A DNA stretch of 64,000 bases from Candidatus Atribacteria bacterium UBA6251 (lineage in GTDB: Bacteria; Atribacterota; Phoenicimicrobiia; Phoenicimicrobiales; Phoenicimicrobiaceae), in assembly GCA_002441285.1 (NCBI GenBank), contig DJVR01000007.1, positions 45,118 to 109,117 on the forward strand. The letters run 5' to 3'. The notes under the pieces were generated by a model. That model did not search any database. It was not told the origin of the DNA and saw nothing but the letters and a program-made list of their open reading frames with translations. Shown piece by piece: positions 1-64,000 of the stretch; position 1 is the first letter of the stretch, and every line of letters begins with the position of its first letter. A program made the position numbers and the translations under genes.

Positions 1-1
1 T

Positions 2-3000
2 CCGCAAAATAATATAGAAGAGTGGGACGGAGATGAAGAAGGAGAAGGACGTAATCATTTGATTGCTTTTTTTGCAGTTCAAGTGGTTCTTGATGCTTAC
101 CATTGGCTTGGATCAAAATTATCTAATCTTGAGATAATCAGTCGTGATACCAGTTTATTTTATCCTGTCAATACTGAGGTGACTCATTATAATCAATCCC
201 TGAGCCCTCCTGGTGTAGCCTGGATTGATGTAAAAAAGGGATATTACTATCCACAAGAAATTGATGAAGATATAATCAGGGATAATAAACAAATTATAGC
301 TCAAAGGTGGCAAAGTTTGCGTTCTACCCTTACTCACGAATACGGTCATAAAATAATGCACGATGTTTATTGGACCCTACCTAAACCTTTAAAATTCTGG
401 GAAAGTTCAGATCATCAGGTTACTACTTGTAAAAGTCCAGAATTTGCCTGGAAGGAAGGATGGGCTGAATTCTTTGCAGCTGCTGTATTAAACTGGCCCA
501 CCCTTAATGGAGAAAAGGGTAATTTGGTCAATTTGCCTATATCTTATAAAAAAGTACATCATATTGAAGAGGTTTATTATCCTGATACAAAACAGATTAA
601 TCCCCTTGGGCATTCACCAGAAAGAGTTCCTCTGATAGCTTTTGATGGCAAGGGTGATTTTAATTGGAGGGAAGAAATTTCAAACGATAAACGGGCAATA
701 AATGAAGCAGAAAATGCTGCTGTCTTATGGGATATCTTTGATCCAAAGGGTTGGGAATATTTACCTGAGAATGAGCAAGAATCCAAACCAGATGAATGGA
801 CCACACCCTTGAAATGGTTTGATCCTTTAGAAGATCCAAATTTTGAACATATCTGGGAAATGATAGCTGGTGAAAGAGAATATAGTATAGGAGGAGTAAC
901 GGTTGCGACCGGGGTAAGGCAACCAGATTGTCTGATTGATGAGGGCGATGTGTGGGAAGACAGTTTTTGGTATTACTGGAAGAATAAAGAAGATGGTTAT
1001 GGAAATAATGCTGAATTAATGCATGGACTAAAGGCAATTATGTATAATCGGGGGATTACCAGTGGGGAATATACTGCAAACCGCCCTGAAATAAGAATTT
1101 TAAATATAGATCTAGAAAATAATAAGATAGAGATAGAAGTAACTGAAGAAGATTTAGAAGATCAACCTTATCTGTATTATAATTTAGTATATCCCGATGA
1201 TACTGGTGATTACTCTCCCAATTTTACCGAAGACCAGCCTTTAAGCGGGGAATGGGAAAATAATATCCTGTTATTTTCCATCGATGTACTACCTATTGAT
1301 CAATGGTCTAAAAATAAATTGATAATCAAGGTACATGATAATATGTTATGTTCGTTTATTGAGGTGGAGAATACGCTTCCTGTAGAGTTAAAAGTTGGCT
1401 GGGGTGAATTACCTCTTTTTGTCCCCCTTAACTCTGGAAGAGTTTTAGAAAGTGATTATTACCCCGGTCGTCAAGCTACCATAAACTTTTGGGTGGAAAA
1501 TGAAAGCAAGAAGAATTATCTAAGTAATCTGTCAGAATATCAAAATAAACCTTTAGAACTTTCCTTTTTTATAGACCATAATAATGATCATCATTATGAT
1601 GATAATGAAAAAATATGGGAAGAGGGGATAGAAAGCTTACCAGCTCTTTCCAAGAAATTATTTAATATTGAATTGTGTCTAAGCATAGATCAAAAAGAAG
1701 GAAGTAACGCAGAAGATAATAAGATTTATTTTCCAGGTTTTTATGAGTGTAAATTAACAGTATCAATTTTAGAAGAAGAAGAGAATAAAGATAATAATTC
1801 TATTCTTGCTTCTATTGAGTTTATTACCTCTCCAGAATTAGATAATACCCTCCCCGATTTTGTGCTGGAGAAGGTTAATGTCTCAATTGATCAATATAAA
1901 AATCTTAACCTAAGTTTTGATATATCCGAAAAAAGTGGAGCTAAAACAATTATTGATAAATGGAATGAATATAATCAACAGAATCCTTATTATCCACAAT
2001 GGGGTCCCATTAATTATGAACTTCACTTGAGAGATGGTCATGGATTTGATCTCCTGCTCAGTTCAGGAGAATTAGAAAAAATATCTTATCAGGAAAGTAG
2101 GTCTATTCAAATAGAACGTTTAAATTTAGATTATATCCCGGCAGAGAAGTATGACTTATATCTAGGTATTAATTTGGGAATAAATGGTCAAGAAATTATT
2201 TCAGAAACAAATTGGGAAAATAATCATGCCTTTATGGGTTGGTTTACTTTAACTGATGAAAGGACTTACCCCTGGTTTACGAAGGGTGGTGATCGTGGGC
2301 ATACCGGATGGAAAAAACTTAATCTTAAACCACCTTTAATTACTGATTGGGTGAGGGAAGCTTACGGGATTCCGGTAGATATAGTCTGTAATTCCGACAG
2401 CTTTTTTGTCCTATCTACCGCTGGTACTATTACCAAGTATAACTCTTCTGGAGAGGAGCAATTCAGGGTAAATGGATTTGATGGAACACCCTTACAGTCC
2501 ACTGCCCTGTTATTGATCTATCCCGATACCGAGCAGGAAAGATTATTAGCCTTTTCCGATGATAATCGGTTGATGATTATTGATACCCAAACTGGTAATA
2601 GTGTATGGACGAGCAATAATATCTTTAGTGATTCGACTGATGGTTCTAAACGGAGTGTTCGAAAATATAGTAGAAGCCTGGATTATGACGGTTATTATCT
2701 ATTAGCTGGTTGGCCGATCACCTTATACCATTTTACCTCTGGCCAGAGCCAACCAGAACTTTGCTGGCAATTAGATAAACAAGGAAGTGGAGAGGTCTTT
2801 CTATTGGGAAATTATATTTTAGCTGGGCCATACCTTTATAGCCTGAGTGGAGAGGAATTGGAATATTTTAAATGGATGGATAATCATACTTTGCGCTATT
2901 TACAGTATATTTTTACCGATAGATATAAATATGACTATCTCTCTGGGCGATTAAATCCATTGGAAGAAGTACAGAATCCAGGCGGTCTTTTTTCTAATAA

Positions 3001-4195
3001 GCTTATAGCAGGTCGACAAATGCAGTGTTTCGATCATCAAGGAAACCAACAGTGGATCCTTCCCCAGAATATTGAACAAGAATATTATCCAGATTCTTCA
3101 CTTCAAAAAATTTCTGTCTATATTAAGCCAGAAAGTATAATTAGTCTGGGGAGTGATAACGAGGCATATGCTTATGCTATTAACCAAGATTATCAATTAC
3201 TGGCGGTAGACTTGATCAGTGGTCAACCGGTATGGTACCGTGAGTTTGTAGAGACATCGAGCTCGCTTAATAATTTAAGGGAAAATATACCTGATTATCT
3301 ATCTTCTCAATTTGATTTAAAGAATGCCTATCATCAAACTCCACTGAGTATGACCGAGGGCTTGGCGGTAAATATCACTTGTTTGGTTCCTTTTCAAGAT
3401 TCTTTGCTAATAGGCACGGTAGGGCAAAAAATTTATCGTCTAATTCCCTCCCATCTAGACCATCTGACAGTTTGGGGTTATATACCTTTTGTGTTTTATG
3501 GGCCTACTACTCTTAAAGTGACGGTTCAGGCGATAAATGAATTAGGAGTAAATTTCCCTCTGGAAGATAAAATTACTGTGATTGGAAATACTATTAATAG
3601 TCCACATCCTAAGTATTATAAAATCCAAGAAGATATTTCTCTTCCCATAAAGCTATCTGATTCCGAGAAACTTGTAGTAGATTATCCTGAGAAACCATCT
3701 ATAGGTAGTAATTACTTCAATTTTGTCGATATTCAAACCTTATCTCCTCGATTTTCTATTCCCTTAAAGATTGATAATATCCAATCTCGTCCTCGTATTA
3801 GTCAGAAGAATGCCCCTATTAGTGAAATCTTTACTTTAACTATAAACTCAGAGGCAGAGGTAGTATATAAACCAAAGAAGGAGAAAAATTCAGTTACTCT
3901 TTACTATTCCCACTATGGAGCAGAGGAAGTCTCTCGAGTATTATATGAGCATTCCTTTAATATTGTGGTAAGTAGTGGAAGTATTCAACAAATAATTAAA
4001 GATTATGATTTTATAAATTTGAAGATTAATCTAAATGATGAAATAGCTGAGGATAATTTTTTTGTAAAAATAAATGGTGAATTATATCGGGAGTGGACTT
4101 TAACCAATCATTATTTAATCATTCAATGCCTTAATGCTTTTAAAAAGTTAAATAGTAATCAATTAAATATTTTGATTTTGAAGATGAAAAATTAA
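2..4195 (+). CDS. Large secreted multidomain protein, 5' partial: MA-clan zinc-metallopeptidase-like region plus PQQ/BamB-like beta-propeller-like repeats
   Basis: The frame is open from nt 2 with no stop upstream of the TTG at 59, so the gene probably starts outside the window. HEYGH (HExxH) is followed about 40 aa later by EGWAEF, as in peptidase_MA-type gluzincins. Later segments (RLMIIDTQTGNSVW, LLAVDLISGQPVWY) resemble PQQ/BamB propeller blades. Function cannot be assigned from sequence alone. Confidence 0.65.
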   Translation, partial: PQNNIEEWDGDEEGEGRNHLIAFFAVQVVLDAYHWLGSKLSNLEIISRDTSLFYPVNTEVTHYNQSLSPPGVAWIDVKKGYYYPQEIDEDIIRDNKQIIAQRWQSLRSTLTHEYGHKIMHDVYWTLPKPLKFWESSDHQVTTCKSPEFAWKEGWAEFFAAAVLNWPTLNGEKGNLVNLPISYKKVHHIEEVYYPDTKQINPLGHSPERVPLIAFDGKGDFNWREEISNDKRAINEAENAAVLWDIFDPKGWEYLPENEQESKPDEWTTPLKWFDPLEDPNFEHIWEMIAGEREYSIGGVTVATGVRQPDCLIDEGDVWEDSFWYYWKNKEDGYGNNAELMHGLKAIMYNRGITSGEYTANRPEIRILNIDLENNKIEIEVTEEDLEDQPYLYYNLVYPDDTGDYSPNFTEDQPLSGEWENNILLFSIDVLPIDQWSKNKLIIKVHDNMLCSFIEVENTLPVELKVGWGELPLFVPLNSGRVLESDYYPGRQATINFWVENESKKNYLSNLSEYQNKPLELSFFIDHNNDHHYDDNEKIWEEGIESLPALSKKLFNIELCLSIDQKEGSNAEDNKIYFPGFYECKLTVSILEEEENKDNNSILASIEFITSPELDNTLPDFVLEKVNVSIDQYKNLNLSFDISEKSGAKTIIDKWNEYNQQNPYYPQWGPINYELHLRDGHGFDLLLSSGELEKISYQESRSIQIERLNLDYIPAEKYDLYLGINLGINGQEIISETNWENNHAFMGWFTLTDERTYPWFTKGGDRGHTGWKKLNLKPPLITDWVREAYGIPVDIVCNSDSFFVLSTAGTITKYNSSGEEQFRVNGFDGTPLQSTALLLIYPDTEQERLLAFSDDNRLMIIDTQTGNSVWTSNNIFSDSTDGSKRSVRKYSRSLDYDGYYLLAGWPITLYHFTSGQSQPELCWQLDKQGSGEVFLLGNYILAGPYLYSLSGEELEYFKWMDNHTLRYLQYIFTDRYKYDYLSGRLNPLEEVQNPGGLFSNKLIAGRQMQCFDHQGNQQWILPQNIEQEYYPDSSLQKISVYIKPESIISLGSDNEAYAYAINQDYQLLAVDLISGQPVWYREFVETSSSLNNLRENIPDYLSSQFDLKNAYHQTPLSMTEGLAVNITCLVPFQDSLLIGTVGQKIYRLIPSHLDHLTVWGYIPFVFYGPTTLKVTVQAINELGVNFPLEDKITVIGNTINSPHPKYYKIQEDISLPIKLSDSEKLVVDYPEKPSIGSNYFNFVDIQTLSPRFSIPLKIDNIQSRPRISQKNAPISEIFTLTINSEAEVVYKPKKEKNSVTLYYSHYGAEEVSRVLYEHSFNIVVSSGSIQQIIKDYDFINLKINLNDEIAEDNFFVKINGELYREWTLTNHYLIIQCLNAFKKLNSNQLNILILKMKN

Positions 4196-4260
4196 TTTTT
4201 ATTTACAACTAAATCTGAGCTAAAAAGGGAATTATCAGTAATAAGGGGAGGGTAAGAATT

Positions 4261-5430
4261 ATGCTCAACAATAAAAGGAGAAGTATTTTTTTTAAAAAAT
4301 ATCTTTTTATCTTTATCCTTATTTTACTCTGGTTAAATCTTGGGGAGAGTAAAATAATAGCTAAGGAATTTTATTCTTTGCATGATATTAATCTTGTGCA
4401 ACAAGATATAATCATTTTAGACGAACTGACCTTACAAGAAATGGTTTATGTTTCTCCAGATCAGAGTACTTTTATTTTCAGAAATATAACCTCCCAGTTA
4501 GAGCAATTGAAGATAGGGGATATTTTGTGGTTCTATGCAGAGGTAAAGCAGGATTTTGGTTTTTTAAGACAAATTGCCAATATTCAAAGAAACAAAGCTG
4601 GAGGGCAAGGAGTAATTATTTATACCATCCCCTGGCAAGAAAATCACCCTCCAGTAATTACATCTCTTATGGTTCAGCCTTCTACCCTGGTTGTCGGTCA
4701 ACAGGCTGATTTAATCTGTTATGCGGCAGATGAAGATCAGGATAGACTTTATTATAATTGGTTTAATAGTGAAGGAATTATTATAGGAACTGGTGCTTAT
4801 GTCCAATGGATTGCTCCTTACCAGAGTGGTAATTATTTAATTACCTGTGAAGTAAGTGATGCGCGAGGAGAAAAAGCTACTAAATCTATTCAAATCTTGG
4901 TAGTAGAAAAACTTCCTTTATTAAGTGAAAAGGAAAAATTATTAATTAGGAAATTTGGTTGGGGAGATGGAAGGCGAGCTATTCGCTGGCCTGAAGGTAG
5001 GGTAGCGGTCTATGATGGCACTAATTTCAGTAAAATGCAGGAAGTTTTGGATGAATGGAATAAGGTTATGGAAGGTAAAGTGGTTTTCTATTTAAGCCAT
5101 AATCCCCAGAGTCCAGTAAAAATAACCTACAACTATGAGTTAAGTAAAAAAAATCTTTGTACCCATATTGATACCCATTGGCGAAATTATCAACTTTATG
5201 CTGCAGAAATTCAGATTAATCCAGATTCCCAAAGGTGTGGTTTTCCCGGAAATCTATATGCCGCCTATCTTCATTGTTTTTCTGGAGTAGCTGGATTTAA
5301 TGTCTGGCAGGGGACCATCGTTGAGCTAGAGGATTGGCAGCATTTTACTCAGATTTCAGAAATTATACAAGAGATGATTAAAGCCCTTTACCGTATTCCC
5401 CCTGGTTATGATTTATATTATGAGGAATAA
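4261..5430 (+). CDS. Secreted protein with Ig/PKD-like module and C-terminal domain of unknown function
   Basis: Hydrophobic signal-like N-terminus (YLFIFILILLWLNLG). Central Ig/PKD-like module (PPVITSLMVQPSTLVVGQQADLICYA...YLITCEVSDARGEKATKSIQILVV). GGGAGGG lies upstream of the ATG. Confidence 0.6.
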   Translation: MLNNKRRSIFFKKYLFIFILILLWLNLGESKIIAKEFYSLHDINLVQQDIIILDELTLQEMVYVSPDQSTFIFRNITSQLEQLKIGDILWFYAEVKQDFGFLRQIANIQRNKAGGQGVIIYTIPWQENHPPVITSLMVQPSTLVVGQQADLICYAADEDQDRLYYNWFNSEGIIIGTGAYVQWIAPYQSGNYLITCEVSDARGEKATKSIQILVVEKLPLLSEKEKLLIRKFGWGDGRRAIRWPEGRVAVYDGTNFSKMQEVLDEWNKVMEGKVVFYLSHNPQSPVKITYNYELSKKNLCTHIDTHWRNYQLYAAEIQINPDSQRCGFPGNLYAAYLHCFSGVAGFNVWQGTIVELEDWQHFTQISEIIQEMIKALYRIPPGYDLYYEE

Positions 5431-5612
5431 TATTTATAAAATGGGTTGCTTTTGAAAAAGGGGAGGGGATAATCTTTATTTAGCTTGTCCAGATTTCTTA
5501 GAGATTAATAAGATAGAAAAGATTAGTGATAATTCTAATATCTGGATTCAAATCAGTAGATAAGCATCAGAGATTTTTTATTTTATAAACAGTAAAAGGA
5601 GAATTACTCATA

Positions 5613-6164
5613 ATGGAGAAAAAATATGTCTTTATTTTTTTAATTTTGTTAATTTTAGTTTTCAATCTAACGGCAAAAGCTCAAAATACGGAAAGTGTAC
5701 TAGAGAAAAAAAATCCTGAAGGATATTTATTTTATCACTATTCATATGCCTTTTTGGATATTTCTCTGGTTTATCCAAAAGGTTGGATTAATTATTCTTC
5801 TCAGGAGCGGGGAATCTTAATTTATACTCCTGATTCTATAGGAGTAGCGATGCTTCTGGGGACTCCTCTTTTTGGAGAAGATTACACTCTAGAAAAATTA
5901 TGGGCGGAAAATATGGAAAACCTGAAGTCAGGTGGAGCGGTCTTTCAAGAAATAAGTTCAGCAACCCTTTCTGGATATCCAGCAATTAAGGCTTTTCATA
6001 CTATTAAAATTGGTAATAGCCTCTATCAATATGTTCGTTATAGTGCCCTTATCGGAGATATGTTTTATACCTTTAGTTTCCATGCTCCGGCTAATGATTT
6101 TCAAAAATATCTGACCGAAATTTTAACAATAATTGACTCGGTGACTATTAAAGTTTTTGAATAA
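5613..6164 (+). CDS. Secreted hypothetical protein
   Basis: AAGGAG upstream. Signal peptide-like N-terminus (FIFLILLILVFNLTAKAQ). No recognisable catalytic motif. Confidence 0.55.
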   Translation: MEKKYVFIFLILLILVFNLTAKAQNTESVLEKKNPEGYLFYHYSYAFLDISLVYPKGWINYSSQERGILIYTPDSIGVAMLLGTPLFGEDYTLEKLWAENMENLKSGGAVFQEISSATLSGYPAIKAFHTIKIGNSLYQYVRYSALIGDMFYTFSFHAPANDFQKYLTEILTIIDSVTIKVFE

Positions 6165-6395
6165 AAATGATTTGATATAATAAATTTTTATAGCTATAAC
6201 CTTTTAATTTATTAATTTAGCTGGTAAGATTAATTGTTAAAAGAGGGTGAAAAAATTAAAAACTAGAGATAATTTCAAAATTTTCTATCTTCCTGGAAGT
6301 AGTAAAATTTTAAAAAATTTTTTACTAAGAGAATAGAAATATCACTTTATATATTATAATAAATTTGAAATTTTGGGAAGTAAGGAGGTGAAAAA

Positions 6396-6560
6396 ATGAC
6401 TCGAAGATATTGTATTGTTTGCGGAGAAGATGTAAAGAAAAATAAATATACTACCGAGTATGATGGGGTAGAATATTATTTTTGCTCAGCAGAATGTATG
6501 GAGGAATTTGAAAATAATCCGGAGGAATATGTAGAAATAGATAACGAGGATTGGAATTAA
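6396..6560 (+). CDS. Small TRASH/YHS-type metal-binding domain protein (54 aa), absent from the ORF track
   Basis: AAGGAGG lies 6-7 nt upstream of the ATG at 6396. Translation: MTRRYCIVCGEDVKKNKYTTEYDGVEYYFCSAECMEEFENNPEEYVEIDNEDWN. The Cys pattern C-x2-C-x20-C-x3-C matches the TRASH/YHS motif (C-x2-C-x19-22-C-x3-C). Confidence 0.65.
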   Translation: MTRRYCIVCGEDVKKNKYTTEYDGVEYYFCSAECMEEFENNPEEYVEIDNEDWN

Positions 6561-6614
6561 ATTTAGAAGATAATTGAGTAAAATAGTACTAATTGTTCTT
6601 ATAAAATATTATAT

Positions 6615-6669
6615 GCCAAAAGTCTCGGGATAATTTAAAAAATAACATCAGGACTTTTGGCATTTTTTT
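6615..6669. terminator. Putative bidirectional intrinsic terminator between convergent genes
   Basis: GCCAAAAGTC (6615-6624) pairs perfectly with GACTTTTGGC (6652-6661) and is followed by ATTTTTTT. The loop is long (27 nt), which lowers confidence. Confidence 0.35.
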
Positions 6670-6745
6670 ATTTGATTTGTTGCCCTTAATATATTTCCTC
6701 GAATAAGTATAGATGAGTTTTTCTAAAAAAGATGTTTATTTTAGG

Positions 6746-9376
6746 TCAATCAGAGAAACTTTTCACCCATTCCGGGGGAGCTGGAGGGTTGGACTCCAGT
6801 ATTTCTCTCCATGCTTGGTCAGTTAGTCGTTGGTCCATAGGTTGTTTAAATTCATAGTAACTGAATACTGGTCCAATTCCCAATTCAAGTTGCCCTCTAG
6901 GGCTGTAATAGGCTACTAACATAGTTTTAAGATACCCCACTCCTTCTTCTAAAACCTTTTTGGTATTGCCATCAGTATGGAGGTCAGTTATCAGGACGGT
7001 TGATAAACCTGCTGAATCAATATCCCCTCCGGACACTATTTTAATTAAATTTTCCGCAATTTCACCAAAGTTTTGAATGAAATCGTATTCTTCTTGCGCT
7101 AAAGTAGTATTTTCTATTTCTTTCTTAGAAATATCTGTTAATTTAGTTAATATTTTTAAAAATTCTTCTAAACCAAATTTAATCATTAAAGATTCTAATT
7201 CTTCAGCAGAGATTAACTTTTTCAATTTTAGGAGAGTCAAATTGGTTAAGGAAAGAAGACGGTGGTAAAATTGAGGAGCTGGTTCTACATAGCCCCATAT
7301 CGGCGGTTCTTCAAACATACCGCCTTTTTCTGCCATAGTATAACTTTGTTTGACATAAAGGATGGTATCGTGTCTTAGTTCTGCCCAGGAGGCTAGAGCA
7401 GTATTTAATTCCTTATCCTGCCAGGCAGAAGTCTGTGTGAAGGTAGGATAACCTGTTCCACCTTCTTCCCATAAAGATCGCAACACATAAAGCCAATTCA
7501 TATAAAGATTTTTATACCACTCTTCTTTATCCAGAGAATGAAAATAGTTATTAAGAACAGAAAAAACTTTATCGAAATCTGTATACTGAGTATCTCCCAA
7601 AATTTCTAAAATTTCTTTAGCTCTTGCTGAACCCAAACAAGCTATTAAATCTAAACCTCGAGGGAAACCCCTTACCTCCCTGGCAGCGGGAGGTGGGCAA
7701 CTTGCTATTTCAGTTTTTACCCAGGTAAAGGGGCGATTTTGTCTATACCTCGGATATTCATCATCCCAGCTAAAGGTAAATGGTTTTTCTTCTGTAGGTA
7801 AAGGATGTTTTGGGCCATTATATTCTCCACTATAAGGAGAAACAATTTCTGAGAATAGCCAGGAATCTAAAGTAAATCTTTGACCTATTAATCTGAAGCC
7901 CTTAGTATAGTAAAGAAGTTTTTGGGCTTGGATTTTAAGATTTTTTATCTCTTCTTCTTTTAGAGGAGGACAGGGCATAAGCAATTCGCAAGCCCCCAAT
8001 CCACTGTAAATTTTAGGGTAAAAAGGAAAATCTATGATAATCTGTTTGAGCTCTAAAATATTTTTCTCTAATTCTGCAGGGGTGAAGGGTGATAAAGGTA
8101 TTTTGTTTAGAGCCTGATAATATTCATAAGGTCCTAAATCGTCTGAGAACCCCACCAGGAAAGAAGTAATAGTATAAATCTTATTCCACCTATCCAGGAG
8201 TTCTTGATTTTGAAAAAGATAACTGGTAAGTAAGAAGGCTTGGAGAGTTTGGATATGGGCATCATATTCAGAGATTATTCCCTCTATATTGCCTCTACAA
8301 CTTGATTCTCCAGGAACAAGAGAAGATGAACCCTGGATTAACGCAGTCATCCTTCCGTACCACATTAGAGCCTTGAAATAATTTTTTAATTTTTCTGATC
8401 TAGTGTAATGGCCTCGGGGGATATATTGAGAGTAATCTTCTTTATAAATAAAAATTGGCGAATATTCCCAGCCTTTCTGTTTTTCAATTAAATCAATCTC
8501 TTTTTTCACCAGCTCTTTAATTAGTGCAGGGATTTCAAAATGATACTTTTTCAGTTCTGTTTGACTAAAATATTGGTAGCTAACTTTCTCTCCATAGATA
8601 TTTTTTATTCCTTCAATCAACCTATAGCAAAGCTCTGGATCCATTCCGGGAGAACAATATTCTTTTTTAAGAATTTGATCATTTACAACTTGATTCTCTT
8701 TTGGTTTGAGTAGTTCTAAAGCAACCGCAAGATAAGCAATATTTCTTCTAGCTGCTTCTTTAAGATTATCACTATTTTGATGGTATGTTTTTAATGATTC
8801 TTCCAGAAGTTTTTCACTAATTATCCAGATATCAGGATAAAATACTTCTCTTTCTAATCTCATCAAAGTGGTATCAAAGAAGATATGATAGAAATGTAAT
8901 AGAGAGTCAGTAGTAATAAAGACAGGTAAATCTTTTTCTTTTATAGTTTTATAGTAGGCTACGAAATTATCTTTGGGGTAAACTACCTGGGTTGAAGATT
9001 CCAGAAATACTTCTCTTTCTCCAATGTCTATTGGGGTAGGAATTACTGTAAAACCATTTTCTTTTAATAATTGTAGAGCAGAGGGAGCGAGTGATATTTT
9101 CTGAGTTAGGTCCGGATAATTAGAGATACTCTCTAATTGCAAAGGTAGGGAATAAGCTGGAGCTTGCGGATTTATATTTAATTCTTCCCAAGATAAGAAT
9201 TCTTTTTTATTGACGAGTTGCTTGCTAAGGAGGGTAGACTCTGAAGCGTGGAGAGAATTAGAAGATAAAAAAGAAAAGAAAAGGAGGATCAGGAGAGCAA
9301 TTAACATTTTAGCTAAATCAAATTTATTCTTTTTTGAAAAAGAAAACGAAATTAATTTTATATTACCCTTAGACAT
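6746..9376 (-). CDS. Large secreted protein of unknown function (possibly DUF3160-like)
   Basis: 876-aa ORF with signal peptide (MLIALLILLFFSFLSSNSLHASES). The IPRGHYTRS segment resembles what I recall of DUF3160 proteins. This was not verified by any search. Confidence 0.55.
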   Translation of the reverse strand: MSKGNIKLISFSFSKKNKFDLAKMLIALLILLFFSFLSSNSLHASESTLLSKQLVNKKEFLSWEELNINPQAPAYSLPLQLESISNYPDLTQKISLAPSALQLLKENGFTVIPTPIDIGEREVFLESSTQVVYPKDNFVAYYKTIKEKDLPVFITTDSLLHFYHIFFDTTLMRLEREVFYPDIWIISEKLLEESLKTYHQNSDNLKEAARRNIAYLAVALELLKPKENQVVNDQILKKEYCSPGMDPELCYRLIEGIKNIYGEKVSYQYFSQTELKKYHFEIPALIKELVKKEIDLIEKQKGWEYSPIFIYKEDYSQYIPRGHYTRSEKLKNYFKALMWYGRMTALIQGSSSLVPGESSCRGNIEGIISEYDAHIQTLQAFLLTSYLFQNQELLDRWNKIYTITSFLVGFSDDLGPYEYYQALNKIPLSPFTPAELEKNILELKQIIIDFPFYPKIYSGLGACELLMPCPPLKEEEIKNLKIQAQKLLYYTKGFRLIGQRFTLDSWLFSEIVSPYSGEYNGPKHPLPTEEKPFTFSWDDEYPRYRQNRPFTWVKTEIASCPPPAAREVRGFPRGLDLIACLGSARAKEILEILGDTQYTDFDKVFSVLNNYFHSLDKEEWYKNLYMNWLYVLRSLWEEGGTGYPTFTQTSAWQDKELNTALASWAELRHDTILYVKQSYTMAEKGGMFEEPPIWGYVEPAPQFYHRLLSLTNLTLLKLKKLISAEELESLMIKFGLEEFLKILTKLTDISKKEIENTTLAQEEYDFIQNFGEIAENLIKIVSGGDIDSAGLSTVLITDLHTDGNTKKVLEEGVGYLKTMLVAYYSPRGQLELGIGPVFSYYEFKQPMDQRLTDQAWREILESNPPAPPEWVKSFSD

Positions 9377-9382
9377 TATCTT

Positions 9383-11155
9383 TCACCTCTCTAATTTTAT
9401 TATACCCTTTTCAATATCCTGAGATATCTCTCTATCCGAACGGTAAGCAAGCTTTTTTAAAAAATCCTCACTTAACTTATTTTCCATTAACCTAGGTTGT
9501 CCCTGATTAATCTGAATAGGGAAAAGCCGATAGATTATTTTATCGGTATAAATCTCCACTCCTACTACCAGACCTTCCTGAGTTTCAGCAGAAAAATACT
9601 GATCAAAAATAAAATTTCCCAGGGAATAAAAAATTAACCTATCTTGATATAGTTCAATATTCTGAACTAGATGGGGATGATGACCAATAATTAAATCTGC
9701 ACCTTTTTCTATTAACTGGTGAGCCAGGACTCGTTGGTTCGGAGTAGGAAAAGAGGTATATTCTTTGCCCCAATGAAGCATTACGATGAGAAATTTATCA
9801 GAATTATCTATTTTTTCCTTTTCCACTATATTAACTATCTCTTCTTCAGTAATGAAATAAGGAGGGATTTGATTAAAGGCTAGCAGATTTAAATCCTTAT
9901 CCTTAAAAGAGGTATCAGGAAAAGATAAGCTATTCTGGAGAGGGTTACCTACAAATTTCAAGTCATATCTCTCTAGCCATTTTTGAGTTTCTTCTAATCC
10001 CTTTTTACCTCTGTCTAAAATATGATTATTAGCTAAGGAGAATAAATTAAAATTACCCCAGACCGCTCCAAGTAGAATTTGGGGAGAAAAGGAAAATTTT
10101 AGGGAATTAATAGGAGATTCAGGGGGAATTTCCACCACTGGTCCCTCTAAATTTCCTACTACCAGATCAACCCCTTTTAAGAGACGATTAATCTTTTGAA
10201 AAGGATAGTAAAGGCCATTTTTCATGATTAATTCTTTTATTCCTCGATCTAACATCAAATCTCCAACCATAATTATCGTTTTTACCTTTTCATAATCGTG
10301 ACAGAAATTATTTTTTATGGTTGAATTTAGGCTATCTTCCCCCTTTTTTACTCTTGTAAATACAGCACTACAATAAGAGGTAGTTTTTTCTACCTCTTGA
10401 GTTAAAAAATCATTTGAGTTATACTTGCCCAGCAGGATAAATTCTTCTCCCTGAACTAAATGGGCAAAGTATCTTATTGCATAAAGGGCTTGCCAGCAAT
10501 CTACATCAAGATTATTAAAAGCATCTTTTTCCCGGTTGATGATCACTCGTATACTTCTTAAATCATGAAAATCTGCTACTTGCTGAGGTAAAAAATGAGA
10601 AAAATCCACACTTGCTATAAGTATAATTGGATAATTTGCCTGAAAATAAATGGCCTCTACCAAATCCTCTATCTCTTCTCGATTAGTTTTGGCGGGTACC
10701 AAAAGTGGTAATATCATAGTAGCAGGAAGATATTTTTTAATGAAAGGAATCAATTCCATTACCCCGTGTTCAGCAATTATAGCGGACTGATTAGAATTGA
10801 TCTGTATACTTTTTCTCAATCTCTTTCCTAACTCACTATCTATCTTTACTTGTTTCAATTCTGAAGAAGGAGCGCTTAGATCAGGAGCAAGGAAAGAATT
10901 ATTTTCTTCTAATACACAACTTAAAAAGTGATCCGGACTTAAGATAACTATAGTATGAGGATGATCTTGGGTAGAGAGATAGTAAAAAAATGAATCTATT
11001 AAGGGAGAAGCCAAAAGATGATGAGGTACTATACCGGCTACTATATCCTGATTCTTAAAATTTTCTGTGCTATAAATATAAAAATTAGATCCTCCTCTTA
11101 TTAGAAAGAAAGCCAAATATAACAAAGTGAAAAAAAACAATTTTTTAAATTTCAT
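9383..11155 (-). CDS. Fusion protein: Memo-like (LigB-superfamily) N-terminal domain plus CapA/PgsA-type metallophosphatase-like C-terminal domain
   Basis: N-terminal half has GIVPHHLLA, ILSPDHF and ASVDFSHF motifs, as in the Memo/AmmeMemoRadiSam-B family. C-terminal half has MVGDLMLDRG, LANNHILDRG, LHWGKEY and IIGHHPH, as in CapA poly-gamma-glutamate-type proteins. Its ATG overlaps the upstream gene's TGA by 4 nt (ATGA). Confidence 0.7.
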   Translation of the reverse strand: MKFKKLFFFTLLYLAFFLIRGGSNFYIYSTENFKNQDIVAGIVPHHLLASPLIDSFFYYLSTQDHPHTIVILSPDHFLSCVLEENNSFLAPDLSAPSSELKQVKIDSELGKRLRKSIQINSNQSAIIAEHGVMELIPFIKKYLPATMILPLLVPAKTNREEIEDLVEAIYFQANYPIILIASVDFSHFLPQQVADFHDLRSIRVIINREKDAFNNLDVDCWQALYAIRYFAHLVQGEEFILLGKYNSNDFLTQEVEKTTSYCSAVFTRVKKGEDSLNSTIKNNFCHDYEKVKTIIMVGDLMLDRGIKELIMKNGLYYPFQKINRLLKGVDLVVGNLEGPVVEIPPESPINSLKFSFSPQILLGAVWGNFNLFSLANNHILDRGKKGLEETQKWLERYDLKFVGNPLQNSLSFPDTSFKDKDLNLLAFNQIPPYFITEEEIVNIVEKEKIDNSDKFLIVMLHWGKEYTSFPTPNQRVLAHQLIEKGADLIIGHHPHLVQNIELYQDRLIFYSLGNFIFDQYFSAETQEGLVVGVEIYTDKIIYRLFPIQINQGQPRLMENKLSEDFLKKLAYRSDREISQDIEKGIIKLER

Positions 11156-13638
11156 AATTGTGCCTTTCTAAGAAAATTAATACAAATTATTCCTAACAGG
11201 TATATTGCCCCGGCTAATAAATTTACCACTTGGAAACCATAAGATAAGGCAATTATTATTGCCAAAACAGAGGCTAGTATAGAACAAAAATTATTGGTAG
11301 CCCATAACCAGGGTATAATTAGCCTACCTTTTTTGAATGAACTTACCAGTTTTAAACCTAAAGGAAAGGGCATTCCCATTAAAAATCCTAAAGGAGAAAG
11401 TGATAAGAAAGTGATAAGTATCCTGAGGTTTAAGGGGTATTTTAAGGTTAGACTAAGGAGATGAGGTAAGACAAATTGATAAAGCATTAAGATGAAAAAC
11501 AAGCAGCCGATTATTATTTTGAGAATATAAAGATTCTCTTTTTTTATTCTTCGTGAGTAGAAGCTCCCCAGACCAGAAGATAAAAGAAAAGAAAAAATTA
11601 CTAATGAAGCAGCATAGCTGGGATTGGGTAAATAAAGGATAAATTTTTGCAGGAAGGATATTTCTAATAACATATACCCCAAGCCCAAGCAAGCAAAGTA
11701 AAGAAGAGAAGGTAATTTTATTCCTCTGGGCAGAGTAGGAAATCTTTTAAAAAGAAGGGGCAAAAAGATAAAGATGACACTAAAGATTATTCCTTGTATA
11801 AAAGTTGCAAAGATGATTAAATTTCCCCATTCTATTAAAGGTTGCCAATTAGCTGAGGATTTTATAATCAAGGGAATATTCTTCCATTTTAGAGTGTAGA
11901 AAAAATAGGGCTGATTATCAGTAGCTGGAGTTAGATTGAAAAAATAACTATCATAATAAGCTTGCTCATTTCCTTCTTGAAAGCTTTTTATCAGCTGATT
12001 TACTTCTTGATAGTAATAGTCTTTTTCCAGCACGTGATTTATATTCGTCTCTTCTTTTTTTACTCCAGGAAAGTAGACTATATCAAATCCTCTTTTGTTA
12101 CAGAACTCTTTCACTATATCTTTCTTTTCTATAGTGATTTCTTCCTTGCTAAGAATAAAGGTGGTAGTTGCCCAGCTACGGATTATAATTAAATGATTTT
12201 CGGGTCTTTCTATCCCTATTTGCTGAAGAGCCTCCATACCGATGCTACAGAGGCGTAAAATTTCTCGGGGAGGAAATTTTATCCAGCGAGTAATATTTAT
12301 TATTCCTTGAGCAGTAAGTTTTTTCCAGAATTCTTTTATTCCTTCCACCGTATAAAGATAGTTTTCCGAAATACTGTAAAATCCACCAGAGGCAGTATTA
12401 GAGGAACCAATTAAAGAAATTTGAAGAAGGTCAAATTTTTCTTCTAATCCCATTAAGAGACTTCTACCTTCTCCAGTTAATATCTTTACTTCCGGTCGAA
12501 GGTAAATATTCCCGGAATATGCTGAGAAATTATTTTGCATTACTGCTTTGACTTCCGGATTGATTTCAATTCCCCATATTTCATCCACCTGGTTATAAAT
12601 AGCTCCTAAAATATCTAAACCTCCTCCAGGACCGATGATCATTATTTTAGTTGGTAGTCCCTCTTTTTTTTCTAAAAGGTGAAAACCTAGAGCAGAAGAT
12701 ATATAATCGGAAAATTCTATGTTTTTATACCATTCCCGCTCACTTTTTCCTTCCAGTTTAGTAATAGCACTCAATCCATCACCATCAGTTACCATTCCTA
12801 ATTGCTCCGGAATTTCTCCAGAAAACTTGAGACTTAATCCCGGAGCGTATTTTACTCCTCTGCTTTCTACTATCTCTAATCGGGCATAACTATTCTCTCT
12901 TCTTTCAATTATTCTGGATTGAGGATAACGTAGTAAAGTAAATAAACTCTTATAAGGGTTAATCGGGAAAGATAGTATACCTTCAGCCTGGCTATAGATT
13001 AGGATAAAAAAAATCAAACCTAATGGGTAAATTAATGATTTTTTTATCTTTTTACTTTTTATAGAAAAGAAAAAGGAGGCGAGAAAAGAAAGTAAAGGAA
13101 CGATAATTAATAATTCGCTTAAGCTTAAATAAGTAGAAAGAAAGAGAAAAGAGAGGCATCCTATAGAAGCACCCCCTAAATCACTAAAATAGATTTGATT
13201 TACTTTTTCTGGTAAAGTAGATATAGCTAAAGATATACCAATTCCTGCCCAGAAAAAAGGTATAGCTATAGCCAAATAATAAATCGCCAAGTAGATAATT
13301 TGTTGTTTATCCATAACCAGACGGTAAAGGTCAAAAGGTATTTTCAGGATAATTACAACTGAACAGAGGGAACTAAAGGAAAAGAGAAGAGATGATAGGA
13401 TGAGGTAAGAAAAGAGATTTTCTCCTTCGACTTTTTTTCGCCAGCTAGAAAAAACGGATAAGAAGGTTCCACTTGCTCCATATCCCAGAAAAGCAATGCT
13501 GATAATCATAAAAGCCAAAAAATTCCATTGTAGAATGGAAAAAACTCTGGTTAAAGAGAGTTCAAAAAGTAAGATTGAAGCAGAAAATACAAAAATACCA
13601 CAAAATAAGAAAAAATTACTCTCTTTTTTAGTGTTCAT
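11152..13638 (-). CDS. Polytopic membrane protein fused to a spermidine-synthase-like (class I SAM-fold) domain
   Basis: 828 aa with many hydrophobic helices at both ends. The central soluble domain has IMIIGPGGGLDILGA (GxGxG SAM-fold) followed by IEINPEV, as in fused MFS/spermidine synthase-like proteins. Confidence 0.7.
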   Translation of the reverse strand: MNTKKESNFFLFCGIFVFSASILLFELSLTRVFSILQWNFLAFMIISIAFLGYGASGTFLSVFSSWRKKVEGENLFSYLILSSLLFSFSSLCSVVIILKIPFDLYRLVMDKQQIIYLAIYYLAIAIPFFWAGIGISLAISTLPEKVNQIYFSDLGGASIGCLSFLFLSTYLSLSELLIIVPLLSFLASFFFSIKSKKIKKSLIYPLGLIFFILIYSQAEGILSFPINPYKSLFTLLRYPQSRIIERRENSYARLEIVESRGVKYAPGLSLKFSGEIPEQLGMVTDGDGLSAITKLEGKSEREWYKNIEFSDYISSALGFHLLEKKEGLPTKIMIIGPGGGLDILGAIYNQVDEIWGIEINPEVKAVMQNNFSAYSGNIYLRPEVKILTGEGRSLLMGLEEKFDLLQISLIGSSNTASGGFYSISENYLYTVEGIKEFWKKLTAQGIINITRWIKFPPREILRLCSIGMEALQQIGIERPENHLIIIRSWATTTFILSKEEITIEKKDIVKEFCNKRGFDIVYFPGVKKEETNINHVLEKDYYYQEVNQLIKSFQEGNEQAYYDSYFFNLTPATDNQPYFFYTLKWKNIPLIIKSSANWQPLIEWGNLIIFATFIQGIIFSVIFIFLPLLFKRFPTLPRGIKLPSLLYFACLGLGYMLLEISFLQKFILYLPNPSYAASLVIFSFLLSSGLGSFYSRRIKKENLYILKIIIGCLFFILMLYQFVLPHLLSLTLKYPLNLRILITFLSLSPLGFLMGMPFPLGLKLVSSFKKGRLIIPWLWATNNFCSILASVLAIIIALSYGFQVVNLLAGAIYLLGIICINFLRKAQL

Positions 13639-13717
13639 AATGCTTATCCCCAGAACAAGGTAGTTAATCGCTTAAAAAATAAATTATCTTCTTATTTTTG
13701 GGGGAGAAAAAATTTAT

Positions 13718-14767
13718 TTACTCTCTCACCAGATTGGTCTTTAGTTTTTTCTTAATTGCCATTTTAATTTGGGGGAGAAGGTCTAAAGTAGCTTCTTTTC
13801 CCGCTTTTATACACTGATCAGCCTTCTCAAATTCAAAGAGTCCAATTTTTTCTATTTCATAAGGGATAATTACCACATCTGCCTGGCGCAATCTGAGAGA
13901 AGCAATCTCTTTTTCCATAATATCTAATGATTTACTAATTATTTCAATCAGATGGGGTCCTTCAAATTTTTTCTTCACCCCAGTGATTTTTTGGCTTAAT
14001 GAGGATACTTCTTTTTCTACTAAAGAGGCAATCTTCTTAGCATCTTTTAGTTTAGGCAGTTCTTTTAGACTTAATTTGATTAGATTAGTATTACTTACTT
14101 CATTAAGATATCCGGTTTCTTGATTTATCATCATAATTACTGGTTGAGGATTCTTTTTGCTTAAACTAACCGCAATAATAAAATCAGCTCCCATCTTTTT
14201 TACTACCTCTACTGGTACAGGATCTACTATACCTCCATCTACTAAATATCTTTCCTGATACTTTACTGGAGTAAAGATTCCCGGGATAGAAATACTAGCT
14301 CTTACTGCCTTTAATACACTACCTTGATTTAAGATAACTTTTGCCCCACTGGTTAAATCAGTAGAGATAGCAGCAAAAGGGATTTTTAAATCTGAGAAGT
14401 CCTTATTTTTTAGGGCGATTTTACTTAGCATTTCATCTATTCGTTTTCCACTAAATAAGCCAGAAAAAGGAAAAGTGGGATTAAAAATAATAAGAGGAGC
14501 TCGCTTTTTAACCTGCATGGCTATTCTTTTTATCTTTTTTATGGAAATACCACTAGCATATATTGCCCCAATGAGGGCACCTATACTGGTGCCCGCAATT
14601 ATATCAATAGGGATGTGATGAGCTTCTAAAGCTTCAATTACCCCAATGTGGGCCATGCCCCGAGCAGATCCACTACCCAGAGCTAAACCAAACTTTAATC
14701 CCTTTTTCTTACTTTGTTCTAATAAATATTCTAATTCCTGATCTGGTTTAAACTTAGGTATTTTCAT
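13718..14767 (-). CDS. Patatin-like phospholipase (RssA-like)
   Basis: Oxyanion-hole GSGSARG, nucleophile elbow GTSIGA (GxSxG) and catalytic DGG (LVDGGIVDPVP) occur in the canonical order. Confidence 0.85.
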   Translation of the reverse strand: MKIPKFKPDQELEYLLEQSKKKGLKFGLALGSGSARGMAHIGVIEALEAHHIPIDIIAGTSIGALIGAIYASGISIKKIKRIAMQVKKRAPLIIFNPTFPFSGLFSGKRIDEMLSKIALKNKDFSDLKIPFAAISTDLTSGAKVILNQGSVLKAVRASISIPGIFTPVKYQERYLVDGGIVDPVPVEVVKKMGADFIIAVSLSKKNPQPVIMMINQETGYLNEVSNTNLIKLSLKELPKLKDAKKIASLVEKEVSSLSQKITGVKKKFEGPHLIEIISKSLDIMEKEIASLRLRQADVVIIPYEIEKIGLFEFEKADQCIKAGKEATLDLLPQIKMAIKKKLKTNLVRE

Positions 14768-15152
14768 TACTTAACCTCTATCAATCGAGCAAGATCATTG
14801 CAGAACATTTTAACAAAACCATTTAATTTTTTGTTTTAAAGATAATTCAGGTAAAGATTAATATTCTTATTCGCCATTGGAGAGCAAAATCCTTTTTATT
14901 TATTTTATTATATTTTTACCAATTAGAATTATAAACTAAGAAAACTAATAAATTTATATTTACCATTAAATAATGAAATTCAATTCGATAAAATGATTAT
15001 TTAATAGTATAATAGTTACAAGATCAATTAATTTAGAATAAAAAAATTTCAAAAAACAGAAAAAGAATTTTTCACCAGAGGAAAAATGTGGATTATATCT
15101 CAAAGCTGAAATAAATTTTTCTACAATACAAGAATAGAAAAAGGAAAAAGTT

Positions 15153-15624
15153 TTGGTTAGTAAGCGTAAATCCTGGTAGGAAAAATTAGAAAATAATAAG
15201 AATTTTCCTAAAACACTTAAATTTGAAACTAATTTTCCTTGTACTAAAGCCCTGATTAAAATGGGGGATAAAACCGGCGATAGTGTAGTTCTGGCTCCAC
15301 CTTTAGCGGTAAATGAAATAATGAAAGAAATACCGAAGTGGAGATTGATTACTCTGGGGGAAATTTGTCAAATACTGGCCAAAAAACATGGAACAAAATA
15401 TTGTTGTATTCTTACTTACTACTGGTATATTTGTAATGCTTGTAGCTCATGCTGCTGAAGAGACTAAGAATGGTATTCCTTACTGGAGAACTCTAAAAAA
15501 TAATTATGAACTAAATGAGAAATATCCTCAAGGAGTAGAAAAGCAGAAAGAATTACTGGAAAAAGAAGGGCACACTATAATTAAAAAAGGAAAAAAATAT
15601 TACGTGAAAGATTATTCGGGATAA
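15153..15624 (+). pseudogene. Decayed MGMT-family-like (TTGIF...PYWR) small protein gene
   Basis: One reading frame from the TTG at 15153 is interrupted by an in-frame TAG at 15177-15179 (KSW*EKLE). A 1-nt insertion near 15410 joins ORFs 15261-15458 and 15388-15624 (..KYCCILT|TTGIFVMLVAHAAEE..IPYWRTLK..). The family assignment is from memory of proteins annotated as MGMT family. Confidence 0.55.
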
Positions 15625-15831
15625 TTCGCTCTCTCTTCCTCTCTAAATTAGATACCCATAAAATATAGGGTGTAAACCTACCACATACAATAAAGATTTA
15701 GGATATGCCAATTATATTTTAAAAGGTTATGGCGAAATAATTACAAATTCTAAAAATTTTAAATTTAGATGCAATTAATTTAAAAAAGTGATAATATATT
15801 ACAATAAAAGATTAATGTTTTAGGAAGGATT

Positions 15832-15921
15832 ATGGAAGTCCAAAGTTTTTGGGAAAAATTTAAATTAATCAACAATTATTATTACTATTATTACTATTAT
15901 CTTCAGGAGGTAATTGCCTGA
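15832..15921 (+). CDS. Leader peptide, 29 aa, with eight consecutive Tyr codons (MEVQSFWEKFKLINNYYYYYYYYLQEVIA)
   Basis: ATG at 15832 with AGGAAGGA upstream. Tyr codons occupy 15877-15900 (TAT TAT TAC TAT TAT TAC TAT TAT). TGA stop at 15919-15921. The ORF tail overlaps RNA segment A of the attenuator (see regulatory feature). Too short for the ORF track. Confidence 0.6.
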   Translation: MEVQSFWEKFKLINNYYYYYYYYLQEVIA

Positions 15922-16005
15922 CGATAGTAGAATAATAGTGATAAAATCACTGGAATTCTAACCATGGGCAGTTACCTCCTGAGGGGTAATTACCCATGGT
16001 TTTTT
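15901..16005 (+). promoter_or_regulatory. Putative ribosome-mediated transcription attenuator (antiterminator/terminator alternative)
   Basis: Segment A (15901-15918, CTTCAGGAGGTAATTGCC) pairs with segment B (15967-15984, GGCAGTTACCTCCTGAGG) over 18 bp (16 Watson-Crick and 2 G-U, checked base by base). Segment B is the 5' arm plus loop of the terminator at 15962-15999. A small hairpin, AGTGA-TAAAA-TCACT at 15937-15951, may act as a pause element. Confidence 0.6.
15962..16005 (+). terminator. Intrinsic terminator of the leader/attenuator
   Basis: CCATGGGCAGTTACC (15962-15976) pairs with GGTAATTACCCATGG (15985-15999): 14 of 15 positions pair, with one C-A mismatch and one G-U. The loop is 8 nt and is followed by TTTTTTGTTTT. 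Confidence 0.7.
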
Positions 16006-16023
16006 GTTTTAGTATTTTAAAAA

Positions 16024-16061
16024 GCCAGGGGTAGAATAAAATATCGCCTCTGGCTTTTTTT
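16024..16061 (+). terminator. Second terminator-like hairpin between attenuator and ABC operon
   Basis: GCCAGGGG (16024-16031) pairs with CCTCTGGC (16047-16054) over 8 bp including one G-U. The loop is 15 nt, followed by T7 and preceded by A5, so it looks bidirectional. Confidence 0.45.
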
Positions 16062-16215
16062 CTTCTCTATATTTATAACTGCAAAAGGACAACCGGAGAA
16101 TGAAGACAAATAAAAACAATCAGGAGGTGAGAAAAGTATTAAATTATTAAATAATTGTTGTTTTTATTTTTTCTAAAACATTGATTTAAAAAATATTAAA
16201 AAGGAGATAAAGGTT

Positions 16216-17202
16216 ATGAAAAATTTAATTAAAGTTTTTAGTATTTGTTTTATGGTGATCATTCTTGGTTTAATGTTTATCTCAATAATATTAGCTGCTC
16301 CCTTAAAAATCGGTATTGTTCAGATTGTTGAGCATCCTGCTCTGGACGCAGCAAGAGATGGTTTTATTACTACCTTGACGGAAGCAGGATTCCGGGAAGG
16401 GCAGGAAGTCATTTATGATTTACAGAATGCCCAGGGTGATTTTAATAATGCTATCTCCATTGCTCAAAAGTTCAAAGATGATAAAGTAGATATGATTGTC
16501 GCGATTGCCACCCCCACTGCCCAGGCAGCATTACAAGTAAATAAGGAAATCCCTATCATTATTAATGCGGTAACTGATCCGGTAGCAGCGAATTTAGCGC
16601 AAAGCTGGGAAAGCTCTGGTAATAATGTTACTGGAATGAGTGATGCTGCTCCTAATGCCTTACAGATAAGATTAATTACCAGATTACTACCCCAAGTTAA
16701 GAATATTGGAACTATCTACAATGCAGGTGAAGTTAACTCTGTAGTCCAGATTGAGGAAGTTAAGAATACCTGTAAAGAATTAAATTTAAACCTGATTGAG
16801 GTTACAGTTAGCAATTCCAGTGATGTATTGATGGCAGCACAATCCTTGGTGGGAAGGGTAGAGGCAATATATATTGTTACTGATAATACAGCAGTATCTG
16901 CTATGGAATCTATTGTAAAGGTATGTAACCAGGAAAAGATTGCCTTGGTAGTTGCTGATCCCAGTTTGGTAGATAAAGGTGCTTTAGCGTCTTACGGAAT
17001 AGATTATTTTAATCTGGGTAAAAAATCTGGAGAGATGGCACTAAAAGTAATAAAAGGAACTAAACCTTCAGAAATTCCAATCCAAAAAATGGATAAAGAA
17101 GAGGACTTGCAATTTGTAATCAACTTAAATGCAGCTAAAATATTGAATCTTTCCCTTAGTGAGGAGATATTAAAACAAGCAGATAAAATAATTGAAGATT
17201 AA
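16216..17202 (+). CDS. ABC transporter substrate-binding protein, PF04392/COG2984 type (family labelled putative tryptophan/tyrosine transport system)
   Basis: AAGGAG upstream and a signal peptide (FSICFMVIILGLMFISIILAAP). The body, LKIGIVQIVEHPALDAARDGF...DMIVAIATPTAQAA, is typical of ABC_sub_bind proteins. It is followed by the matching permease and ATPase. Confidence 0.8.
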   Translation: MKNLIKVFSICFMVIILGLMFISIILAAPLKIGIVQIVEHPALDAARDGFITTLTEAGFREGQEVIYDLQNAQGDFNNAISIAQKFKDDKVDMIVAIATPTAQAALQVNKEIPIIINAVTDPVAANLAQSWESSGNNVTGMSDAAPNALQIRLITRLLPQVKNIGTIYNAGEVNSVVQIEEVKNTCKELNLNLIEVTVSNSSDVLMAAQSLVGRVEAIYIVTDNTAVSAMESIVKVCNQEKIALVVADPSLVDKGALASYGIDYFNLGKKSGEMALKVIKGTKPSEIPIQKMDKEEDLQFVINLNAAKILNLSLSEEILKQADKIIED

Positions 17203-17248
17203 AGATTAATTACCTAATTTTTAGAAGAGATGAAAGGGGTCAGATAAG

Positions 17249-18190
17249 ATGTCTATAAGTATCGCTCTCCATGCTTTAGAACAGGGTTTAATCTTTGGTA
17301 TTATGGTATTAGGAGTATTTCTTACCTATAAAATATTGGATTTTCCAGATCTTACTGTGGATGGAAGTTTTACTTTAGGAGCAGCGGTTACGGCTACTAT
17401 AATATTTTCTGGAGGAAGTCCCTTATGGGGTATCAGTTTAGCTATAATTAGTGGTTCTTTAGCTGGGCTGTTTACAGGTTTTCTTCATACCAAATTAAAA
17501 TTGAGTAATCTTTTATCCGGTATTTTGACTATGACCTTGCTCTATTCGGTAAACTTAAGAATTATGGGAAAACCGAATATACCTTTATTAGGTAAAGAGA
17601 CTATATTGGAGAAGATAGCAATTTACTTACCCCATATTTCGGGAAATTATCTGATCCCTTTCTTTTTTCTAATTTTAGTGATCATTATTAAATTTGCCCT
17701 GGATTTATTCTTATCCACTGAGATAGGTCTGGCTATTATTGCCACTGGTGATAATGAACAAATGATTAAAAGCTTAGGGGCAAATACGGACTTAACCAAG
17801 ATAATCGGGTTAAGTTTATCTAATGCTCTGGTAGCTCTTTCGGGGGCCTTTTTTGCTCAGTATTCTGGTTTTGCGGATGTCAATATGGGTTTAGGAACTA
17901 TTGTATCCGGATTAGCTTCGGTAATTATCGGAATTAGTATCATTCGTACTCCCACTATCTTTTGGAGGACTATTGCGGTAGTAATAGGTTCTTTATTATA
18001 TCGCTTAATTATGATTATAGCTTTACGTTATGGTTATAGGTTAGGTTTTAAACCGGGAGATTTAAAATTAATTTCTGCTGTATTGGTAATAGTGGCTTTA
18101 GCAGTACCATTGATCAAAAAGAGGATTGATTTTTTAACCAGTTTTAATTTAGGTAGAAAAGACTTACAAAATAACCATAAAGAGGTTTGA
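17249..18190 (+). CDS. ABC transporter permease (COG4120 type)
   Basis: 313-aa polytopic membrane protein immediately downstream of the binding protein, with GGGG upstream of its ATG. Confidence 0.8.
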   Translation: MSISIALHALEQGLIFGIMVLGVFLTYKILDFPDLTVDGSFTLGAAVTATIIFSGGSPLWGISLAIISGSLAGLFTGFLHTKLKLSNLLSGILTMTLLYSVNLRIMGKPNIPLLGKETILEKIAIYLPHISGNYLIPFFFLILVIIIKFALDLFLSTEIGLAIIATGDNEQMIKSLGANTDLTKIIGLSLSNALVALSGAFFAQYSGFADVNMGLGTIVSGLASVIIGISIIRTPTIFWRTIAVVIGSLLYRLIMIIALRYGYRLGFKPGDLKLISAVLVIVALAVPLIKKRIDFLTSFNLGRKDLQNNHKEV

Positions 18191-18194
18191 ATAG

Positions 18195-18992
18195 ATGTTA
18201 TTAATCAAATCATTAACTAAATATTTTTCTAAGAATACCCCTCATCAGGTATTGGCTTTGCACAATTTTAATTTAAAAGTGAAAAAAGGTGATTTTATTA
18301 CTATTATAGGTAGCAATGGTGCAGGCAAGTCCACTCTTTTAAATTTAATTGCCGGGACCTTGCTGCCAGATTATGGAGAAATAAGATTAGATGGAGAGAT
18401 GATTACCTACCAACCTGAATATAAAAGAGCTTACTGGATTGGAAGGGTCTTTCAAAATCCTCTTTTAGGAACTGCTCCCTATATGAGTATAGAAGAGAAT
18501 TTGGCCCTTTCCTTAAAAAGAGAGAAAAGAGGATTGCGTAAAGGTATTAATCAAGAGATGAGAGAATATTTTCGTCAAAGACTAAGCGAATTAGGTTTAG
18601 GTTTAGAAAAGGATCTTAATAAAAAAGCCGGTTTACTTTCCGGAGGGGAAAGACAGGCAATGACTATGTTAATGGCTACTATGTTTAAACCAAAGGTTTT
18701 ATTGTTAGATGAGCACACTGCAGCTTTAGATCCGGAAAGTAGTAAGAAAATTTTAAAGATAACCGAAGAATTAGTGGAAGAGAGAAAGAATGATTTGATT
18801 ACTCTGATGGTTACTCATAATATGAAGCAAGCGTTGGAAGTGGGGAATAGAACTATAATGATGGATAGGGGGCAAAATATTTTCGATATCCAGGGAGAGG
18901 AAAGAAATAAGATTGATGTAAATTTTCTACTCCAGCAATTTTCTAAATTAAGAAATCAGGAATATATTGAAGATAGATTAGTCCTTGATTAA
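18195..18992 (+). CDS. ABC transporter ATP-binding protein (COG1101 type)
   Basis: Walker A GSNGAGKST, ABC signature LSGGERQ and Walker B LLLDEHTAALD. It starts 4 nt after the permease stop. Confidence 0.9.
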   Translation: MLLIKSLTKYFSKNTPHQVLALHNFNLKVKKGDFITIIGSNGAGKSTLLNLIAGTLLPDYGEIRLDGEMITYQPEYKRAYWIGRVFQNPLLGTAPYMSIEENLALSLKREKRGLRKGINQEMREYFRQRLSELGLGLEKDLNKKAGLLSGGERQAMTMLMATMFKPKVLLLDEHTAALDPESSKKILKITEELVEERKNDLITLMVTHNMKQALEVGNRTIMMDRGQNIFDIQGEERNKIDVNFLLQQFSKLRNQEYIEDRLVLD

Positions 18993-19365
18993 TTATTGCT
19001 TATTAATCACCAGGATTCTAAAAAATAAATTTAAGGATTTAAATTCGGCATTAAAAAATTAGGTAATATAAAGATAGTTTTACATTAGATCAATTTTTTA
19101 GTAGTATAATTATTAAAAATTGTCTTCTCCAAGGATAGGTTTTATAACCAATAATAAAAGTTTTAAAAGAAGAAGATTGAAAAGTTATTATTTTTAAAAA
19201 ATCGCAACTTTATCCTGATCCTTGTGTTTGTAGTGGGTTTATTCTTTCCCGGTTTTGCGTATTATACCAGGTCCTTGGAGTGAACCCCTGCCACTAGACC
19301 CATTTACAGAAAAATAAGACTCGTTGTATAATTAAAATTAGCAAGAAGAAGGAAAAAGGAGTAAA

Positions 19366-19721
19366 GTGGCAATGGGGATTAAAAGAAAGTAGTATTCCCA
19401 AGAACAGAAAGAAGAAATGGTACAAAAGGCCCTAAGTGGTAAAAGTGCCCTGGAATTAGGTAAGGAGTATAACATCTCCCCTGGACTTATCAACCGCTGG
19501 AAGAGACAGTACTTAGGGGAGAACTAAAGGGTAATAATGATAACCCAGAAATAAAAAAGTTATAGATCCAAATAGCTAAGCTTGAGCAGATGATCGGTAA
19601 GCTGACCAGGGAGAACTATATTTTAAAAAAAGAGAGAGAATACCTACTACAGAGGGAAAAAGAGGATTCCTCCATCATTACCGGTCCTTATTTCAATCGA
19701 TTAAAGAAGGATGTAGACTAA
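19366..19721 (+). pseudogene. IS3 orfA (HTH transposase subunit), disrupted
   Basis: GTG at 19366 follows AAGGAG. In-frame TAG at 19390-19392, then a frame change, then a second TAG at 19563-19565 inside the leucine-zipper-like EIKKL*IQIAKLEQMIGKLTRENYILKK segment. Confidence 0.65.
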
Positions 19722-19778
19722 TGGCTATAAAAAGATCTACCTTTAAAAAGAGAGAAGATAAGGATAAATCATAAGCGG

Positions 19779-20426
19779 GTGCTTCGGATGATGCGAGAGA
19801 TGGGTATCCAGGGTAGAATAAAACGCAGATATATCTCTACTACCCCTAGCCAACACAATAATAGAATATATCCCAACTTGCTTAAAGATAGAGTGGTAAC
19901 CGGGATCAATCAAGTCTGGTGTGCCGATATCACCTATATCCGCATACTTAATGGTTTTGTCTACCTGGCCGTCCTCATCGATGTCTATTCCCGAAAGATA
20001 GTAGGTTATGCTTCAGGTAAAACCCTATCTCCTAAACTTACGATTACTGCCTTAAAGATGGCTATCGCTACCAGAAATACTAACAATCTGATTCATCATT
20101 CTGATCAGGGTATCCCGTATAGCTGTAAAGATTACCTAAAAATATTAAAGGATAATGGTATCAGGATAAGGATGTCCGGAAAAGGCAATCCTTACGATAA
20201 TGCCTTTATCGAATCATTCATTAAAACCTTGAAACAGGAGGAGGTGTATCTATGGCAGGACAAAACCTTTGCTGAGGTTATAGCAAGGATTCCCTATTTT
20301 ATCGAAGACGTGTATAAGAAGAGGTTGCATTCCTCTTTAGGCTATCGGCCTCCAGAGGAATACAAGAGGTTATTGGCAGAAAATGCCTCTCAGGAATGCA
20401 TTATGGCTAAGACCATAAGTGTCTAG
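19779..20426 (+). pseudogene. IS3 orfB DDE transposase catalytic core, N-terminally truncated
   Basis: The DDE/rve core is present: WCADITY (D), HHSDQG (D) and YDNAFIESF (E). The usual HTH/linker region upstream of ...NHKRVLRMMREMGI is missing and cannot be joined in frame to orfA. Confidence 0.75.
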
Positions 20427-20469
20427 TCTGAGGGGTTCAGTCCACAATTAGAAAGGAGATTCTTTAGCG

Positions 20470-20764
20470 TAACAAAAAGGGCAATCATAGCTGCTCTTGA
20501 AGATGCTTATAACTGGTATAAAAATCTATTAATTTTGATGTAGTAATTACCGATATAGAGAGGCCCGAAGTAAATGGAATAGAAGTTCTTAAGTTTATTA
20601 AAAAGAATAAGCCAAAAACGAAAGTAATTATGATGAGCACATACGCTGATCAGAAAGTTATTAACGAGGCAATGAAATTAGGGGCAGATGAATATATAGA
20701 GAAGTCTTGTTTTTTGAGAGAAATTACCGGGATATTAAATAAAATTGTCTGGAAGGGAATGTAA
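20470..20764 (+). pseudogene. Response-regulator receiver domain remnant
   Basis: FDVVITDIERPEVNGIEVLKFIKKNKPKTKVIMMSTYADQKVINEAMKLGADEYIEK is a CheY-like receiver from the phospho-acceptor Asp onward. The N-terminal acidic pocket and start codon are missing or frameshifted. It abuts the right end of the IS. Confidence 0.55.
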
Positions 20765-20840
20765 AACTCCGCACACAATTAGAATTAGGAGGTGGTTTTT
20801 AAAGAAGAAAATATTATTTTTGCAAATGATATGAGTGTAA

Positions 20841-20890
20841 GGACACGATGCCTGCCTGTGCGTTTCCGCCCGCAGACAGGCATCGGGTCC
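20841..20890. repeat. GC-rich imperfect palindrome (about 20-bp stem)
   Basis: GGACACGATGCCTGCCTGTGCG-TTTCCGCC-CGCAGACAGGCATCGGGTCC. The outer 14 positions pair with one mismatch and the inner part has a small bulge. Its composition is very unlike the AT-rich surroundings. Confidence 0.45.
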
Positions 20891-20924
20891 ACAGATGTCA
20901 AATAATTAAAAGGAGTTGATAAAA

Positions 20925-22280
20925 TTGAAACTACATATTAAAAATGTATTACCCATTATAGTAACTTTATTACTATTGTTCTTACTAACTGGTTGTCTGT
21001 CGGTAAAGACCTATACCGTAACCTTTGATTCCCAAGGTGGCAGTGCGGTAGATTCACAAACTGTGAACTACGGCGGGCTGGTAACCGAACCAACAGATCC
21101 CACGAAGGAAGGCTCCACCTTTGGCGGTTGGTATAAAGAACCAGAATGTACAAATGCCTGGGACTTTACCACTGATACGGTGATATCCGATGTGACCCTC
21201 TTTGCCAAATGGATGAATACGGTTACCGATATAATCACTTACAAGTTTGAGGCAGACAAAAATGGCGCTCTATCTTCTGATGTCATCGGTATTGTTGAAT
21301 CCGGTGACCATACTGTGGCCTTAACCGTTCCTTACGGGACTAATGTCGACGGACTTGTTGCCACCTTTACCTTATCAGATGGTGCTTCAGCTAAAGTAGG
21401 AACCACCGACCAGGTAAGTGGCACAACTGCCAATAACTTTAGCAGTGCGGTGACCTATATCATAACTGCCCAGGATACGGAAACCACCCAGAACTGGACG
21501 GTGACCGTAACAGTAGCAGCAGCAGCAACATACACGGTGACCTATAATGGCAATGGAAACACGGGTGGAAGTGTCCCGACTGATGGAGGCAACTACGAAG
21601 AGGGAGCAACGGTGACGGTACTTGCAAACACGGGTAGTCTGACCAGAATTAATGACGGGGGGACTTCATATCGCTTTACCGGCTGGAATACCCAAGCCGA
21701 TGGCAATGGTACCGCTCAAGCGGTAGGCTCTACCTTTATTATGGGTGCAGATAATGTGACGCTCTATGCCCAGTGGACACCTTATGCTCTTCGTGATACT
21801 GGTCCTGCTGGCGGTCTGATCTTCTATGACAAAGGTAGTTACTCTGATGGTTGGCGATATCTGGAAGCCGCTCCCAATGATCAGTCTACATCTCAAGCAT
21901 GGAGTAATATAACTAACGTTGCAGTAGGAGGAACTTATGCGGATATAGGAACAGGTCAGGCAAATACTAATGCAATAATAGGACAATCAGGACATATAGA
22001 AAGTGCAGCGCAGTTATGCGATGACCTGACAGTAGGCGACTATAGTGACTGGTTCTTGCCCTCGAGAGATGAATTGAATCTGATATATCAAAACCTGAAA
22101 TTCGCTGCTGGAGTCGGTGGTTTTGCTGATGACTACTATTGGAGTTCGTCTGAGAACAATGCTAACAACGCATGGAACCAGAATTTCAACAATGGCAACC
22201 AGAACAACAACAATAAGAACAACAACAAACGGGTTCGGGCTGTTCGGGGTTTTAAACAAGCCTGTATTTTGCCCGGATAA
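20925..22280 (+). CDS. DGR target-type surface lipoprotein: two InlB-B/Listeria-Bacteroides repeat modules plus a C-terminal DUF1566/Lcl-like (C-type-lectin-fold) domain
   Basis: TTG at 20925 lies 9 nt after AGGAG; the track start at 20916 abuts the RBS. Lipobox LLTGC. Repeat modules YTVTFDSQGG...FGGWY and YTVTYNGNGN...FTGWN. C-terminal DWFLPSRDEL...DDYYWSSSENNANNAWNQNFNNGNQNNNNKNNNKRVRAVRG. GC is about 53% in a hand-counted line (21301-21360). Confidence 0.8.
   Translation: MKLHIKNVLPIIVTLLLLFLLTGCLSVKTYTVTFDSQGGSAVDSQTVNYGGLVTEPTDPTKEGSTFGGWYKEPECTNAWDFTTDTVISDVTLFAKWMNTVTDIITYKFEADKNGALSSDVIGIVESGDHTVALTVPYGTNVDGLVATFTLSDGASAKVGTTDQVSGTTANNFSSAVTYIITAQDTETTQNWTVTVTVAAAATYTVTYNGNGNTGGSVPTDGGNYEEGATVTVLANTGSLTRINDGGTSYRFTGWNTQADGNGTAQAVGSTFIMGADNVTLYAQWTPYALRDTGPAGGLIFYDKGSYSDGWRYLEAAPNDQSTSQAWSNITNVAVGGTYADIGTGQANTNAIIGQSGHIESAAQLCDDLTVGDYSDWFLPSRDELNLIYQNLKFAAGVGGFADDYYWSSSENNANNAWNQNFNNGNQNNNNKNNNKRVRAVRGFKQACILPG
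22133..22255 (+). repeat. DGR variable-region position carrying a template-repeat-like (adenine/AAC-rich) sequence
   Basis: About 18 Asn codons (AAC/AAT) occupy the positions that are diversified in DUF1566-type VRs (22155-22229). They are followed by a GC-rich tract, CGGGTTCGGGCTGTTCGGGG (22230-22249), resembling an IMH-like end. I found no second copy in the window. Confidence 0.55.
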
Positions 22281-22305
22281 ATTATTATTCGGACAAGGTG
22301 TTTTT

Positions 22306-23114
22306 ATGCAGTTAGAACTTTTCCCGTTTTTTAATAAAACTGAATGTTCAATTACTCTTTATGAACTGTTTGAAGCTTATTTTAATTGTCGAAGTAATAA
22401 GCGCAGAACTAATAATGCTTTCGCCTTTGAAGTTGATTATGAAAATAATCTTATTAAATTATATAAAGAGATAAACTCAGGTTTATATAATCCTGGTAAA
22501 TCTATTGCTTTTATAGTAATTAAACCGGTCAAAAGAGAAATATTTGCAGCCAATTTCCGCGACCGCATAGTTCATCATCTGATTATAAACAAGCTCAATC
22601 CGTTATTTGAAAAAGAGTTTATTCACGACAGTTTCGCCTGCAGGGTCGGCAAAGGTACTCATTATGGAATCAGGAGAATTGACCATTTTATTCGTACCTG
22701 CTCACAAAATTATACAGAGGTTTATTATTCGAAAAACTCAACAAATTCATTATAGAAAAATATTATAAACCGGATCAACTCTTGATAATTGATTTATGCC
22801 GTAAAGTTATCTATCATGATCCTGTAAATCATTGTATTATAAAAGGGAACAAATCAGATTGGGATAATCTTCCCCGCGACAAAAGTCTTTTTTATACACC
22901 GGATAATTGCGGACTCCCGATAGGTAATCTTACCAGTCAGGTATTTGCTAATTTTTATATGAATTCATTTGATCACTTTATCAAGCATAATTTGAAAATA
23001 AGATACTATGGCAGGTATGTTGATGACTGTGTTATAGGAAACACAGGGGACGGTTCTCTGTGCGATCCTAATAGGAGGAAGAGCAGGTGCACTCAGAGAA
23101 GCAGAAAAGCGTAA
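22306..23114 (+). pseudogene. DGR-type reverse transcriptase, inactivated by an internal deletion/frameshift and a 3' truncation
   Basis: ATG at 22306 follows AAGGTG. The N-terminus FAANFRDRIVHHLI...FACRVGKGTHYG is DGR-RT-like. The frame breaks at about 22720-22755, where the LKxDIxxFFxSI motif with the first catalytic Asp should be. The second frame carries GLPIGNLTSQVFANFY (the DGR-RT hallmark) and RYVDDCVI (YxDD), after which homology stops and the thumb region is missing. Confidence 0.8.
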
Positions 23115-23268
23115 AGATAAATCACGAAAGGGGTAAGGAAAGCTTTAGAAAGCTAGGAACTCTTTTACTATATCATGGTTATTTGGCATAAAAAAACAGG
23201 GCAAAGCATAAAATCTAAGGTAGAAGAGAAAATTGTATTTATTGAAAAAGAGAAAGGTTTTTATAATT

Positions 23269-23763
23269 ATGTTTAGAGAAATGCGCAGAAAAAAACAGGA
23301 ATTATCTTTTGAAGATAGTATTATTATACTAAAGGAGGCTACTTCAGGTGTTCTGGCTGTTTTAGGGGATGATAATTATCCTTATGCAGTACCACTCAGT
23401 TTTGTATATGATAATGGTAAAATTTATTTTCATTGTGCCCGGGAGGGACATAAACTGGATGCAATTTTACGAAATAATAAGGTAACTTTTTGTATAATTG
23501 CACAAGACCAGGTTATACCAGAAAAATATACTACCTACTTTAGAAGTGTAATTTTATTTGGAAAAGCCCGGATATTAGATAATCCGAAAGAAAAAAGAGA
23601 TGCCCTGGAAAAATTAGCAAAAAAATATTCATCAGATAAGATGAAAAAAATAAAAGAAGAAATAGAAAAACAATTTGAGAGGGTATATATGGTTGAAATT
23701 AATATTGAACATATCACTGGTAAGGAGGCAATCGAACTGGTAAGAGATAAAGAAGAATATTAG
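23269..23763 (+). CDS. Pyridoxamine 5'-phosphate oxidase-fold protein (Nim/5-nitroimidazole-reductase-like family)
   Basis: MRRKKQELSFEDSIIILKEATSGVLAVLGDDNYPYAVPLSFVYDNGKIYFHCAREGHK matches the N-terminal pattern of PNPOx-like/Nim proteins. The ATG at 23269 is preferred over the TTG at 23233. Confidence 0.7.
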   Translation: MFREMRRKKQELSFEDSIIILKEATSGVLAVLGDDNYPYAVPLSFVYDNGKIYFHCAREGHKLDAILRNNKVTFCIIAQDQVIPEKYTTYFRSVILFGKARILDNPKEKRDALEKLAKKYSSDKMKKIKEEIEKQFERVYMVEINIEHITGKEAIELVRDKEEY

Positions 23764-24010
23764 ATCTAAAGATGAGCTAACTAAAAGTAAAAATTTTAAG
23801 GTTAGTTAAAAATAATAAAAAAAATATGCGAAAAAGCTAAATGTTTATGCGCTTAACCCTCCTTTTAAGAAGAAACAAGTCTATGTTATAATACTAAATA
23901 ATACTCTAAGTCTATAAACTAATTAATCACAAATCTAAATCCATTTTTTATTAATCTAAACACATTTCCGATAAATTTTGTTTGATGATAAATTTGAAAA
24001 GGGAGAACAG

Positions 24011-27000
24011 ATGATTAGTTCCCAATTTAATAAAAGATATATTTATTGGTTGGGTGTACCAATTTTCACTATAATAGTGATAGTAGGGGCACTTTATATT
24101 TATATTAATAGCGCATATTTTCGGGAAAATATAAAATCAGTACTCCTTTCTCAACTGGAGAATAGTCTAGGTTTAAAAGTAGAAATTGGTAATATTGAGT
24201 CAATTTCCTTACAATCTTTACAATTAAGCGATATGACTATTTTTGAACATAGCCTTACTAAAAAGGATATTCTATTTCAGGCAGAAAAGATAGAAGCAAG
24301 ATTTAACTTATTTTTTTCTCTTCTGCATTGGAAGGATTGGCAACTGAATATTTATGAAATTACTTTTTCTCGAGCTTCTCTAGAGATAAGCAGAGAAAGA
24401 AATGGAGAGTTCGACCTATTAAATAAGTTAGACTTAAAAATCGGAGAGAAACAGCGGAAGTTTTTTATTGAACGGATCAATTTTAAGGATAGTATGCTGA
24501 CTTTTCACGATAAATCGGTATATTCTGATCATCAAGATGCACTGACTACCCAAGTAAATGAAATCCAGGGATATTTAGATTTATCTCAATTATCGGAAAT
24601 TAATTTTAATTTTCAAGGTAGGCAAGAAAAAGATAATGCTATTTTGGGCTTGCTGGGGAAAGTTTTTACAAATGAATTGGCATATTCCTTATCTTTACAT
24701 TTAGAAAATGCTAATATTTTACATTTTCAATCTTACTTTGAATTCCTTAAGCAATTAAATATTACTCAAGGTAGATTTGATCTTAATCTCTATCTAAAGT
24801 CTCTACCAGAAGAAGGACTATCCGGAATTTTCTGGCAGGGAGAAACTACCCTTCATCATATTTCTGCTCAACCAGAAATCTTAGAAGGAATTAATTTAGA
24901 GGATATTAATGGTTCCATTCAATTTGCCAAACCGGAAATAAAAATTTCTCAATTGAAGGGATTTTATCAAGATAGTTCTGTTTCTCTGCAAGGAGTTTTT
25001 ACTATTGAACCAGAACCTTATTTTGATCTTAATCTAACTGCTGAAAAACTGGATATCTCCAGAGCAATAAAGAGTATATCTGTCCCTGTTGCTTATAATA
25101 GCGCTCTTCCCCTACAAGGAAGAGTTAGTTTAAGTGGAAATATAAAAGGAAAAATAGATGATTTTCAGGTAGAAGCAAAATTTTCTTCTCCAGAAATTAA
25201 GTTAGAAGGTATAGCTTTTCAAAATATAGATTGTTCTATTTTACTTGATGGTAATACTCTACTTATTAATACCTTTAGTCTGCAAGAGGCAGAAGGTGCT
25301 CTAAACATAAAAGGGAAGATTGATTGGTCAGAAGATATTCCTTTTTATCAGTTTTATATAGATACTAAACACCTATCTTTACAGCACCCCTTATTTAATT
25401 ATTTTTCACTTCCAAAAGATATTTCTGGAAATGTAGCTGGCCAATTTAAGGTAGAGAGTGATAGACAGAACAGTTCTGTTGTAAGGGTGGAAGGTCAATT
25501 TATGACTGCAGACCTAAAAATAAAAGAAATTATTTTTCACGATTTATTACAGGGTAAAATTGATTCGGTAATATATTTATCTGACCATGATATTAATATA
25601 ATCTTTAGCGAATTTGACTACCAGAAAGCTCATACTTCTTTAAAGGGTAAGATAAATTATTCTGATCTAATAAATTTTGATTTACAATTTGAGGGTAGAG
25701 CGCCAGAAATAAAGGAAGTGCTTTCTTCTACTTCTTTAAATATCATAGCAATACCTGAGGGCGAGGTAGAAATAAAAGGATTATTAGCTGGTAATTTAAA
25801 AAATCCTGAAATCTCTGCGGAATTTAGCTTAAAAAAATTTATTCTGCAGGATTATTTAGTAGATGAAATAAAAGGAAAGCTAACTTTTCATCAAAACATC
25901 ATTTATCTTAAAGATTGTTGGTTAAAAAATCGAGAAATTTGTTTAAACGGAAAAGGAGATATTACTTTGTCAGAATCAGGTTCGCCTAAAATTGATTTAT
26001 TTTATCAATATGACTCTGTTGACCTTACTTGGGCGGCTAAGAATTTAAAGATTCCTTATCCCTTATCCGGACAGCTATCTGGGAGCGGAAATTTACAAGG
26101 TATGTGGCCAGAATTGACTTTAAAAGGGAATATACAATTAGAACAGATCGTTTACAATAATTACCCATTAGGTAAAGGTCAGCTTGTCTTTAGTCTTAAT
26201 CCCCGACAAATTGAAATGAACAATACTACTGATAACCTGAATGGTAATCGGTTAGGAATGGCTAATTGGGCAGGTAGTCATTCTTATTCACTTAACCTGG
26301 AGAAATTTATTTTAAATAATGAGGTTTTAAATTTATCTGTTTTCGGAGAAATTGATTGGGGAGGAGATTATCAATTTTCCGGGGAAATAAATTTTTCTCA
26401 TCAAAACCTTCCGGAGATGGTGGAATATTTTTATCCTTGTGATAATGAGAAAAATAATTTAAAGATATTTTTACCTTCAAAAATCATTGGAAAAGCCAAT
26501 TTAGAAGGTGACCGATTGGAACAAAAGCTAACCCTATCTACCCTATTTACCCTTCCCCAACAAGAAGCAGAGCTTCCTACTAAACTGGAATCAACTATTA
26601 GAAGAGATAGCCAAGGTTTTACCATTTCAGATTTACATCTTGTTCAGCCAGGGGGAGAATTTGATTTAGAGGGGAACATTAGCCCGGATCAAAAGTTAGA
26701 CCTTAACTTTAAGGCCGAAGAATTAGATCTAAATAAATTATTGAGCCTTACGCAGATCGAGGAAATGATTAAAGGTGTAATGAATATCCAGGGTTCTTGT
26801 AAGGGTACCATTAGCCAACCAGAAATTTCTATTATTACCCAGATTAGAGAGGGCTATTTCCGTGAACTTCAATTTGAAAATTTACAAAGTAATCTTTATT
26901 GGGATAGCCAAAGTAATATTATAGAAGTAAGGGATTTAATCGTTGACTCAAAACAGGGTTATAGCCTTCGGGCAAGAGGGAATCTTCCTTTAGCTGCCTT

Positions 27001-28396
27001 GAATATTTTTAACCGAAAAAATAAAGAGGAAGTTGCCCCTAAAAGTTTAATTCAGGATATCCCTCTGAACTTTCAGGTAAAAACGAACAATGCCGATATA
27101 AATATACTAAGACTGTTCTGGGAGGAAGCTTTTTCTGAGGTTTCTGGTTGGGTTGATATAGACTTAAATCTGACTGGAACCAGTAGAAAGCCATTAATCA
27201 ATGGAGCAATAGAGGTAAAACAGGGGAAGATTATTCTAGCAGATTTACCTATAGAGATTAAAGAACTTAACCATAAAATAGAAATTTCTAATAACAGAGT
27301 GACAATTCCTTCAGTCCCATTTTTAATTTATGATCATAATTTTAGCTTTTCTGGTCAGTTAGAACTAAATAACTTTATACCTGATCAAATATCCATTATT
27401 GTGCGTAATGAAGATAAAAAATTTATTTATCAAGATATTATTGAGACTGAGGCTAATTTGCGAGGAGAAATTAAAGGATTATTTGTAGAGCCTGAGATTG
27501 AGGGACAATTAGTGATATCAAAAGGTAATTTAAATCTGGATAAATTAGCATTATTGCTGGCAGATGGAAGATCGGGGTATTCAAGCTTGGTAGCTCCTCA
27601 CAATTTGAAGGGTAAGTTGAATATAAAGATTGATTTCAATGATCCTTTTAGCTTAAAACTACCTAATACTGAACTTTTTATCACTGGTAAAATAGATCTA
27701 AATGGTTCTCTAGCTCAACCCAATGTTCAAGGAAATATCCTGTTAAAAAGAGGGAATTTCATCTATTTTGAAAAGAAATTTGAGATTACTGATGGTCTAA
27801 TTTCTATTAATGGTTTTAACGCCGAGGATATTGAAATAAATGCTAAAGCACAAACCATAGTGCAAGATGCTAAAATAATTATATTTCTTAGCGGGAACCT
27901 GATTAATCCTCGAATACGATTATCTTCCGAACCCCCCCTTAAAGAAACAGAAATTATTTCCTTATTGACTTTAGGCAGAAATATTGAAGGTCTTTCGAAG
28001 GGTGAAATTGATCAGCTTCTCTCTAAGGAAATAATTAATATTATTTTTCAGAGTTTGCAAATAAATATTTTAAAACGGATGGAGCGTGAAATAGCTGGTC
28101 AGCTAGGATTGAATTTATTAAGATTATCTGTAGATAACTTAATAACCTCAGATAATCAAACTCTTTTGTTTGAGGGATTAAATTTGGCAGATTTAACTTT
28201 AGAAGTAGGTAAAAATGTCGGAGAAAACTTATTTATTACTTATAAAACAACTTTAGATTTTCAAGGAGAAAAAAGTATGGGTATTAATTATAAACTTTCT
28301 TCCACCTTTAGCTTCAATACTCAGCTGGATACTTATTCTTTTTCCTTAAAAGAGAATAATTATCGATTAAAATTTGGATTGGAATTCAATTTTTAG
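24011..28396 (+). CDS. tamB: TamB-like translocation and assembly module protein (AsmA-like N-terminus, DUF490-like C-terminus)
   Basis: About 1460 aa with a single N-terminal TM helix (YIYWLGVPIFTIIVIVGALYIYI) and a long, repetitive beta-rich body. The C-terminal region, ISGNLINPRIRLSSEPPLKETEIISLLTLG...LKFGLEFNF, ends in an aromatic residue. The ATG at 24011 follows GGGAG. Confidence 0.7.
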   Translation: MISSQFNKRYIYWLGVPIFTIIVIVGALYIYINSAYFRENIKSVLLSQLENSLGLKVEIGNIESISLQSLQLSDMTIFEHSLTKKDILFQAEKIEARFNLFFSLLHWKDWQLNIYEITFSRASLEISRERNGEFDLLNKLDLKIGEKQRKFFIERINFKDSMLTFHDKSVYSDHQDALTTQVNEIQGYLDLSQLSEINFNFQGRQEKDNAILGLLGKVFTNELAYSLSLHLENANILHFQSYFEFLKQLNITQGRFDLNLYLKSLPEEGLSGIFWQGETTLHHISAQPEILEGINLEDINGSIQFAKPEIKISQLKGFYQDSSVSLQGVFTIEPEPYFDLNLTAEKLDISRAIKSISVPVAYNSALPLQGRVSLSGNIKGKIDDFQVEAKFSSPEIKLEGIAFQNIDCSILLDGNTLLINTFSLQEAEGALNIKGKIDWSEDIPFYQFYIDTKHLSLQHPLFNYFSLPKDISGNVAGQFKVESDRQNSSVVRVEGQFMTADLKIKEIIFHDLLQGKIDSVIYLSDHDINIIFSEFDYQKAHTSLKGKINYSDLINFDLQFEGRAPEIKEVLSSTSLNIIAIPEGEVEIKGLLAGNLKNPEISAEFSLKKFILQDYLVDEIKGKLTFHQNIIYLKDCWLKNREICLNGKGDITLSESGSPKIDLFYQYDSVDLTWAAKNLKIPYPLSGQLSGSGNLQGMWPELTLKGNIQLEQIVYNNYPLGKGQLVFSLNPRQIEMNNTTDNLNGNRLGMANWAGSHSYSLNLEKFILNNEVLNLSVFGEIDWGGDYQFSGEINFSHQNLPEMVEYFYPCDNEKNNLKIFLPSKIIGKANLEGDRLEQKLTLSTLFTLPQQEAELPTKLESTIRRDSQGFTISDLHLVQPGGEFDLEGNISPDQKLDLNFKAEELDLNKLLSLTQIEEMIKGVMNIQGSCKGTISQPEISIITQIREGYFRELQFENLQSNLYWDSQSNIIEVRDLIVDSKQGYSLRARGNLPLAALNIFNRKNKEEVAPKSLIQDIPLNFQVKTNNADINILRLFWEEAFSEVSGWVDIDLNLTGTSRKPLINGAIEVKQGKIILADLPIEIKELNHKIEISNNRVTIPSVPFLIYDHNFSFSGQLELNNFIPDQISIIVRNEDKKFIYQDIIETEANLRGEIKGLFVEPEIEGQLVISKGNLNLDKLALLLADGRSGYSSLVAPHNLKGKLNIKIDFNDPFSLKLPNTELFITGKIDLNGSLAQPNVQGNILLKRGNFIYFEKKFEITDGLISINGFNAEDIEINAKAQTIVQDAKIIIFLSGNLINPRIRLSSEPPLKETEIISLLTLGRNIEGLSKGEIDQLLSKEIINIIFQSLQINILKRMEREIAGQLGLNLLRLSVDNLITSDNQTLLFEGLNLADLTLEVGKNVGENLFITYKTTLDFQGEKSMGINYKLSSTFSFNTQLDTYSFSLKENNYRLKFGLEFNF

Positions 28397-28415
28397 AAAG
28401 TGAGGGGTTGGTAAA

Positions 28416-30125
28416 ATGTTTTGGAAATGCTTAGTGAATAATATTTCATTTTTGATTGTATTAAGCTATCTATATAGTCTAATTTATCAGAAATTTAAAA
28501 ATGTAAATGAAATAAAATATGCTTTATCTTCAGGAATGCTCTTTGGCTTAATAGCTTTAGCTGCGATGTTAACCCCTATGCATTATCTACCTGGCATTAT
28601 TTTCGATGGTCGTTCTATCATTATTAGTTTAGGTGCATTTTTTGGTGGTCCACTTGCAGCTGTAGTTATAATAATAATCACCGCTACTTACCGATATTTT
28701 CTCGGAGGAAGTGGAGCCATCGTTGGCTGTATGGTAATAATTTCTTCAGCTGTAATTGGAATTATATATCGATATTTTCTAACCCCGGAAAAAGCGAGAA
28801 AAATTATTTGTTTGTATTTACTTGGTTTAACTGTTCATATTTGTATGCTGTTATTAATGTTGGCACTTCCAGAGAGAGCAGGAATTAAAGTAATATATGA
28901 TCTAGGGATTCAAATCCTCTTATTTTATCCTCTGGCTACAGTTATAGTTGCAAAGATGTTAATAGATAGAAAAGATTTTATTGATTCTTTAGAAAAACTT
29001 ACAGAAAGTGAGGAGAGATACAGATTACTTATAAAGAATCAAATAGATTTACTGGTTAAGATGGATACCCAGGGAAGATTTTTATTTGTTGACCCTTCCT
29101 ATGCTGAAACTTTTGGTAAAAAAGAAGAAGAGTTATTAGGTAAAGAATTTATGCCTTTAGTGCACCCTGAGGATATAGAATTAGCTAAAAAATCTCGCGA
29201 AGAGCTTTATAAACCACCATATACTTGCTATTATGAACAAAGGACAAAAACAGTTTCTGGCTGGCGTTGGCTTGCCTGGAAAGATAAGGCAATTCTAGAT
29301 AATGAAGGTAAGGTCTCGGAGATTGTTGGTATAGGGAGAGATATTACCGAGCAGAAAAAAATAGAAGAAGAGTTAAGAAAATTAAAAGATGATCTCGAAA
29401 TAAAGGTAGCTCAAAGAACTGCTCAATTAGAAGCGAAAAATCGAGATTTAGAAGCCTTTACTCATTTAGTTTCTCATGATTTACGTGCACCACTTAGAAT
29501 TATTAATGGTTTTGTCAATATTCTTCTCGAGGACTATACCAGTAAGCTGGATGAGGAAGGGAAACGGATTGGTAGGATTATAAAAGAAAATACCATTAAT
29601 ATGGGAAACCTGATTAACAGTTTGCTTGATCTGTCAAGGGTGACCAGGAAGGGACTCGATAAATCTTGGATTGATATGAAGGGTTTATTTAGAACGATAT
29701 ATTTTGAAGTTACTGATCAATTCCAGAGAAATAAAATCAAATTTGTAGTAAATGAGCTTAAAGATTGTTTTGCTGATCCTACTTTAATGAGACAGGTTAT
29801 TACTAATCTTTTATCGAATGCAGTTAAATTTACTTCTCAGACAGAAGTACCTATAATTGAAGTAAAATGTCATCAGAAGAATCAAAAACTTATTTATGAA
29901 ATTAAAGATAATGGAGTGGGTTTTGATATGAAATATAAGGATAAATTATTTAATGCTTTTCAAAGACTGCATAATATTAAAGAATTTAGTGGCACAGGAA
30001 TTGGATTGGCTATTGTTCAGAGAATTATTAACGCCCATGGTGGTGAGGTAGGAGCAGAAGGAGAAGTGGGTAAAGGAGCGATGTTCTGGTTTTCTTTGCC
30101 CTTAAATCCCTCTGATGAGAAATAA
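28416..30125 (+). CDS. Sensor histidine kinase (5TM LytS-type membrane module, PAS, HisKA, HATPase_c)
   Basis: Multi-TM N-terminus, then a PAS-like region ([25 protein letters not shown]). H-box SHDLRAPL, N-box LLSNAVKF, G-boxes DNGVGF and GTGIGLAIV. Confidence 0.85.
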
Positions 30126-30163
30126 TTTGAAAAATTTTATATAAGCAAGGAGGTTAAGTATCT

Positions 30164-30610
30164 ATGCAAAAGACTATGAAAAATGTTATCCTATTAGTAG
30201 AAGACAATCCTGATGATGCTGAATTGATTATTCGATCACTCAAAAAAAGTGGTCTGGTAAATGAAATATTTTTAGCTGAGGATGGGGAAGAGGCATTAGA
30301 GTTTGTTTTTGGTCAGGGTAGATATGCACAAAAATCCTATGTAGAGCAGATAAAATTGATTTTGCTGGACTTGAAACTTCCTAAACTTAATGGACTGGAA
30401 GTACTTGAGAAAATAAAAACAAACCCTTCTACTGTAAAGCTGCCTGTAGTAGCGTTAACCTCTTCTGATGAAGATCCGGATATCAATAAGGCTTATGAAT
30501 TGGGAGTAAATAGCTATATAGTTAAGCCGGTCGATTTTAATGATTTTGTAAATACTGTTCATCAAGTCGGCCTTTATTGGCTTTTAGTCAATAAAACTCC
30601 CGAAAGGTAA
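30164..30610 (+). CDS. Single-domain CheY-like response regulator
   Basis: ILLVEDNPDDAEL...ILLDLKLPKLNG...ALTSS...YIVKP. The acidic pocket, phospho-acceptor Asp, conserved Thr/Ser and Lys are all present. Confidence 0.85.
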   Translation: MQKTMKNVILLVEDNPDDAELIIRSLKKSGLVNEIFLAEDGEEALEFVFGQGRYAQKSYVEQIKLILLDLKLPKLNGLEVLEKIKTNPSTVKLPVVALTSSDEDPDINKAYELGVNSYIVKPVDFNDFVNTVHQVGLYWLLVNKTPER

Positions 30611-30626
30611 AAGGTAAAGATTTATT

Positions 30627-32018
30627 ATGGATAAAATAGTGAAAATATTATTAGTAGAAGATTTACCATCCGATGTTCAACTTGCTGAAAGAGAAATTAG
30701 TAAGGTTCTCAATAAATACCAGATAAAGGTGACCGAAAGAGAAGAAGATTTTATCGCCTTATTAGAGAATTGGAAGCCAGACCTGGTTATTTCTGATTTT
30801 AAGTTGCCTTCTTTTGATGGATTATCTGCCATTAAGATCACTTTAAAAAAATCTCCTTTTACCCCTTTGATTATTCTTACTGGATCTATAAATGAAGATA
30901 CAGCGGTGGAGTGTATGAAAGCAGGAGCGACAGATTATGTAATCAAGGAACACATTAAAAGGCTTGGAACAGCAATCTTAAATGCATTAAAACAAAAAGA
31001 AATAAATATCCAGAAATATAGAACGGAGGAAAAATTAAGGGAAAATGAGGCAAAACTAAGACAGATAACTGATAATATCTCAGATATCGTTTTTACTATG
31101 GATATGAATTTTAATACCACTTATGTTAGCCCTTCAATTTATAAACTTACAGGTTTTGAAGTAAATGATTATCTGAAAAAAAACTTAGTAGAAAAACATC
31201 CTCCTGAAACCATAAAAATGTTTAGAGATATTATTAAAGAAGAACTAGAAAGAGAAAAAAATTCTCAAATTGAAAAAAATAGATCGCGCATTATTGAATT
31301 TAAACACTATACAAAAGATGGTAAATCTATTATTATGCAAAGCCATATTTCGTTTATACGTGATAAAAAAGGGAAGCCCATTGGCCTACTACAAGGAGCA
31401 TCTAGAGACATTACTGACTTAAAGTATTCTCAATTAAAATTACGTAAGGCTATGGATGATATGATTAAAACCATTTCCAAAATTTCAGAAGTCAAAGACC
31501 CCTATACTGCCGGGCATCAACGCAAGGTTAGCCAGCTTTCCTTAAAAATTGCGGAAGAATTATATCTTTCCTCAGACCTAATGGAAGGGATAAAGATTGC
31601 AGCTCTAATACACGATATTGGGAAAGTTGGAATTCCTTCTGAAATACTGGTAAAACCTGGACGATTAAATGAGATAGAATTTGCCTTGATAAGAGATCAC
31701 CCCCGACTAGGCTATGAGATATTAAAAGAAATTGAATTTCCTTACCCTATTGCTAAAATTATATTGCAACATCATGAAAGAATTAATGGAACTGGTTATC
31801 CCCTGCAACTAAAAGACAAGAGTATCCTTTTGGAAGCAAAGATTATTGGAGTAGCAGATGTGGTGGAGGCTATGTCTTCTCATCGCCCCTACCGTCCTGC
31901 TTTGGGAAACGAGGCTGCTTTAGATGAAATATTTAAAAATAAGGGTATTCTCTATGATTTAACAGTAGCGAATGCCTGTATAAAACTTTTTAAAGAGAAA
32001 GGGTTTAAGTTCGATTAA
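30627..32018 (+). CDS. Response regulator with receiver, PAS and HD-GYP (c-di-GMP phosphodiesterase) domains
   Basis: Receiver (ILLVEDLPSD...VISDFKLPSFDG), PAS (ITDNISDIVFTMDMNFNTTYVSPS), then an HD-GYP domain with an intact conserved set: GHQRKV, HDIGK, DHPRLG, HHERINGTGYP, ADVVEAM. Confidence 0.85.
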   Translation: MDKIVKILLVEDLPSDVQLAEREISKVLNKYQIKVTEREEDFIALLENWKPDLVISDFKLPSFDGLSAIKITLKKSPFTPLIILTGSINEDTAVECMKAGATDYVIKEHIKRLGTAILNALKQKEINIQKYRTEEKLRENEAKLRQITDNISDIVFTMDMNFNTTYVSPSIYKLTGFEVNDYLKKNLVEKHPPETIKMFRDIIKEELEREKNSQIEKNRSRIIEFKHYTKDGKSIIMQSHISFIRDKKGKPIGLLQGASRDITDLKYSQLKLRKAMDDMIKTISKISEVKDPYTAGHQRKVSQLSLKIAEELYLSSDLMEGIKIAALIHDIGKVGIPSEILVKPGRLNEIEFALIRDHPRLGYEILKEIEFPYPIAKIILQHHERINGTGYPLQLKDKSILLEAKIIGVADVVEAMSSHRPYRPALGNEAALDEIFKNKGILYDLTVANACIKLFKEKGFKFD

Positions 32019-32211
32019 AAAAATTCTGCGAAGTCTGGGGCTTCTAATAGAAAATTTATCTATTATAGATGCTTGGCTTTCTAAAAATAAACTAAAAATA
32101 GAGCAGTGTCTAAGAAAGTTTTTTTTCGAACGAGCTAAAAAATCTTTTCATTATTATTTAGTGCTAAGAATGAAGCAAAAAGGATTGAGTTTTACAACTT
32201 TTTGATAAAAT

Positions 32212-32246
32212 AATGACCAGGGAAAATAATTTACTGGTCATTTTTA
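32212..32246 (+). terminator. Intrinsic terminator-like hairpin
   Basis: AATGACCAG (32212-32220) pairs with CTGGTCATT (32234-32242), with a 13-nt loop, running into a T-tract. Confidence 0.45.
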
Positions 32247-32294
32247 AAAATTAGTTATTGTTGGATCATACTATGAAAAGGTTGAATAAAATAT

Positions 32295-32705
32295 TTGATT
32301 GGCGCTTTAAAAAAATGGTTGAACTATATTTTGCAAAGCGCTATGGCAACAGTGGCGGTATTAATCACTCTGGTAGTATTGCACCGTCAAAACTTAGTAG
32401 TAGCTTCCCTGGCTGCGACTGCCTTTACCATTTTTATTATGCCTCATAATATTACCGCTTCTCCGCGGAATGGGATAGGCGGACACATTATTGGTATTAT
32501 TTTTGGTTCTTTATTTGCTATAATTTCTGTAAAATCGGGATTGGAAAAGGATGTAATCTATGCTCTGGCGGTTGGTTGTGCAACATTAATGATGACTATT
32601 ACCAATATGGAACATCCGCCAGCAGCTGGTACAACTTGGTTTCTGGGAAGCCTTACGTACGCTCCTTGGGTGGCCAAGGATAAACCGCAAAATGAAAGAA
32701 CTTAA
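32295..32705 (+). CDS. HPP-family membrane protein, probably C-terminally truncated/fused
   Basis: Hydrophobic helices and the family motif MEHPPAAGT. The sequence after the motif (TWFLGSLTYAPWVAKDKPQNERT*) does not look like a membrane segment and runs into a glycosyltransferase fragment. The start is uncertain: TTG at 32295, or ATG at 32273 plus a shift in an A7 run. Confidence 0.5.
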   Translation: MIGALKKWLNYILQSAMATVAVLITLVVLHRQNLVVASLAATAFTIFIMPHNITASPRNGIGGHIIGIIFGSLFAIISVKSGLEKDVIYALAVGCATLMMTITNMEHPPAAGTTWFLGSLTYAPWVAKDKPQNERT

Positions 32706-33389
32706 GAAAAATGGATATGAGGTGGATAATTTTATCTCTCTTATTGGAAACAACAATGAAACCTATACGATTGTCTATACCTCTAAAGATTTCAACCACT
32801 GGCAGACACATTTTCTGATAAATTTGTTTTTGTAGGCCCTTCCATTGAAGAAATCAAAAGCGACCATATAGATAAAAAAAGACCACTAATTTATATATCG
32901 CTAGGTACAGTACTCACTAAGAATAATGGTTTTTATTGGAACTGTATAAAAGCTTTGGGAGATAAACCGTTTGAGGTCATCATATCTATAGGCAAAGAAA
33001 ATACGCTAGAATGGCTGGGAGAAATTCCTCCCAATGTGGAGGTGAAAAACTGGGTTAACCAGATTGAGATACTCAAAAGAGCTGATGTCTTTATATCTCA
33101 TTGTGGAATGAACAGTGTAAATGAGAGCCTATACTTTGGTGTTCCGCTAGTGACCTTTCCTCAACACAGCGAAGAGGGATTGGTGGCAAAAAGAGTTATT
33201 GACTTAGGTGCTGGCATTCCACTTAGGAAGAATGACCCGGATCTGATTGATAAAGCTGTCCAGGAGCTACTGACCAATAAGTCTTATAAAGAAAAAGCCA
33301 GAAAGATTGGGGAGGGATTCAGGAGGAGTGGTGGAGCTAAAAGGGCAGCTACTTTTATTCTTGAGGTCATAGATAAAGAAAAAAATTAG
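32692..33389 (+). pseudogene. C-terminal fragment of a UDP-glycosyltransferase (MGT/YjiC/OleD-like family)
   Basis: Two frames joined by a 1-nt shift near 32787: ...TYTIVYTSKD|FQPLADTFSDKFVFVGPSIEE...RPLIYISLGTV...VFISHCGMNSVNESLYFGVPLVTFPQHSEE. This carries the GT1 donor-binding signature region. The whole N-terminal acceptor domain is missing. Confidence 0.65.
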
Positions 33390-33436
33390 ATTAGTAATAT
33401 TATTAGTTTTAAACAGAACCATTTGCAGTTTGATGT

Positions 33437-34072
33437 TTAGTGTAATTTCTTGTATTCTCGATAGGAGTAGATTCCAACATACAATAAAGCAATGAAGGTG
33501 CAGAATATAGCTAGTATAAAACTATATGTTTGGTTAATAATCCCGGCTAAAATAAAAATAAAGCCTATTAAAATAAAAACAAATCCTCCTACTCGATGTG
33601 TCTTTTTCCACACAGTTTCGTCTGCCAAAGTCCAGGGGAGTTTTATCCCGAAGGTATAATTTGGTCTAATTTGCCCCATATAATTTCCGATAACCATCAA
33701 TAAAATTCCAACAGCCAGGGGAATGATTCTAGATATATTAAGTTCATAGCCCAGGGCAGATAAAATACTTATCCATTGAAGTAAGATAAAAAAGGGGATT
33801 AGGATATTTATCAAAATGGTGTAGGTTTTTTGATGTTTGAGGTATGAGTTTTTTCTCGGATCAATCTCTGGAATATAGATTAATAGTAAGTAGACAATTA
33901 TAGGTAATAGGGCAGTTAAAAAGATAAAATTCTTATTCCCATAAGCATCTATTTCTCCCTTTATATTCCAGTGAGTAGGAATTTTTTCTGGTAATGCAGG
34001 ATAAATTAAGATAGTTATTATTAAAGAAATAAAGATCAAAGTTATTAGTATTGAATTAATTTTAAAGGTCAT
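33437..34072 (-). CDS. SdpI/YhfL-family membrane protein (DUF1648 plus SdpI-like)
   Basis: 211-aa polytopic protein. N-terminal ALPEKIPTHWNIKGEIDAYGNK is typical of DUF1648 and WKKTHRVGG is typical of the SdpI family. It overlaps the upstream ArsR-type gene by 11 nt. Confidence 0.7.
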   Translation of the reverse strand: MTFKINSILITLIFISLIITILIYPALPEKIPTHWNIKGEIDAYGNKNFIFLTALLPIIVYLLLIYIPEIDPRKNSYLKHQKTYTILINILIPFFILLQWISILSALGYELNISRIIPLAVGILLMVIGNYMGQIRPNYTFGIKLPWTLADETVWKKTHRVGGFVFILIGFIFILAGIINQTYSFILAIFCTFIALLYVGIYSYREYKKLH

Positions 34073-34337
34073 TTTTTTCTCCTCTTTCTTTAAAATTATA
34101 AAACCACTTTACTATTTCCTGAAGTACGGTGGTATTTAGAGAATATAAGATATTTTGTCCTCTTTTTTCTCCCAGGATTAAATTACAACTCTTTAGTAGT
34201 TGGAGATGGTGACTGATGGAAGGTTTACTGATCTGAAAGTGTTCTGCTATCTCCCCAGCATTTAAATCTTTTTCAATTAATAATTCTAATATTTTTCTTC
34301 GCGTAGGATCGGAAAGAGCCTTAAAGATACTATTCAA
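34062..34337 (-). CDS. ArsR/SdpR-family winged-helix transcriptional repressor
   Basis: FKALSDPTRRKILELL...LNAGEIAEHFQISKPSISHHLQLLK is the canonical ArsR HTH. TTG start with AGGAGG 10 nt upstream. Confidence 0.8.
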   Translation of the reverse strand: MNSIFKALSDPTRRKILELLIEKDLNAGEIAEHFQISKPSISHHLQLLKSCNLILGEKRGQNILYSLNTTVLQEIVKWFYNFKERGEKNDL

Positions 34338-34362
34338 GCGAATAATACCTCCTGATACAATT

Positions 34363-34390
34363 AGATATTTATATAATTAGATAAATATCT
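34363..34390. promoter_or_regulatory. Perfect 10-bp inverted repeat, candidate operator of the ArsR/SdpR-type repressor
   Basis: AGATATTTAT-ATAATTAG-ATAAATATCT, located 9 nt upstream of the repressor gene's Shine-Dalgarno sequence on the minus strand. Confidence 0.4.
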
Positions 34391-34645
34391 AAATAATATT
34401 ATAAGAAAAAATTTCCAAATTGCAAGAGGAGAAAGAAAAAATTTGAAGACTATTTAATCTTTTTAAGATTAAAAAATTAATTTAAAAATTGATTAGTGAT
34501 TAAAGAGGAATTTTATAACCTGATGTAGTAATAAATAAAAACATATTATAAATTAACTCTATAAAAATGAGTATTTACAGAGGTAATTAGGGCAGCTTGT
34601 GTTTACTATCAGTCTATTATTAATTAGGAAAGGAGACTAATTCTG

Positions 34646-35143
34646 ATGGAAGAGACAAAAATTGTGAAAGGCTATCTCCCTGGTTCAATTGGAAGAGTGG
34701 TTCAGCTTCATGGAACTTATTATCATTTGCAATGGGGATTTACTCTTTTTTTTGAAGTTAAGATCGCTAGAGAATTATCTGAATTTTTGAGTAGATACAA
34801 TGAAAAAAGGGATGGATTTTGGAATGTTTGGAGTAATGGGAATATTGAGGGTTCTATCACCATCGATGGGGAAGATGCTAAACAACAAGAAGCACACCTG
34901 CGCTGGTTTATTATTTCTGATGCTTTAAGAGGTCAGGGTTGGGGGAATAAATTAATTCGGGAAGCGATAGATTTTTGTCAAGAACGGAGATATAAAAAGA
35001 TTTATCTCTGGACTTTTAAAGGTTTAAAGGCAGCAAGACATTTGTATGAGAAAAATGGCTTCCAATTAGTTGAAGAACATTTAGGCAAACAATGGGGAAC
35101 AGAGGTTACCGAACAAAGGTTTGAATTAATTTTAAAAGAATAA
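34646..35143 (+). CDS. GNAT-family N-acetyltransferase
   Basis: The acetyl-CoA binding motif RGQGWGNKLIREAIDF (R/Q-x-x-G-x-G/A) and the C-terminal YEKNGF are typical of GNAT proteins. Confidence 0.75.
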   Translation: MEETKIVKGYLPGSIGRVVQLHGTYYHLQWGFTLFFEVKIARELSEFLSRYNEKRDGFWNVWSNGNIEGSITIDGEDAKQQEAHLRWFIISDALRGQGWGNKLIREAIDFCQERRYKKIYLWTFKGLKAARHLYEKNGFQLVEEHLGKQWGTEVTEQRFELILKE

Positions 35144-35296
35144 AACTGGAAAGGATTACCTTTATGAAATTATTTGATAAATTTCTTATATAGATATACT
35201 TGACTTATTTTGTTATAATTTTTAATATATTATTAATTATGAAGTGAAAATAAAATAGATGAAAAATCTTCAATCTACCAGTAGGGGGAAAATACT

Positions 35297-36193
35297 ATGC
35301 TAATAAAGAAAGTCTTAGACGCCATAGGGAATGTACCATTGATTCAACTGAACAAGCTATCTTCCGGAAATGTATTTGTAAAGGCAGAGCATTTAAATCC
35401 TGGGGGAAGTATTAAAGATAGGGTGGCTAAATATATTATTGAAAAAGCAGAAAAAGAAGGAAAATTAAAACCTGGTATGACTATAATCGAAGCTACTTCT
35501 GGGAATACCGGTATTGGAATAACCTTAGTAGGAGTGCTGAAAGGTTATAAAGTTATTTGTATAATGCCAGAAAATATGAGTGAGGAACGCAAGAAGATCA
35601 TTCAAGCCTTTGGTGGAGAGATTATCTTTACTTCAGCTCAGGGTAGTTTAACTGAAAGTGTAAATAAATTGAAAGAGATTACCAGTAGTGAAGCAAGTAA
35701 ATATTTTATTGTAAATCAGTTTTTCAATCCAGATAATCCTGAGACTCACTATTGCTATACAGCTCCCGAAATTTGGCAGGATATGAAAGGTAAAATAGAT
35801 GTCTTCGTAGCAGGAGTAGGAAGTGGAGGGACTCTTCAGGGAATTGGAAAATTTTTAAAAGAAAAAAATCCAAAGGTTAAATTGGTTGCAGTAGAGCCAA
35901 AGAATTCAGCAGCCTTACTCCATCGAGAACCTGGATTGCATCAAATTCAAGGGATAGGAGATGGTTTTATACCAGACGTCTTAGATGTTAATCTAGTAGA
36001 TATGGTTTTTACAGTAAGTGATGAAGATGCGATTGAAACTACCAGAAGATTAGCAAAAGAAGAAGGGCTGTTAGTGGGAACCTCTTCTGGTGCCAATGTC
36101 TTTGCTGCCTTACATGTGGACAATGGTAAAAATAGAGTAGTCACAGTATTACCAGACCGTGCAGAAAGATATTTTAGCACTGCTCTCTTATAA
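35297..36193 (+). CDS. cysK: Cysteine synthase (O-acetylserine sulfhydrylase)
   Basis: GNVPLIQL, NPGGSIKDR (PLP lysine), TSGNTGIG, MPENMSEERKK and GVGSGGTLQG are present in the canonical order. CysK versus CysM cannot be resolved by eye. Confidence 0.85.
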   Translation: MLIKKVLDAIGNVPLIQLNKLSSGNVFVKAEHLNPGGSIKDRVAKYIIEKAEKEGKLKPGMTIIEATSGNTGIGITLVGVLKGYKVICIMPENMSEERKKIIQAFGGEIIFTSAQGSLTESVNKLKEITSSEASKYFIVNQFFNPDNPETHYCYTAPEIWQDMKGKIDVFVAGVGSGGTLQGIGKFLKEKNPKVKLVAVEPKNSAALLHREPGLHQIQGIGDGFIPDVLDVNLVDMVFTVSDEDAIETTRRLAKEEGLLVGTSSGANVFAALHVDNGKNRVVTVLPDRAERYFSTALL

Positions 36194-36223
36194 AAAATTA
36201 AATTTTAATTATTTAGAATATTG

Positions 36224-36484
36224 TTAGGCTTTTAAATTTTTAATATTTAGCAGCTTATATTCCGAGCAATTTGCACAAGAGGACGCTTTATGGTATTTCT
36301 TTTGTAGAAAGGTGCCCGTTTTTGTCATTAAACCTCCCAGATAATTTAGAATATGATGGAGATAAGAAGGGGAGGTTTTATTTTTTGTCTGTAGTTGTCG
36401 GATCATTCTTTCTGTTTCTGCTTCTTTGAGTAATTCATTCTGTCTGCTTTGGGCATACTGATAATAAAAAAACCAGTTTTCCAT
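36224..36484 (-). CDS. Small hypothetical protein (86 aa)
   Basis: I prefer the start at the ATG at 36484, which follows GGAGGG with 7-nt spacing, over the track start at 36559. The extra 5' stretch of the track ORF overlaps a consensus plus-strand promoter. Confidence 0.45.
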   Translation of the reverse strand: MENWFFYYQYAQSRQNELLKEAETERMIRQLQTKNKTSPSYLHHILNYLGGLMTKTGTFLQKKYHKASSCANCSEYKLLNIKNLKA

Positions 36485-36507
36485 TTGTTTACCCTCCGTA
36501 AAAATAT

Positions 36508-36537
36508 TTGACAATGAGTATAACCAATAATTATAAT
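36508..36537 (+). promoter_or_regulatory. Near-consensus sigma70-type promoter for the CGNR zinc-finger gene
   Basis: TTGACA (36508-36513), 18-nt spacer, TATAAT (36532-36537), about 78 nt upstream of the ATG at 36615. Confidence 0.4.
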
Positions 36538-36614
36538 TATGATGGTTATAATATACCATAGAAAATATAACCTGTCAATACCTTTTTACTGGTTATAATT
36601 AAGGAGACTATTGG

Positions 36615-37253
36615 ATGAAAGAAAGAAAAGAAGAAGAAAAAAAATGGAAAGTGAGTGGAAATCTTTGTTTGGATTTTATTAATACCTTAGAATGGAGAAA
36701 CGATGAACAGAAAAAGATAGAATGGCTTCCTGACTTTTTGGCATTAATTCAGTGGAGTGAATATTGTAAGATCATAGATAATAAATATGCACAAAAAATA
36801 ATCAAAAAAGCCTTGCGGGAACCGCAAGTAGCAGAAAGAACATACCATAAAGCCATAGAATTAAGAGAACTACTCTATAATATTTTTTCTTCCTTTGCCT
36901 TAAGTGGAAAAGTTTATCCTCAAGATTTAGAGAATTTTAATCAGCTTTTGACAGATTCTTTAGCTAAAGTAGGCAGAATTGTTCCTATTGTAGGAGGGTT
37001 TGCCTGGTCTTTTGATTTAAGGAATAACTCTCTAGAGTTCTTTTTAAGCCCTATAATTAAATCAGCTGTTGACCTTTTACTTTCGCCAGAAATAAGGCGA
37101 GTAAAACAATGTGCTAATAATGCTTGTGGGTGGTTATTTATTGATAAGAGTAGAAACAAAAGTAGGAGATGGTGTAGTATGGAAGATTGCGGCAATCGAG
37201 CTAAAGCGAAACGCCATTATTTAAGCAAAAAAAATAATAGTGTTAGAGGCTGA
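36615..37253 (+). CDS. CGNR zinc-finger (ABATE domain) protein
   Basis: The C-terminal C..C....WLFIDKSRNKSRRWCSMEDCGNRAKAKRHY is the CGNR zinc-finger signature. Confidence 0.8.
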   Translation: MKERKEEEKKWKVSGNLCLDFINTLEWRNDEQKKIEWLPDFLALIQWSEYCKIIDNKYAQKIIKKALREPQVAERTYHKAIELRELLYNIFSSFALSGKVYPQDLENFNQLLTDSLAKVGRIVPIVGGFAWSFDLRNNSLEFFLSPIIKSAVDLLLSPEIRRVKQCANNACGWLFIDKSRNKSRRWCSMEDCGNRAKAKRHYLSKKNNSVRG

Positions 37254-37593
37254 AATAGGTAAATCTAATAAATTGGAATGTGTTTAGAGTAAGTACAGCT
37301 TACCTGGGGAGCTTAATCTATTAAATACAAAAATTAAAATTCTTGTTTTTTACTTTAATTTAAAGTAAACTATTTATGAAAGAGAAGAAGGGTTCTTTTT
37401 AAGGTAATAGGGAATTCTTCTTTATTTTTTTATTTTGTAGCTTTAATTATTTTTATTCTTAGCAATAAAGAATAAATAATTAAGAAAACCTTGTTCCCGA
37501 TAGATTGAGCCTCTTCTTTATTACTTAATTAAGCCAAAAAGAAGATGAAAAGAACTCTGCAAATTTTAGAGGAAGTTAGGTGAGGAAATAATA

Positions 37594-38949
37594 ATGAGAG
37601 AGAAAAAAATTAGAGAAGCAGAGTTAGAAAGCCTGGATAAAATAAAGAAAAGAATTCAAGAATTAGAAGTATTGGATCTTCAACATCGGCGATTAGAAAA
37701 AACTTTATCTGAGAATAAACAGAAATTTAAATTACTAGTAGAAAATAGCCCAGAGGGAATTTTTATCGAAAACTTGTCAGGAGAGATACTGGAATGCAAT
37801 CCTGCTGCCGCAAAGATGTATGGTTATAAGCAAAAAGAAATGATTGGATTAACGATTAACGATTTAGTTCCTGGGGAGTTTGCAAAAAAATTACCTAAAA
37901 TAATTACTAAAAAAGAAACCAGTAAAGGAATTTATGAATTCCGCATAAGTAGAAAAAAAGATGGTACTGATTTTCCTACCAAGATTGCTACTAAAATTAT
38001 TGATATTAATGGCGCTCCTAGATTATTAGCTTATGTTCGTGATATTTCCCGGGAAAAAACAAAAGAGAAAAAATTAAAAGAAGTTAGAAAATTATTTATG
38101 GGCCTTTTTAAAATTAATCCCCTGGCTCTGGTTTATTTAGATCAAAATTTTCAGATTATAGATCTGAATGATAGCTTTACCAAACTGTTTGGATATAAAT
38201 TAGCTGAAGTGAAGGGTAAAAATATTTGTCAGGTATTATTGCCTATCCAGGATAAGACTAAAGAGAGTGAACTTGAAATTAACCATAATTTAAAGAAATA
38301 TCTAAAAGGATCCAAATACACTGAGACAGTAAAAAGAAAGAAAGATGGAACTCTGATTCAGGTAGCATTCTCTAGTGCTAAGGTGACTATAGATAATCAA
38401 CTTCGAGGAGTAATAATTATTTTTCAGGATATTTCCGAGCAGAAAAGATTAGAGCAAAGATTAAAGAAGCTTGACCAACTTGATGCCCTTACTGGTTGTT
38501 ATAATATTGGTTATGGTTTAACTTTGTTAGAACAACAGACTAAGGTGGCGAAAAGAAATAAAACTCATCTTATTTTATTCTATCTGGATGCAGATAATTT
38601 TAAATTTATTAATGATAATTTTGGTCATCAAGAGGGGAATGTGGTCTTAAAAAATATAGCCCAATTATTAAAATCAGTTTTTAGGGAGGAGGATATTGTC
38701 TGTCGGGTTGGTGGTGATGAGTTTTTAATCATTTGTCCGGATAGTTCATCAGACAATGCCCCTAGGATTATAGAGAGAATAAAAGAAAATTTAGCAGAGT
38801 TAAATAAGCAGATAGATAAATCATATCGAATTGACTTTAGTATAGGTTTTTCCGATTATGACCCTATCAATCCCGAATCAATAGAGAAACTTATTCAATT
38901 AGCTGACCAGAGAATGTATGAAGATAAAAAAAATAAAAAGAAAATGTAA
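37594..38949 (+). CDS. Diguanylate cyclase (coiled coil, 2 PAS, GGDEF)
   Basis: PAS-like LVENSPEGIFIENLSGEILECNPAAAKMYGY, with a second PAS. GGDEF domain with an RxxD I-site and active site (REEDIVCRVGGDEFLII). Confidence 0.85.
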   Translation: MREKKIREAELESLDKIKKRIQELEVLDLQHRRLEKTLSENKQKFKLLVENSPEGIFIENLSGEILECNPAAAKMYGYKQKEMIGLTINDLVPGEFAKKLPKIITKKETSKGIYEFRISRKKDGTDFPTKIATKIIDINGAPRLLAYVRDISREKTKEKKLKEVRKLFMGLFKINPLALVYLDQNFQIIDLNDSFTKLFGYKLAEVKGKNICQVLLPIQDKTKESELEINHNLKKYLKGSKYTETVKRKKDGTLIQVAFSSAKVTIDNQLRGVIIIFQDISEQKRLEQRLKKLDQLDALTGCYNIGYGLTLLEQQTKVAKRNKTHLILFYLDADNFKFINDNFGHQEGNVVLKNIAQLLKSVFREEDIVCRVGGDEFLIICPDSSSDNAPRIIERIKENLAELNKQIDKSYRIDFSIGFSDYDPINPESIEKLIQLADQRMYEDKKNKKKM

Positions 38950-39026
38950 CTAGAAATAACCTGAAATATTTAAATTCACTTAAATTTAAAGTAATAGGAG
39001 GCAAATAAAAGCGAAGGAAAGAAAAA

Positions 39027-39830
39027 ATGAAGATATTAGCAATAGATTATGATGGGGTGATCTGTGATAGTGCCTTGAAATCTTTATTTATCGGACATAA
39101 TGCTTATTGTCGATATTTTGGTTCTAGGGTAAAAGTAAATTTTGGGGGAGAATTATTTACTTTTAATAACTGGGAAGAGATAAAAAATAGATATAAAGTA
39201 GAAATGGACTATTACCGACAATTAAGGTCTTATATTGAATTCTCTGGTGATTTTTTCGTGATTATCAAGATAATAGAAGAAATGATTGAGATAAAAAATC
39301 AACAGGAATTTATCAATTATCGTAACCAACTTAGCTTCGATTATCATTTTTTCCAGGAAAAATTTTTTGAGGAAAGAGAAAGATGGCAAAAAGAGGATTT
39401 TGAAAAATGGTTTTTTCTTTCTCAGGTTTTTAAATCAGTAGTTCAGGGGATAAAAAAATTTATGCAGGAAGGGAAAAAAATAGTCATTGCCACTTCTAAC
39501 CGTAGAGAATATATTTATCCTGAATTTCAAACAAGATACTTGGGTTTTGCTATGGATATCGAGGATATTTTTGATAAAAGTTTTGGACAGCACAAATCAG
39601 AGCATATGCAAGCTATTGCACAAAAATATGGTGCGAAGTTAAATGAGTTATATTTTGTTGATGACCAGCTTAGCTATTTAAGGGGAACTAATACTTTAGG
39701 AGTAAATGTTTTTTTAGCTGGCTGGGGATATTGTACCAAAGGGCATAGAAATGAAGCAAAAAAAGAAAGGATCATAGTAATCGAAGAAGAAAAAGATTTT
39801 TATCCTATTTTAAAAAAATTCCTAGATTAA
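39027..39830 (+). CDS. HAD-superfamily hydrolase-like protein
   Basis: Motif I LAIDYDGVICDS (DxDxV), motif II IATSN, motif IV YFVDDQ. Confidence 0.6.
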   Translation: MKILAIDYDGVICDSALKSLFIGHNAYCRYFGSRVKVNFGGELFTFNNWEEIKNRYKVEMDYYRQLRSYIEFSGDFFVIIKIIEEMIEIKNQQEFINYRNQLSFDYHFFQEKFFEERERWQKEDFEKWFFLSQVFKSVVQGIKKFMQEGKKIVIATSNRREYIYPEFQTRYLGFAMDIEDIFDKSFGQHKSEHMQAIAQKYGAKLNELYFVDDQLSYLRGTNTLGVNVFLAGWGYCTKGHRNEAKKERIIVIEEEKDFYPILKKFLD

Positions 39831-39930
39831 GATCTCTAAACCTATTAGAAATAAAAGAATTAAATGACTAGTAAAAAATTTTTAGGATTGAATTATTAGT
39901 TTATTGAAGAAATAGAGGAGGAAGGGAAAG

Positions 39931-41187
39931 GTGAAAAAATTAAATAAATTAATTAACCTTTTTTTCTTCATTTTTATTCTCACAATTTTTCCTTTAATGG
40001 TTATTTATAGTCAGGATATTTCTATAGAGGAGCTTTATTTTCAAGGAGTTGATTTACTGGAAAATAAAAAAGAGTATCAAGAAGCATTAAAATGTTTTCA
40101 ACGAATCATAGAAATGGATCCTAATCATATTGAAGCTTATTATCAGATAGGGCAAGTAATGAGAAATTCAGGTGAATTTGAAAAAGCGATTATTCATTAT
40201 AAGCAAGCTATTAAGTTGAGACCCCAATATAGTTCAGCTTATTATGGATTAGGTCTTTCCTTTTTGGAGATTAAAAAAGTTAATGAATCTCTGGAAGCTT
40301 TTAAAGAAGCAATTCGTCATGAGCCTGATTTTGCTAGTGCCCATTATGGGCTGGGATTGGCTTATTATGAACTTGAAAGATACAATGATGCCATTTCTGC
40401 TTTTGAACAGGCTCTTATGCTTGCTCCACAGGATGCTCAAATCTATTTTAACTTGGGACTCACTTATGAGAAGATTGGCGAATATCAAAAATCAATTGAT
40501 TATTTAGAAAAAGCGGTAAGTATTAATTCAGATTATGGAAATGCCTTTTATCATCTCGGTTTAAATTATCAGGAAATAGGTCAATATATAGACGCTATTA
40601 AAAACCTGGAAAAGGCAGCTACGTTGTTGTCAGATTCCTCTTATGAAATATATTATCTTTTAGGCTTCCTGTATCAAAAGATTGAAGATGGTAGGGGAGC
40701 GGCAATCGAAAGTTTTAAAAAGGCTACTCAAATTAACCCTCAATATGCTGATGCCTTTTTTTCTCTGGGCTGGTTATATAATCAAAATGGAGAATATGAC
40801 CATACTATAGAGGCTTATAAGCAGGTTATTCAGATTGATCCAGAATATAACTATATCTACTACAATTTAGGCTGGGCTTATGTAGAAACCGAAGATTATA
40901 CAAAGGCAGTAGAGGCATTCCAGAAGGCATTGGAAAAAAGTCCAGATGATGCTGATATTTATTATGCCTTAGGATGGACTTTTAGTAAACAGGAAGATTT
41001 TGAGAATGCCACCGATTATTTTGTGCAAGCTATTCGCCTTCAGCCTGATTACATTTACGCCCATTATGGATTAGGACTGATTTACCTTGCTCAAGGAGAG
41101 AAGGCTTTAGCTTTGGAAGAATATAAGATTCTTAAGAATCTGGATCAGAAGATAGCAGATCAACTCTTTGCATTGATTTATAAATAA
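39931..41187 (+). CDS. Secreted tetratricopeptide-repeat protein
   Basis: Signal-like N-terminus followed by about 10 tandem 34-aa TPR units (repeating AxxYxxLGxxYxxxGxYxxAIxxxxKAxxLxP). Confidence 0.85.
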   Translation: MKKLNKLINLFFFIFILTIFPLMVIYSQDISIEELYFQGVDLLENKKEYQEALKCFQRIIEMDPNHIEAYYQIGQVMRNSGEFEKAIIHYKQAIKLRPQYSSAYYGLGLSFLEIKKVNESLEAFKEAIRHEPDFASAHYGLGLAYYELERYNDAISAFEQALMLAPQDAQIYFNLGLTYEKIGEYQKSIDYLEKAVSINSDYGNAFYHLGLNYQEIGQYIDAIKNLEKAATLLSDSSYEIYYLLGFLYQKIEDGRGAAIESFKKATQINPQYADAFFSLGWLYNQNGEYDHTIEAYKQVIQIDPEYNYIYYNLGWAYVETEDYTKAVEAFQKALEKSPDDADIYYALGWTFSKQEDFENATDYFVQAIRLQPDYIYAHYGLGLIYLAQGEKALALEEYKILKNLDQKIADQLFALIYK

Positions 41188-41420
41188 ATAACTCCCGCAA
41201 AAAGATTTTCTATCTCGAGTTTGATTAAGAAGGAGTACAAACAATTAATATAAAGGGAAAAGGTTCTGATTATTTTATATAGTATGAGTCATTCCTTCTA
41301 TTCTTCTAATTATTGCACTAGTGATTAGGTTGATGTATTTTTTGGAAAGGAGTTAGGTTTAATCTTTTAGCAACCAAAAACATATATTAGAATAATACAT
41401 ACTATTAAGAGGAACAATTA

Positions 41421-41885
41421 ATGAACTACTATGAAGAAAAGATAAAGAAGTATATAGAAACTAAAAAGATAAAGGCAGAGCATTTATCTTTTGAAACTTC
41501 CTGCCATTCGGTGGAAGAGGCAGCTAAAACCTTGAACGCATCAGCAGGAGACTTAGTAAAGAATATTTGCTTGCTTGATAAAGTAGGAAATTTAATTGTA
41601 GCCATAGTGAAAGGAGAGGATAGGGTAAGTACCAAGAGAATAGGAATGATTCTGGGTATTGATCCTCCCCGGATAGCCCAGCCAGAAGAGATTTTGGAAA
41701 AAACTGGTTATGTTTGTGGTGGAGTTCCTTCTTTTGGTTATCCAGCTAACTTCTTGGTCGATCCAAAAGTTTTAGAAAAAGAAATAGTTTATTCTGGAGG
41801 AGGTTCGGATAAATCTTTAATCAGGATTTCTTCTACAGAATTGGTAAAAGCCAATCAAGGTAAAGTAGTGAAAATAAGAAAATAG
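41421..41885 (+). CDS. YbaK/ProX-type aminoacyl-tRNA deacylase domain protein
   Basis: 154 aa. LVKNICLLDKVGNLIVAIVKGEDRVSTKRI...GYVCGGVPSFGY...VYSGGGS matches the YbaK/EbsC editing-domain pattern. Confidence 0.7.
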   Translation: MNYYEEKIKKYIETKKIKAEHLSFETSCHSVEEAAKTLNASAGDLVKNICLLDKVGNLIVAIVKGEDRVSTKRIGMILGIDPPRIAQPEEILEKTGYVCGGVPSFGYPANFLVDPKVLEKEIVYSGGGSDKSLIRISSTELVKANQGKVVKIRK

Positions 41886-41977
41886 TTATTGCTATTTAAA
41901 AGTTACCAAGTAAAAACTATAACCTCTATAACTAGTATTTTTATTTTTAGAGAAAATTATATAAAGAAAAGGTAAAA

Positions 41978-43873
41978 ATGAGCAGAAAAAAATACTTAAA
42001 TCGATGGATAAAAAAATTTAGAACCCCAAAAAATACGCTGGATATTGAATTGGAACAGAAACAGAATAAAAAAAATGATGAAATTAAGGCCATAAAAGAT
42101 ACTACCACAGAGAAATACCATCTTAAAAGTAAAGAGGAGTTACTCCTTCAGAGCAGACTAGAATTTATAGGAATGTTTAGAAATTCACCCAAGCCTATAG
42201 TATATACCGACTTAGAAGGTTATATTTTAGAGGTAAATGGTCAATTAGAAAAACTTTTATCCAGCTCTCAAGATGAACTAAGGGGTAAAAAAATAACCCA
42301 ATATCTGATTGACTATCCAGAACAAATATTAAATTCACGACAGAATTGGGAGAATATTGAAGCTACTCTTAAAAAAGAGAATAATCAGAATATCTTTGTT
42401 TCTATTTCTTCTTCGCTTAATCAGGTAAAAGGTAAAATTATTGGTAGAATATGGATTATAGATGAAATTACTGGTCGTAAATTTAACGAAAATCTTCATA
42501 AGGTATTATATAATATTTCTCGTTTAGCTAATTCTAATATCTCTCTGAATAAATTATATACTTTAATCCGTAAAGAGATAAGTACTTTTATTGATACTAC
42601 TAATTTTTATATTATTTTATTCAACGAAGAAGATAATCAACTCTATTTTGCTTTTTATACTGATGAAACGGGCGAAAAAGAAGAAGTTTTTTTTATTTCC
42701 AAGGCCGATCTATCCAATAGTATATTTGGGTACATCTTTAAAAAGGGAAAATCTTTATTATTGAATTATCGTGAATATAAAAAGATGGTTGAACGGGGAG
42801 ATTTTAATTCTTATGATGTTATTACTAACCAACAATCCTGGTTAGGAGTCCCCCTGAAGGTAGAAGATCGAGTAATCGGAGTAATGGCAGTAATAAGCTA
42901 TACCAATCCCCAGCTCTATTCTGAAGATGAGGTAAAACTTTTAGAATTTATCTCCTCTCAGGTAGCTATTGTTATCGAACGTAAGAGAAGTGAAGAAGCC
43001 TTAAAGGAGAGCCAGCAAGAGTTTGCCAGTCTCTTCCAGAGTAGTCCTGAGGCCTTAGTCTATCTGGATGAACAAGGGAATATCTTAAATCTCAATCCCC
43101 GCTTTACCGAATTATTCGGCTATAGCTTGGAGGAGGTAAAGGGAAAGAATATCGATTCAGGAATCATCCATCCCCCGGATAAGCTCGAAGAAGGAAGAAA
43201 CCTTTATGAGCAATCCTTACAAGGTCATTTCTATTTCGAGACCATCCGCAAGAAAAAAGATGGAACTCTATTCCCCGTAGCCATTTCTGGTTCCCGGGTT
43301 ATAGTCGATGGTAAGCTAAAAGGTCTAATCGGGATCTTTCAAGATATCACTGAACGTAAGAAGATGGAAGAAGAATTAGAAAGATTAGCCCATTATGATG
43401 TCTTTACCGGTTGTTATACTCGGGCCTATGGCTTAATCCTCTTAGAACAGCAGATCAGGATGGCCAAAAGGAAGAATACCCCCTTACTTTTATTCTATCT
43501 GGATGTTAATGATTTTAAATCTATTAATGATACCTTTGGCCATCAAGAAGGGGATAAGGTCTTAAACCAAGTAGTCACCCTCTTTCAATCTACCTTAAGA
43601 GAAGTAGATATCATCTGTCGGATGGGGGGAGATGAGTTCCTGCTTATCTTCCCGGAGAGTTCTTTACAAGATGCGCCTCTGATTAAAGAGAGGATAGATA
43701 AAAATCTTAAGAAATTAAATCAGAAGCTAGCCAAGTCCTATAGTATAGGTCTTAGTATCGGTCTTTCCGCTTATGATCCGTCTAATCCTTTAACTATAGA
43801 GGAATTGATTCAAAAAGCTGATGAGAAGATGTATGAGGAGAAGAAGAGAAAAAAGAAAATGGAGTTTAAATAG
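41978..43873 (+). CDS. Diguanylate cyclase (PAS, GAF, PAS, GGDEF)
   Basis: GAF-like segment (SWLGVPLKVEDRVIGVMAVISY). PAS (LFQSSPEALVYLDEQGNILNLNPRFTELFGY). GGDEF with I-site (REVDIICRMGGDEFLLIF). The C-terminal half is a paralogue of the protein at 37594-38949. Confidence 0.85.
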   Translation: MSRKKYLNRWIKKFRTPKNTLDIELEQKQNKKNDEIKAIKDTTTEKYHLKSKEELLLQSRLEFIGMFRNSPKPIVYTDLEGYILEVNGQLEKLLSSSQDELRGKKITQYLIDYPEQILNSRQNWENIEATLKKENNQNIFVSISSSLNQVKGKIIGRIWIIDEITGRKFNENLHKVLYNISRLANSNISLNKLYTLIRKEISTFIDTTNFYIILFNEEDNQLYFAFYTDETGEKEEVFFISKADLSNSIFGYIFKKGKSLLLNYREYKKMVERGDFNSYDVITNQQSWLGVPLKVEDRVIGVMAVISYTNPQLYSEDEVKLLEFISSQVAIVIERKRSEEALKESQQEFASLFQSSPEALVYLDEQGNILNLNPRFTELFGYSLEEVKGKNIDSGIIHPPDKLEEGRNLYEQSLQGHFYFETIRKKKDGTLFPVAISGSRVIVDGKLKGLIGIFQDITERKKMEEELERLAHYDVFTGCYTRAYGLILLEQQIRMAKRKNTPLLLFYLDVNDFKSINDTFGHQEGDKVLNQVVTLFQSTLREVDIICRMGGDEFLLIFPESSLQDAPLIKERIDKNLKKLNQKLAKSYSIGLSIGLSAYDPSNPLTIEELIQKADEKMYEEKKRKKKMEFK

Positions 43874-43994
43874 ATGGTATATAGAGAGCAGTAAGAGGAA
43901 ATAGTCTCTTAATCTAGATGTTTGATTGGAATTTGCAGAAAAATAATCGGTAAAAATCATTCCGATAAAATAAAATATTTTAGAGGTTTGCAAA

Positions 43995-45044
43995 ATGAAA
44001 AAGAGAAAAAGGATATTAGTAATCTTTGCCGGAGGAACTATAGCTAGTAGTTTTCGATTAAAAAATAGAACTACCAGTCCAAATAATCGAGCATTTGCTT
44101 CTCTTCATAGTGAGATAGAAAAATTTTTTACCGGCAAAAAAGTAGAATTAGTTTTTCAGGAACCTCTGGGTATTCCTGGTAAAGACAGTTCTAATCTAGG
44201 GCCAGAACATTGGATAAATTTTACTTCTCTTATTGTCCAGGAATTAAAAAATGAGCTTGATGGGGTACTTATCCTATATGGAACTGATACTATGGCTTAT
44301 TTATCAGCCTGGCTTAGTGTTTGTTTCCCGGAAGTTCCTTTCCCTATAGTTATAACGGGGAGTCAACTAACTTTAGATTATACTCCAGATGATGTAATGG
44401 TAAATTTGCGTGGAGCAGCTCAAGTAGTCTATTCAGGTCTTCCAGGAGTATGGATTTATTGTAATTGGAAATTGATTCCTGGTATGCGTGCTCATAAAGC
44501 TCATGCTTTGCACCCGGATGTCTTTACTACCATAAATGGAGCACCAGTATATTTTAATCCTGATTGGGTGTTCAAGGAAAAATTTTCTAATTTTTCTCTT
44601 GAAGTAAAATATAGCCTTCTTCCAGAAATAGAGGCTATGTTCAAATACAAAAAGAGTAAAATAACCGATATTTGTAGAAAAGTAGACTGGATTATGTGTC
44701 TTCCCGGGATGGGGCTAGAATTGAATAAAGATAAAAAAATATTATGTATTTACGGTTTTGGAGCAGGAAATGCACCTTCTGAAATATTAGACCATATTCG
44801 TTCTTTTTATTCCTCTGGAGAGAAACCGGGGATAATTGCATGTAGTCAGGCAGAGGGAGACACTAAAAAACCGAAACATTATCAAGGAGTAGGTATTGGC
44901 TGGTTAGTGGAAGATGGGTTTAAGGTATGGAATCAAATGGATTACCCGGTAGAATTCATTCATTCTTTGGCTTGTTTTTCTCTATTAGTTTCTTATAATA
45001 ATCCAGATTGCATTCTATCAAAATATTTAGAAAGTATTATTTAA
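43995..45044 (+). CDS. Asparaginase-domain protein (type I L-asparaginase/GatD-like fold)
   Basis: ILVIFAGGTIAS (nucleophile Thr motif) and LYGTDTMAY (second Thr motif). Confidence 0.7.
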   Translation: MKKRKRILVIFAGGTIASSFRLKNRTTSPNNRAFASLHSEIEKFFTGKKVELVFQEPLGIPGKDSSNLGPEHWINFTSLIVQELKNELDGVLILYGTDTMAYLSAWLSVCFPEVPFPIVITGSQLTLDYTPDDVMVNLRGAAQVVYSGLPGVWIYCNWKLIPGMRAHKAHALHPDVFTTINGAPVYFNPDWVFKEKFSNFSLEVKYSLLPEIEAMFKYKKSKITDICRKVDWIMCLPGMGLELNKDKKILCIYGFGAGNAPSEILDHIRSFYSSGEKPGIIACSQAEGDTKKPKHYQGVGIGWLVEDGFKVWNQMDYPVEFIHSLACFSLLVSYNNPDCILSKYLESII

Positions 45045-45099
45045 AGATAGACAAAGCTATAAAAATAGAGTAATAAATTTTTTTATAAGAGACAAGGTA

Positions 45100-46332
45100 C
45101 TAAGTTTTTAAATCAGTACGATAAGCGCCTACTGAATTAGCTAATTTCGAAACCTCTTCGGGATGGGCAAAAAGGGCACAAGGTGAGCCGTCAGTCTCTA
45201 ATAAATGTTCATTTTTGCATATCTCTTTGAAAAGAGGACTGGCTAATGCTTCTCTTAAACTAGAAGAATTAAGGTTATGGGTGGCAAGGTTAGATACTGG
45301 ACAAGGGGTAAGGTCCCCTCTGGAGGTAAGGTGGGCAAATCCTCTTCCTGCAGAAATACATCCACCAAAAATTTCTTCATCACCAGGAGAATGAATAATA
45401 AAAATAGGTTTATTGGTACGAAATCTGATGATTTGCCTTCTAAATTCTTTTCTTTCTTCAGTGGAAAGTAAAAGAGAATGATCTGATAAATTATCCTTTG
45501 AGAAAGAATTAGGATGATCTATTCCATTAGTTTTGAATTTATTTTCAGGTAGCTGAGGGATATATTCAATGAAAAATAGTATCCTGATATTTTGAGAAAT
45601 TAAATTATCTATATTTTGTGGATTTGTCCAGTAACTATAATTCGCCCGAGTTATAGTAGAAGAAATACCGGTAGGTATTCCAAGTTTATCCAGGTAGTGA
45701 ATAGTTTGAAAAGCCTTTTCATATACTCCTTTTCCTCTCCTCTGGGCAGTAAATTCATGGCTTCCCTCTACACTGACGATTACTGCTAAATTGGCCGATT
45801 GTTTAAGAAGTTTATAATCGGTATCAGTAATAGCTGTTCCATTGGTAAAGATGACGAAGGTCTGTTCTTTAAATTCAGTACAAAGTTTGATTAACCCAGG
45901 AAATAAAAAAGGTTCTCCACCAGCAATAATATATAAAAATACCCCTAATTCCTTTGCTTCCTCTATCACTTTTTTCCATTTATCATAATCTAAAAAGAGT
46001 GGAGAGCGATCTTTTTCTGCAAGTTTAGATGAGGGGTAAATATTTCCAGTAGTATGTGCATAACAACCAGTACAATTAAGATTACAATATGGGGTAATAC
46101 TAATAATAAGGGTAGAGGGAACCTGTAATCCATCTTTGAGTTCTTTTTCTCTTATTTCCCTGGAATTAAGATAAGAACGGTACAAAGGAAAGTAATTTTT
46201 TAAATAACGAGGATAATAAATTGACCAGAGAATTAGTTTTTTTCTGATTTGAGGATTAATCTTTTGTAGAGTTTCCTGAAGCATATTCCATTTTTTTTGG
46301 TTAAAAAAATTCTTTACTGCTTGATAAGGCAT
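45100..46332 (-). CDS. Radical SAM protein with Cys-rich (SPASM-like) C-terminal region
   Basis: CNLNCTGCYA is the CxxxCxxC radical SAM cluster motif, and IIAGGEPFL is the SAM-binding GGE motif. The C-terminal cysteines (GGCISAG...TPCPVS...GSPCALF) suggest an auxiliary cluster. Confidence 0.75.
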   Translation of the reverse strand: MPYQAVKNFFNQKKWNMLQETLQKINPQIRKKLILWSIYYPRYLKNYFPLYRSYLNSREIREKELKDGLQVPSTLIISITPYCNLNCTGCYAHTTGNIYPSSKLAEKDRSPLFLDYDKWKKVIEEAKELGVFLYIIAGGEPFLFPGLIKLCTEFKEQTFVIFTNGTAITDTDYKLLKQSANLAVIVSVEGSHEFTAQRRGKGVYEKAFQTIHYLDKLGIPTGISSTITRANYSYWTNPQNIDNLISQNIRILFFIEYIPQLPENKFKTNGIDHPNSFSKDNLSDHSLLLSTEERKEFRRQIIRFRTNKPIFIIHSPGDEEIFGGCISAGRGFAHLTSRGDLTPCPVSNLATHNLNSSSLREALASPLFKEICKNEHLLETDGSPCALFAHPEEVSKLANSVGAYRTDLKT

Positions 46333-46749
46333 TTAAATACCTGCTTTTTGATTCTAATTTATGAAGCCTAATTAAATTTATTAATTATAGCATTTTAATT
46401 TTCTAGATACAAGGTGTAAATTTATAAAGTTTTGAAGGGATAATTTTTCAAATAGAGCTAAAAGAGATTTTTAGTTTTAGAAATAAAAAATTTTCCCAAT
46501 TTTCATAAGTTATTTTGAAAAAAAAGATAAAAAATATAGCTTTATAGATCAAAATAAAATTTTATTAAACGTGGATAGTGAAAAGAAGAGGCAGAAAAAG
46601 AATTTTTAAATTTTAGTAATTAAAAAATGAAAGATAATAAGGAAGATTTTTATTTTCAGTCTTTTTTTATTTTTTTATTTAATTTTTTATATAACTGTAT
46701 CTATTAATTTTAGATATCAAGGATTAATCTTGGGTTAATTAGATAGCTA

Positions 46750-47754
46750 TTATAATCTTACCTTTCTTAGATATTTTGCAGCATCTTCAGGATTAGTAGG
46801 ATTAATATAGAAGCCTGTACCCCATTCAAAACCAGCTACTTTGGTTATTTGAGGGGTAATCTCTATATGTAAATGATAATAAGGAAGATTTAAGTTTTCC
46901 CGGGGGGTAGTATGAACCATCAGGTTAAAAGGAGGATTATTTAAAGTCTTATTAAGTCTCTGTAATGTTCTTTTTAGGATTAAAGCTAGACTAGAAAATC
47001 CTGTTTTGGTAATCTGAGTATAATCAGAAATATGTTTTTGGGGAATAATCCACAACTCAAAGGGAAATCTAGGGGCAAAAGGGACAAAGGACACAAAATC
47101 ATCATTTTCTTCAATTATCCTCAATTTACAGCTAACTTCTTGTTTAATAATGTCACAGAATAGACATCTTTCTTGATCTTCGAAGTATGCTTTGGCTACC
47201 CTTATTTCTTCAGCTACTGTTATTGGGATAATGGGGAGAGCTATTATTTGGGTGTGAGGATGTTCAAGTGATGCACCAGCTTGGGCTCCTTTATTCTTAA
47301 AAATAAATATATATTTGAATCTTTGGTCTTTTCTGAGGGTTATCATTCTATCTTTCCAACAAGATAAAATTTTCTCAATTCTTTTTTCTGGCATACTATC
47401 AATTTCTTCATTATGGTTTGGTGTCTCGATTACTACTTCATGGGCTCCCACACCATTCATCATTTCATATAATCCTATATTTCTTATCTTTAATTCTCCT
47501 TCCATTCTTAGAGCAGGAAATTTATTTGGAACTACTCTTATCCACCATCCTGGCTCATCTTTTTTAGTATCAGATTTTCTATAACTCATAATCTCAGGTG
47601 GAGTCATCTTTTCATTTCCAACTTCAAAAGGGCATTTAGCAAGATCGGTTTGCATTCTTTCTTTTTCAAATTTATAGTTAGTAGGTCGTAAAGCCCTTTC
47701 GGTAGAAATAATGACCCATCTTCCTGTTACTGGATCTTTCCTTAATTCAGGCAT
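46750..47754 (-). CDS. galT: Galactose-1-phosphate uridylyltransferase-family (HIT superfamily) enzyme
   Basis: N-terminus ELRKDPVTGRWVIISTERALRP, NKFPAL and the active-site HPHTQI (HxHxQ) fit class-II GalT/ADP-glucose phosphorylase-type proteins. Substrate cannot be resolved by eye. Confidence 0.75.
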   Translation of the reverse strand: MPELRKDPVTGRWVIISTERALRPTNYKFEKERMQTDLAKCPFEVGNEKMTPPEIMSYRKSDTKKDEPGWWIRVVPNKFPALRMEGELKIRNIGLYEMMNGVGAHEVVIETPNHNEEIDSMPEKRIEKILSCWKDRMITLRKDQRFKYIFIFKNKGAQAGASLEHPHTQIIALPIIPITVAEEIRVAKAYFEDQERCLFCDIIKQEVSCKLRIIEENDDFVSFVPFAPRFPFELWIIPQKHISDYTQITKTGFSSLALILKRTLQRLNKTLNNPPFNLMVHTTPRENLNLPYYHLHIEITPQITKVAGFEWGTGFYINPTNPEDAAKYLRKVRL

Positions 47755-48585
47755 ATAATCCTCCTCAAATTATTCTAATTAGATTAAAATATTTAGTTTC
47801 AATGCTACATTTTCAATGGACAAGGTAAATATGAAGCTAAAATTCTAATACATTTTTAATTACAGTTTACCTGTAATTTATAAGCTTGTCTGGTTAGATC
47901 TTTGGTTTTTATAAAAAGCGAAAAAGAAAAGATATTTAATATTTTTTTGATTTTATTTCTCTATAAATTTCTTAAAGTTTATATATTTCTTGATAAATAT
48001 TATAAGAAAAAAGCCCTAAAGCATAAAGATAGTTCGGGCAAAATATCTTTGATTATCTATGAAAATTCACTTATTTTTTACTTTACATAACTTTATTTTC
48101 CGAGAAATTTTAGACCGGTAAGGAATAATTTTCCAAGGTATTATAGATAGTGTTTTTATTATAATTAATTTTAAAAGATTAGGCAATGAAAGTGTAAATT
48201 TGCATAGTTTATCTCAAGAAATGTTATGGTCTAATATTAGTGGAGAGATTTTTTTACCTTAATATTATTTTCTTAATAAAAAATGGGCGATTTATTTTAA
48301 TGTTTAACTATTTTACTTTAAAATATTTTATGGTATTTTACAAAAGTGTGATTTTATTAAATATACTTAGCACATAAATTTTGTAGGAAGTAGATAATGA
48401 CAAACCATCCAACAGGATGGAACGTAAAGTGATTATTCTAAGACTTTTTTAATTATGATGACCAGAATACTAACTGATTTTTTTGGGTATTTATTAAGCA
48501 GGGTGAATATTAAGGTTTTTTATAGAATAAAATCTTAAATATGACTTCCAAGTTTTTAAATTATTGAAAATAAAGAAAAATAAGA

Positions 48586-49548
48586 GTGGCAAAAAAGAGA
48601 TGGATCAAATAAATAACCGGAAACTAATTTAGCAGGAAAAGTTAAACAAGATCGAAGAATTAAAAGTAATGATTAAAGAGATTGAAAACTTGACTAACGA
48701 ATTACCCGGTGATACTTAACAGGCTATCCAATATCCCTAATGGCTTCAAAAATATTCTTCCTGTTTTCCTTTCGATTACAGGATGATTAAAGAGAGGGAA
48801 GCTATTTTCTCTCTTCAGGATAATAAAATGACTATTTTAGATTTTTTATTCTATAATGGAAAATTTAAAAATATAATCTCCATAATTCCTTATACTTTAA
48901 TTATTATTGATGATTTGCATAGAATTGTACTTTGCAATAAGATGGCAGAAAAAATGTATGGCTTTTCCTCATTGGAAGTTCAGGGACACTGAAAATATCT
49001 TAAATATTTTAATTAAAATACAGGAATTAAGAGATCACTACACTACTGAATATTCAAAAAGAGTTACCAAACTATCCATAGCTATAGCTAGAGAGTTATA
49101 GCTGTCCAGACCAAGGATTGGGTTTTTAAAGGTTGCTTCGCTTTTATATGATATTAGGAAAATAACTATTCCTATGGAGATATTAAATAAACCCTCGGAA
49201 TTATCTCCCTCTGAATTTGAATTAATAAAGAATTATTGTAATGCAGGTTTTTAAATTTTAAAAGAGGTAGATTTACCTCCTGTGGTTAGGAAATTATTTT
49301 ACCTCATCTTGAAAGGATAGATGGCTCAGGTTATCCTCGAGGTATATAGGAGAATAAAATCTTGAGAAAAGCCAGGATTAGCCATAGCCAATGTTATGGA
49401 AACGCTGGTTTCTTATCAACTTTATCGACCTACCTTGGAATTGACACAAGTTCTGCAAGAAATCTGGCAACAAAAGGGTAAACTTTACGATGTAGAGATA
49501 GTGGAGGTTTGCCTCAAGGTTTTCCAAAAAAATAAATTTAATTTTTAA
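48586..49548 (+). pseudogene. Decayed PAS/HD-GYP signalling gene
   Basis: Recognisable pieces lie in several frames with stops: coiled coil (QEKLNKIEELKVMIKEIENL), PAS (IIPYTLIIIDDLHRIVLCNKMAEKMYGFS) and an HD-GYP remnant (ELRDHYTTEYSKRVTKLSIAIAREL*, LLYDIRKITIPMEIL in place of HDIGK, ...YRPTLE...LYDVEIVEVCLKVFQK). Confidence 0.65.
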
Positions 49549-49669
49549 TTCTCTTTTTAAAAATTATTTGTCCCTCAGTAACACCACCAATATGTTATAA
49601 TAAAATAGATTATCTTTATTTATTGCTAACTAAAATAGATTTTTCAATTTAGCAGAAGGGGGAAGGAGA

Positions 49670-51085
49670 ATGAGAAAAACAAAGATTGTTTGCACTATCG
49701 GGCCAGCTAGTAATTCTTATGAAAAGATTATGCACTTAATTAAAGAAGGTATGGATGTGGCTAGATTGAATTTTTCTCACGGCAATTATGAAGAGCATTT
49801 GATGGTAATAAACTATATTCGTAGAGCATCAGATCTTCTTGATAAACCAGTCGCTATCTTACAAGATTTGGAAGGTCCTAAAATCAGAATTGGAAAGATT
49901 AAACAAGGAAGTATTCTTTTAAAAAAAGATGCTCAGTTTATTCTAACTACTCGAGGAGTGGCAGGAGATGAAACAGAAGTTTCAGTTACTTACTTAGATT
50001 TACCCCGTAGTATCAAAAAGGGGCAGCGTATTTTTTTAGCTGATGGCACTATGGAACTAAGAGTAAAAGAGATTACCTCTACTGATATTATTTGTAAAGT
50101 TATTAAGGGAGGAAAATTAAGCTCCCATAAAGGGATAAATATTCCTGATCTAAGCACAAGGATTTCATCTTTAACTGAAAAAGATTATCAAAATATCTTA
50201 TTTGGTATTAAACACAAAGTGGATTTTATTGGTTTATCTTTTATTAGAAACGCAGAAGATATTAATAAAGTGAAAAATATTTTAAAGGATAAGGGCGCAG
50301 AAGATATTGCCTTAATCGCCAAAATTGAAAAAAAAGAAGCAGTAAAAAATCTAAAAGAGATAATCGAGGTAGTGGATGGAATAATGATTGCTCGAGGAGA
50401 TCTGGGAGTGGAAATTCCTTTGGAGGTAGTTCCCTTAGTTCAAAAAGAGATTATAAAACAATGTAATATATTAGGAAAACCAGTAATTACTGCTACCCAA
50501 ATGCTAATGTCTATGGTTAACGAGGTTAGACCCACTCGGGCTGAGGTTAATGATGTAGCTAATGCTATATTAGATGGAACGGATGCAGTAATGTTATCTG
50601 AGGAAACCGCAATAGGTAATTATGTGTTGGAAGCAGTAAATACTATGCACAAGATTGCATTGCGAACCGAGAAAGACATAAATCATGAGAATATTCTAAG
50701 AGATAGATCTTTTTCGGTAAAACCTACTAATCCTGATGCAATTAGTTTTGCGACCTGTCAGATTGCCCTTGAATTAAAAATTAAAGCTATAATTACTTTT
50801 ACCTTTTCTGGAAGCACAGCTCGTATGGTTTCTAGGTATCGTCCACCTGTCCCCATAATTGCTGCCAGTACGCAGGATGATACAGTGAGAAAACTTTCTC
50901 TTAGCTGGGGAGTATACCCCTTCAAATCAGAAGATTTAGAAGATACGGATGATATGATTGAGAAATCTAAACTGATTGCTTTAAAAACTGGTTTAGCACA
51001 CAAAGGAGACAAGATAATTATCACCGCTGGGATTCCTTTTAAGATTCCAGGAACTACTAATTTATTAAAAGTTGAAACCTTATAA
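49670..51085 (+). CDS. pyk: Pyruvate kinase
   Basis: MRKTKIVCTIGPAS, ARLNFSHG, GPKIR, MIARGDLGVEIP, ATQMLMSM and LDGTDAVMLSEETA occur in the canonical order. Confidence 0.92.
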   Translation: MRKTKIVCTIGPASNSYEKIMHLIKEGMDVARLNFSHGNYEEHLMVINYIRRASDLLDKPVAILQDLEGPKIRIGKIKQGSILLKKDAQFILTTRGVAGDETEVSVTYLDLPRSIKKGQRIFLADGTMELRVKEITSTDIICKVIKGGKLSSHKGINIPDLSTRISSLTEKDYQNILFGIKHKVDFIGLSFIRNAEDINKVKNILKDKGAEDIALIAKIEKKEAVKNLKEIIEVVDGIMIARGDLGVEIPLEVVPLVQKEIIKQCNILGKPVITATQMLMSMVNEVRPTRAEVNDVANAILDGTDAVMLSEETAIGNYVLEAVNTMHKIALRTEKDINHENILRDRSFSVKPTNPDAISFATCQIALELKIKAIITFTFSGSTARMVSRYRPPVPIIAASTQDDTVRKLSLSWGVYPFKSEDLEDTDDMIEKSKLIALKTGLAHKGDKIIITAGIPFKIPGTTNLLKVETL

Positions 51086-51151
51086 CTTTGAATTGGTTTT
51101 TATATACCTTAATTCGTATTGATGAAAATAAAATTGAGGGGAGCAAAGAAG

Positions 51152-52171
51152 ATGAAGGCAATGGTATTAAAGGAGATTTCTTCTATACGAGAAGATACTT
51201 TAAAACTAGAGGATCTACCTATTCCTGAACCTGGATTTAAACAGATATTAGTGAAAGTCTTGATTTGTGGTGTATGTCATACTGAATTAGATGAGATTGA
51301 AGGAAGAGTATCCCCCAGCAAACTACCCATTATTTTGGGACATGAAATTGTGGGTAGAGTAGAACAATTAGGTCCTGGTATAACTAAATTTAGAAAAGGA
51401 GATCGAATAGGTATTTCCTGGATTAATTGGGCTTGTGGAGAATGCTATTTTTGTTTCCATCAACAGGAAAATTTATGCCTTCGAGCTAAATGGACGGGAA
51501 AAGATGTAGATGGGGGATATGCTCAATATACGGTAGTTTCAGAAGAATTTGCCTATGCTCTGCCTGAAAGATTTTCTGATGGAGAAGCGGCACCTCTGCT
51601 TTGTGCAGGGACAGTAGGTTATAGAGCTTTAAAACTTTCCGGCTTAGAGGATGGTAAAGTTTTGGGTCTATATGGATTTGGAGCTTCCGCGCATATTATT
51701 ATTCAGGTAGCTAAATATCTTTATCCTGATAGTAAAGTCTGTGTCTTTACTCGACCAAATCAGAAAGAACATCAAGATTTAGCTAAACAGTTAGGTGCGG
51801 ATTGGATTGGTACTACTGGAGATACACCTCCATTAAAATTAAACTGCGCTATAGATTTTACTCCAGTTGGAATTCCGGTTAAAGAGGCTTTGAGAAATTT
51901 AGAGAGAGGTGGAAGATTAGTAATAAATGCTATTCGCAAAGAAACTCCTATTCCTGAATTAGATTATGCTTTGCATCTTTGGCATGAAAAAGAGATAAAA
52001 AGTACCGCTAATGTAACTAGAAAAGATGCCCAAGAATTTTTACCTTTAGCTGCCCAGATACCAATTGTACCTAAGATTCAGGAATTTGAATTAAAAGACG
52101 CAAATAAAGCTTTAATTCTGGTTAAAGAAGGGAAGATGCGGGGAGCAGGGGTATTGAAAATAGGTGATTAA
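51152..52171 (+). CDS. Zinc-dependent alcohol dehydrogenase (MDR family)
   Basis: GVCHTELDEIEG (catalytic Zn), structural Zn cysteines CGECYFCFHQQENLC and the Rossmann motif LYGFGASAH. The ATG at 51152 follows GAGGGGAG and is preferred over the track start. Confidence 0.85.
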   Translation: MKAMVLKEISSIREDTLKLEDLPIPEPGFKQILVKVLICGVCHTELDEIEGRVSPSKLPIILGHEIVGRVEQLGPGITKFRKGDRIGISWINWACGECYFCFHQQENLCLRAKWTGKDVDGGYAQYTVVSEEFAYALPERFSDGEAAPLLCAGTVGYRALKLSGLEDGKVLGLYGFGASAHIIIQVAKYLYPDSKVCVFTRPNQKEHQDLAKQLGADWIGTTGDTPPLKLNCAIDFTPVGIPVKEALRNLERGGRLVINAIRKETPIPELDYALHLWHEKEIKSTANVTRKDAQEFLPLAAQIPIVPKIQEFELKDANKALILVKEGKMRGAGVLKIGD

Positions 52172-52297
52172 TGAAAATATAAAGACCAGGGAGCTACAAG
52201 AAGGTCTGACCACAAGTAATCTTGATTATTGATAAAATAATAAATAAAATTTATAGATAATTTGCTCCTATAACATAACTAGGTTAGGAGTGCTCAA

Positions 52298-52999
52298 ATG
52301 GCTAAATTAATCTTTTTAGGAACAAAAGGGGATATTGAAGAAGAAAATACTCACCACCGATATCATTCTTCAATAATCATAGAGGAAGATGATTTTAGAT
52401 TGTTAATTGATTATGGCAGGAAACATCCACTGGAATTGGGAGAGATTAAAGCGGATGCCATTCTAATTACTCATGCTCACCCAGATCATTATATCTGGTT
52501 AGAACAAGATATAAAAACCCTAATCCCGACATATTTAACAGAAAAAACTGTTAATTATGGGAAATATAAACCGATAAATTGTAAAATAATTCAGAATAAC
52601 CAGATCTTTCAAATTGGTCCTTTAGAAATAATTCCTTATCCGGTATTGCATTCCCTGAGATGCCCAACCGTAGGTTTTAAGATAAAAACTTTAGAAAAAT
52701 TTTGTTTAGTCTATAATCCAGATGTGGTGGATATTGTTGAAAAAGATAAGATTTTAACCGGAGTAAATCTTTTTATTGGAGATGGTTCATCCTGGAAGAT
52801 TAATTTGGTTAGGCGGAGAGACAGTCAGTTTTTTGGTCATACTCGTATTACTACTCAGTTAAACTGGTGTAAAAGATTTAAGATTAAAGATAGCATCTTT
52901 ACTCATTTAGGGAAAGAGCTATTAGAAAAAGAAAGAGAATTTTCAAAGCAATTTTCTGAAGTGAAATTAGCCTATGATGGTATGGAGATATGGATCTAA
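52298..52999 (+). CDS. MBL-fold metallo-hydrolase
   Basis: ILITHAHPDH is the HxHxDH metallo-beta-lactamase-fold motif. The protein is 233 aa. Confidence 0.75.
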   Translation: MAKLIFLGTKGDIEEENTHHRYHSSIIIEEDDFRLLIDYGRKHPLELGEIKADAILITHAHPDHYIWLEQDIKTLIPTYLTEKTVNYGKYKPINCKIIQNNQIFQIGPLEIIPYPVLHSLRCPTVGFKIKTLEKFCLVYNPDVVDIVEKDKILTGVNLFIGDGSSWKINLVRRRDSQFFGHTRITTQLNWCKRFKIKDSIFTHLGKELLEKEREFSKQFSEVKLAYDGMEIWI

Positions 53000-53080
53000 T
53001 TTTTTTAATTGCAGTTATCGTTGTTTATAATTATAATTTAAGATATAAATTATATAAAAAATATATTTAAGGGGTGGAAA

Positions 53081-54196
53081 ATGAGAGACAGTGCCAAGGT
53101 TTACTTTACTGATTTGAGAGCAAGATCAGGAAGAAATTTATTAGATAAGTTGCAGGAATTAGTAATCAAAGCTGGGATTAAAAAAATTGATTTTCAGGAT
53201 AAATTTGTGGCTTTGAAAATACATTTTGGAGAACCGGGAAATCTTGCCTACCTTAGACCAAATTATATAGCCTGCGTGGTAAAATTGATTAAAGAATGTG
53301 GTGGAAAACCATTTTTAACCGATGCTAATACTTTATATCACGGGAAAAGAGCTAATGCTATAGATCATTTAAATACCGCTATGGAAAATGGATTTAATCG
53401 CATTACCGTAGGATGTGATGTAATAATTGCTGATGGCTTAAAGGGCACAGAATACTATCCTGTCCAGGTTCATAAAAAACATTTTCGGGTTGCCAAGATT
53501 GGTCTGGCTATTGCTAATGCTGATATTATTATTTCTTTAACTCATTTTAAAGGTCACGAATTAACTGGCTTTGGAGGAGCTCTAAAGAATATTGGGATGG
53601 GAAGTGGCTCTCGAGCGGGGAAAATGGAGATGCATTCTAGCTCTAAGCCAAAGATAAATCTCAATAAGTGTACAGGTTGTGGACAATGTGTCAAGAACTG
53701 TGCGCAGGAAGCTATTCATTTTAATAGAAATAAAAAGGCAGAGATTGATTATCAAAAATGTGTCGGATGTGGCCAATGTGTAGCAGTTTGTCAATTTGGA
53801 GCAGCAGTTGCTGGACCAGGAGAAAAAAATAATATATTGCAGGAAAAGATTGTAGAGTATGCGTATGCAAGCTTAAAAAATAAACCCCATTTTCATATAA
53901 GTTTTATTATGAATGTATCTCCTTATTGTGATTGCTGGGATTATAATGATATGGCTATTATACCTGATCTAGGAATATTAGCTTCTTATGATCCGGTGGC
54001 GTTAGATAGGGCTTGTATTGATCTGGTAAATCAAGCTCCCGCTATTCAGGGTTCTGTTTTAGAAGAAAGGGGATTTAGTACCGGGAAAGATAAATTTAGT
54101 ACAATACATCGTAGTACCGATTGGAAAGTAGGATTAGATTATGCTGAGCAGATTGGCCTGGGAACACAGAAATATGATTTAATCATAGTCGATTAA
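53081..54196 (+). CDS. DUF362-domain protein with two 4Fe-4S ferredoxin motifs
   Basis: The N-terminal region (VALKIHFGEPGNLAYLRP...FLTDANTLY) is DUF362-like. It carries CTGCGQCVKNC and CVGCGQCVAVC (CxxCxxCxxxC, twice). Confidence 0.8.
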   Translation: MRDSAKVYFTDLRARSGRNLLDKLQELVIKAGIKKIDFQDKFVALKIHFGEPGNLAYLRPNYIACVVKLIKECGGKPFLTDANTLYHGKRANAIDHLNTAMENGFNRITVGCDVIIADGLKGTEYYPVQVHKKHFRVAKIGLAIANADIIISLTHFKGHELTGFGGALKNIGMGSGSRAGKMEMHSSSKPKINLNKCTGCGQCVKNCAQEAIHFNRNKKAEIDYQKCVGCGQCVAVCQFGAAVAGPGEKNNILQEKIVEYAYASLKNKPHFHISFIMNVSPYCDCWDYNDMAIIPDLGILASYDPVALDRACIDLVNQAPAIQGSVLEERGFSTGKDKFSTIHRSTDWKVGLDYAEQIGLGTQKYDLIIVD

Positions 54197-54261
54197 AAGT
54201 GAATTATCAAACCTAACAAATTAAAGACAAAAATAAGTTAGTCAAGATTAGTTGATTAATT

Positions 54262-54948
54262 ATGAATAAAAAAGAAATTATTGCTAAAACTGAAAACCTA
54301 ATTAAGGAGATTCTTGCTAAGGAGAATACCGGTCATGATTGGTGGCACATCCATCGAGTTCGGAAACTAGCTCTAAAAATAGCTCAGCAAGAAGGAGCTG
54401 ATTTATTTTTGGTAGAATTATTAGCTCTTCTTCATGATCTTGGAGATTATAAATTTTTTCAGGGTGATGAAAGAGCAGGAGGAGAGAGAATAAGAGAGTT
54501 GCTTTCTTCTCTAAGAATTTCATCGTCTTTAATTAATAAAGTTATTGCTATGACTTCTCAAATTTCTTTTATGCATACCTTACCCCAGAAAGATAAAAAA
54601 GAGAAGAAAAATGATTTTTCTCAAATAGAAGATTCTAAAGAACTAAAAGCAGTAATTGATGCAGATCGCCTTGATGCTATTGGTGCCATAGGGATAGCCA
54701 GAGCATTTACTTATGGAGGATTTTATCATCGACCTATCTATGATCCATCTATTAAACCTAAAAAAAATATTACTCAAGAAGAGTATAAGACCAGTACTGC
54801 ACCCTCCATCAATCATTTTTATGAAAAATTATTGAAAATTAAGCATATGATGTATACTCCTTTAGGAAAAAAAATGGCTCGAAGAAGACATCGCTTTTTA
54901 AATCTTTTTCTTAAACAGTTTTTTAAAGAGTGGAAAGGCAAGATGTAA
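54262..54948 (+). CDS. HD-domain phosphohydrolase
   Basis: GHDWWHIHRV...LLHDLGD (H...HD) and DADRLDAIGAIG are typical of YedJ-like HD hydrolases. Confidence 0.75.
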   Translation: MNKKEIIAKTENLIKEILAKENTGHDWWHIHRVRKLALKIAQQEGADLFLVELLALLHDLGDYKFFQGDERAGGERIRELLSSLRISSSLINKVIAMTSQISFMHTLPQKDKKEKKNDFSQIEDSKELKAVIDADRLDAIGAIGIARAFTYGGFYHRPIYDPSIKPKKNITQEEYKTSTAPSINHFYEKLLKIKHMMYTPLGKKMARRRHRFLNLFLKQFFKEWKGKM

Positions 54949-54973
54949 AAAAAAGTGCCAGGCACTTTTTTTT
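54947..54973. terminator. Bidirectional intrinsic terminator
   Basis: A8-GTGC-CAG-GCAC-T8 is a perfect 12-bp stem with a 3-nt loop. The GC core is only 4 bp. Confidence 0.5.
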
Positions 54974-54997
54974 ACATTGGGGGGAGGAGAAGAAATA

Positions 54998-55642
54998 TTG
55001 GAAAAAATAAAGGATACGACCATAATTTTAATTAGACATGGAGAATGCGAAGGTAATATTAAAGGGATGTTTCGCGGAAGATCGGACTTCCCTTTGAACA
55101 AAAGAGGTTTAGCTCAAGCTCGAGATCTAGCAAAAGAATTAAAAAGTTTTCCTATCAAATATATTTTTACCAGCCCTCTACTTAGAGCCATGCAAACTGC
55201 AGAATTGATTGCCTGTGAACATAATTTGGAAATCAAGATAGAAGCTGGATTAAATAATATTGAATTGGGAAGCTGGGAAGGACGATTAATGGAAGAGATT
55301 GCGAGCCTATTTCCTCGAGAGTGGGATCTTTGGTTGAATAACCCAGAAAAGCTAAAATTAAAAGGTATGGAGACTCTTTCCGAAGTACAAAAAAGGGCTA
55401 AAGATTGTTTAGATAATCTAGTTTATCGACATTCTGGAGAACTTATAGCGCTGGTTTCCCATAGAGCAGTATTGAAACCCTTAGTTGCGGCTTGTATTAA
55501 TATTTCCTCTCCTTATTTTTGGAAGATCCATTTTGATACTGCCTCTTATAGTATTTTAACCCATAGAGAATCGAGAGGTTATTGTTTGATGCAGTTAAAT
55601 CAAAACAAACATTTAAAAGAGTACTATACCGAAACAGCTTAA
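54998..55642 (+). CDS. Histidine phosphatase family protein (phosphoglycerate-mutase-like)
   Basis: LIRHGECEGN (RHG motif) and a later SHRAV (second catalytic His). The TTG at 54998 follows GGGGGAGGAG and is preferred over the track start at 54977, which lies inside the RBS. Confidence 0.8.
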   Translation: MEKIKDTTIILIRHGECEGNIKGMFRGRSDFPLNKRGLAQARDLAKELKSFPIKYIFTSPLLRAMQTAELIACEHNLEIKIEAGLNNIELGSWEGRLMEEIASLFPREWDLWLNNPEKLKLKGMETLSEVQKRAKDCLDNLVYRHSGELIALVSHRAVLKPLVAACINISSPYFWKIHFDTASYSILTHRESRGYCLMQLNQNKHLKEYYTETA

Positions 55643-55669
55643 AGTAAAAGAAAACTTGGAGGCCTATTT

Positions 55670-56872
55670 ATGCCATATTATTCTTTTTCTAAATTGGAAA
55701 CCTTTGAAAACTGCCCACTTAGATATAAATTTAATTATTTAGATAAAATTAAACGCGATGAGGAAAGTATAGAGGCATTTTTAGGTTTATGTTTTCATGA
55801 AACTATGGAGAGATTATACCAAGAATTAAAATTTAGAATAATATCTTTAGAAGAACTAATTGATTATTATAATGACCTTTGGAATAAAAATTATCATGAA
55901 AATATTTTTATTGTAAAAAAGGAAAGATGTAAGGATGATTATCAGAAATTAGGAGAAAAATGTATTGTAAATTATTATCATAGATATTACCCTTTTAATC
56001 AAGGTAGAACATTAGCCATAGAAAAAAGAGTAGAGATTGATTTGGATGGAAGTAAAACATATTTGCTTCAGGGTTTTATCGATCGAATAGATCGTTTAGA
56101 TGATGGGACTTATGAAATTCATGATTATAAGACTTCTAGCTATTTACCTGAACAAAAGGAAAAGAACGAAGATAAACAATTAGCTCTTTATCAATTAGGT
56201 TTAAAGAATCTTTGGAATGATGTGGAGAAGGTAAATTTAGTCTGGCATTATGTTGTTTTTGATCAGGAGATTGTTTCTACCCGCTCTACAGATGAATTAG
56301 AGAACCTAAAATCTGAAACTATTTCTTTAATTAAGAAGATAGAAAACACAGAGGAATTTTTACCTAAAGAGAGTAATCTTTGTGCCTGGTGTTCTTATAT
56401 GGATTTATGCCCCTTAAAAAAACATCAGCAGAAAGTCGAAGAATTAAGTTTAGATAAATTTTTAAAAGATGAGGGGGTACAATTGGTAAATACTTACGTT
56501 AAACTTGATATGAAGAAGGCAGAATATAAAAAAAGGCAGAAAGAGATTGAAGAAGAATTAGAAAAATTGAAAAAAATAATCATTGAATATGCAAAACAGG
56601 AAGGGTTGGAGGTAATTATAGGGAGTGATTATCAATTAAAGATTTCTGAGAAGAAAAAAATATCCTTACCGACCAAAAATAGCGATTCCTGGAAAGAATT
56701 AGAAAATATTTTGAAAGAGATTAACAAATTAGAAGAAGTCTCCACTCTGGATACAATCGTCCTGGTGAAAAAAATAGCGGAAAGGGAATGGGAGGAAGAT
56801 ATTTTAGAAAAAATTAAGGAGTTTTATCAAGTTGAAATAAAAAAGTATGTAAAATTATTAAAGTTAAAATGA
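55670..56872 (+). CDS. PD-(D/E)XK nuclease-family protein, Cas4/AddB-like Fe-S cysteines, with coiled-coil C-terminal extension
   Basis: N-terminal Cys (FENCPLRYKF). Nuclease core GFIDRIDRL...YEIHDYKT (D...E/D-x-K). C-terminal CAWCSYMDLC, giving a C...CxxCx5C layout. The last ~150 aa are Lys/Glu-rich coiled coil. Confidence 0.7.
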   Translation: MPYYSFSKLETFENCPLRYKFNYLDKIKRDEESIEAFLGLCFHETMERLYQELKFRIISLEELIDYYNDLWNKNYHENIFIVKKERCKDDYQKLGEKCIVNYYHRYYPFNQGRTLAIEKRVEIDLDGSKTYLLQGFIDRIDRLDDGTYEIHDYKTSSYLPEQKEKNEDKQLALYQLGLKNLWNDVEKVNLVWHYVVFDQEIVSTRSTDELENLKSETISLIKKIENTEEFLPKESNLCAWCSYMDLCPLKKHQQKVEELSLDKFLKDEGVQLVNTYVKLDMKKAEYKKRQKEIEEELEKLKKIIIEYAKQEGLEVIIGSDYQLKISEKKKISLPTKNSDSWKELENILKEINKLEEVSTLDTIVLVKKIAEREWEEDILEKIKEFYQVEIKKYVKLLKLK

Positions 56873-56904
56873 AATAAGCCTAATTTTATGAAAGAGGTAT
56901 CAAG

Positions 56905-57804
56905 GTGAAAAAATATCAAAAAAAGGTTTCTCCTCAAAAATACAAAGTTTATTTAGGATATTTGGAAGGGATAATCTCCATTGTAGCAAATACTTTGCTG
57001 TTTGGATTAAAATATTGGGTCGGAATGAAAACCTTTTCCGTTGCCATTATTGCTGATTCCTGGCACACCCTTTCCGATTCCTTAACTTCACTAGTAGTTA
57101 TCCTTGGCTTTAAGCTTTCTGCTAAACCAGCTGATAAAGAACATCCTTATGGGCATGGACAGGCAGAGATTGTTAGTTCAGTAATTATAGGTACTTTATT
57201 AGCTGTGGTGGGAGTTAAATTTTTAGCTGATTCAATAGAAAAATTTATTCTTCATCAACCTGCAATTTTTGGAAATTTGGCTATTTTAATTTTTGTAGTT
57301 TCAGTCATATTGAAAGAGGGAATGGCACAATTTTCTATTCAGGCAGGCAAGAAGATAAATTCACGTTCCCTCATAGCAGATGGCTGGCATCATCGGAGTG
57401 ATGCCCTGGTATCATTAATTATTTTAGTAGGAATTTTTATGGGTAAGTATTTTTGGTGGATAGATAGTATTCTGGGTATAATGGTTTCTTTGGTGATTTT
57501 TTATACTACCTTTGTTATTTTAAAAGAATCTATTAGTATTTTAATTGGTGAAGAGCCAACTGAGGAGTTTAAGGAAGAGATTAGAAGGATTGTTGCAGGG
57601 AATGTTCCTCAGAATGTAAAATTACACCATCTTCATCTTCACAAATATGGTGATAATCAGGAATTAACTTTTCATATCAGGTTACCAGCAGAATCTAGAT
57701 TAGATGAGGCTCATAAAATTGCGGAAAGATTAGAAAAAAAGATTAAAGAAGAAAAGAATATTGAAACTACTATCCATATCGAACCACTTAAAGTTAAAAA
57801 ATAG
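56905..57804 (+). CDS. Cation diffusion facilitator (CDF) family metal efflux transporter
   Basis: Six TM helices with DSWHTLSD and DGWHHRSD metal-site motifs, plus a cytoplasmic C-terminal domain. GTG start. Confidence 0.85.
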   Translation: MKKYQKKVSPQKYKVYLGYLEGIISIVANTLLFGLKYWVGMKTFSVAIIADSWHTLSDSLTSLVVILGFKLSAKPADKEHPYGHGQAEIVSSVIIGTLLAVVGVKFLADSIEKFILHQPAIFGNLAILIFVVSVILKEGMAQFSIQAGKKINSRSLIADGWHHRSDALVSLIILVGIFMGKYFWWIDSILGIMVSLVIFYTTFVILKESISILIGEEPTEEFKEEIRRIVAGNVPQNVKLHHLHLHKYGDNQELTFHIRLPAESRLDEAHKIAERLEKKIKEEKNIETTIHIEPLKVKK

Positions 57805-57996
57805 ACTAATACAATTCTGGGGGGAAAAGAAGCAATCTTAAAAATAAGCTTAAGGGTAATTTTGATGAATAAATCAAATAATAAATATTAACTTAAATTT
57901 ATAAGTTTTGGTAGATTTATTATTTACAATTTATTAATTTTAGTAGAGAAAAATCGAGGTGATAAAAAATAGGAATCTTTTTATAAGGAGATTTTT

Positions 57997-58707
57997 ATGA
58001 ATAAGATTACAAATAAATCGAAAAAGATAATTGAACAGGGGGGAAAGGTATCAGGAGAGACACCAGGGAAAATATTGAATTTAGAGCAAAAATTGAATAA
58101 AAGTTATAACCTGCAAAAGAAAATTATTACAGAAATGGCTATGCTGATTTCCAAGTTAATAGAATTTAAAGATCCTTATTCTATTGGTTATCAACAAAAA
58201 GTAGCCAGACTTGTGGTGGCTATTGCTCGCATAATGAAACTACCTCAAATTAAAATTGATGGACTTAAAGTTGCTGCCTTCATTCATGATATTGGGAAAA
58301 TTAGTTTACCCTCAGAAATTATTGTAAAGCCAGAACAGCTAATAGATGCTGAACTAAATTTAGTTAAAAATTATCCCAAAATAGGATATGATGTTTTAAA
58401 GAAAATGAGATTTCCTTGGCCAGTGGCAGAGATTGTTTATCAACACCAGGAAAGATTAAATGGGTCAGGTTACCCGAGAGGTTTGAGGAGTAAAGAAATT
58501 TTAATAGAAGCAAAAATTTTAGCAGTAGCTAAGGTGATTGTAGCAATGACTTCGATTAAATCTTATCGATCTGCTTTTTCCATTGAAAAAGCGTTGGAAG
58601 AGATATCCAAAAATAGAAATACCTTATTCGATGGGGAAGTAGTAGATGCCTGCCTTAATCTTTTTCGTCAAAAAAAATTTAATGCTAAGATTAAAAAAGA
58701 CCTATAA
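57997..58707 (+). CDS. Stand-alone HD-GYP domain protein with several substituted metal-ligand positions
   Basis: HDIGK and GSGYP are retained. Relative to the paralogue at 30627: GHQRKV becomes GYQQKV, DHPRLG becomes NYPKIG, HHER becomes HQER, and ADVVEAM becomes AKVIVAM. Confidence 0.8.
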   Translation: MNKITNKSKKIIEQGGKVSGETPGKILNLEQKLNKSYNLQKKIITEMAMLISKLIEFKDPYSIGYQQKVARLVVAIARIMKLPQIKIDGLKVAAFIHDIGKISLPSEIIVKPEQLIDAELNLVKNYPKIGYDVLKKMRFPWPVAEIVYQHQERLNGSGYPRGLRSKEILIEAKILAVAKVIVAMTSIKSYRSAFSIEKALEEISKNRNTLFDGEVVDACLNLFRQKKFNAKIKKDL

Positions 58708-58833
58708 AAAAAATAAGTAAATATTTTGGAAATAGCATTAAAGTTACTAAATTTAATGGACGATTATTTATCACACCAGTGAAGAAAAAATCATATCTAT
58801 AAGTGGAGAAAATGTTAATCAGGTAAAATATAA

Positions 58834-61167
58834 ATGGGTAAGATTGTGAATGAAATAAAAATAAATTTAAAGATTATTTTAATAATTTTACTAATAGCCT
58901 TAATAATAAATTTATGGATGACCTACGAAATTTTTGCCAGTAATGATGAATTAACAGAAATAGAATCTAAACAGTTAAAAATACTTTACTTATCTAAACT
59001 TTTAGAAGAACACCCAAATTCTTCAGTAGAGATCAAGACGAACCTGGATATTTTTCAAAAAGGATTAGAGTTTTATCAACAAGGTGATTTTCAGCAGGCC
59101 ATTCTATCCCTTTCTACTATCCCATATACTACCCTTAATATACCACTTTACATTAAAAGTCAGTTTTTATTAGGAGAAGGATATAAAAAAGTTGGTGATT
59201 TTAATAAAGCAGTTAATATATATCAGAATTTAGCAGAAAAAGATCCTCTTTTGACCGATTATTCTCTTTTTTATCTGGCAGATACATTCCATTTAAAGGG
59301 AGATATTTCTCAAGCCATAGAAATTTATAGGAAGATAATTATAGATTATCCCCAAAGTATAATTCTTCCACAGGTTAACTATCAGATTGCTTCTCTCTAT
59401 CTTGAGCTAAAAGAGCTTGATTCTGCCTTAGTTTACTTTAAAAATTCATTAGAAATTTCGAAAGATGGTAATTTTAAGGCTATGGTTTTACTTGAACTTT
59501 CTCGACTGTATTGGCAGGAAAAGAATTTTTTAGCTGCTTTAGATTGCCTTTATGCAATTTTGGAGGAAGGTTATTCCTGGCCAAGAGGTTCAGAACCGGA
59601 AGAGCTATTAGTTAGATATTTTTTCGAACTGCAAGAAAATAAAGAAGAAATTAAGCTCCCTTATCCCATAATGGTAAAATGTGCAGATATATTATTTAAG
59701 TATCGAAGGTATAGACAAGCAGAAGATTTATACACCAAAATTATTGAAACTTTCCCTCAAGCAACTGATTTAGGAGAAATTTATTATAAATGGGCTAGAA
59801 GTTTATACTTTCAAAAAGAATATGAAGCAACTTTAAATCTATGTGAGGATATTATAAGGCTATTTTCAACTAATCGGGAATTGAGAATTAAAGCAGATTA
59901 TTTTGGGGCAAATTCCTTGCTTGCTTTAGGTGAAAGGGATGAGGCTATAAAAAGATATCAAAAAATTATTGATGGATACAAAGAAGGTTATTATGTTCGC
60001 CAGGCTTATCTGAGATTAGCAGAGACATATTTTAGATCTGATGAAAGAACGAGAGGAATTTCTTTGTGGAAGGAACTAATAGAAAAATATCCACACACCG
60101 ATGAAGCAGCTTTTTCTTTATGGAGCTTAGCTCGTCTTTATATTCAAGAAGAGAAAGATACTGAAGCATTGGTTTATTTTCAGAAATTATCTGAAGATTA
60201 TGATAATACTCAATGGGGAGATGATGCTCTTTTCTGGACAGGTAAAATCTTAAAGGAGATAGGTTCAAAAGAGGAGGCAAAGGTGATTTTTGAGAGGTTA
60301 ATTCAAAAATATCCTTTAAGTTATTACGCCGAAAGAGCTATCCAACTAGAAGATAACCTTAATTTCCCCTGGTTTTTTTCGATACCTCTGAAAGAAAATT
60401 TTATAAATTTAGAGGATTTTTTACAGAAATATGGTAACATAAAAGAAAAAACCAGATTATCTTTACTGAAAGCAGAAATATTTGAAGAGATTGGTTTTTA
60501 CAGAGAATCTATCCTTGAGTTGCGGGAAGCACTAAATCATGATGCGGGCAATCTTTCCTTATTATTTAGATTAAGTGAGGCTTATAAAAAAAATCAAGAT
60601 TATTATACCTCTTTAAGTTTTACCGAGATTGTTTTTAAATATGCGATAAATAACCAACTTTTAAATGAAATGCCTTTAGAACTATGGAGAAATCTATATC
60701 CTGTCTATTTTGAAGAATTAATTGCCAAATATGCATTACAGTATCAAGTTGACCCCTTACTTGTATTAGCAATGATTAGAGAGGAAAGTAGATTTAACTC
60801 CTGGAATGAATCAGTAGCTGGAGCAAGAGGGTTAATGCAGATTATATTTTCGACTGGAGAGTGGATTGCACAAAAGTTAGGATGGGAAGACTTTTCAGAT
60901 GAAATGTTGTTTTCCCCTGAAATAAATATTAATCTGGGATGTTGGTATGTTAAGTATCTACAGGAAAGATTTCAAAATAATCTAATTTTAATTATTTCTG
61001 GATATAATGCAGGTCCTGGAATAACTAGTAGATGGCTTGATAAATATACCTGGCCCGATGAGGATAGTTTTATCGAAGAAATTCCTTATTCTGAAACCAG
61101 AGAACATGTAAAAAAAGTAATGAAATCCTACCTAATGTATCAGAGACTAAAAATTGTGTCTGATTAA
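58834..61167 (+). CDS. TPR-rich soluble lytic transglycosylase (Slt70-like)
   Basis: N-terminal TM/signal segment and a long TPR/superhelical region. The C-terminal SLT domain has the catalytic Glu in AMIREESRFN, followed by GLMQI and GYNAGPG. Confidence 0.85.
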   Translation: MGKIVNEIKINLKIILIILLIALIINLWMTYEIFASNDELTEIESKQLKILYLSKLLEEHPNSSVEIKTNLDIFQKGLEFYQQGDFQQAILSLSTIPYTTLNIPLYIKSQFLLGEGYKKVGDFNKAVNIYQNLAEKDPLLTDYSLFYLADTFHLKGDISQAIEIYRKIIIDYPQSIILPQVNYQIASLYLELKELDSALVYFKNSLEISKDGNFKAMVLLELSRLYWQEKNFLAALDCLYAILEEGYSWPRGSEPEELLVRYFFELQENKEEIKLPYPIMVKCADILFKYRRYRQAEDLYTKIIETFPQATDLGEIYYKWARSLYFQKEYEATLNLCEDIIRLFSTNRELRIKADYFGANSLLALGERDEAIKRYQKIIDGYKEGYYVRQAYLRLAETYFRSDERTRGISLWKELIEKYPHTDEAAFSLWSLARLYIQEEKDTEALVYFQKLSEDYDNTQWGDDALFWTGKILKEIGSKEEAKVIFERLIQKYPLSYYAERAIQLEDNLNFPWFFSIPLKENFINLEDFLQKYGNIKEKTRLSLLKAEIFEEIGFYRESILELREALNHDAGNLSLLFRLSEAYKKNQDYYTSLSFTEIVFKYAINNQLLNEMPLELWRNLYPVYFEELIAKYALQYQVDPLLVLAMIREESRFNSWNESVAGARGLMQIIFSTGEWIAQKLGWEDFSDEMLFSPEININLGCWYVKYLQERFQNNLILIISGYNAGPGITSRWLDKYTWPDEDSFIEEIPYSETREHVKKVMKSYLMYQRLKIVSD

Positions 61168-61224
61168 AATTTTATATAAATAATCTAAAAGGGAGAAGGT
61201 TTAAATTTATAAACCTATAAAAAG

Positions 61225-61545
61225 ATGACTACCAAATTAAAAACATTCCTTTTTTGTTTACACTGTAATCAGGAAACAGAGCACACTATTATTTATAAAG
61301 GTGAATATTTAGAATATATAAAGTGTAATATTTGCCAAAATGAGATAAAAATAAGTCGTGAAAAGCTCGTAGAAATTTATACTGCTGATTTCATAGATCG
61401 AGTACTAACTAAACCCCATCGTCTTACCGAGGAAATTAAAAGAGATTTATCAGGATTTTTAAAATCCATTCCTATTAGAATCTTAACTAAACCTTATCGG
61501 CTGGCTAAAGAATTAGGCGACATCTTGCACCAAGAAAAAAAATAG
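61225..61545 (+). CDS. Small zinc-ribbon hypothetical protein
   Basis: CLHC...(19 aa)...CNIC forms two CxxC knuckles. There are no other motifs. Confidence 0.5.
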   Translation: MTTKLKTFLFCLHCNQETEHTIIYKGEYLEYIKCNICQNEIKISREKLVEIYTADFIDRVLTKPHRLTEEIKRDLSGFLKSIPIRILTKPYRLAKELGDILHQEKK

Positions 61546-61776
61546 TGCCTAAAGAATAAAATTAATTGAATATATTAAAGGATAAAGAAAAGTAATATTT
61601 TATTTATAGGTAAAATAAAAATAAAGTAGTGTAAAATTTTAATCGGGATTTTGAAGAAAAGATTAGCTGGGAGATAAATAAAAAGGGTAGACTTATAAAG
61701 GAATTGACAAAGTGATTAAAACCTAATAATATATTAATAATAGATAAATATTATAATTAAATCAAGGAGTAAGACC

Positions 61777-61926
61777 ATGGAGGACTATTTAACTGCTAAA
61801 CAAGTGGCTAAGTATTTGCAGGTAAAACCTCTAACTGTTTATCAATGGGCTAGAAAAAATAGAATTCCTGCTATCAAAATAGGTAGAATCTGGCGATTTA
61901 AAAAAGAGGATATTGATAATTTTTTG
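61777..61926 (+). CDS. Small helix-turn-helix DNA-binding protein (excisionase/MerR-like HTH_17 type), absent from the ORF track
   Basis: AAGGAG lies 6 nt upstream of the ATG. Translation: MEDYLTAKQVAKYLQVKPLTVYQWARKNRIPAIKIGRIWRFKKEDIDNF. The LT..EVA..L.VS..TVY.W...G.IPA.KIG..WRF....I pattern is typical of this HTH family. Confidence 0.6.
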
Positions 61927-62193
61927 AAGAAAGATAGTGAAAAAGTATAATCTTACCTGTCCTCGGATTTTTGACTTTAAAGCTATTCATTTTTCAAATC
62001 TGGATCAAAAAAAAAGAATAAGTCCAAGATATCAAACTAATTCTTTTTATAGTATTCTTAAACAATTATCTAGAGAGATAGATTTTTTAGAAGTTATTTT
62101 AGTTTAATCTCGATTAATCCTTAAATTACTATTCGAAATAGATTTAAAAATCCAATATCTAATACCTAATCTAATTAAGGAGTATTGCATTAA

Positions 62194-63639
62194 ATGAGTA
62201 GTAGAAGGGAATCTTCTAGTTATAAGGAAAAACTTCTTCTATTAATGATATTTTTCTTATTCTTTACCTTTTATTCCATTTCTTTTGGAGATAATGAATT
62301 TTTTACTTATCAAGTTAAAAAAGGTGATACCTTATGGGATATTGCCCATCTCTATAATGTTTCTATGCAAGAAATTTTTCGATTAAATAATCTGGAAGAA
62401 AGAAGTATTTTATCTATAGGACAAATAATTAAAATACCAAATTATACTTTACCACCCCCTTCCACTAATCAGGACTATCTTATACATACGGTAAAAAGGG
62501 GTGAAACTCTTTGGAACATTGCTCAACAGTATCATCAAAAGGTAGATACCTTAGTCCTCTTAAACAATTTAACCAATTCCGATTCAATTTCAATAGGGCA
62601 ACAATTAAAAATACCTCCTTCCTCATCTTTAATGGCTAGAGAAGAACAGAAGAAAGATAAGAATATTTCAGAAGTTAAGACTACCCAATCAGAAGAAAAT
62701 TTTTCTCCCATTGTTTATATTGTAAAACCTGGAGATAGTTTATGGAGCATCAGTCAAAAATATGGAGTGTCCACTAAACTAATAGCTGAAATAAATAATA
62801 TCAAACAACAAAATATTTTAAGAGTAGGTCAGAGTTTAGAAATTCCTGCCATTGGAGGAGGAATAGAATTTAGCGAAAAAAATCAAGAACCTACAATTAT
62901 TGACTATACCGTTGTAAAAGGGGACACCTTATGGAGTATTTCCAAAAAATTTGATGTCAAGATGAATTTAATAATTTCGACCAATAACTTGACCGAGATA
63001 TCTCGTTTATCTATAGGTCAGGTTTTGAAAATACCGATTAGCAATCTAGACATTTCCCAGGCTGAAGGTTATGACCTGAAATCAAAAACAGAAGATGTAA
63101 TTTATTATGTGAAAAAAGGTGATAGTCTTTGGAGTATTGCCCGAGACTATAATGTAAAATTAGATGCTATTATTTCTGCTAACCATCTTTTAGATGCTTC
63201 AAAAATTTCAGTGGGTCAGAGGTTGTTAATTCCTCAAACCTCAGAAGCTCGTAATAAAATAATTAATTTTATTTGGCCTGTTCAGGGAAGAATTACTTCG
63301 AATTATGGAATAAGGACATTTAATGGAAGGCAAGAATTTCATTCGGGAATTGATATTGGAGCTCCATCAGGTACTAACATTTTAGCTGCAGAAAGTGGAA
63401 CAGTGGCTTTTTCTGGATATATGCGCGGTTATGGGAATGTGATAATTCTGAGTCATGAAAATGGTTATTCTACAGTATATGCTCATAACTCGGTTAATTT
63501 AGTAAAAAAAGGTCAATATGTTACAAAGGGTAGCATTATTGCCAAAGTAGGTATGACTGGCAATGCTACTGGCCCCCATCTCCATTTTGAAATTCGATCC
63601 AGTGGTAAACCTATTAATCCTTTATCTTATTTAAGATAG
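62194..63639 (+). CDS. Cell-wall endopeptidase: five LysM repeats plus M23 (LytM-type) peptidase domain
   Basis: Five copies of Y.VKKGDTLW.IA..Y.V....L...N.L.....I..GQ.L.IP. C-terminal HSGIDIGAP...(HxxxD) and PHLHFEIR (HxH). Confidence 0.9.
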   Translation: MSSRRESSSYKEKLLLLMIFFLFFTFYSISFGDNEFFTYQVKKGDTLWDIAHLYNVSMQEIFRLNNLEERSILSIGQIIKIPNYTLPPPSTNQDYLIHTVKRGETLWNIAQQYHQKVDTLVLLNNLTNSDSISIGQQLKIPPSSSLMAREEQKKDKNISEVKTTQSEENFSPIVYIVKPGDSLWSISQKYGVSTKLIAEINNIKQQNILRVGQSLEIPAIGGGIEFSEKNQEPTIIDYTVVKGDTLWSISKKFDVKMNLIISTNNLTEISRLSIGQVLKIPISNLDISQAEGYDLKSKTEDVIYYVKKGDSLWSIARDYNVKLDAIISANHLLDASKISVGQRLLIPQTSEARNKIINFIWPVQGRITSNYGIRTFNGRQEFHSGIDIGAPSGTNILAAESGTVAFSGYMRGYGNVIILSHENGYSTVYAHNSVNLVKKGQYVTKGSIIAKVGMTGNATGPHLHFEIRSSGKPINPLSYLR

Positions 63640-63811
63640 GGAAACTTACTACCTGAGTAAATTTCTTGACTATTTCTAGTTTTAGATTAGAATTATATTA
63701 ACATAAATAATTTAAAAATATAATTAAAAGAAGAAAGGAGGTTTTTCTATTAATTAAATTAAAAAAACAAACAAATATATTATTGATTAATTTTTGAAAG
63801 GAGTTTAAGAA

Positions 63812-64000
63812 ATGAAAAAAAAATTTATATCAGTTTTGTTGTTAAGTATGTTATTTATTTTCAGTTTAGTGATGGGTAGTTCTGCTAGTGGTACCTTAGT
63901 ATTTGGAAACAGTGGAGATGCTGCCCGTCTGGATCCTGCTGATGTAACTGATGGTGAATCTATTTCCAGAATGGATAATATTTTTGAAGGCCTGGTGGAA
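63812..64000 (+). CDS. ABC transporter substrate-binding protein, family 5 (peptide/nickel type), 3' partial
   Basis: AAAGGAG upstream and a signal peptide (FISVLLLSMLFIFSLVMGSSASG). TLVFGNSGDAARLDPADVTDGESISRMDNIFEGLVE is the typical N-terminus of SBP_bac_5 proteins. It runs off the window. Confidence 0.7.
   Translation, partial: MKKKFISVLLLSMLFIFSLVMGSSASGTLVFGNSGDAARLDPADVTDGESISRMDNIFEGLVE

Follow-up and report, generated by a model that had tools for sequence, protein, structure and literature searches.

A predicted tyrosine-keyed leader-peptide attenuator with two serial terminators upstream of an ABC importer in an Atribacterota bacterium

The window, by which we mean the whole stretch of 64,000 nucleotides analyzed here, comes from an Atribacterota bacterium, not a Firmicute. 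Three transporter genes lie on its + strand, encoding a substrate-binding protein of 328 aa (16216-17202; PF04392, E = 4.9e-91), a permease (17249-18190; domain match to PF02653) and an ABC ATPase (18195-18992; domain match to PF00005), as the original prediction for this DNA had named them. The best match of the binding protein in the PDB was 6HNI (4e-68), the CD0873 protein, ahead of 3LKV (2e-64) and 3LFT (1e-50), and a full-length match makes it a member of the PF04392 group of aromatic amino-acid binders (CD0873 / VC_1101 / SP1069). CD0873 of Clostridioides difficile binds tyrosine through Glu263, and its Tyr279 excludes Trp (PMC6816091). At these specificity positions the window protein has Asp248 and Tyr264, and Asp and Tyr were found in all relatives checked (85/85); Phe- and Trp-binding homologues have Ala there. 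CD0873 (PDB 6HNI/6HNJ/6HNK) is the closest solved homologue and a likeness in both respects, an acidic residue at the position that touches the tyrosine hydroxyl and a Tyr at the Trp-excluding position. However, the hydroxyl-contact residue is Glu in CD0873 and Asp in the window protein, which is acidic but shorter, so that the Tyr specificity of the binding protein is only suggested. The ABC importer most likely takes up tyrosine, and the earlier idea of an aromatic substrate, tyrosine in particular, is backed by the homology to tyrosine-binding CD0873.

Upstream of these genes, on the same strand, we found the 29-codon ORF of the original prediction (15832-15921; ATG at 15832, TGA at 15919-15921), whose peptide would be MEVQSFWEKFKLINNYYYYYYYYLQEVIA, followed by the stop. 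Its eight consecutive Tyr codons (15877-15900) are the proposed sensor and double as the 5' strand of a hairpin, P1. Among the short intergenic ORFs of the window, this one alone has a long stretch of an amino acid of the regulatory type. TRF reported the run as a tandem repeat of a 9-nt unit, TATTATTAC, in 2.7 copies with 100% matches, the repeat that had been noticed before; the accompanying suggestion that run length might change by slippage fits the 4 to 12 Tyr seen among relatives. The AGGA previously seen upstream of the ATG belongs to a Shine-Dalgarno-like AGGAAGG(A) (AGGAAGGA, 15823-15829), read directly from the sequence. It is purine-rich in the clade of the window and weak or absent in several other clades, and we therefore treat it as a soft feature.

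The leader promoter (15769-15797, + strand) consists of a -35 element ATGCAA (15769-15774), a 17-nt spacer, the TG of an extended -10 (15789-15790) and a -10 element TAATAT (15792-15797), from which transcription would start about 25-30 nt upstream of the leader ATG. Nearly all related loci have an equivalent promoter, TTGACA/TTGCAA-N17-TATATT/TAAAAT/TAATAT, located 27-50 nt upstream of the leader ATG. A consensus scan for promoters and terminators listed chance-level promoters only, the leader promoter not among them, and zero terminators, leaving the two described below unflagged. The promoter was missed because its -35 matches the consensus at only 4/6 positions; given the empty terminator scan, promoter and terminators were defined by folding and conservation.

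The 193-nt leader folds with a z-score of -6.7, and none of 200 shuffles folded as well. Hairpin P1 (15879-15944, + strand), corresponding to the '1:2' element of attenuators, pairs 15879-15907 with 15917-15944 over 27 bp (-29.2 kcal/mol; z = -7.2). Its apex holds segment A (15901-15918; CUUCAGGAGGUAAUUGCC), the 5' strand of the antiterminator, which spans the last six sense codons of the ORF; P1 is thus an upstream hairpin that would sequester the antiterminator strand as long as no ribosome is stalled. Segment A can pair with segment 3 (15967-15984) in an 18-bp duplex, A:3, with 16 Watson-Crick and 2 G-U pairs. This is the duplex originally proposed; all of its pairs form in constrained folds, and it was also listed as an inverted repeat. 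Because segment 3 is the 5' arm of terminator T1, the antiterminator overlaps that arm and excludes the terminator; its formation is predicted to depend on ribosome position. A small hairpin (15928-15942 / 15946-15960, + strand), found by folding and as an inverted repeat, would form in the ON state, within the loop of the antiterminator.

Between the leader ORF and the transporter genes we predict two intrinsic terminators on the + strand. T1 (15960-16010) has a stem of 15960-15978 with 15983-16001 (-25.3 kcal/mol) followed by the U-tract TTTTTTGTTTT; the terminator previously drawn at 15962-15999 is confirmed and slightly longer. T2 (16019-16062) has a stem at 16019-16059, AAAAAGCCAGGGG...CCTCTGGCTTTTT, with a T-run and an energy of -17.6 to -19.5 kcal/mol. 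The two are joined by a relay helix, 4:5 (15992-16032), in which 15992-16001, the T1 3' arm with the start of the U-tract, pairs with 16023-16032, an A-tract and the T2 5' arm; the helix can be extended into the U-tract, and the relay hairpin has an energy of -16.9 kcal/mol. The original prediction had been right about the ORF, the antiterminator and T1, but had missed P1, T2 and the relay helix and had not mentioned the promoter. Between T2 and the transporter genes lies a conserved GGAGGTG box (16123-16129, + strand); every clade has a GGAGG-like box 20-65 nt downstream of T2, with mini-ORFs behind it that are not conserved.

Conservation among relatives had been named as a check on the original prediction. 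Among 90 related loci, with 59-90% identity in the binding protein, a Tyr-run leader was present in 80 (10/10 genome loci and 70/80 metagenome loci), and six or seven of the ten leaderless loci simply had no upstream DNA. The ORF with its Tyr run was kept in the 80 loci, as were antiterminator and terminator, with compensatory changes, and every match in the genome and metagenome scans was Atribacterota. A P1-equivalent hairpin built on the last Tyr codons was found in 16 of 18 representatives spanning all clades. In an alignment of 61 distinct leaders the antiterminator core was about 97% paired, with compensatory changes, against 33-48% in slid controls. T1 was paired in 85.9% of cells, with covariation at columns 139/172 (UA 27, CG 17, UG 17) and 140/171, counts which overstate independent events because the 61 sequences are related. 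T2 was kept in all clades (85-97% paired), also with covariation.

The response to ribosome position was then modelled in the window by folding with a ribosome footprint, in line with the masking check originally proposed. The antiterminator became the MFE when the A site was on Tyr codons 1-6, so that the switch occurred on early Tyr codons only. The terminator formed without a ribosome and with the ribosome elsewhere, from the second codon to the stop, except at the 1-2 codons preceding the run; stalls at the last two or three Tyr codons mask segment A and are predicted to be unproductive. When the 61 leaders were folded at equilibrium under a ribosome mask, roughly two thirds switched to the antiterminator and about a third did not, the latter mainly from the distal IPG*/AYRV* clade. 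We treat this equilibrium folding as weak evidence, which supports the model for the window clade and the largest clade but is uninformative for the distal one.

Computation establishes the elements themselves, the fact that they exclude one another, and their conservation and covariation. From these results we conclude, with good though not complete confidence, that the element would be a ribosome-mediated transcription attenuator keyed to tyrosine and controlling an ABC importer most likely for tyrosine. We infer that the leader ORF is translated and that ribosomes stall on its Tyr codons; the stall-and-mask logic proposed for it earlier is reproduced by the footprint model and agrees with the comparative evidence. 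When Tyr-tRNA is plentiful, the ribosome would pass the eight Tyr codons and reach the stop codon, where it would cover segment A, or else a re-formed P1 would keep A in its apex. T1 would then fold and transcription would end at about 16000-16010, and polymerases leaking past T1 would meet T2, which can fold in this OFF state since a closed T1 leaves the T2 5' arm without a competing partner. Under a shortage of Tyr-tRNA, the ribosome would stall early in the run, at one of about the first six Tyr codons, and melt the 5' strand of P1, leaving segment A exposed to capture the T1 5' arm over 18 bp. The freed T1 3' arm would pair with the T2 5' arm once this is made, neither terminator would form, and polymerase would enter the transporter genes. 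With no translation at all, P1 and T1 would form and transcription would terminate.

The proposal for the architecture as a whole goes further, and here we judge the chances to be about even: one sensor would act on two serial terminators through a five-helix chain (P1, A:3, T1, the 4:5 relay and T2), an arrangement that would be undescribed, in what would be the first tyrosine-specific leader peptide, apparently confined to Atribacterota, a phylum about which little is known. If this is true, OFF is the product of two termination efficiencies and ON disables both terminators. Pairing of the T1 3' arm with the T2 5' arm could disable both at once. In the window, however, the relay hairpin is slightly less stable than T2, which forms at equilibrium even with A:3 enforced, and so the relay requires a kinetic argument; T1 and T2 presumably terminate transcription, and the relay presumably works kinetically.

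The most serious competitor, possible but in our estimate distinctly the less probable, keeps T1 as an attenuator and makes T2 an independent back-up that adds constant extra termination with no relay, the 4:5 complementarity being left over from an origin of T2 in T1, or produced incidentally by concerted evolution. It is consistent with the stability of T2 just described and with the distal clade, in which equilibrium folding gives no relay and 4:5 is never the MFE. The T1 and T2 5' arms are also alike (CCAYRGGY), as a duplication would leave them, but the 3' arms are dissimilar, so T2 is no plain copy. The alignment argues for the relay. Across its 10 pairs, helix 4:5 is 96.7% paired, against 33-48% in slid controls; compensatory changes occur at 3 of the 10, and the helix is conserved over three clades in which the motif itself is altered (ATG / ATA / ACA-ACG). 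In 60/61 leaders column 212, which belongs to the T2 5' arm, finds its partner in the T1 3' arm, whereas inside T2 it is mismatched in 43/61; in those 43 it follows 4:5 and not T2. RNAalifold, given no structure, returned exactly A:3 and 4:5. Native 4:5 duplexes were 3 kcal/mol better than cross-clade chimeras, and the same held for 3:4. Moreover, a constitutive terminator placed behind a regulated one would cap induction. A further pairing, 3:5 (15955-15967 with 16025-16037), was considered separately and rejected; it requires the CCATGG palindrome that the window clade has, and conservation does not extend beyond that clade.

We also asked how far the hairpins might work independently of translation, with the ORF arising by accident in a UAY-rich stem and with the element being a switch that responds to a protein, a tRNA (T-box-like) or a small molecule, or else just a constitutive terminator pair or a small RNA. 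Since the Tyr run is one strand of a conserved stem, its sequence is also constrained by RNA structure; its other two frames are likewise free of stops, and the faint Shine-Dalgarno in several clades would fit as well. Nonetheless, an ATG-initiated ORF through the run exists in the Tyr frame of 61/61 distinct leaders and in the other two frames of 10/61 and 1/61, despite 49 distinct N-termini, although the 61/61 figure is biased because the leader search itself demanded an ATG ORF in the Tyr frame. Across the leaders the run contains 312 TAT and 181 TAC codons, 21 single-nucleotide neighbours and 0 stop codons, and its length varies by whole codons. The leader stop codon always falls within or just past segment A, and switching in the footprint model is codon-specific. 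The element's own promoter immediately upstream, and the transporter genes that follow it, argue against a plain pair of terminators. With an Rfam search at E <= 10 (15500-16400, both strands) finding no T-box, riboswitch or above-threshold leader family, we regard a translation-independent element as improbable. That the ORF makes a functional Tyr-rich small peptide, such as a signal or the precursor of a modified peptide, and does not act as a sensor seems more improbable still: the poly-Tyr core is strongly conserved and a homologous 28-aa ORF is annotated in one public gene call, but the N-terminus is variable, the number of Tyr ranges from 4 to 12, the C-terminus is conserved as nucleotide sequence, in the part pairing with the terminator arm (G-U pairs and compensatory changes among them), modification enzymes are absent next door, and the neighbours are always ABC transporter genes.

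The tyrosine-keyed attenuator that we favour would work like the Rfam leader families (Thr_leader, Phe_leader, Trp_leader, His_leader, Leu_leader), yet it is not a member of any: the best leader scores were 19.1 bits for Thr_leader and 18.4 bits for Phe_leader (E = 0.7-3), against a gathering score of 55. The top Rfam matches were plant microRNA models, which we dismissed because only the long inverted repeat was matched. Like trpL, pheL and hisL of E. coli, the leader has a short ORF in which codons for the regulating amino acid follow one another in a run; its pause (1:2), antiterminator and terminator hairpins are mutually exclusive, and termination is predicted both under unhindered translation and under none; the his leader forms a chain of alternating hairpins as well. 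The classical leaders control biosynthetic operons, whereas this one has Tyr codons, an importer as its target and an Atribacterota host. In addition, its antiterminator strand comes from the 1:2 hairpin's apex and 5' side, not from the 3' strand as in the classical leaders, and two serial terminators are joined by a relay helix. The Tyr leader is in this sense a new version of classical ribosome-mediated attenuation.

The original prediction held that a Tyr-codon leader attenuator on this transporter family was undescribed, and a literature search, with most subscription journals outside its reach, found no precedent for Tyr-codon leaders, for attenuation in Atribacterota or for tandem-terminator attenuators. 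A partial likeness is the aroR leader upstream of aroF in Corynebacterium glutamicum (Neshat et al. 2014), a leader-peptide attenuator in aromatic amino-acid metabolism that includes a Tyr codon (Phe-Tyr-Phe); in a later summary of that work it is described as phenylalanine-responsive, with tyrosine availability having no effect (PMC11802643). As described there, aroR has one Tyr codon and a biosynthetic target, whereas the leaders of the present family have 4-12 Tyr and an importer target. This transporter family, made up of a PF04392 binding protein, a permease and an ATPase, is also under transcription attenuation that reports tRNA charging in Firmicutes, where the T-box(Trp) control named in the original prediction is documented for the trpXYZ transporter in Streptococcus suis and S. 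pneumoniae (PMC9382623). Sensing in those species is done by an RNA of about 460 nt to which uncharged tRNA-Trp binds directly; in the window the sensor would be a ribosome on Tyr codons, and no features of a T-box were detected. One transporter family with two sensors, a T-box among Firmicutes versus a leader peptide here, would be a clean exchange of sensors on a single target.

If the attenuator operates as proposed, tyrosine would join the small set of amino acids sensed by leader-peptide attenuation, and this form of control would extend to Atribacterota, a mostly uncultured subsurface phylum. We know of no described regulatory RNA from Atribacterota. The leader would also provide regulatory evidence, apart from protein homology, that tyrosine is what the present branch of the PF04392 ABC transporters, labelled "tryptophan/tyrosine", imports. 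Should the relay work, it would be a simple natural way of giving an attenuator a wider dynamic range, with a possible use in synthetic biology. As the seed of a new RNA family, the 61 leaders in the alignment suffice.

Finally, one locus among the relatives, L083, has a Phe-rich leader (..YNFFFSFYF..), and we considered whether it marks a lineage keyed to Phe. The leaders of its closest relatives (72-75% identity) are of the ordinary YYYYYY type, and Asp and Tyr are retained in the L083 binding protein, pointing to a one-off and not to a re-keyed family.

Upstream of the importer genes in the window, the original prediction had placed an attenuator working through a Tyr-rich leader peptide. 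Our analysis shows that the observation is real and supports this interpretation; the element is probably a Tyr-sensing, ribosome-mediated attenuator with a mechanism like that of the trpL/pheL/hisL-type systems. As predicted, a 29-codon ORF (peptide MEVQSFWEKFKLINNYYYYYYYYLQEVIA*) starts at the ATG of 15832, with AGGAAGGA upstream of it, and ends with a TGA at 15919-15921. Codons 16-23 (15877-15900) every one encode Tyr, and Tandem Repeats Finder reports TATTATTAC x 2.7 with 100% matches, in line with the proposed tandem repeat. Segment A, the antiterminator 5' strand (15901-15918), can form 18 bp with 15967-15984, of which 16 are Watson-Crick and 2 are G-U. This target lies in the 5' arm (segment 3) of a strong hairpin, the first terminator T1 (15960-16001, -25.3 kcal/mol), which is followed by TTTTTTGTTTT. 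The downstream genes encode a PF04392 binding protein, a PF02653 permease and an ABC ATPase, the transporter that had been predicted.

Four further parts had escaped the original prediction. A promoter (15769-15797; ATGCAA, 17 nt with TG, TAATAT) precedes the leader. The hairpin P1 (15879-15907/15917-15944; 27 bp, -29.2 kcal/mol, z = -7.2) is the counterpart of the trp leader 1:2 hairpin; segment A is located in its apex, and the Tyr run has a double role, as coding sequence and as P1 strand. A second terminator-like hairpin with a T-run, T2 (16019-16059, -17.6 to -19.5 kcal/mol), follows 20 nt past T1. Between the two terminators a relay helix, 4:5, pairs the T1 3' arm, together with the first part of its U-tract (15992-16001 and beyond), with the A-tract and 5' arm of T2 (16023-16032), forming a hairpin of -16.9 kcal/mol. 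When the 193-nt leader was compared with shuffled sequences, z was -6.7 and none of 200 shuffles folded equally well.

For refolding of the window leader, the nucleotides covered by a ribosome (A-site codon -18 to +13 nt) were masked, the A site being placed in turn on every codon after the ATG up to and including the stop. When it lay on Tyr codons 1-6, or on the one or two codons preceding the run, the MFE structure was the antiterminator, containing 13-18 of the 18 pairs between A and segment 3 and 0 of the seven scored outer T1 pairs. All remaining positions, and also the ribosome-free leader, gave the P1 plus T1 fold. Stalling at the last two Tyr codons is predicted to cover segment A and hence to be unproductive. 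The position dependence of the modelled folding matches what is expected of a classical attenuator.

The nearest database relatives of the binding protein (73-95% identity) come from metagenome-assembled genomes of Atribacterota (Caldatribacteriota), and the named species among the matches belong to the class Phoenicimicrobiia. In a scan covering one genome per species, 10 loci (60-75% identity) were recovered; each has a short Tyr-run ORF upstream and, after it, two hairpins with T-runs. Metagenomes contributed 80 more loci (59-90% identity), and the search of upstream regions suggested by the original prediction found Tyr-run ORFs in 80 of these 90 loci, with 4-12 Tyr and runs occasionally broken by N, H, C, D or F. 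Nearly all loci carry a promoter 27-50 nt 5' of the leader ATG (consensus TTGACA or TTGCAA, 17 nt, TATATT, TAAAAT or TAATAT).

Six or seven of the ten loci lacking a Tyr-run leader have too little upstream DNA; the others are L083, L061 and L023. L083 (1-200) is cut at its 5' end, and a Phe-rich leader (..SDYNFFFSFYFIPEVNAFRG*) replaces the Tyr run, the hairpin being kept because segment 2, the P1 3' strand, carries matching changes. We regard it as an isolated variant, since its binding protein keeps the Asp and Tyr specificity residues and its closest relatives, L091-L094, have a normal YYYYYY. On the metagenome contig L061 (1290-1430), promoter, leader, T1 and T2 are all absent and the upstream tatD stop joins the post-T2 region directly, reflecting either a natural deletion or an assembly artefact. 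Upstream of the orthologous operon in L023 (980-1500) lies unrelated sequence that contains a divergent gene start and no Tyr leader; the GGGGGTGATTAAT box found past T2 in the window clade is retained.

The sequence pattern favours translation of the leader ORF. The 61 distinct leaders encode 49 distinct N-terminal peptides. An ATG-started ORF enters the repeat without a stop in the Tyr frame in 61/61 leaders, a count to be read knowing that the leader search itself demanded such an ORF, in the Ile/Thr frame in 10/61 and in the Leu frame in 1/61. Run codons comprise 312 TAT, 181 TAC, 21 single-nucleotide neighbours and 0 stop codons. Shine-Dalgarno (SD) sequences of the leader ORF are weak in several clades. 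In L094 (899-985), a homologous 28-aa leader ORF is annotated in the public gene call, with no Pfam match; such leader peptides therefore occasionally sit in protein databases as orphan small proteins.

Structural conservation across the 61 leaders, aligned with MAFFT, was unusually clean. Compensatory changes were found in both stems for which the original prediction had proposed a covariation check: T1 was 85.9% paired (e.g. columns 139/172, UA 27, CG 17, UG 17), and the antiterminator core was ~97% paired, with changes at columns 73/147 and 74/146. T2 was 85-97% paired, also with compensatory changes, and the relay 96.7% paired, with compensatory changes in 3 of its 10 pairs; sliding the partners by 1-3 columns as a control gave 33-48%. 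Because the 61 sequences are related, the covariation cell counts overstate independent events. In 16 of 18 representatives covering all clades, the MFE structure was P1, its 5' strand supplied by the last Tyr codons.

RNAalifold, run on the alignment alone, returned as consensus exactly the antiterminator (columns 67-79/140-153) and the relay (169-177/207-215), both helices of the proposed ON state. Column 212, in the T2 5' arm, pairs with the T1 3' arm in 60/61 leaders and mismatches its T2 partner in 43/61; its retention appears to serve the relay, not T2. Native 4:5 duplexes averaged -16.5 kcal/mol versus -13.5 for cross-clade chimeras; the 3:4 duplexes of T1 showed the same gap (-16.2 versus -13.0), and the negative control, segment 3 with the T2 3' arm (3:6), gave -6.1. 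When equilibrium masking was extended to all 61 leaders, the antiterminator switch occurred on Tyr codons in roughly two thirds, and two clades, that of the window and the largest one, were alone in forming the relay. In the distal clade, whose leaders end in IPG* or AYRV*, the relay invariably lost to T2 in the equilibrium fold, and in the window T2 is slightly stabler than the relay hairpin; support for the relay therefore comes from covariation and from the kinetic argument that segment 5 would meet free segment 4 before segment 6 is transcribed. We see about an even chance that the relay lets one sensor govern both terminators. A pairing of the T2 5' arm with the T1 5' side (15955-15967/16025-16037; 13 nt, 85%) is possible because CCATGG is palindromic in the window clade; it is impossible in other clades and probably incidental.

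The closest solved structure to the binding protein is C. difficile CD0873 (6HNI, E = 4e-68), followed by V. cholerae VC_1101 (3LKV) and S. pneumoniae SP1069 (3LFT), whose ligands are Tyr, Phe and Trp, respectively (PMC6816091). [quoted passage not shown] HMMER alignments place Asp248 and Tyr264 of the window protein at these positions, and Asp and Tyr occur in 85/85 relatives long enough for checking. An acidic residue, here Asp and not Glu as in CD0873, together with Tyr would fit tyrosine as ligand. The Tyr-run leader and the binding-protein residues are thus two independent pointers to tyrosine.

No Rfam leader family scored above threshold for the leader (best 18-19 bits versus a threshold of 55), and the leader is not a T-box. 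T-box(Trp) control of this transporter family, mentioned in the original prediction, is documented in S. suis (PMC9382623). Among known leaders with Tyr codons, C. glutamicum aroR (Phe-Tyr-Phe) comes nearest, and its response is to Phe, not Tyr (PMC11802643). Full-text searches, whose incomplete coverage makes absence weak evidence, turned up neither a Tyr-run leader nor a tandem-terminator attenuator governed by one shared sensor, and nothing on attenuation in Atribacterota. The principle is familiar; the novelty lies in the amino acid, in the phylum, in an importer as target and in the relay between two terminators, and the predictions are directly testable.

A conserved SD-like box (GGAGGTG/GAAGGGAGG/AGGAGATGAT; window 16123-16129) lies between T2 and the binding-protein gene. 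In L001-L090 it stands 20-65 nt past T2 and about 70-110 nt 5' of the gene's own SD. Non-conserved mini-ORFs come after it, among them, in L003-L005, ATG-TAG start-stop pairs. The box might serve as a standby site for ribosomes or stabilise the mRNA. Directly 5' of the leader promoter, most relatives have a TatD-family hydrolase gene (flanks of L003, L005-L008, L010 and L092-L094); the window instead has a 78-aa ORF (15388-15624) with no Pfam match and a divergent patatin-like gene (13718-14767), so the attenuator-transporter unit has moved or its neighbourhood was rearranged. About 800 nt 3' of the ATPase gene is an rve-type integrase ORF (19779-20426), probably derived from an insertion sequence. 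A short minus-strand ORF with seven Leu codons (21460-21531; MLLLLLLLRSPSSSGWFPYPGQL*) is probably due to chance, because it runs antisense inside the 20916-22280 ORF and no terminator context is evident.
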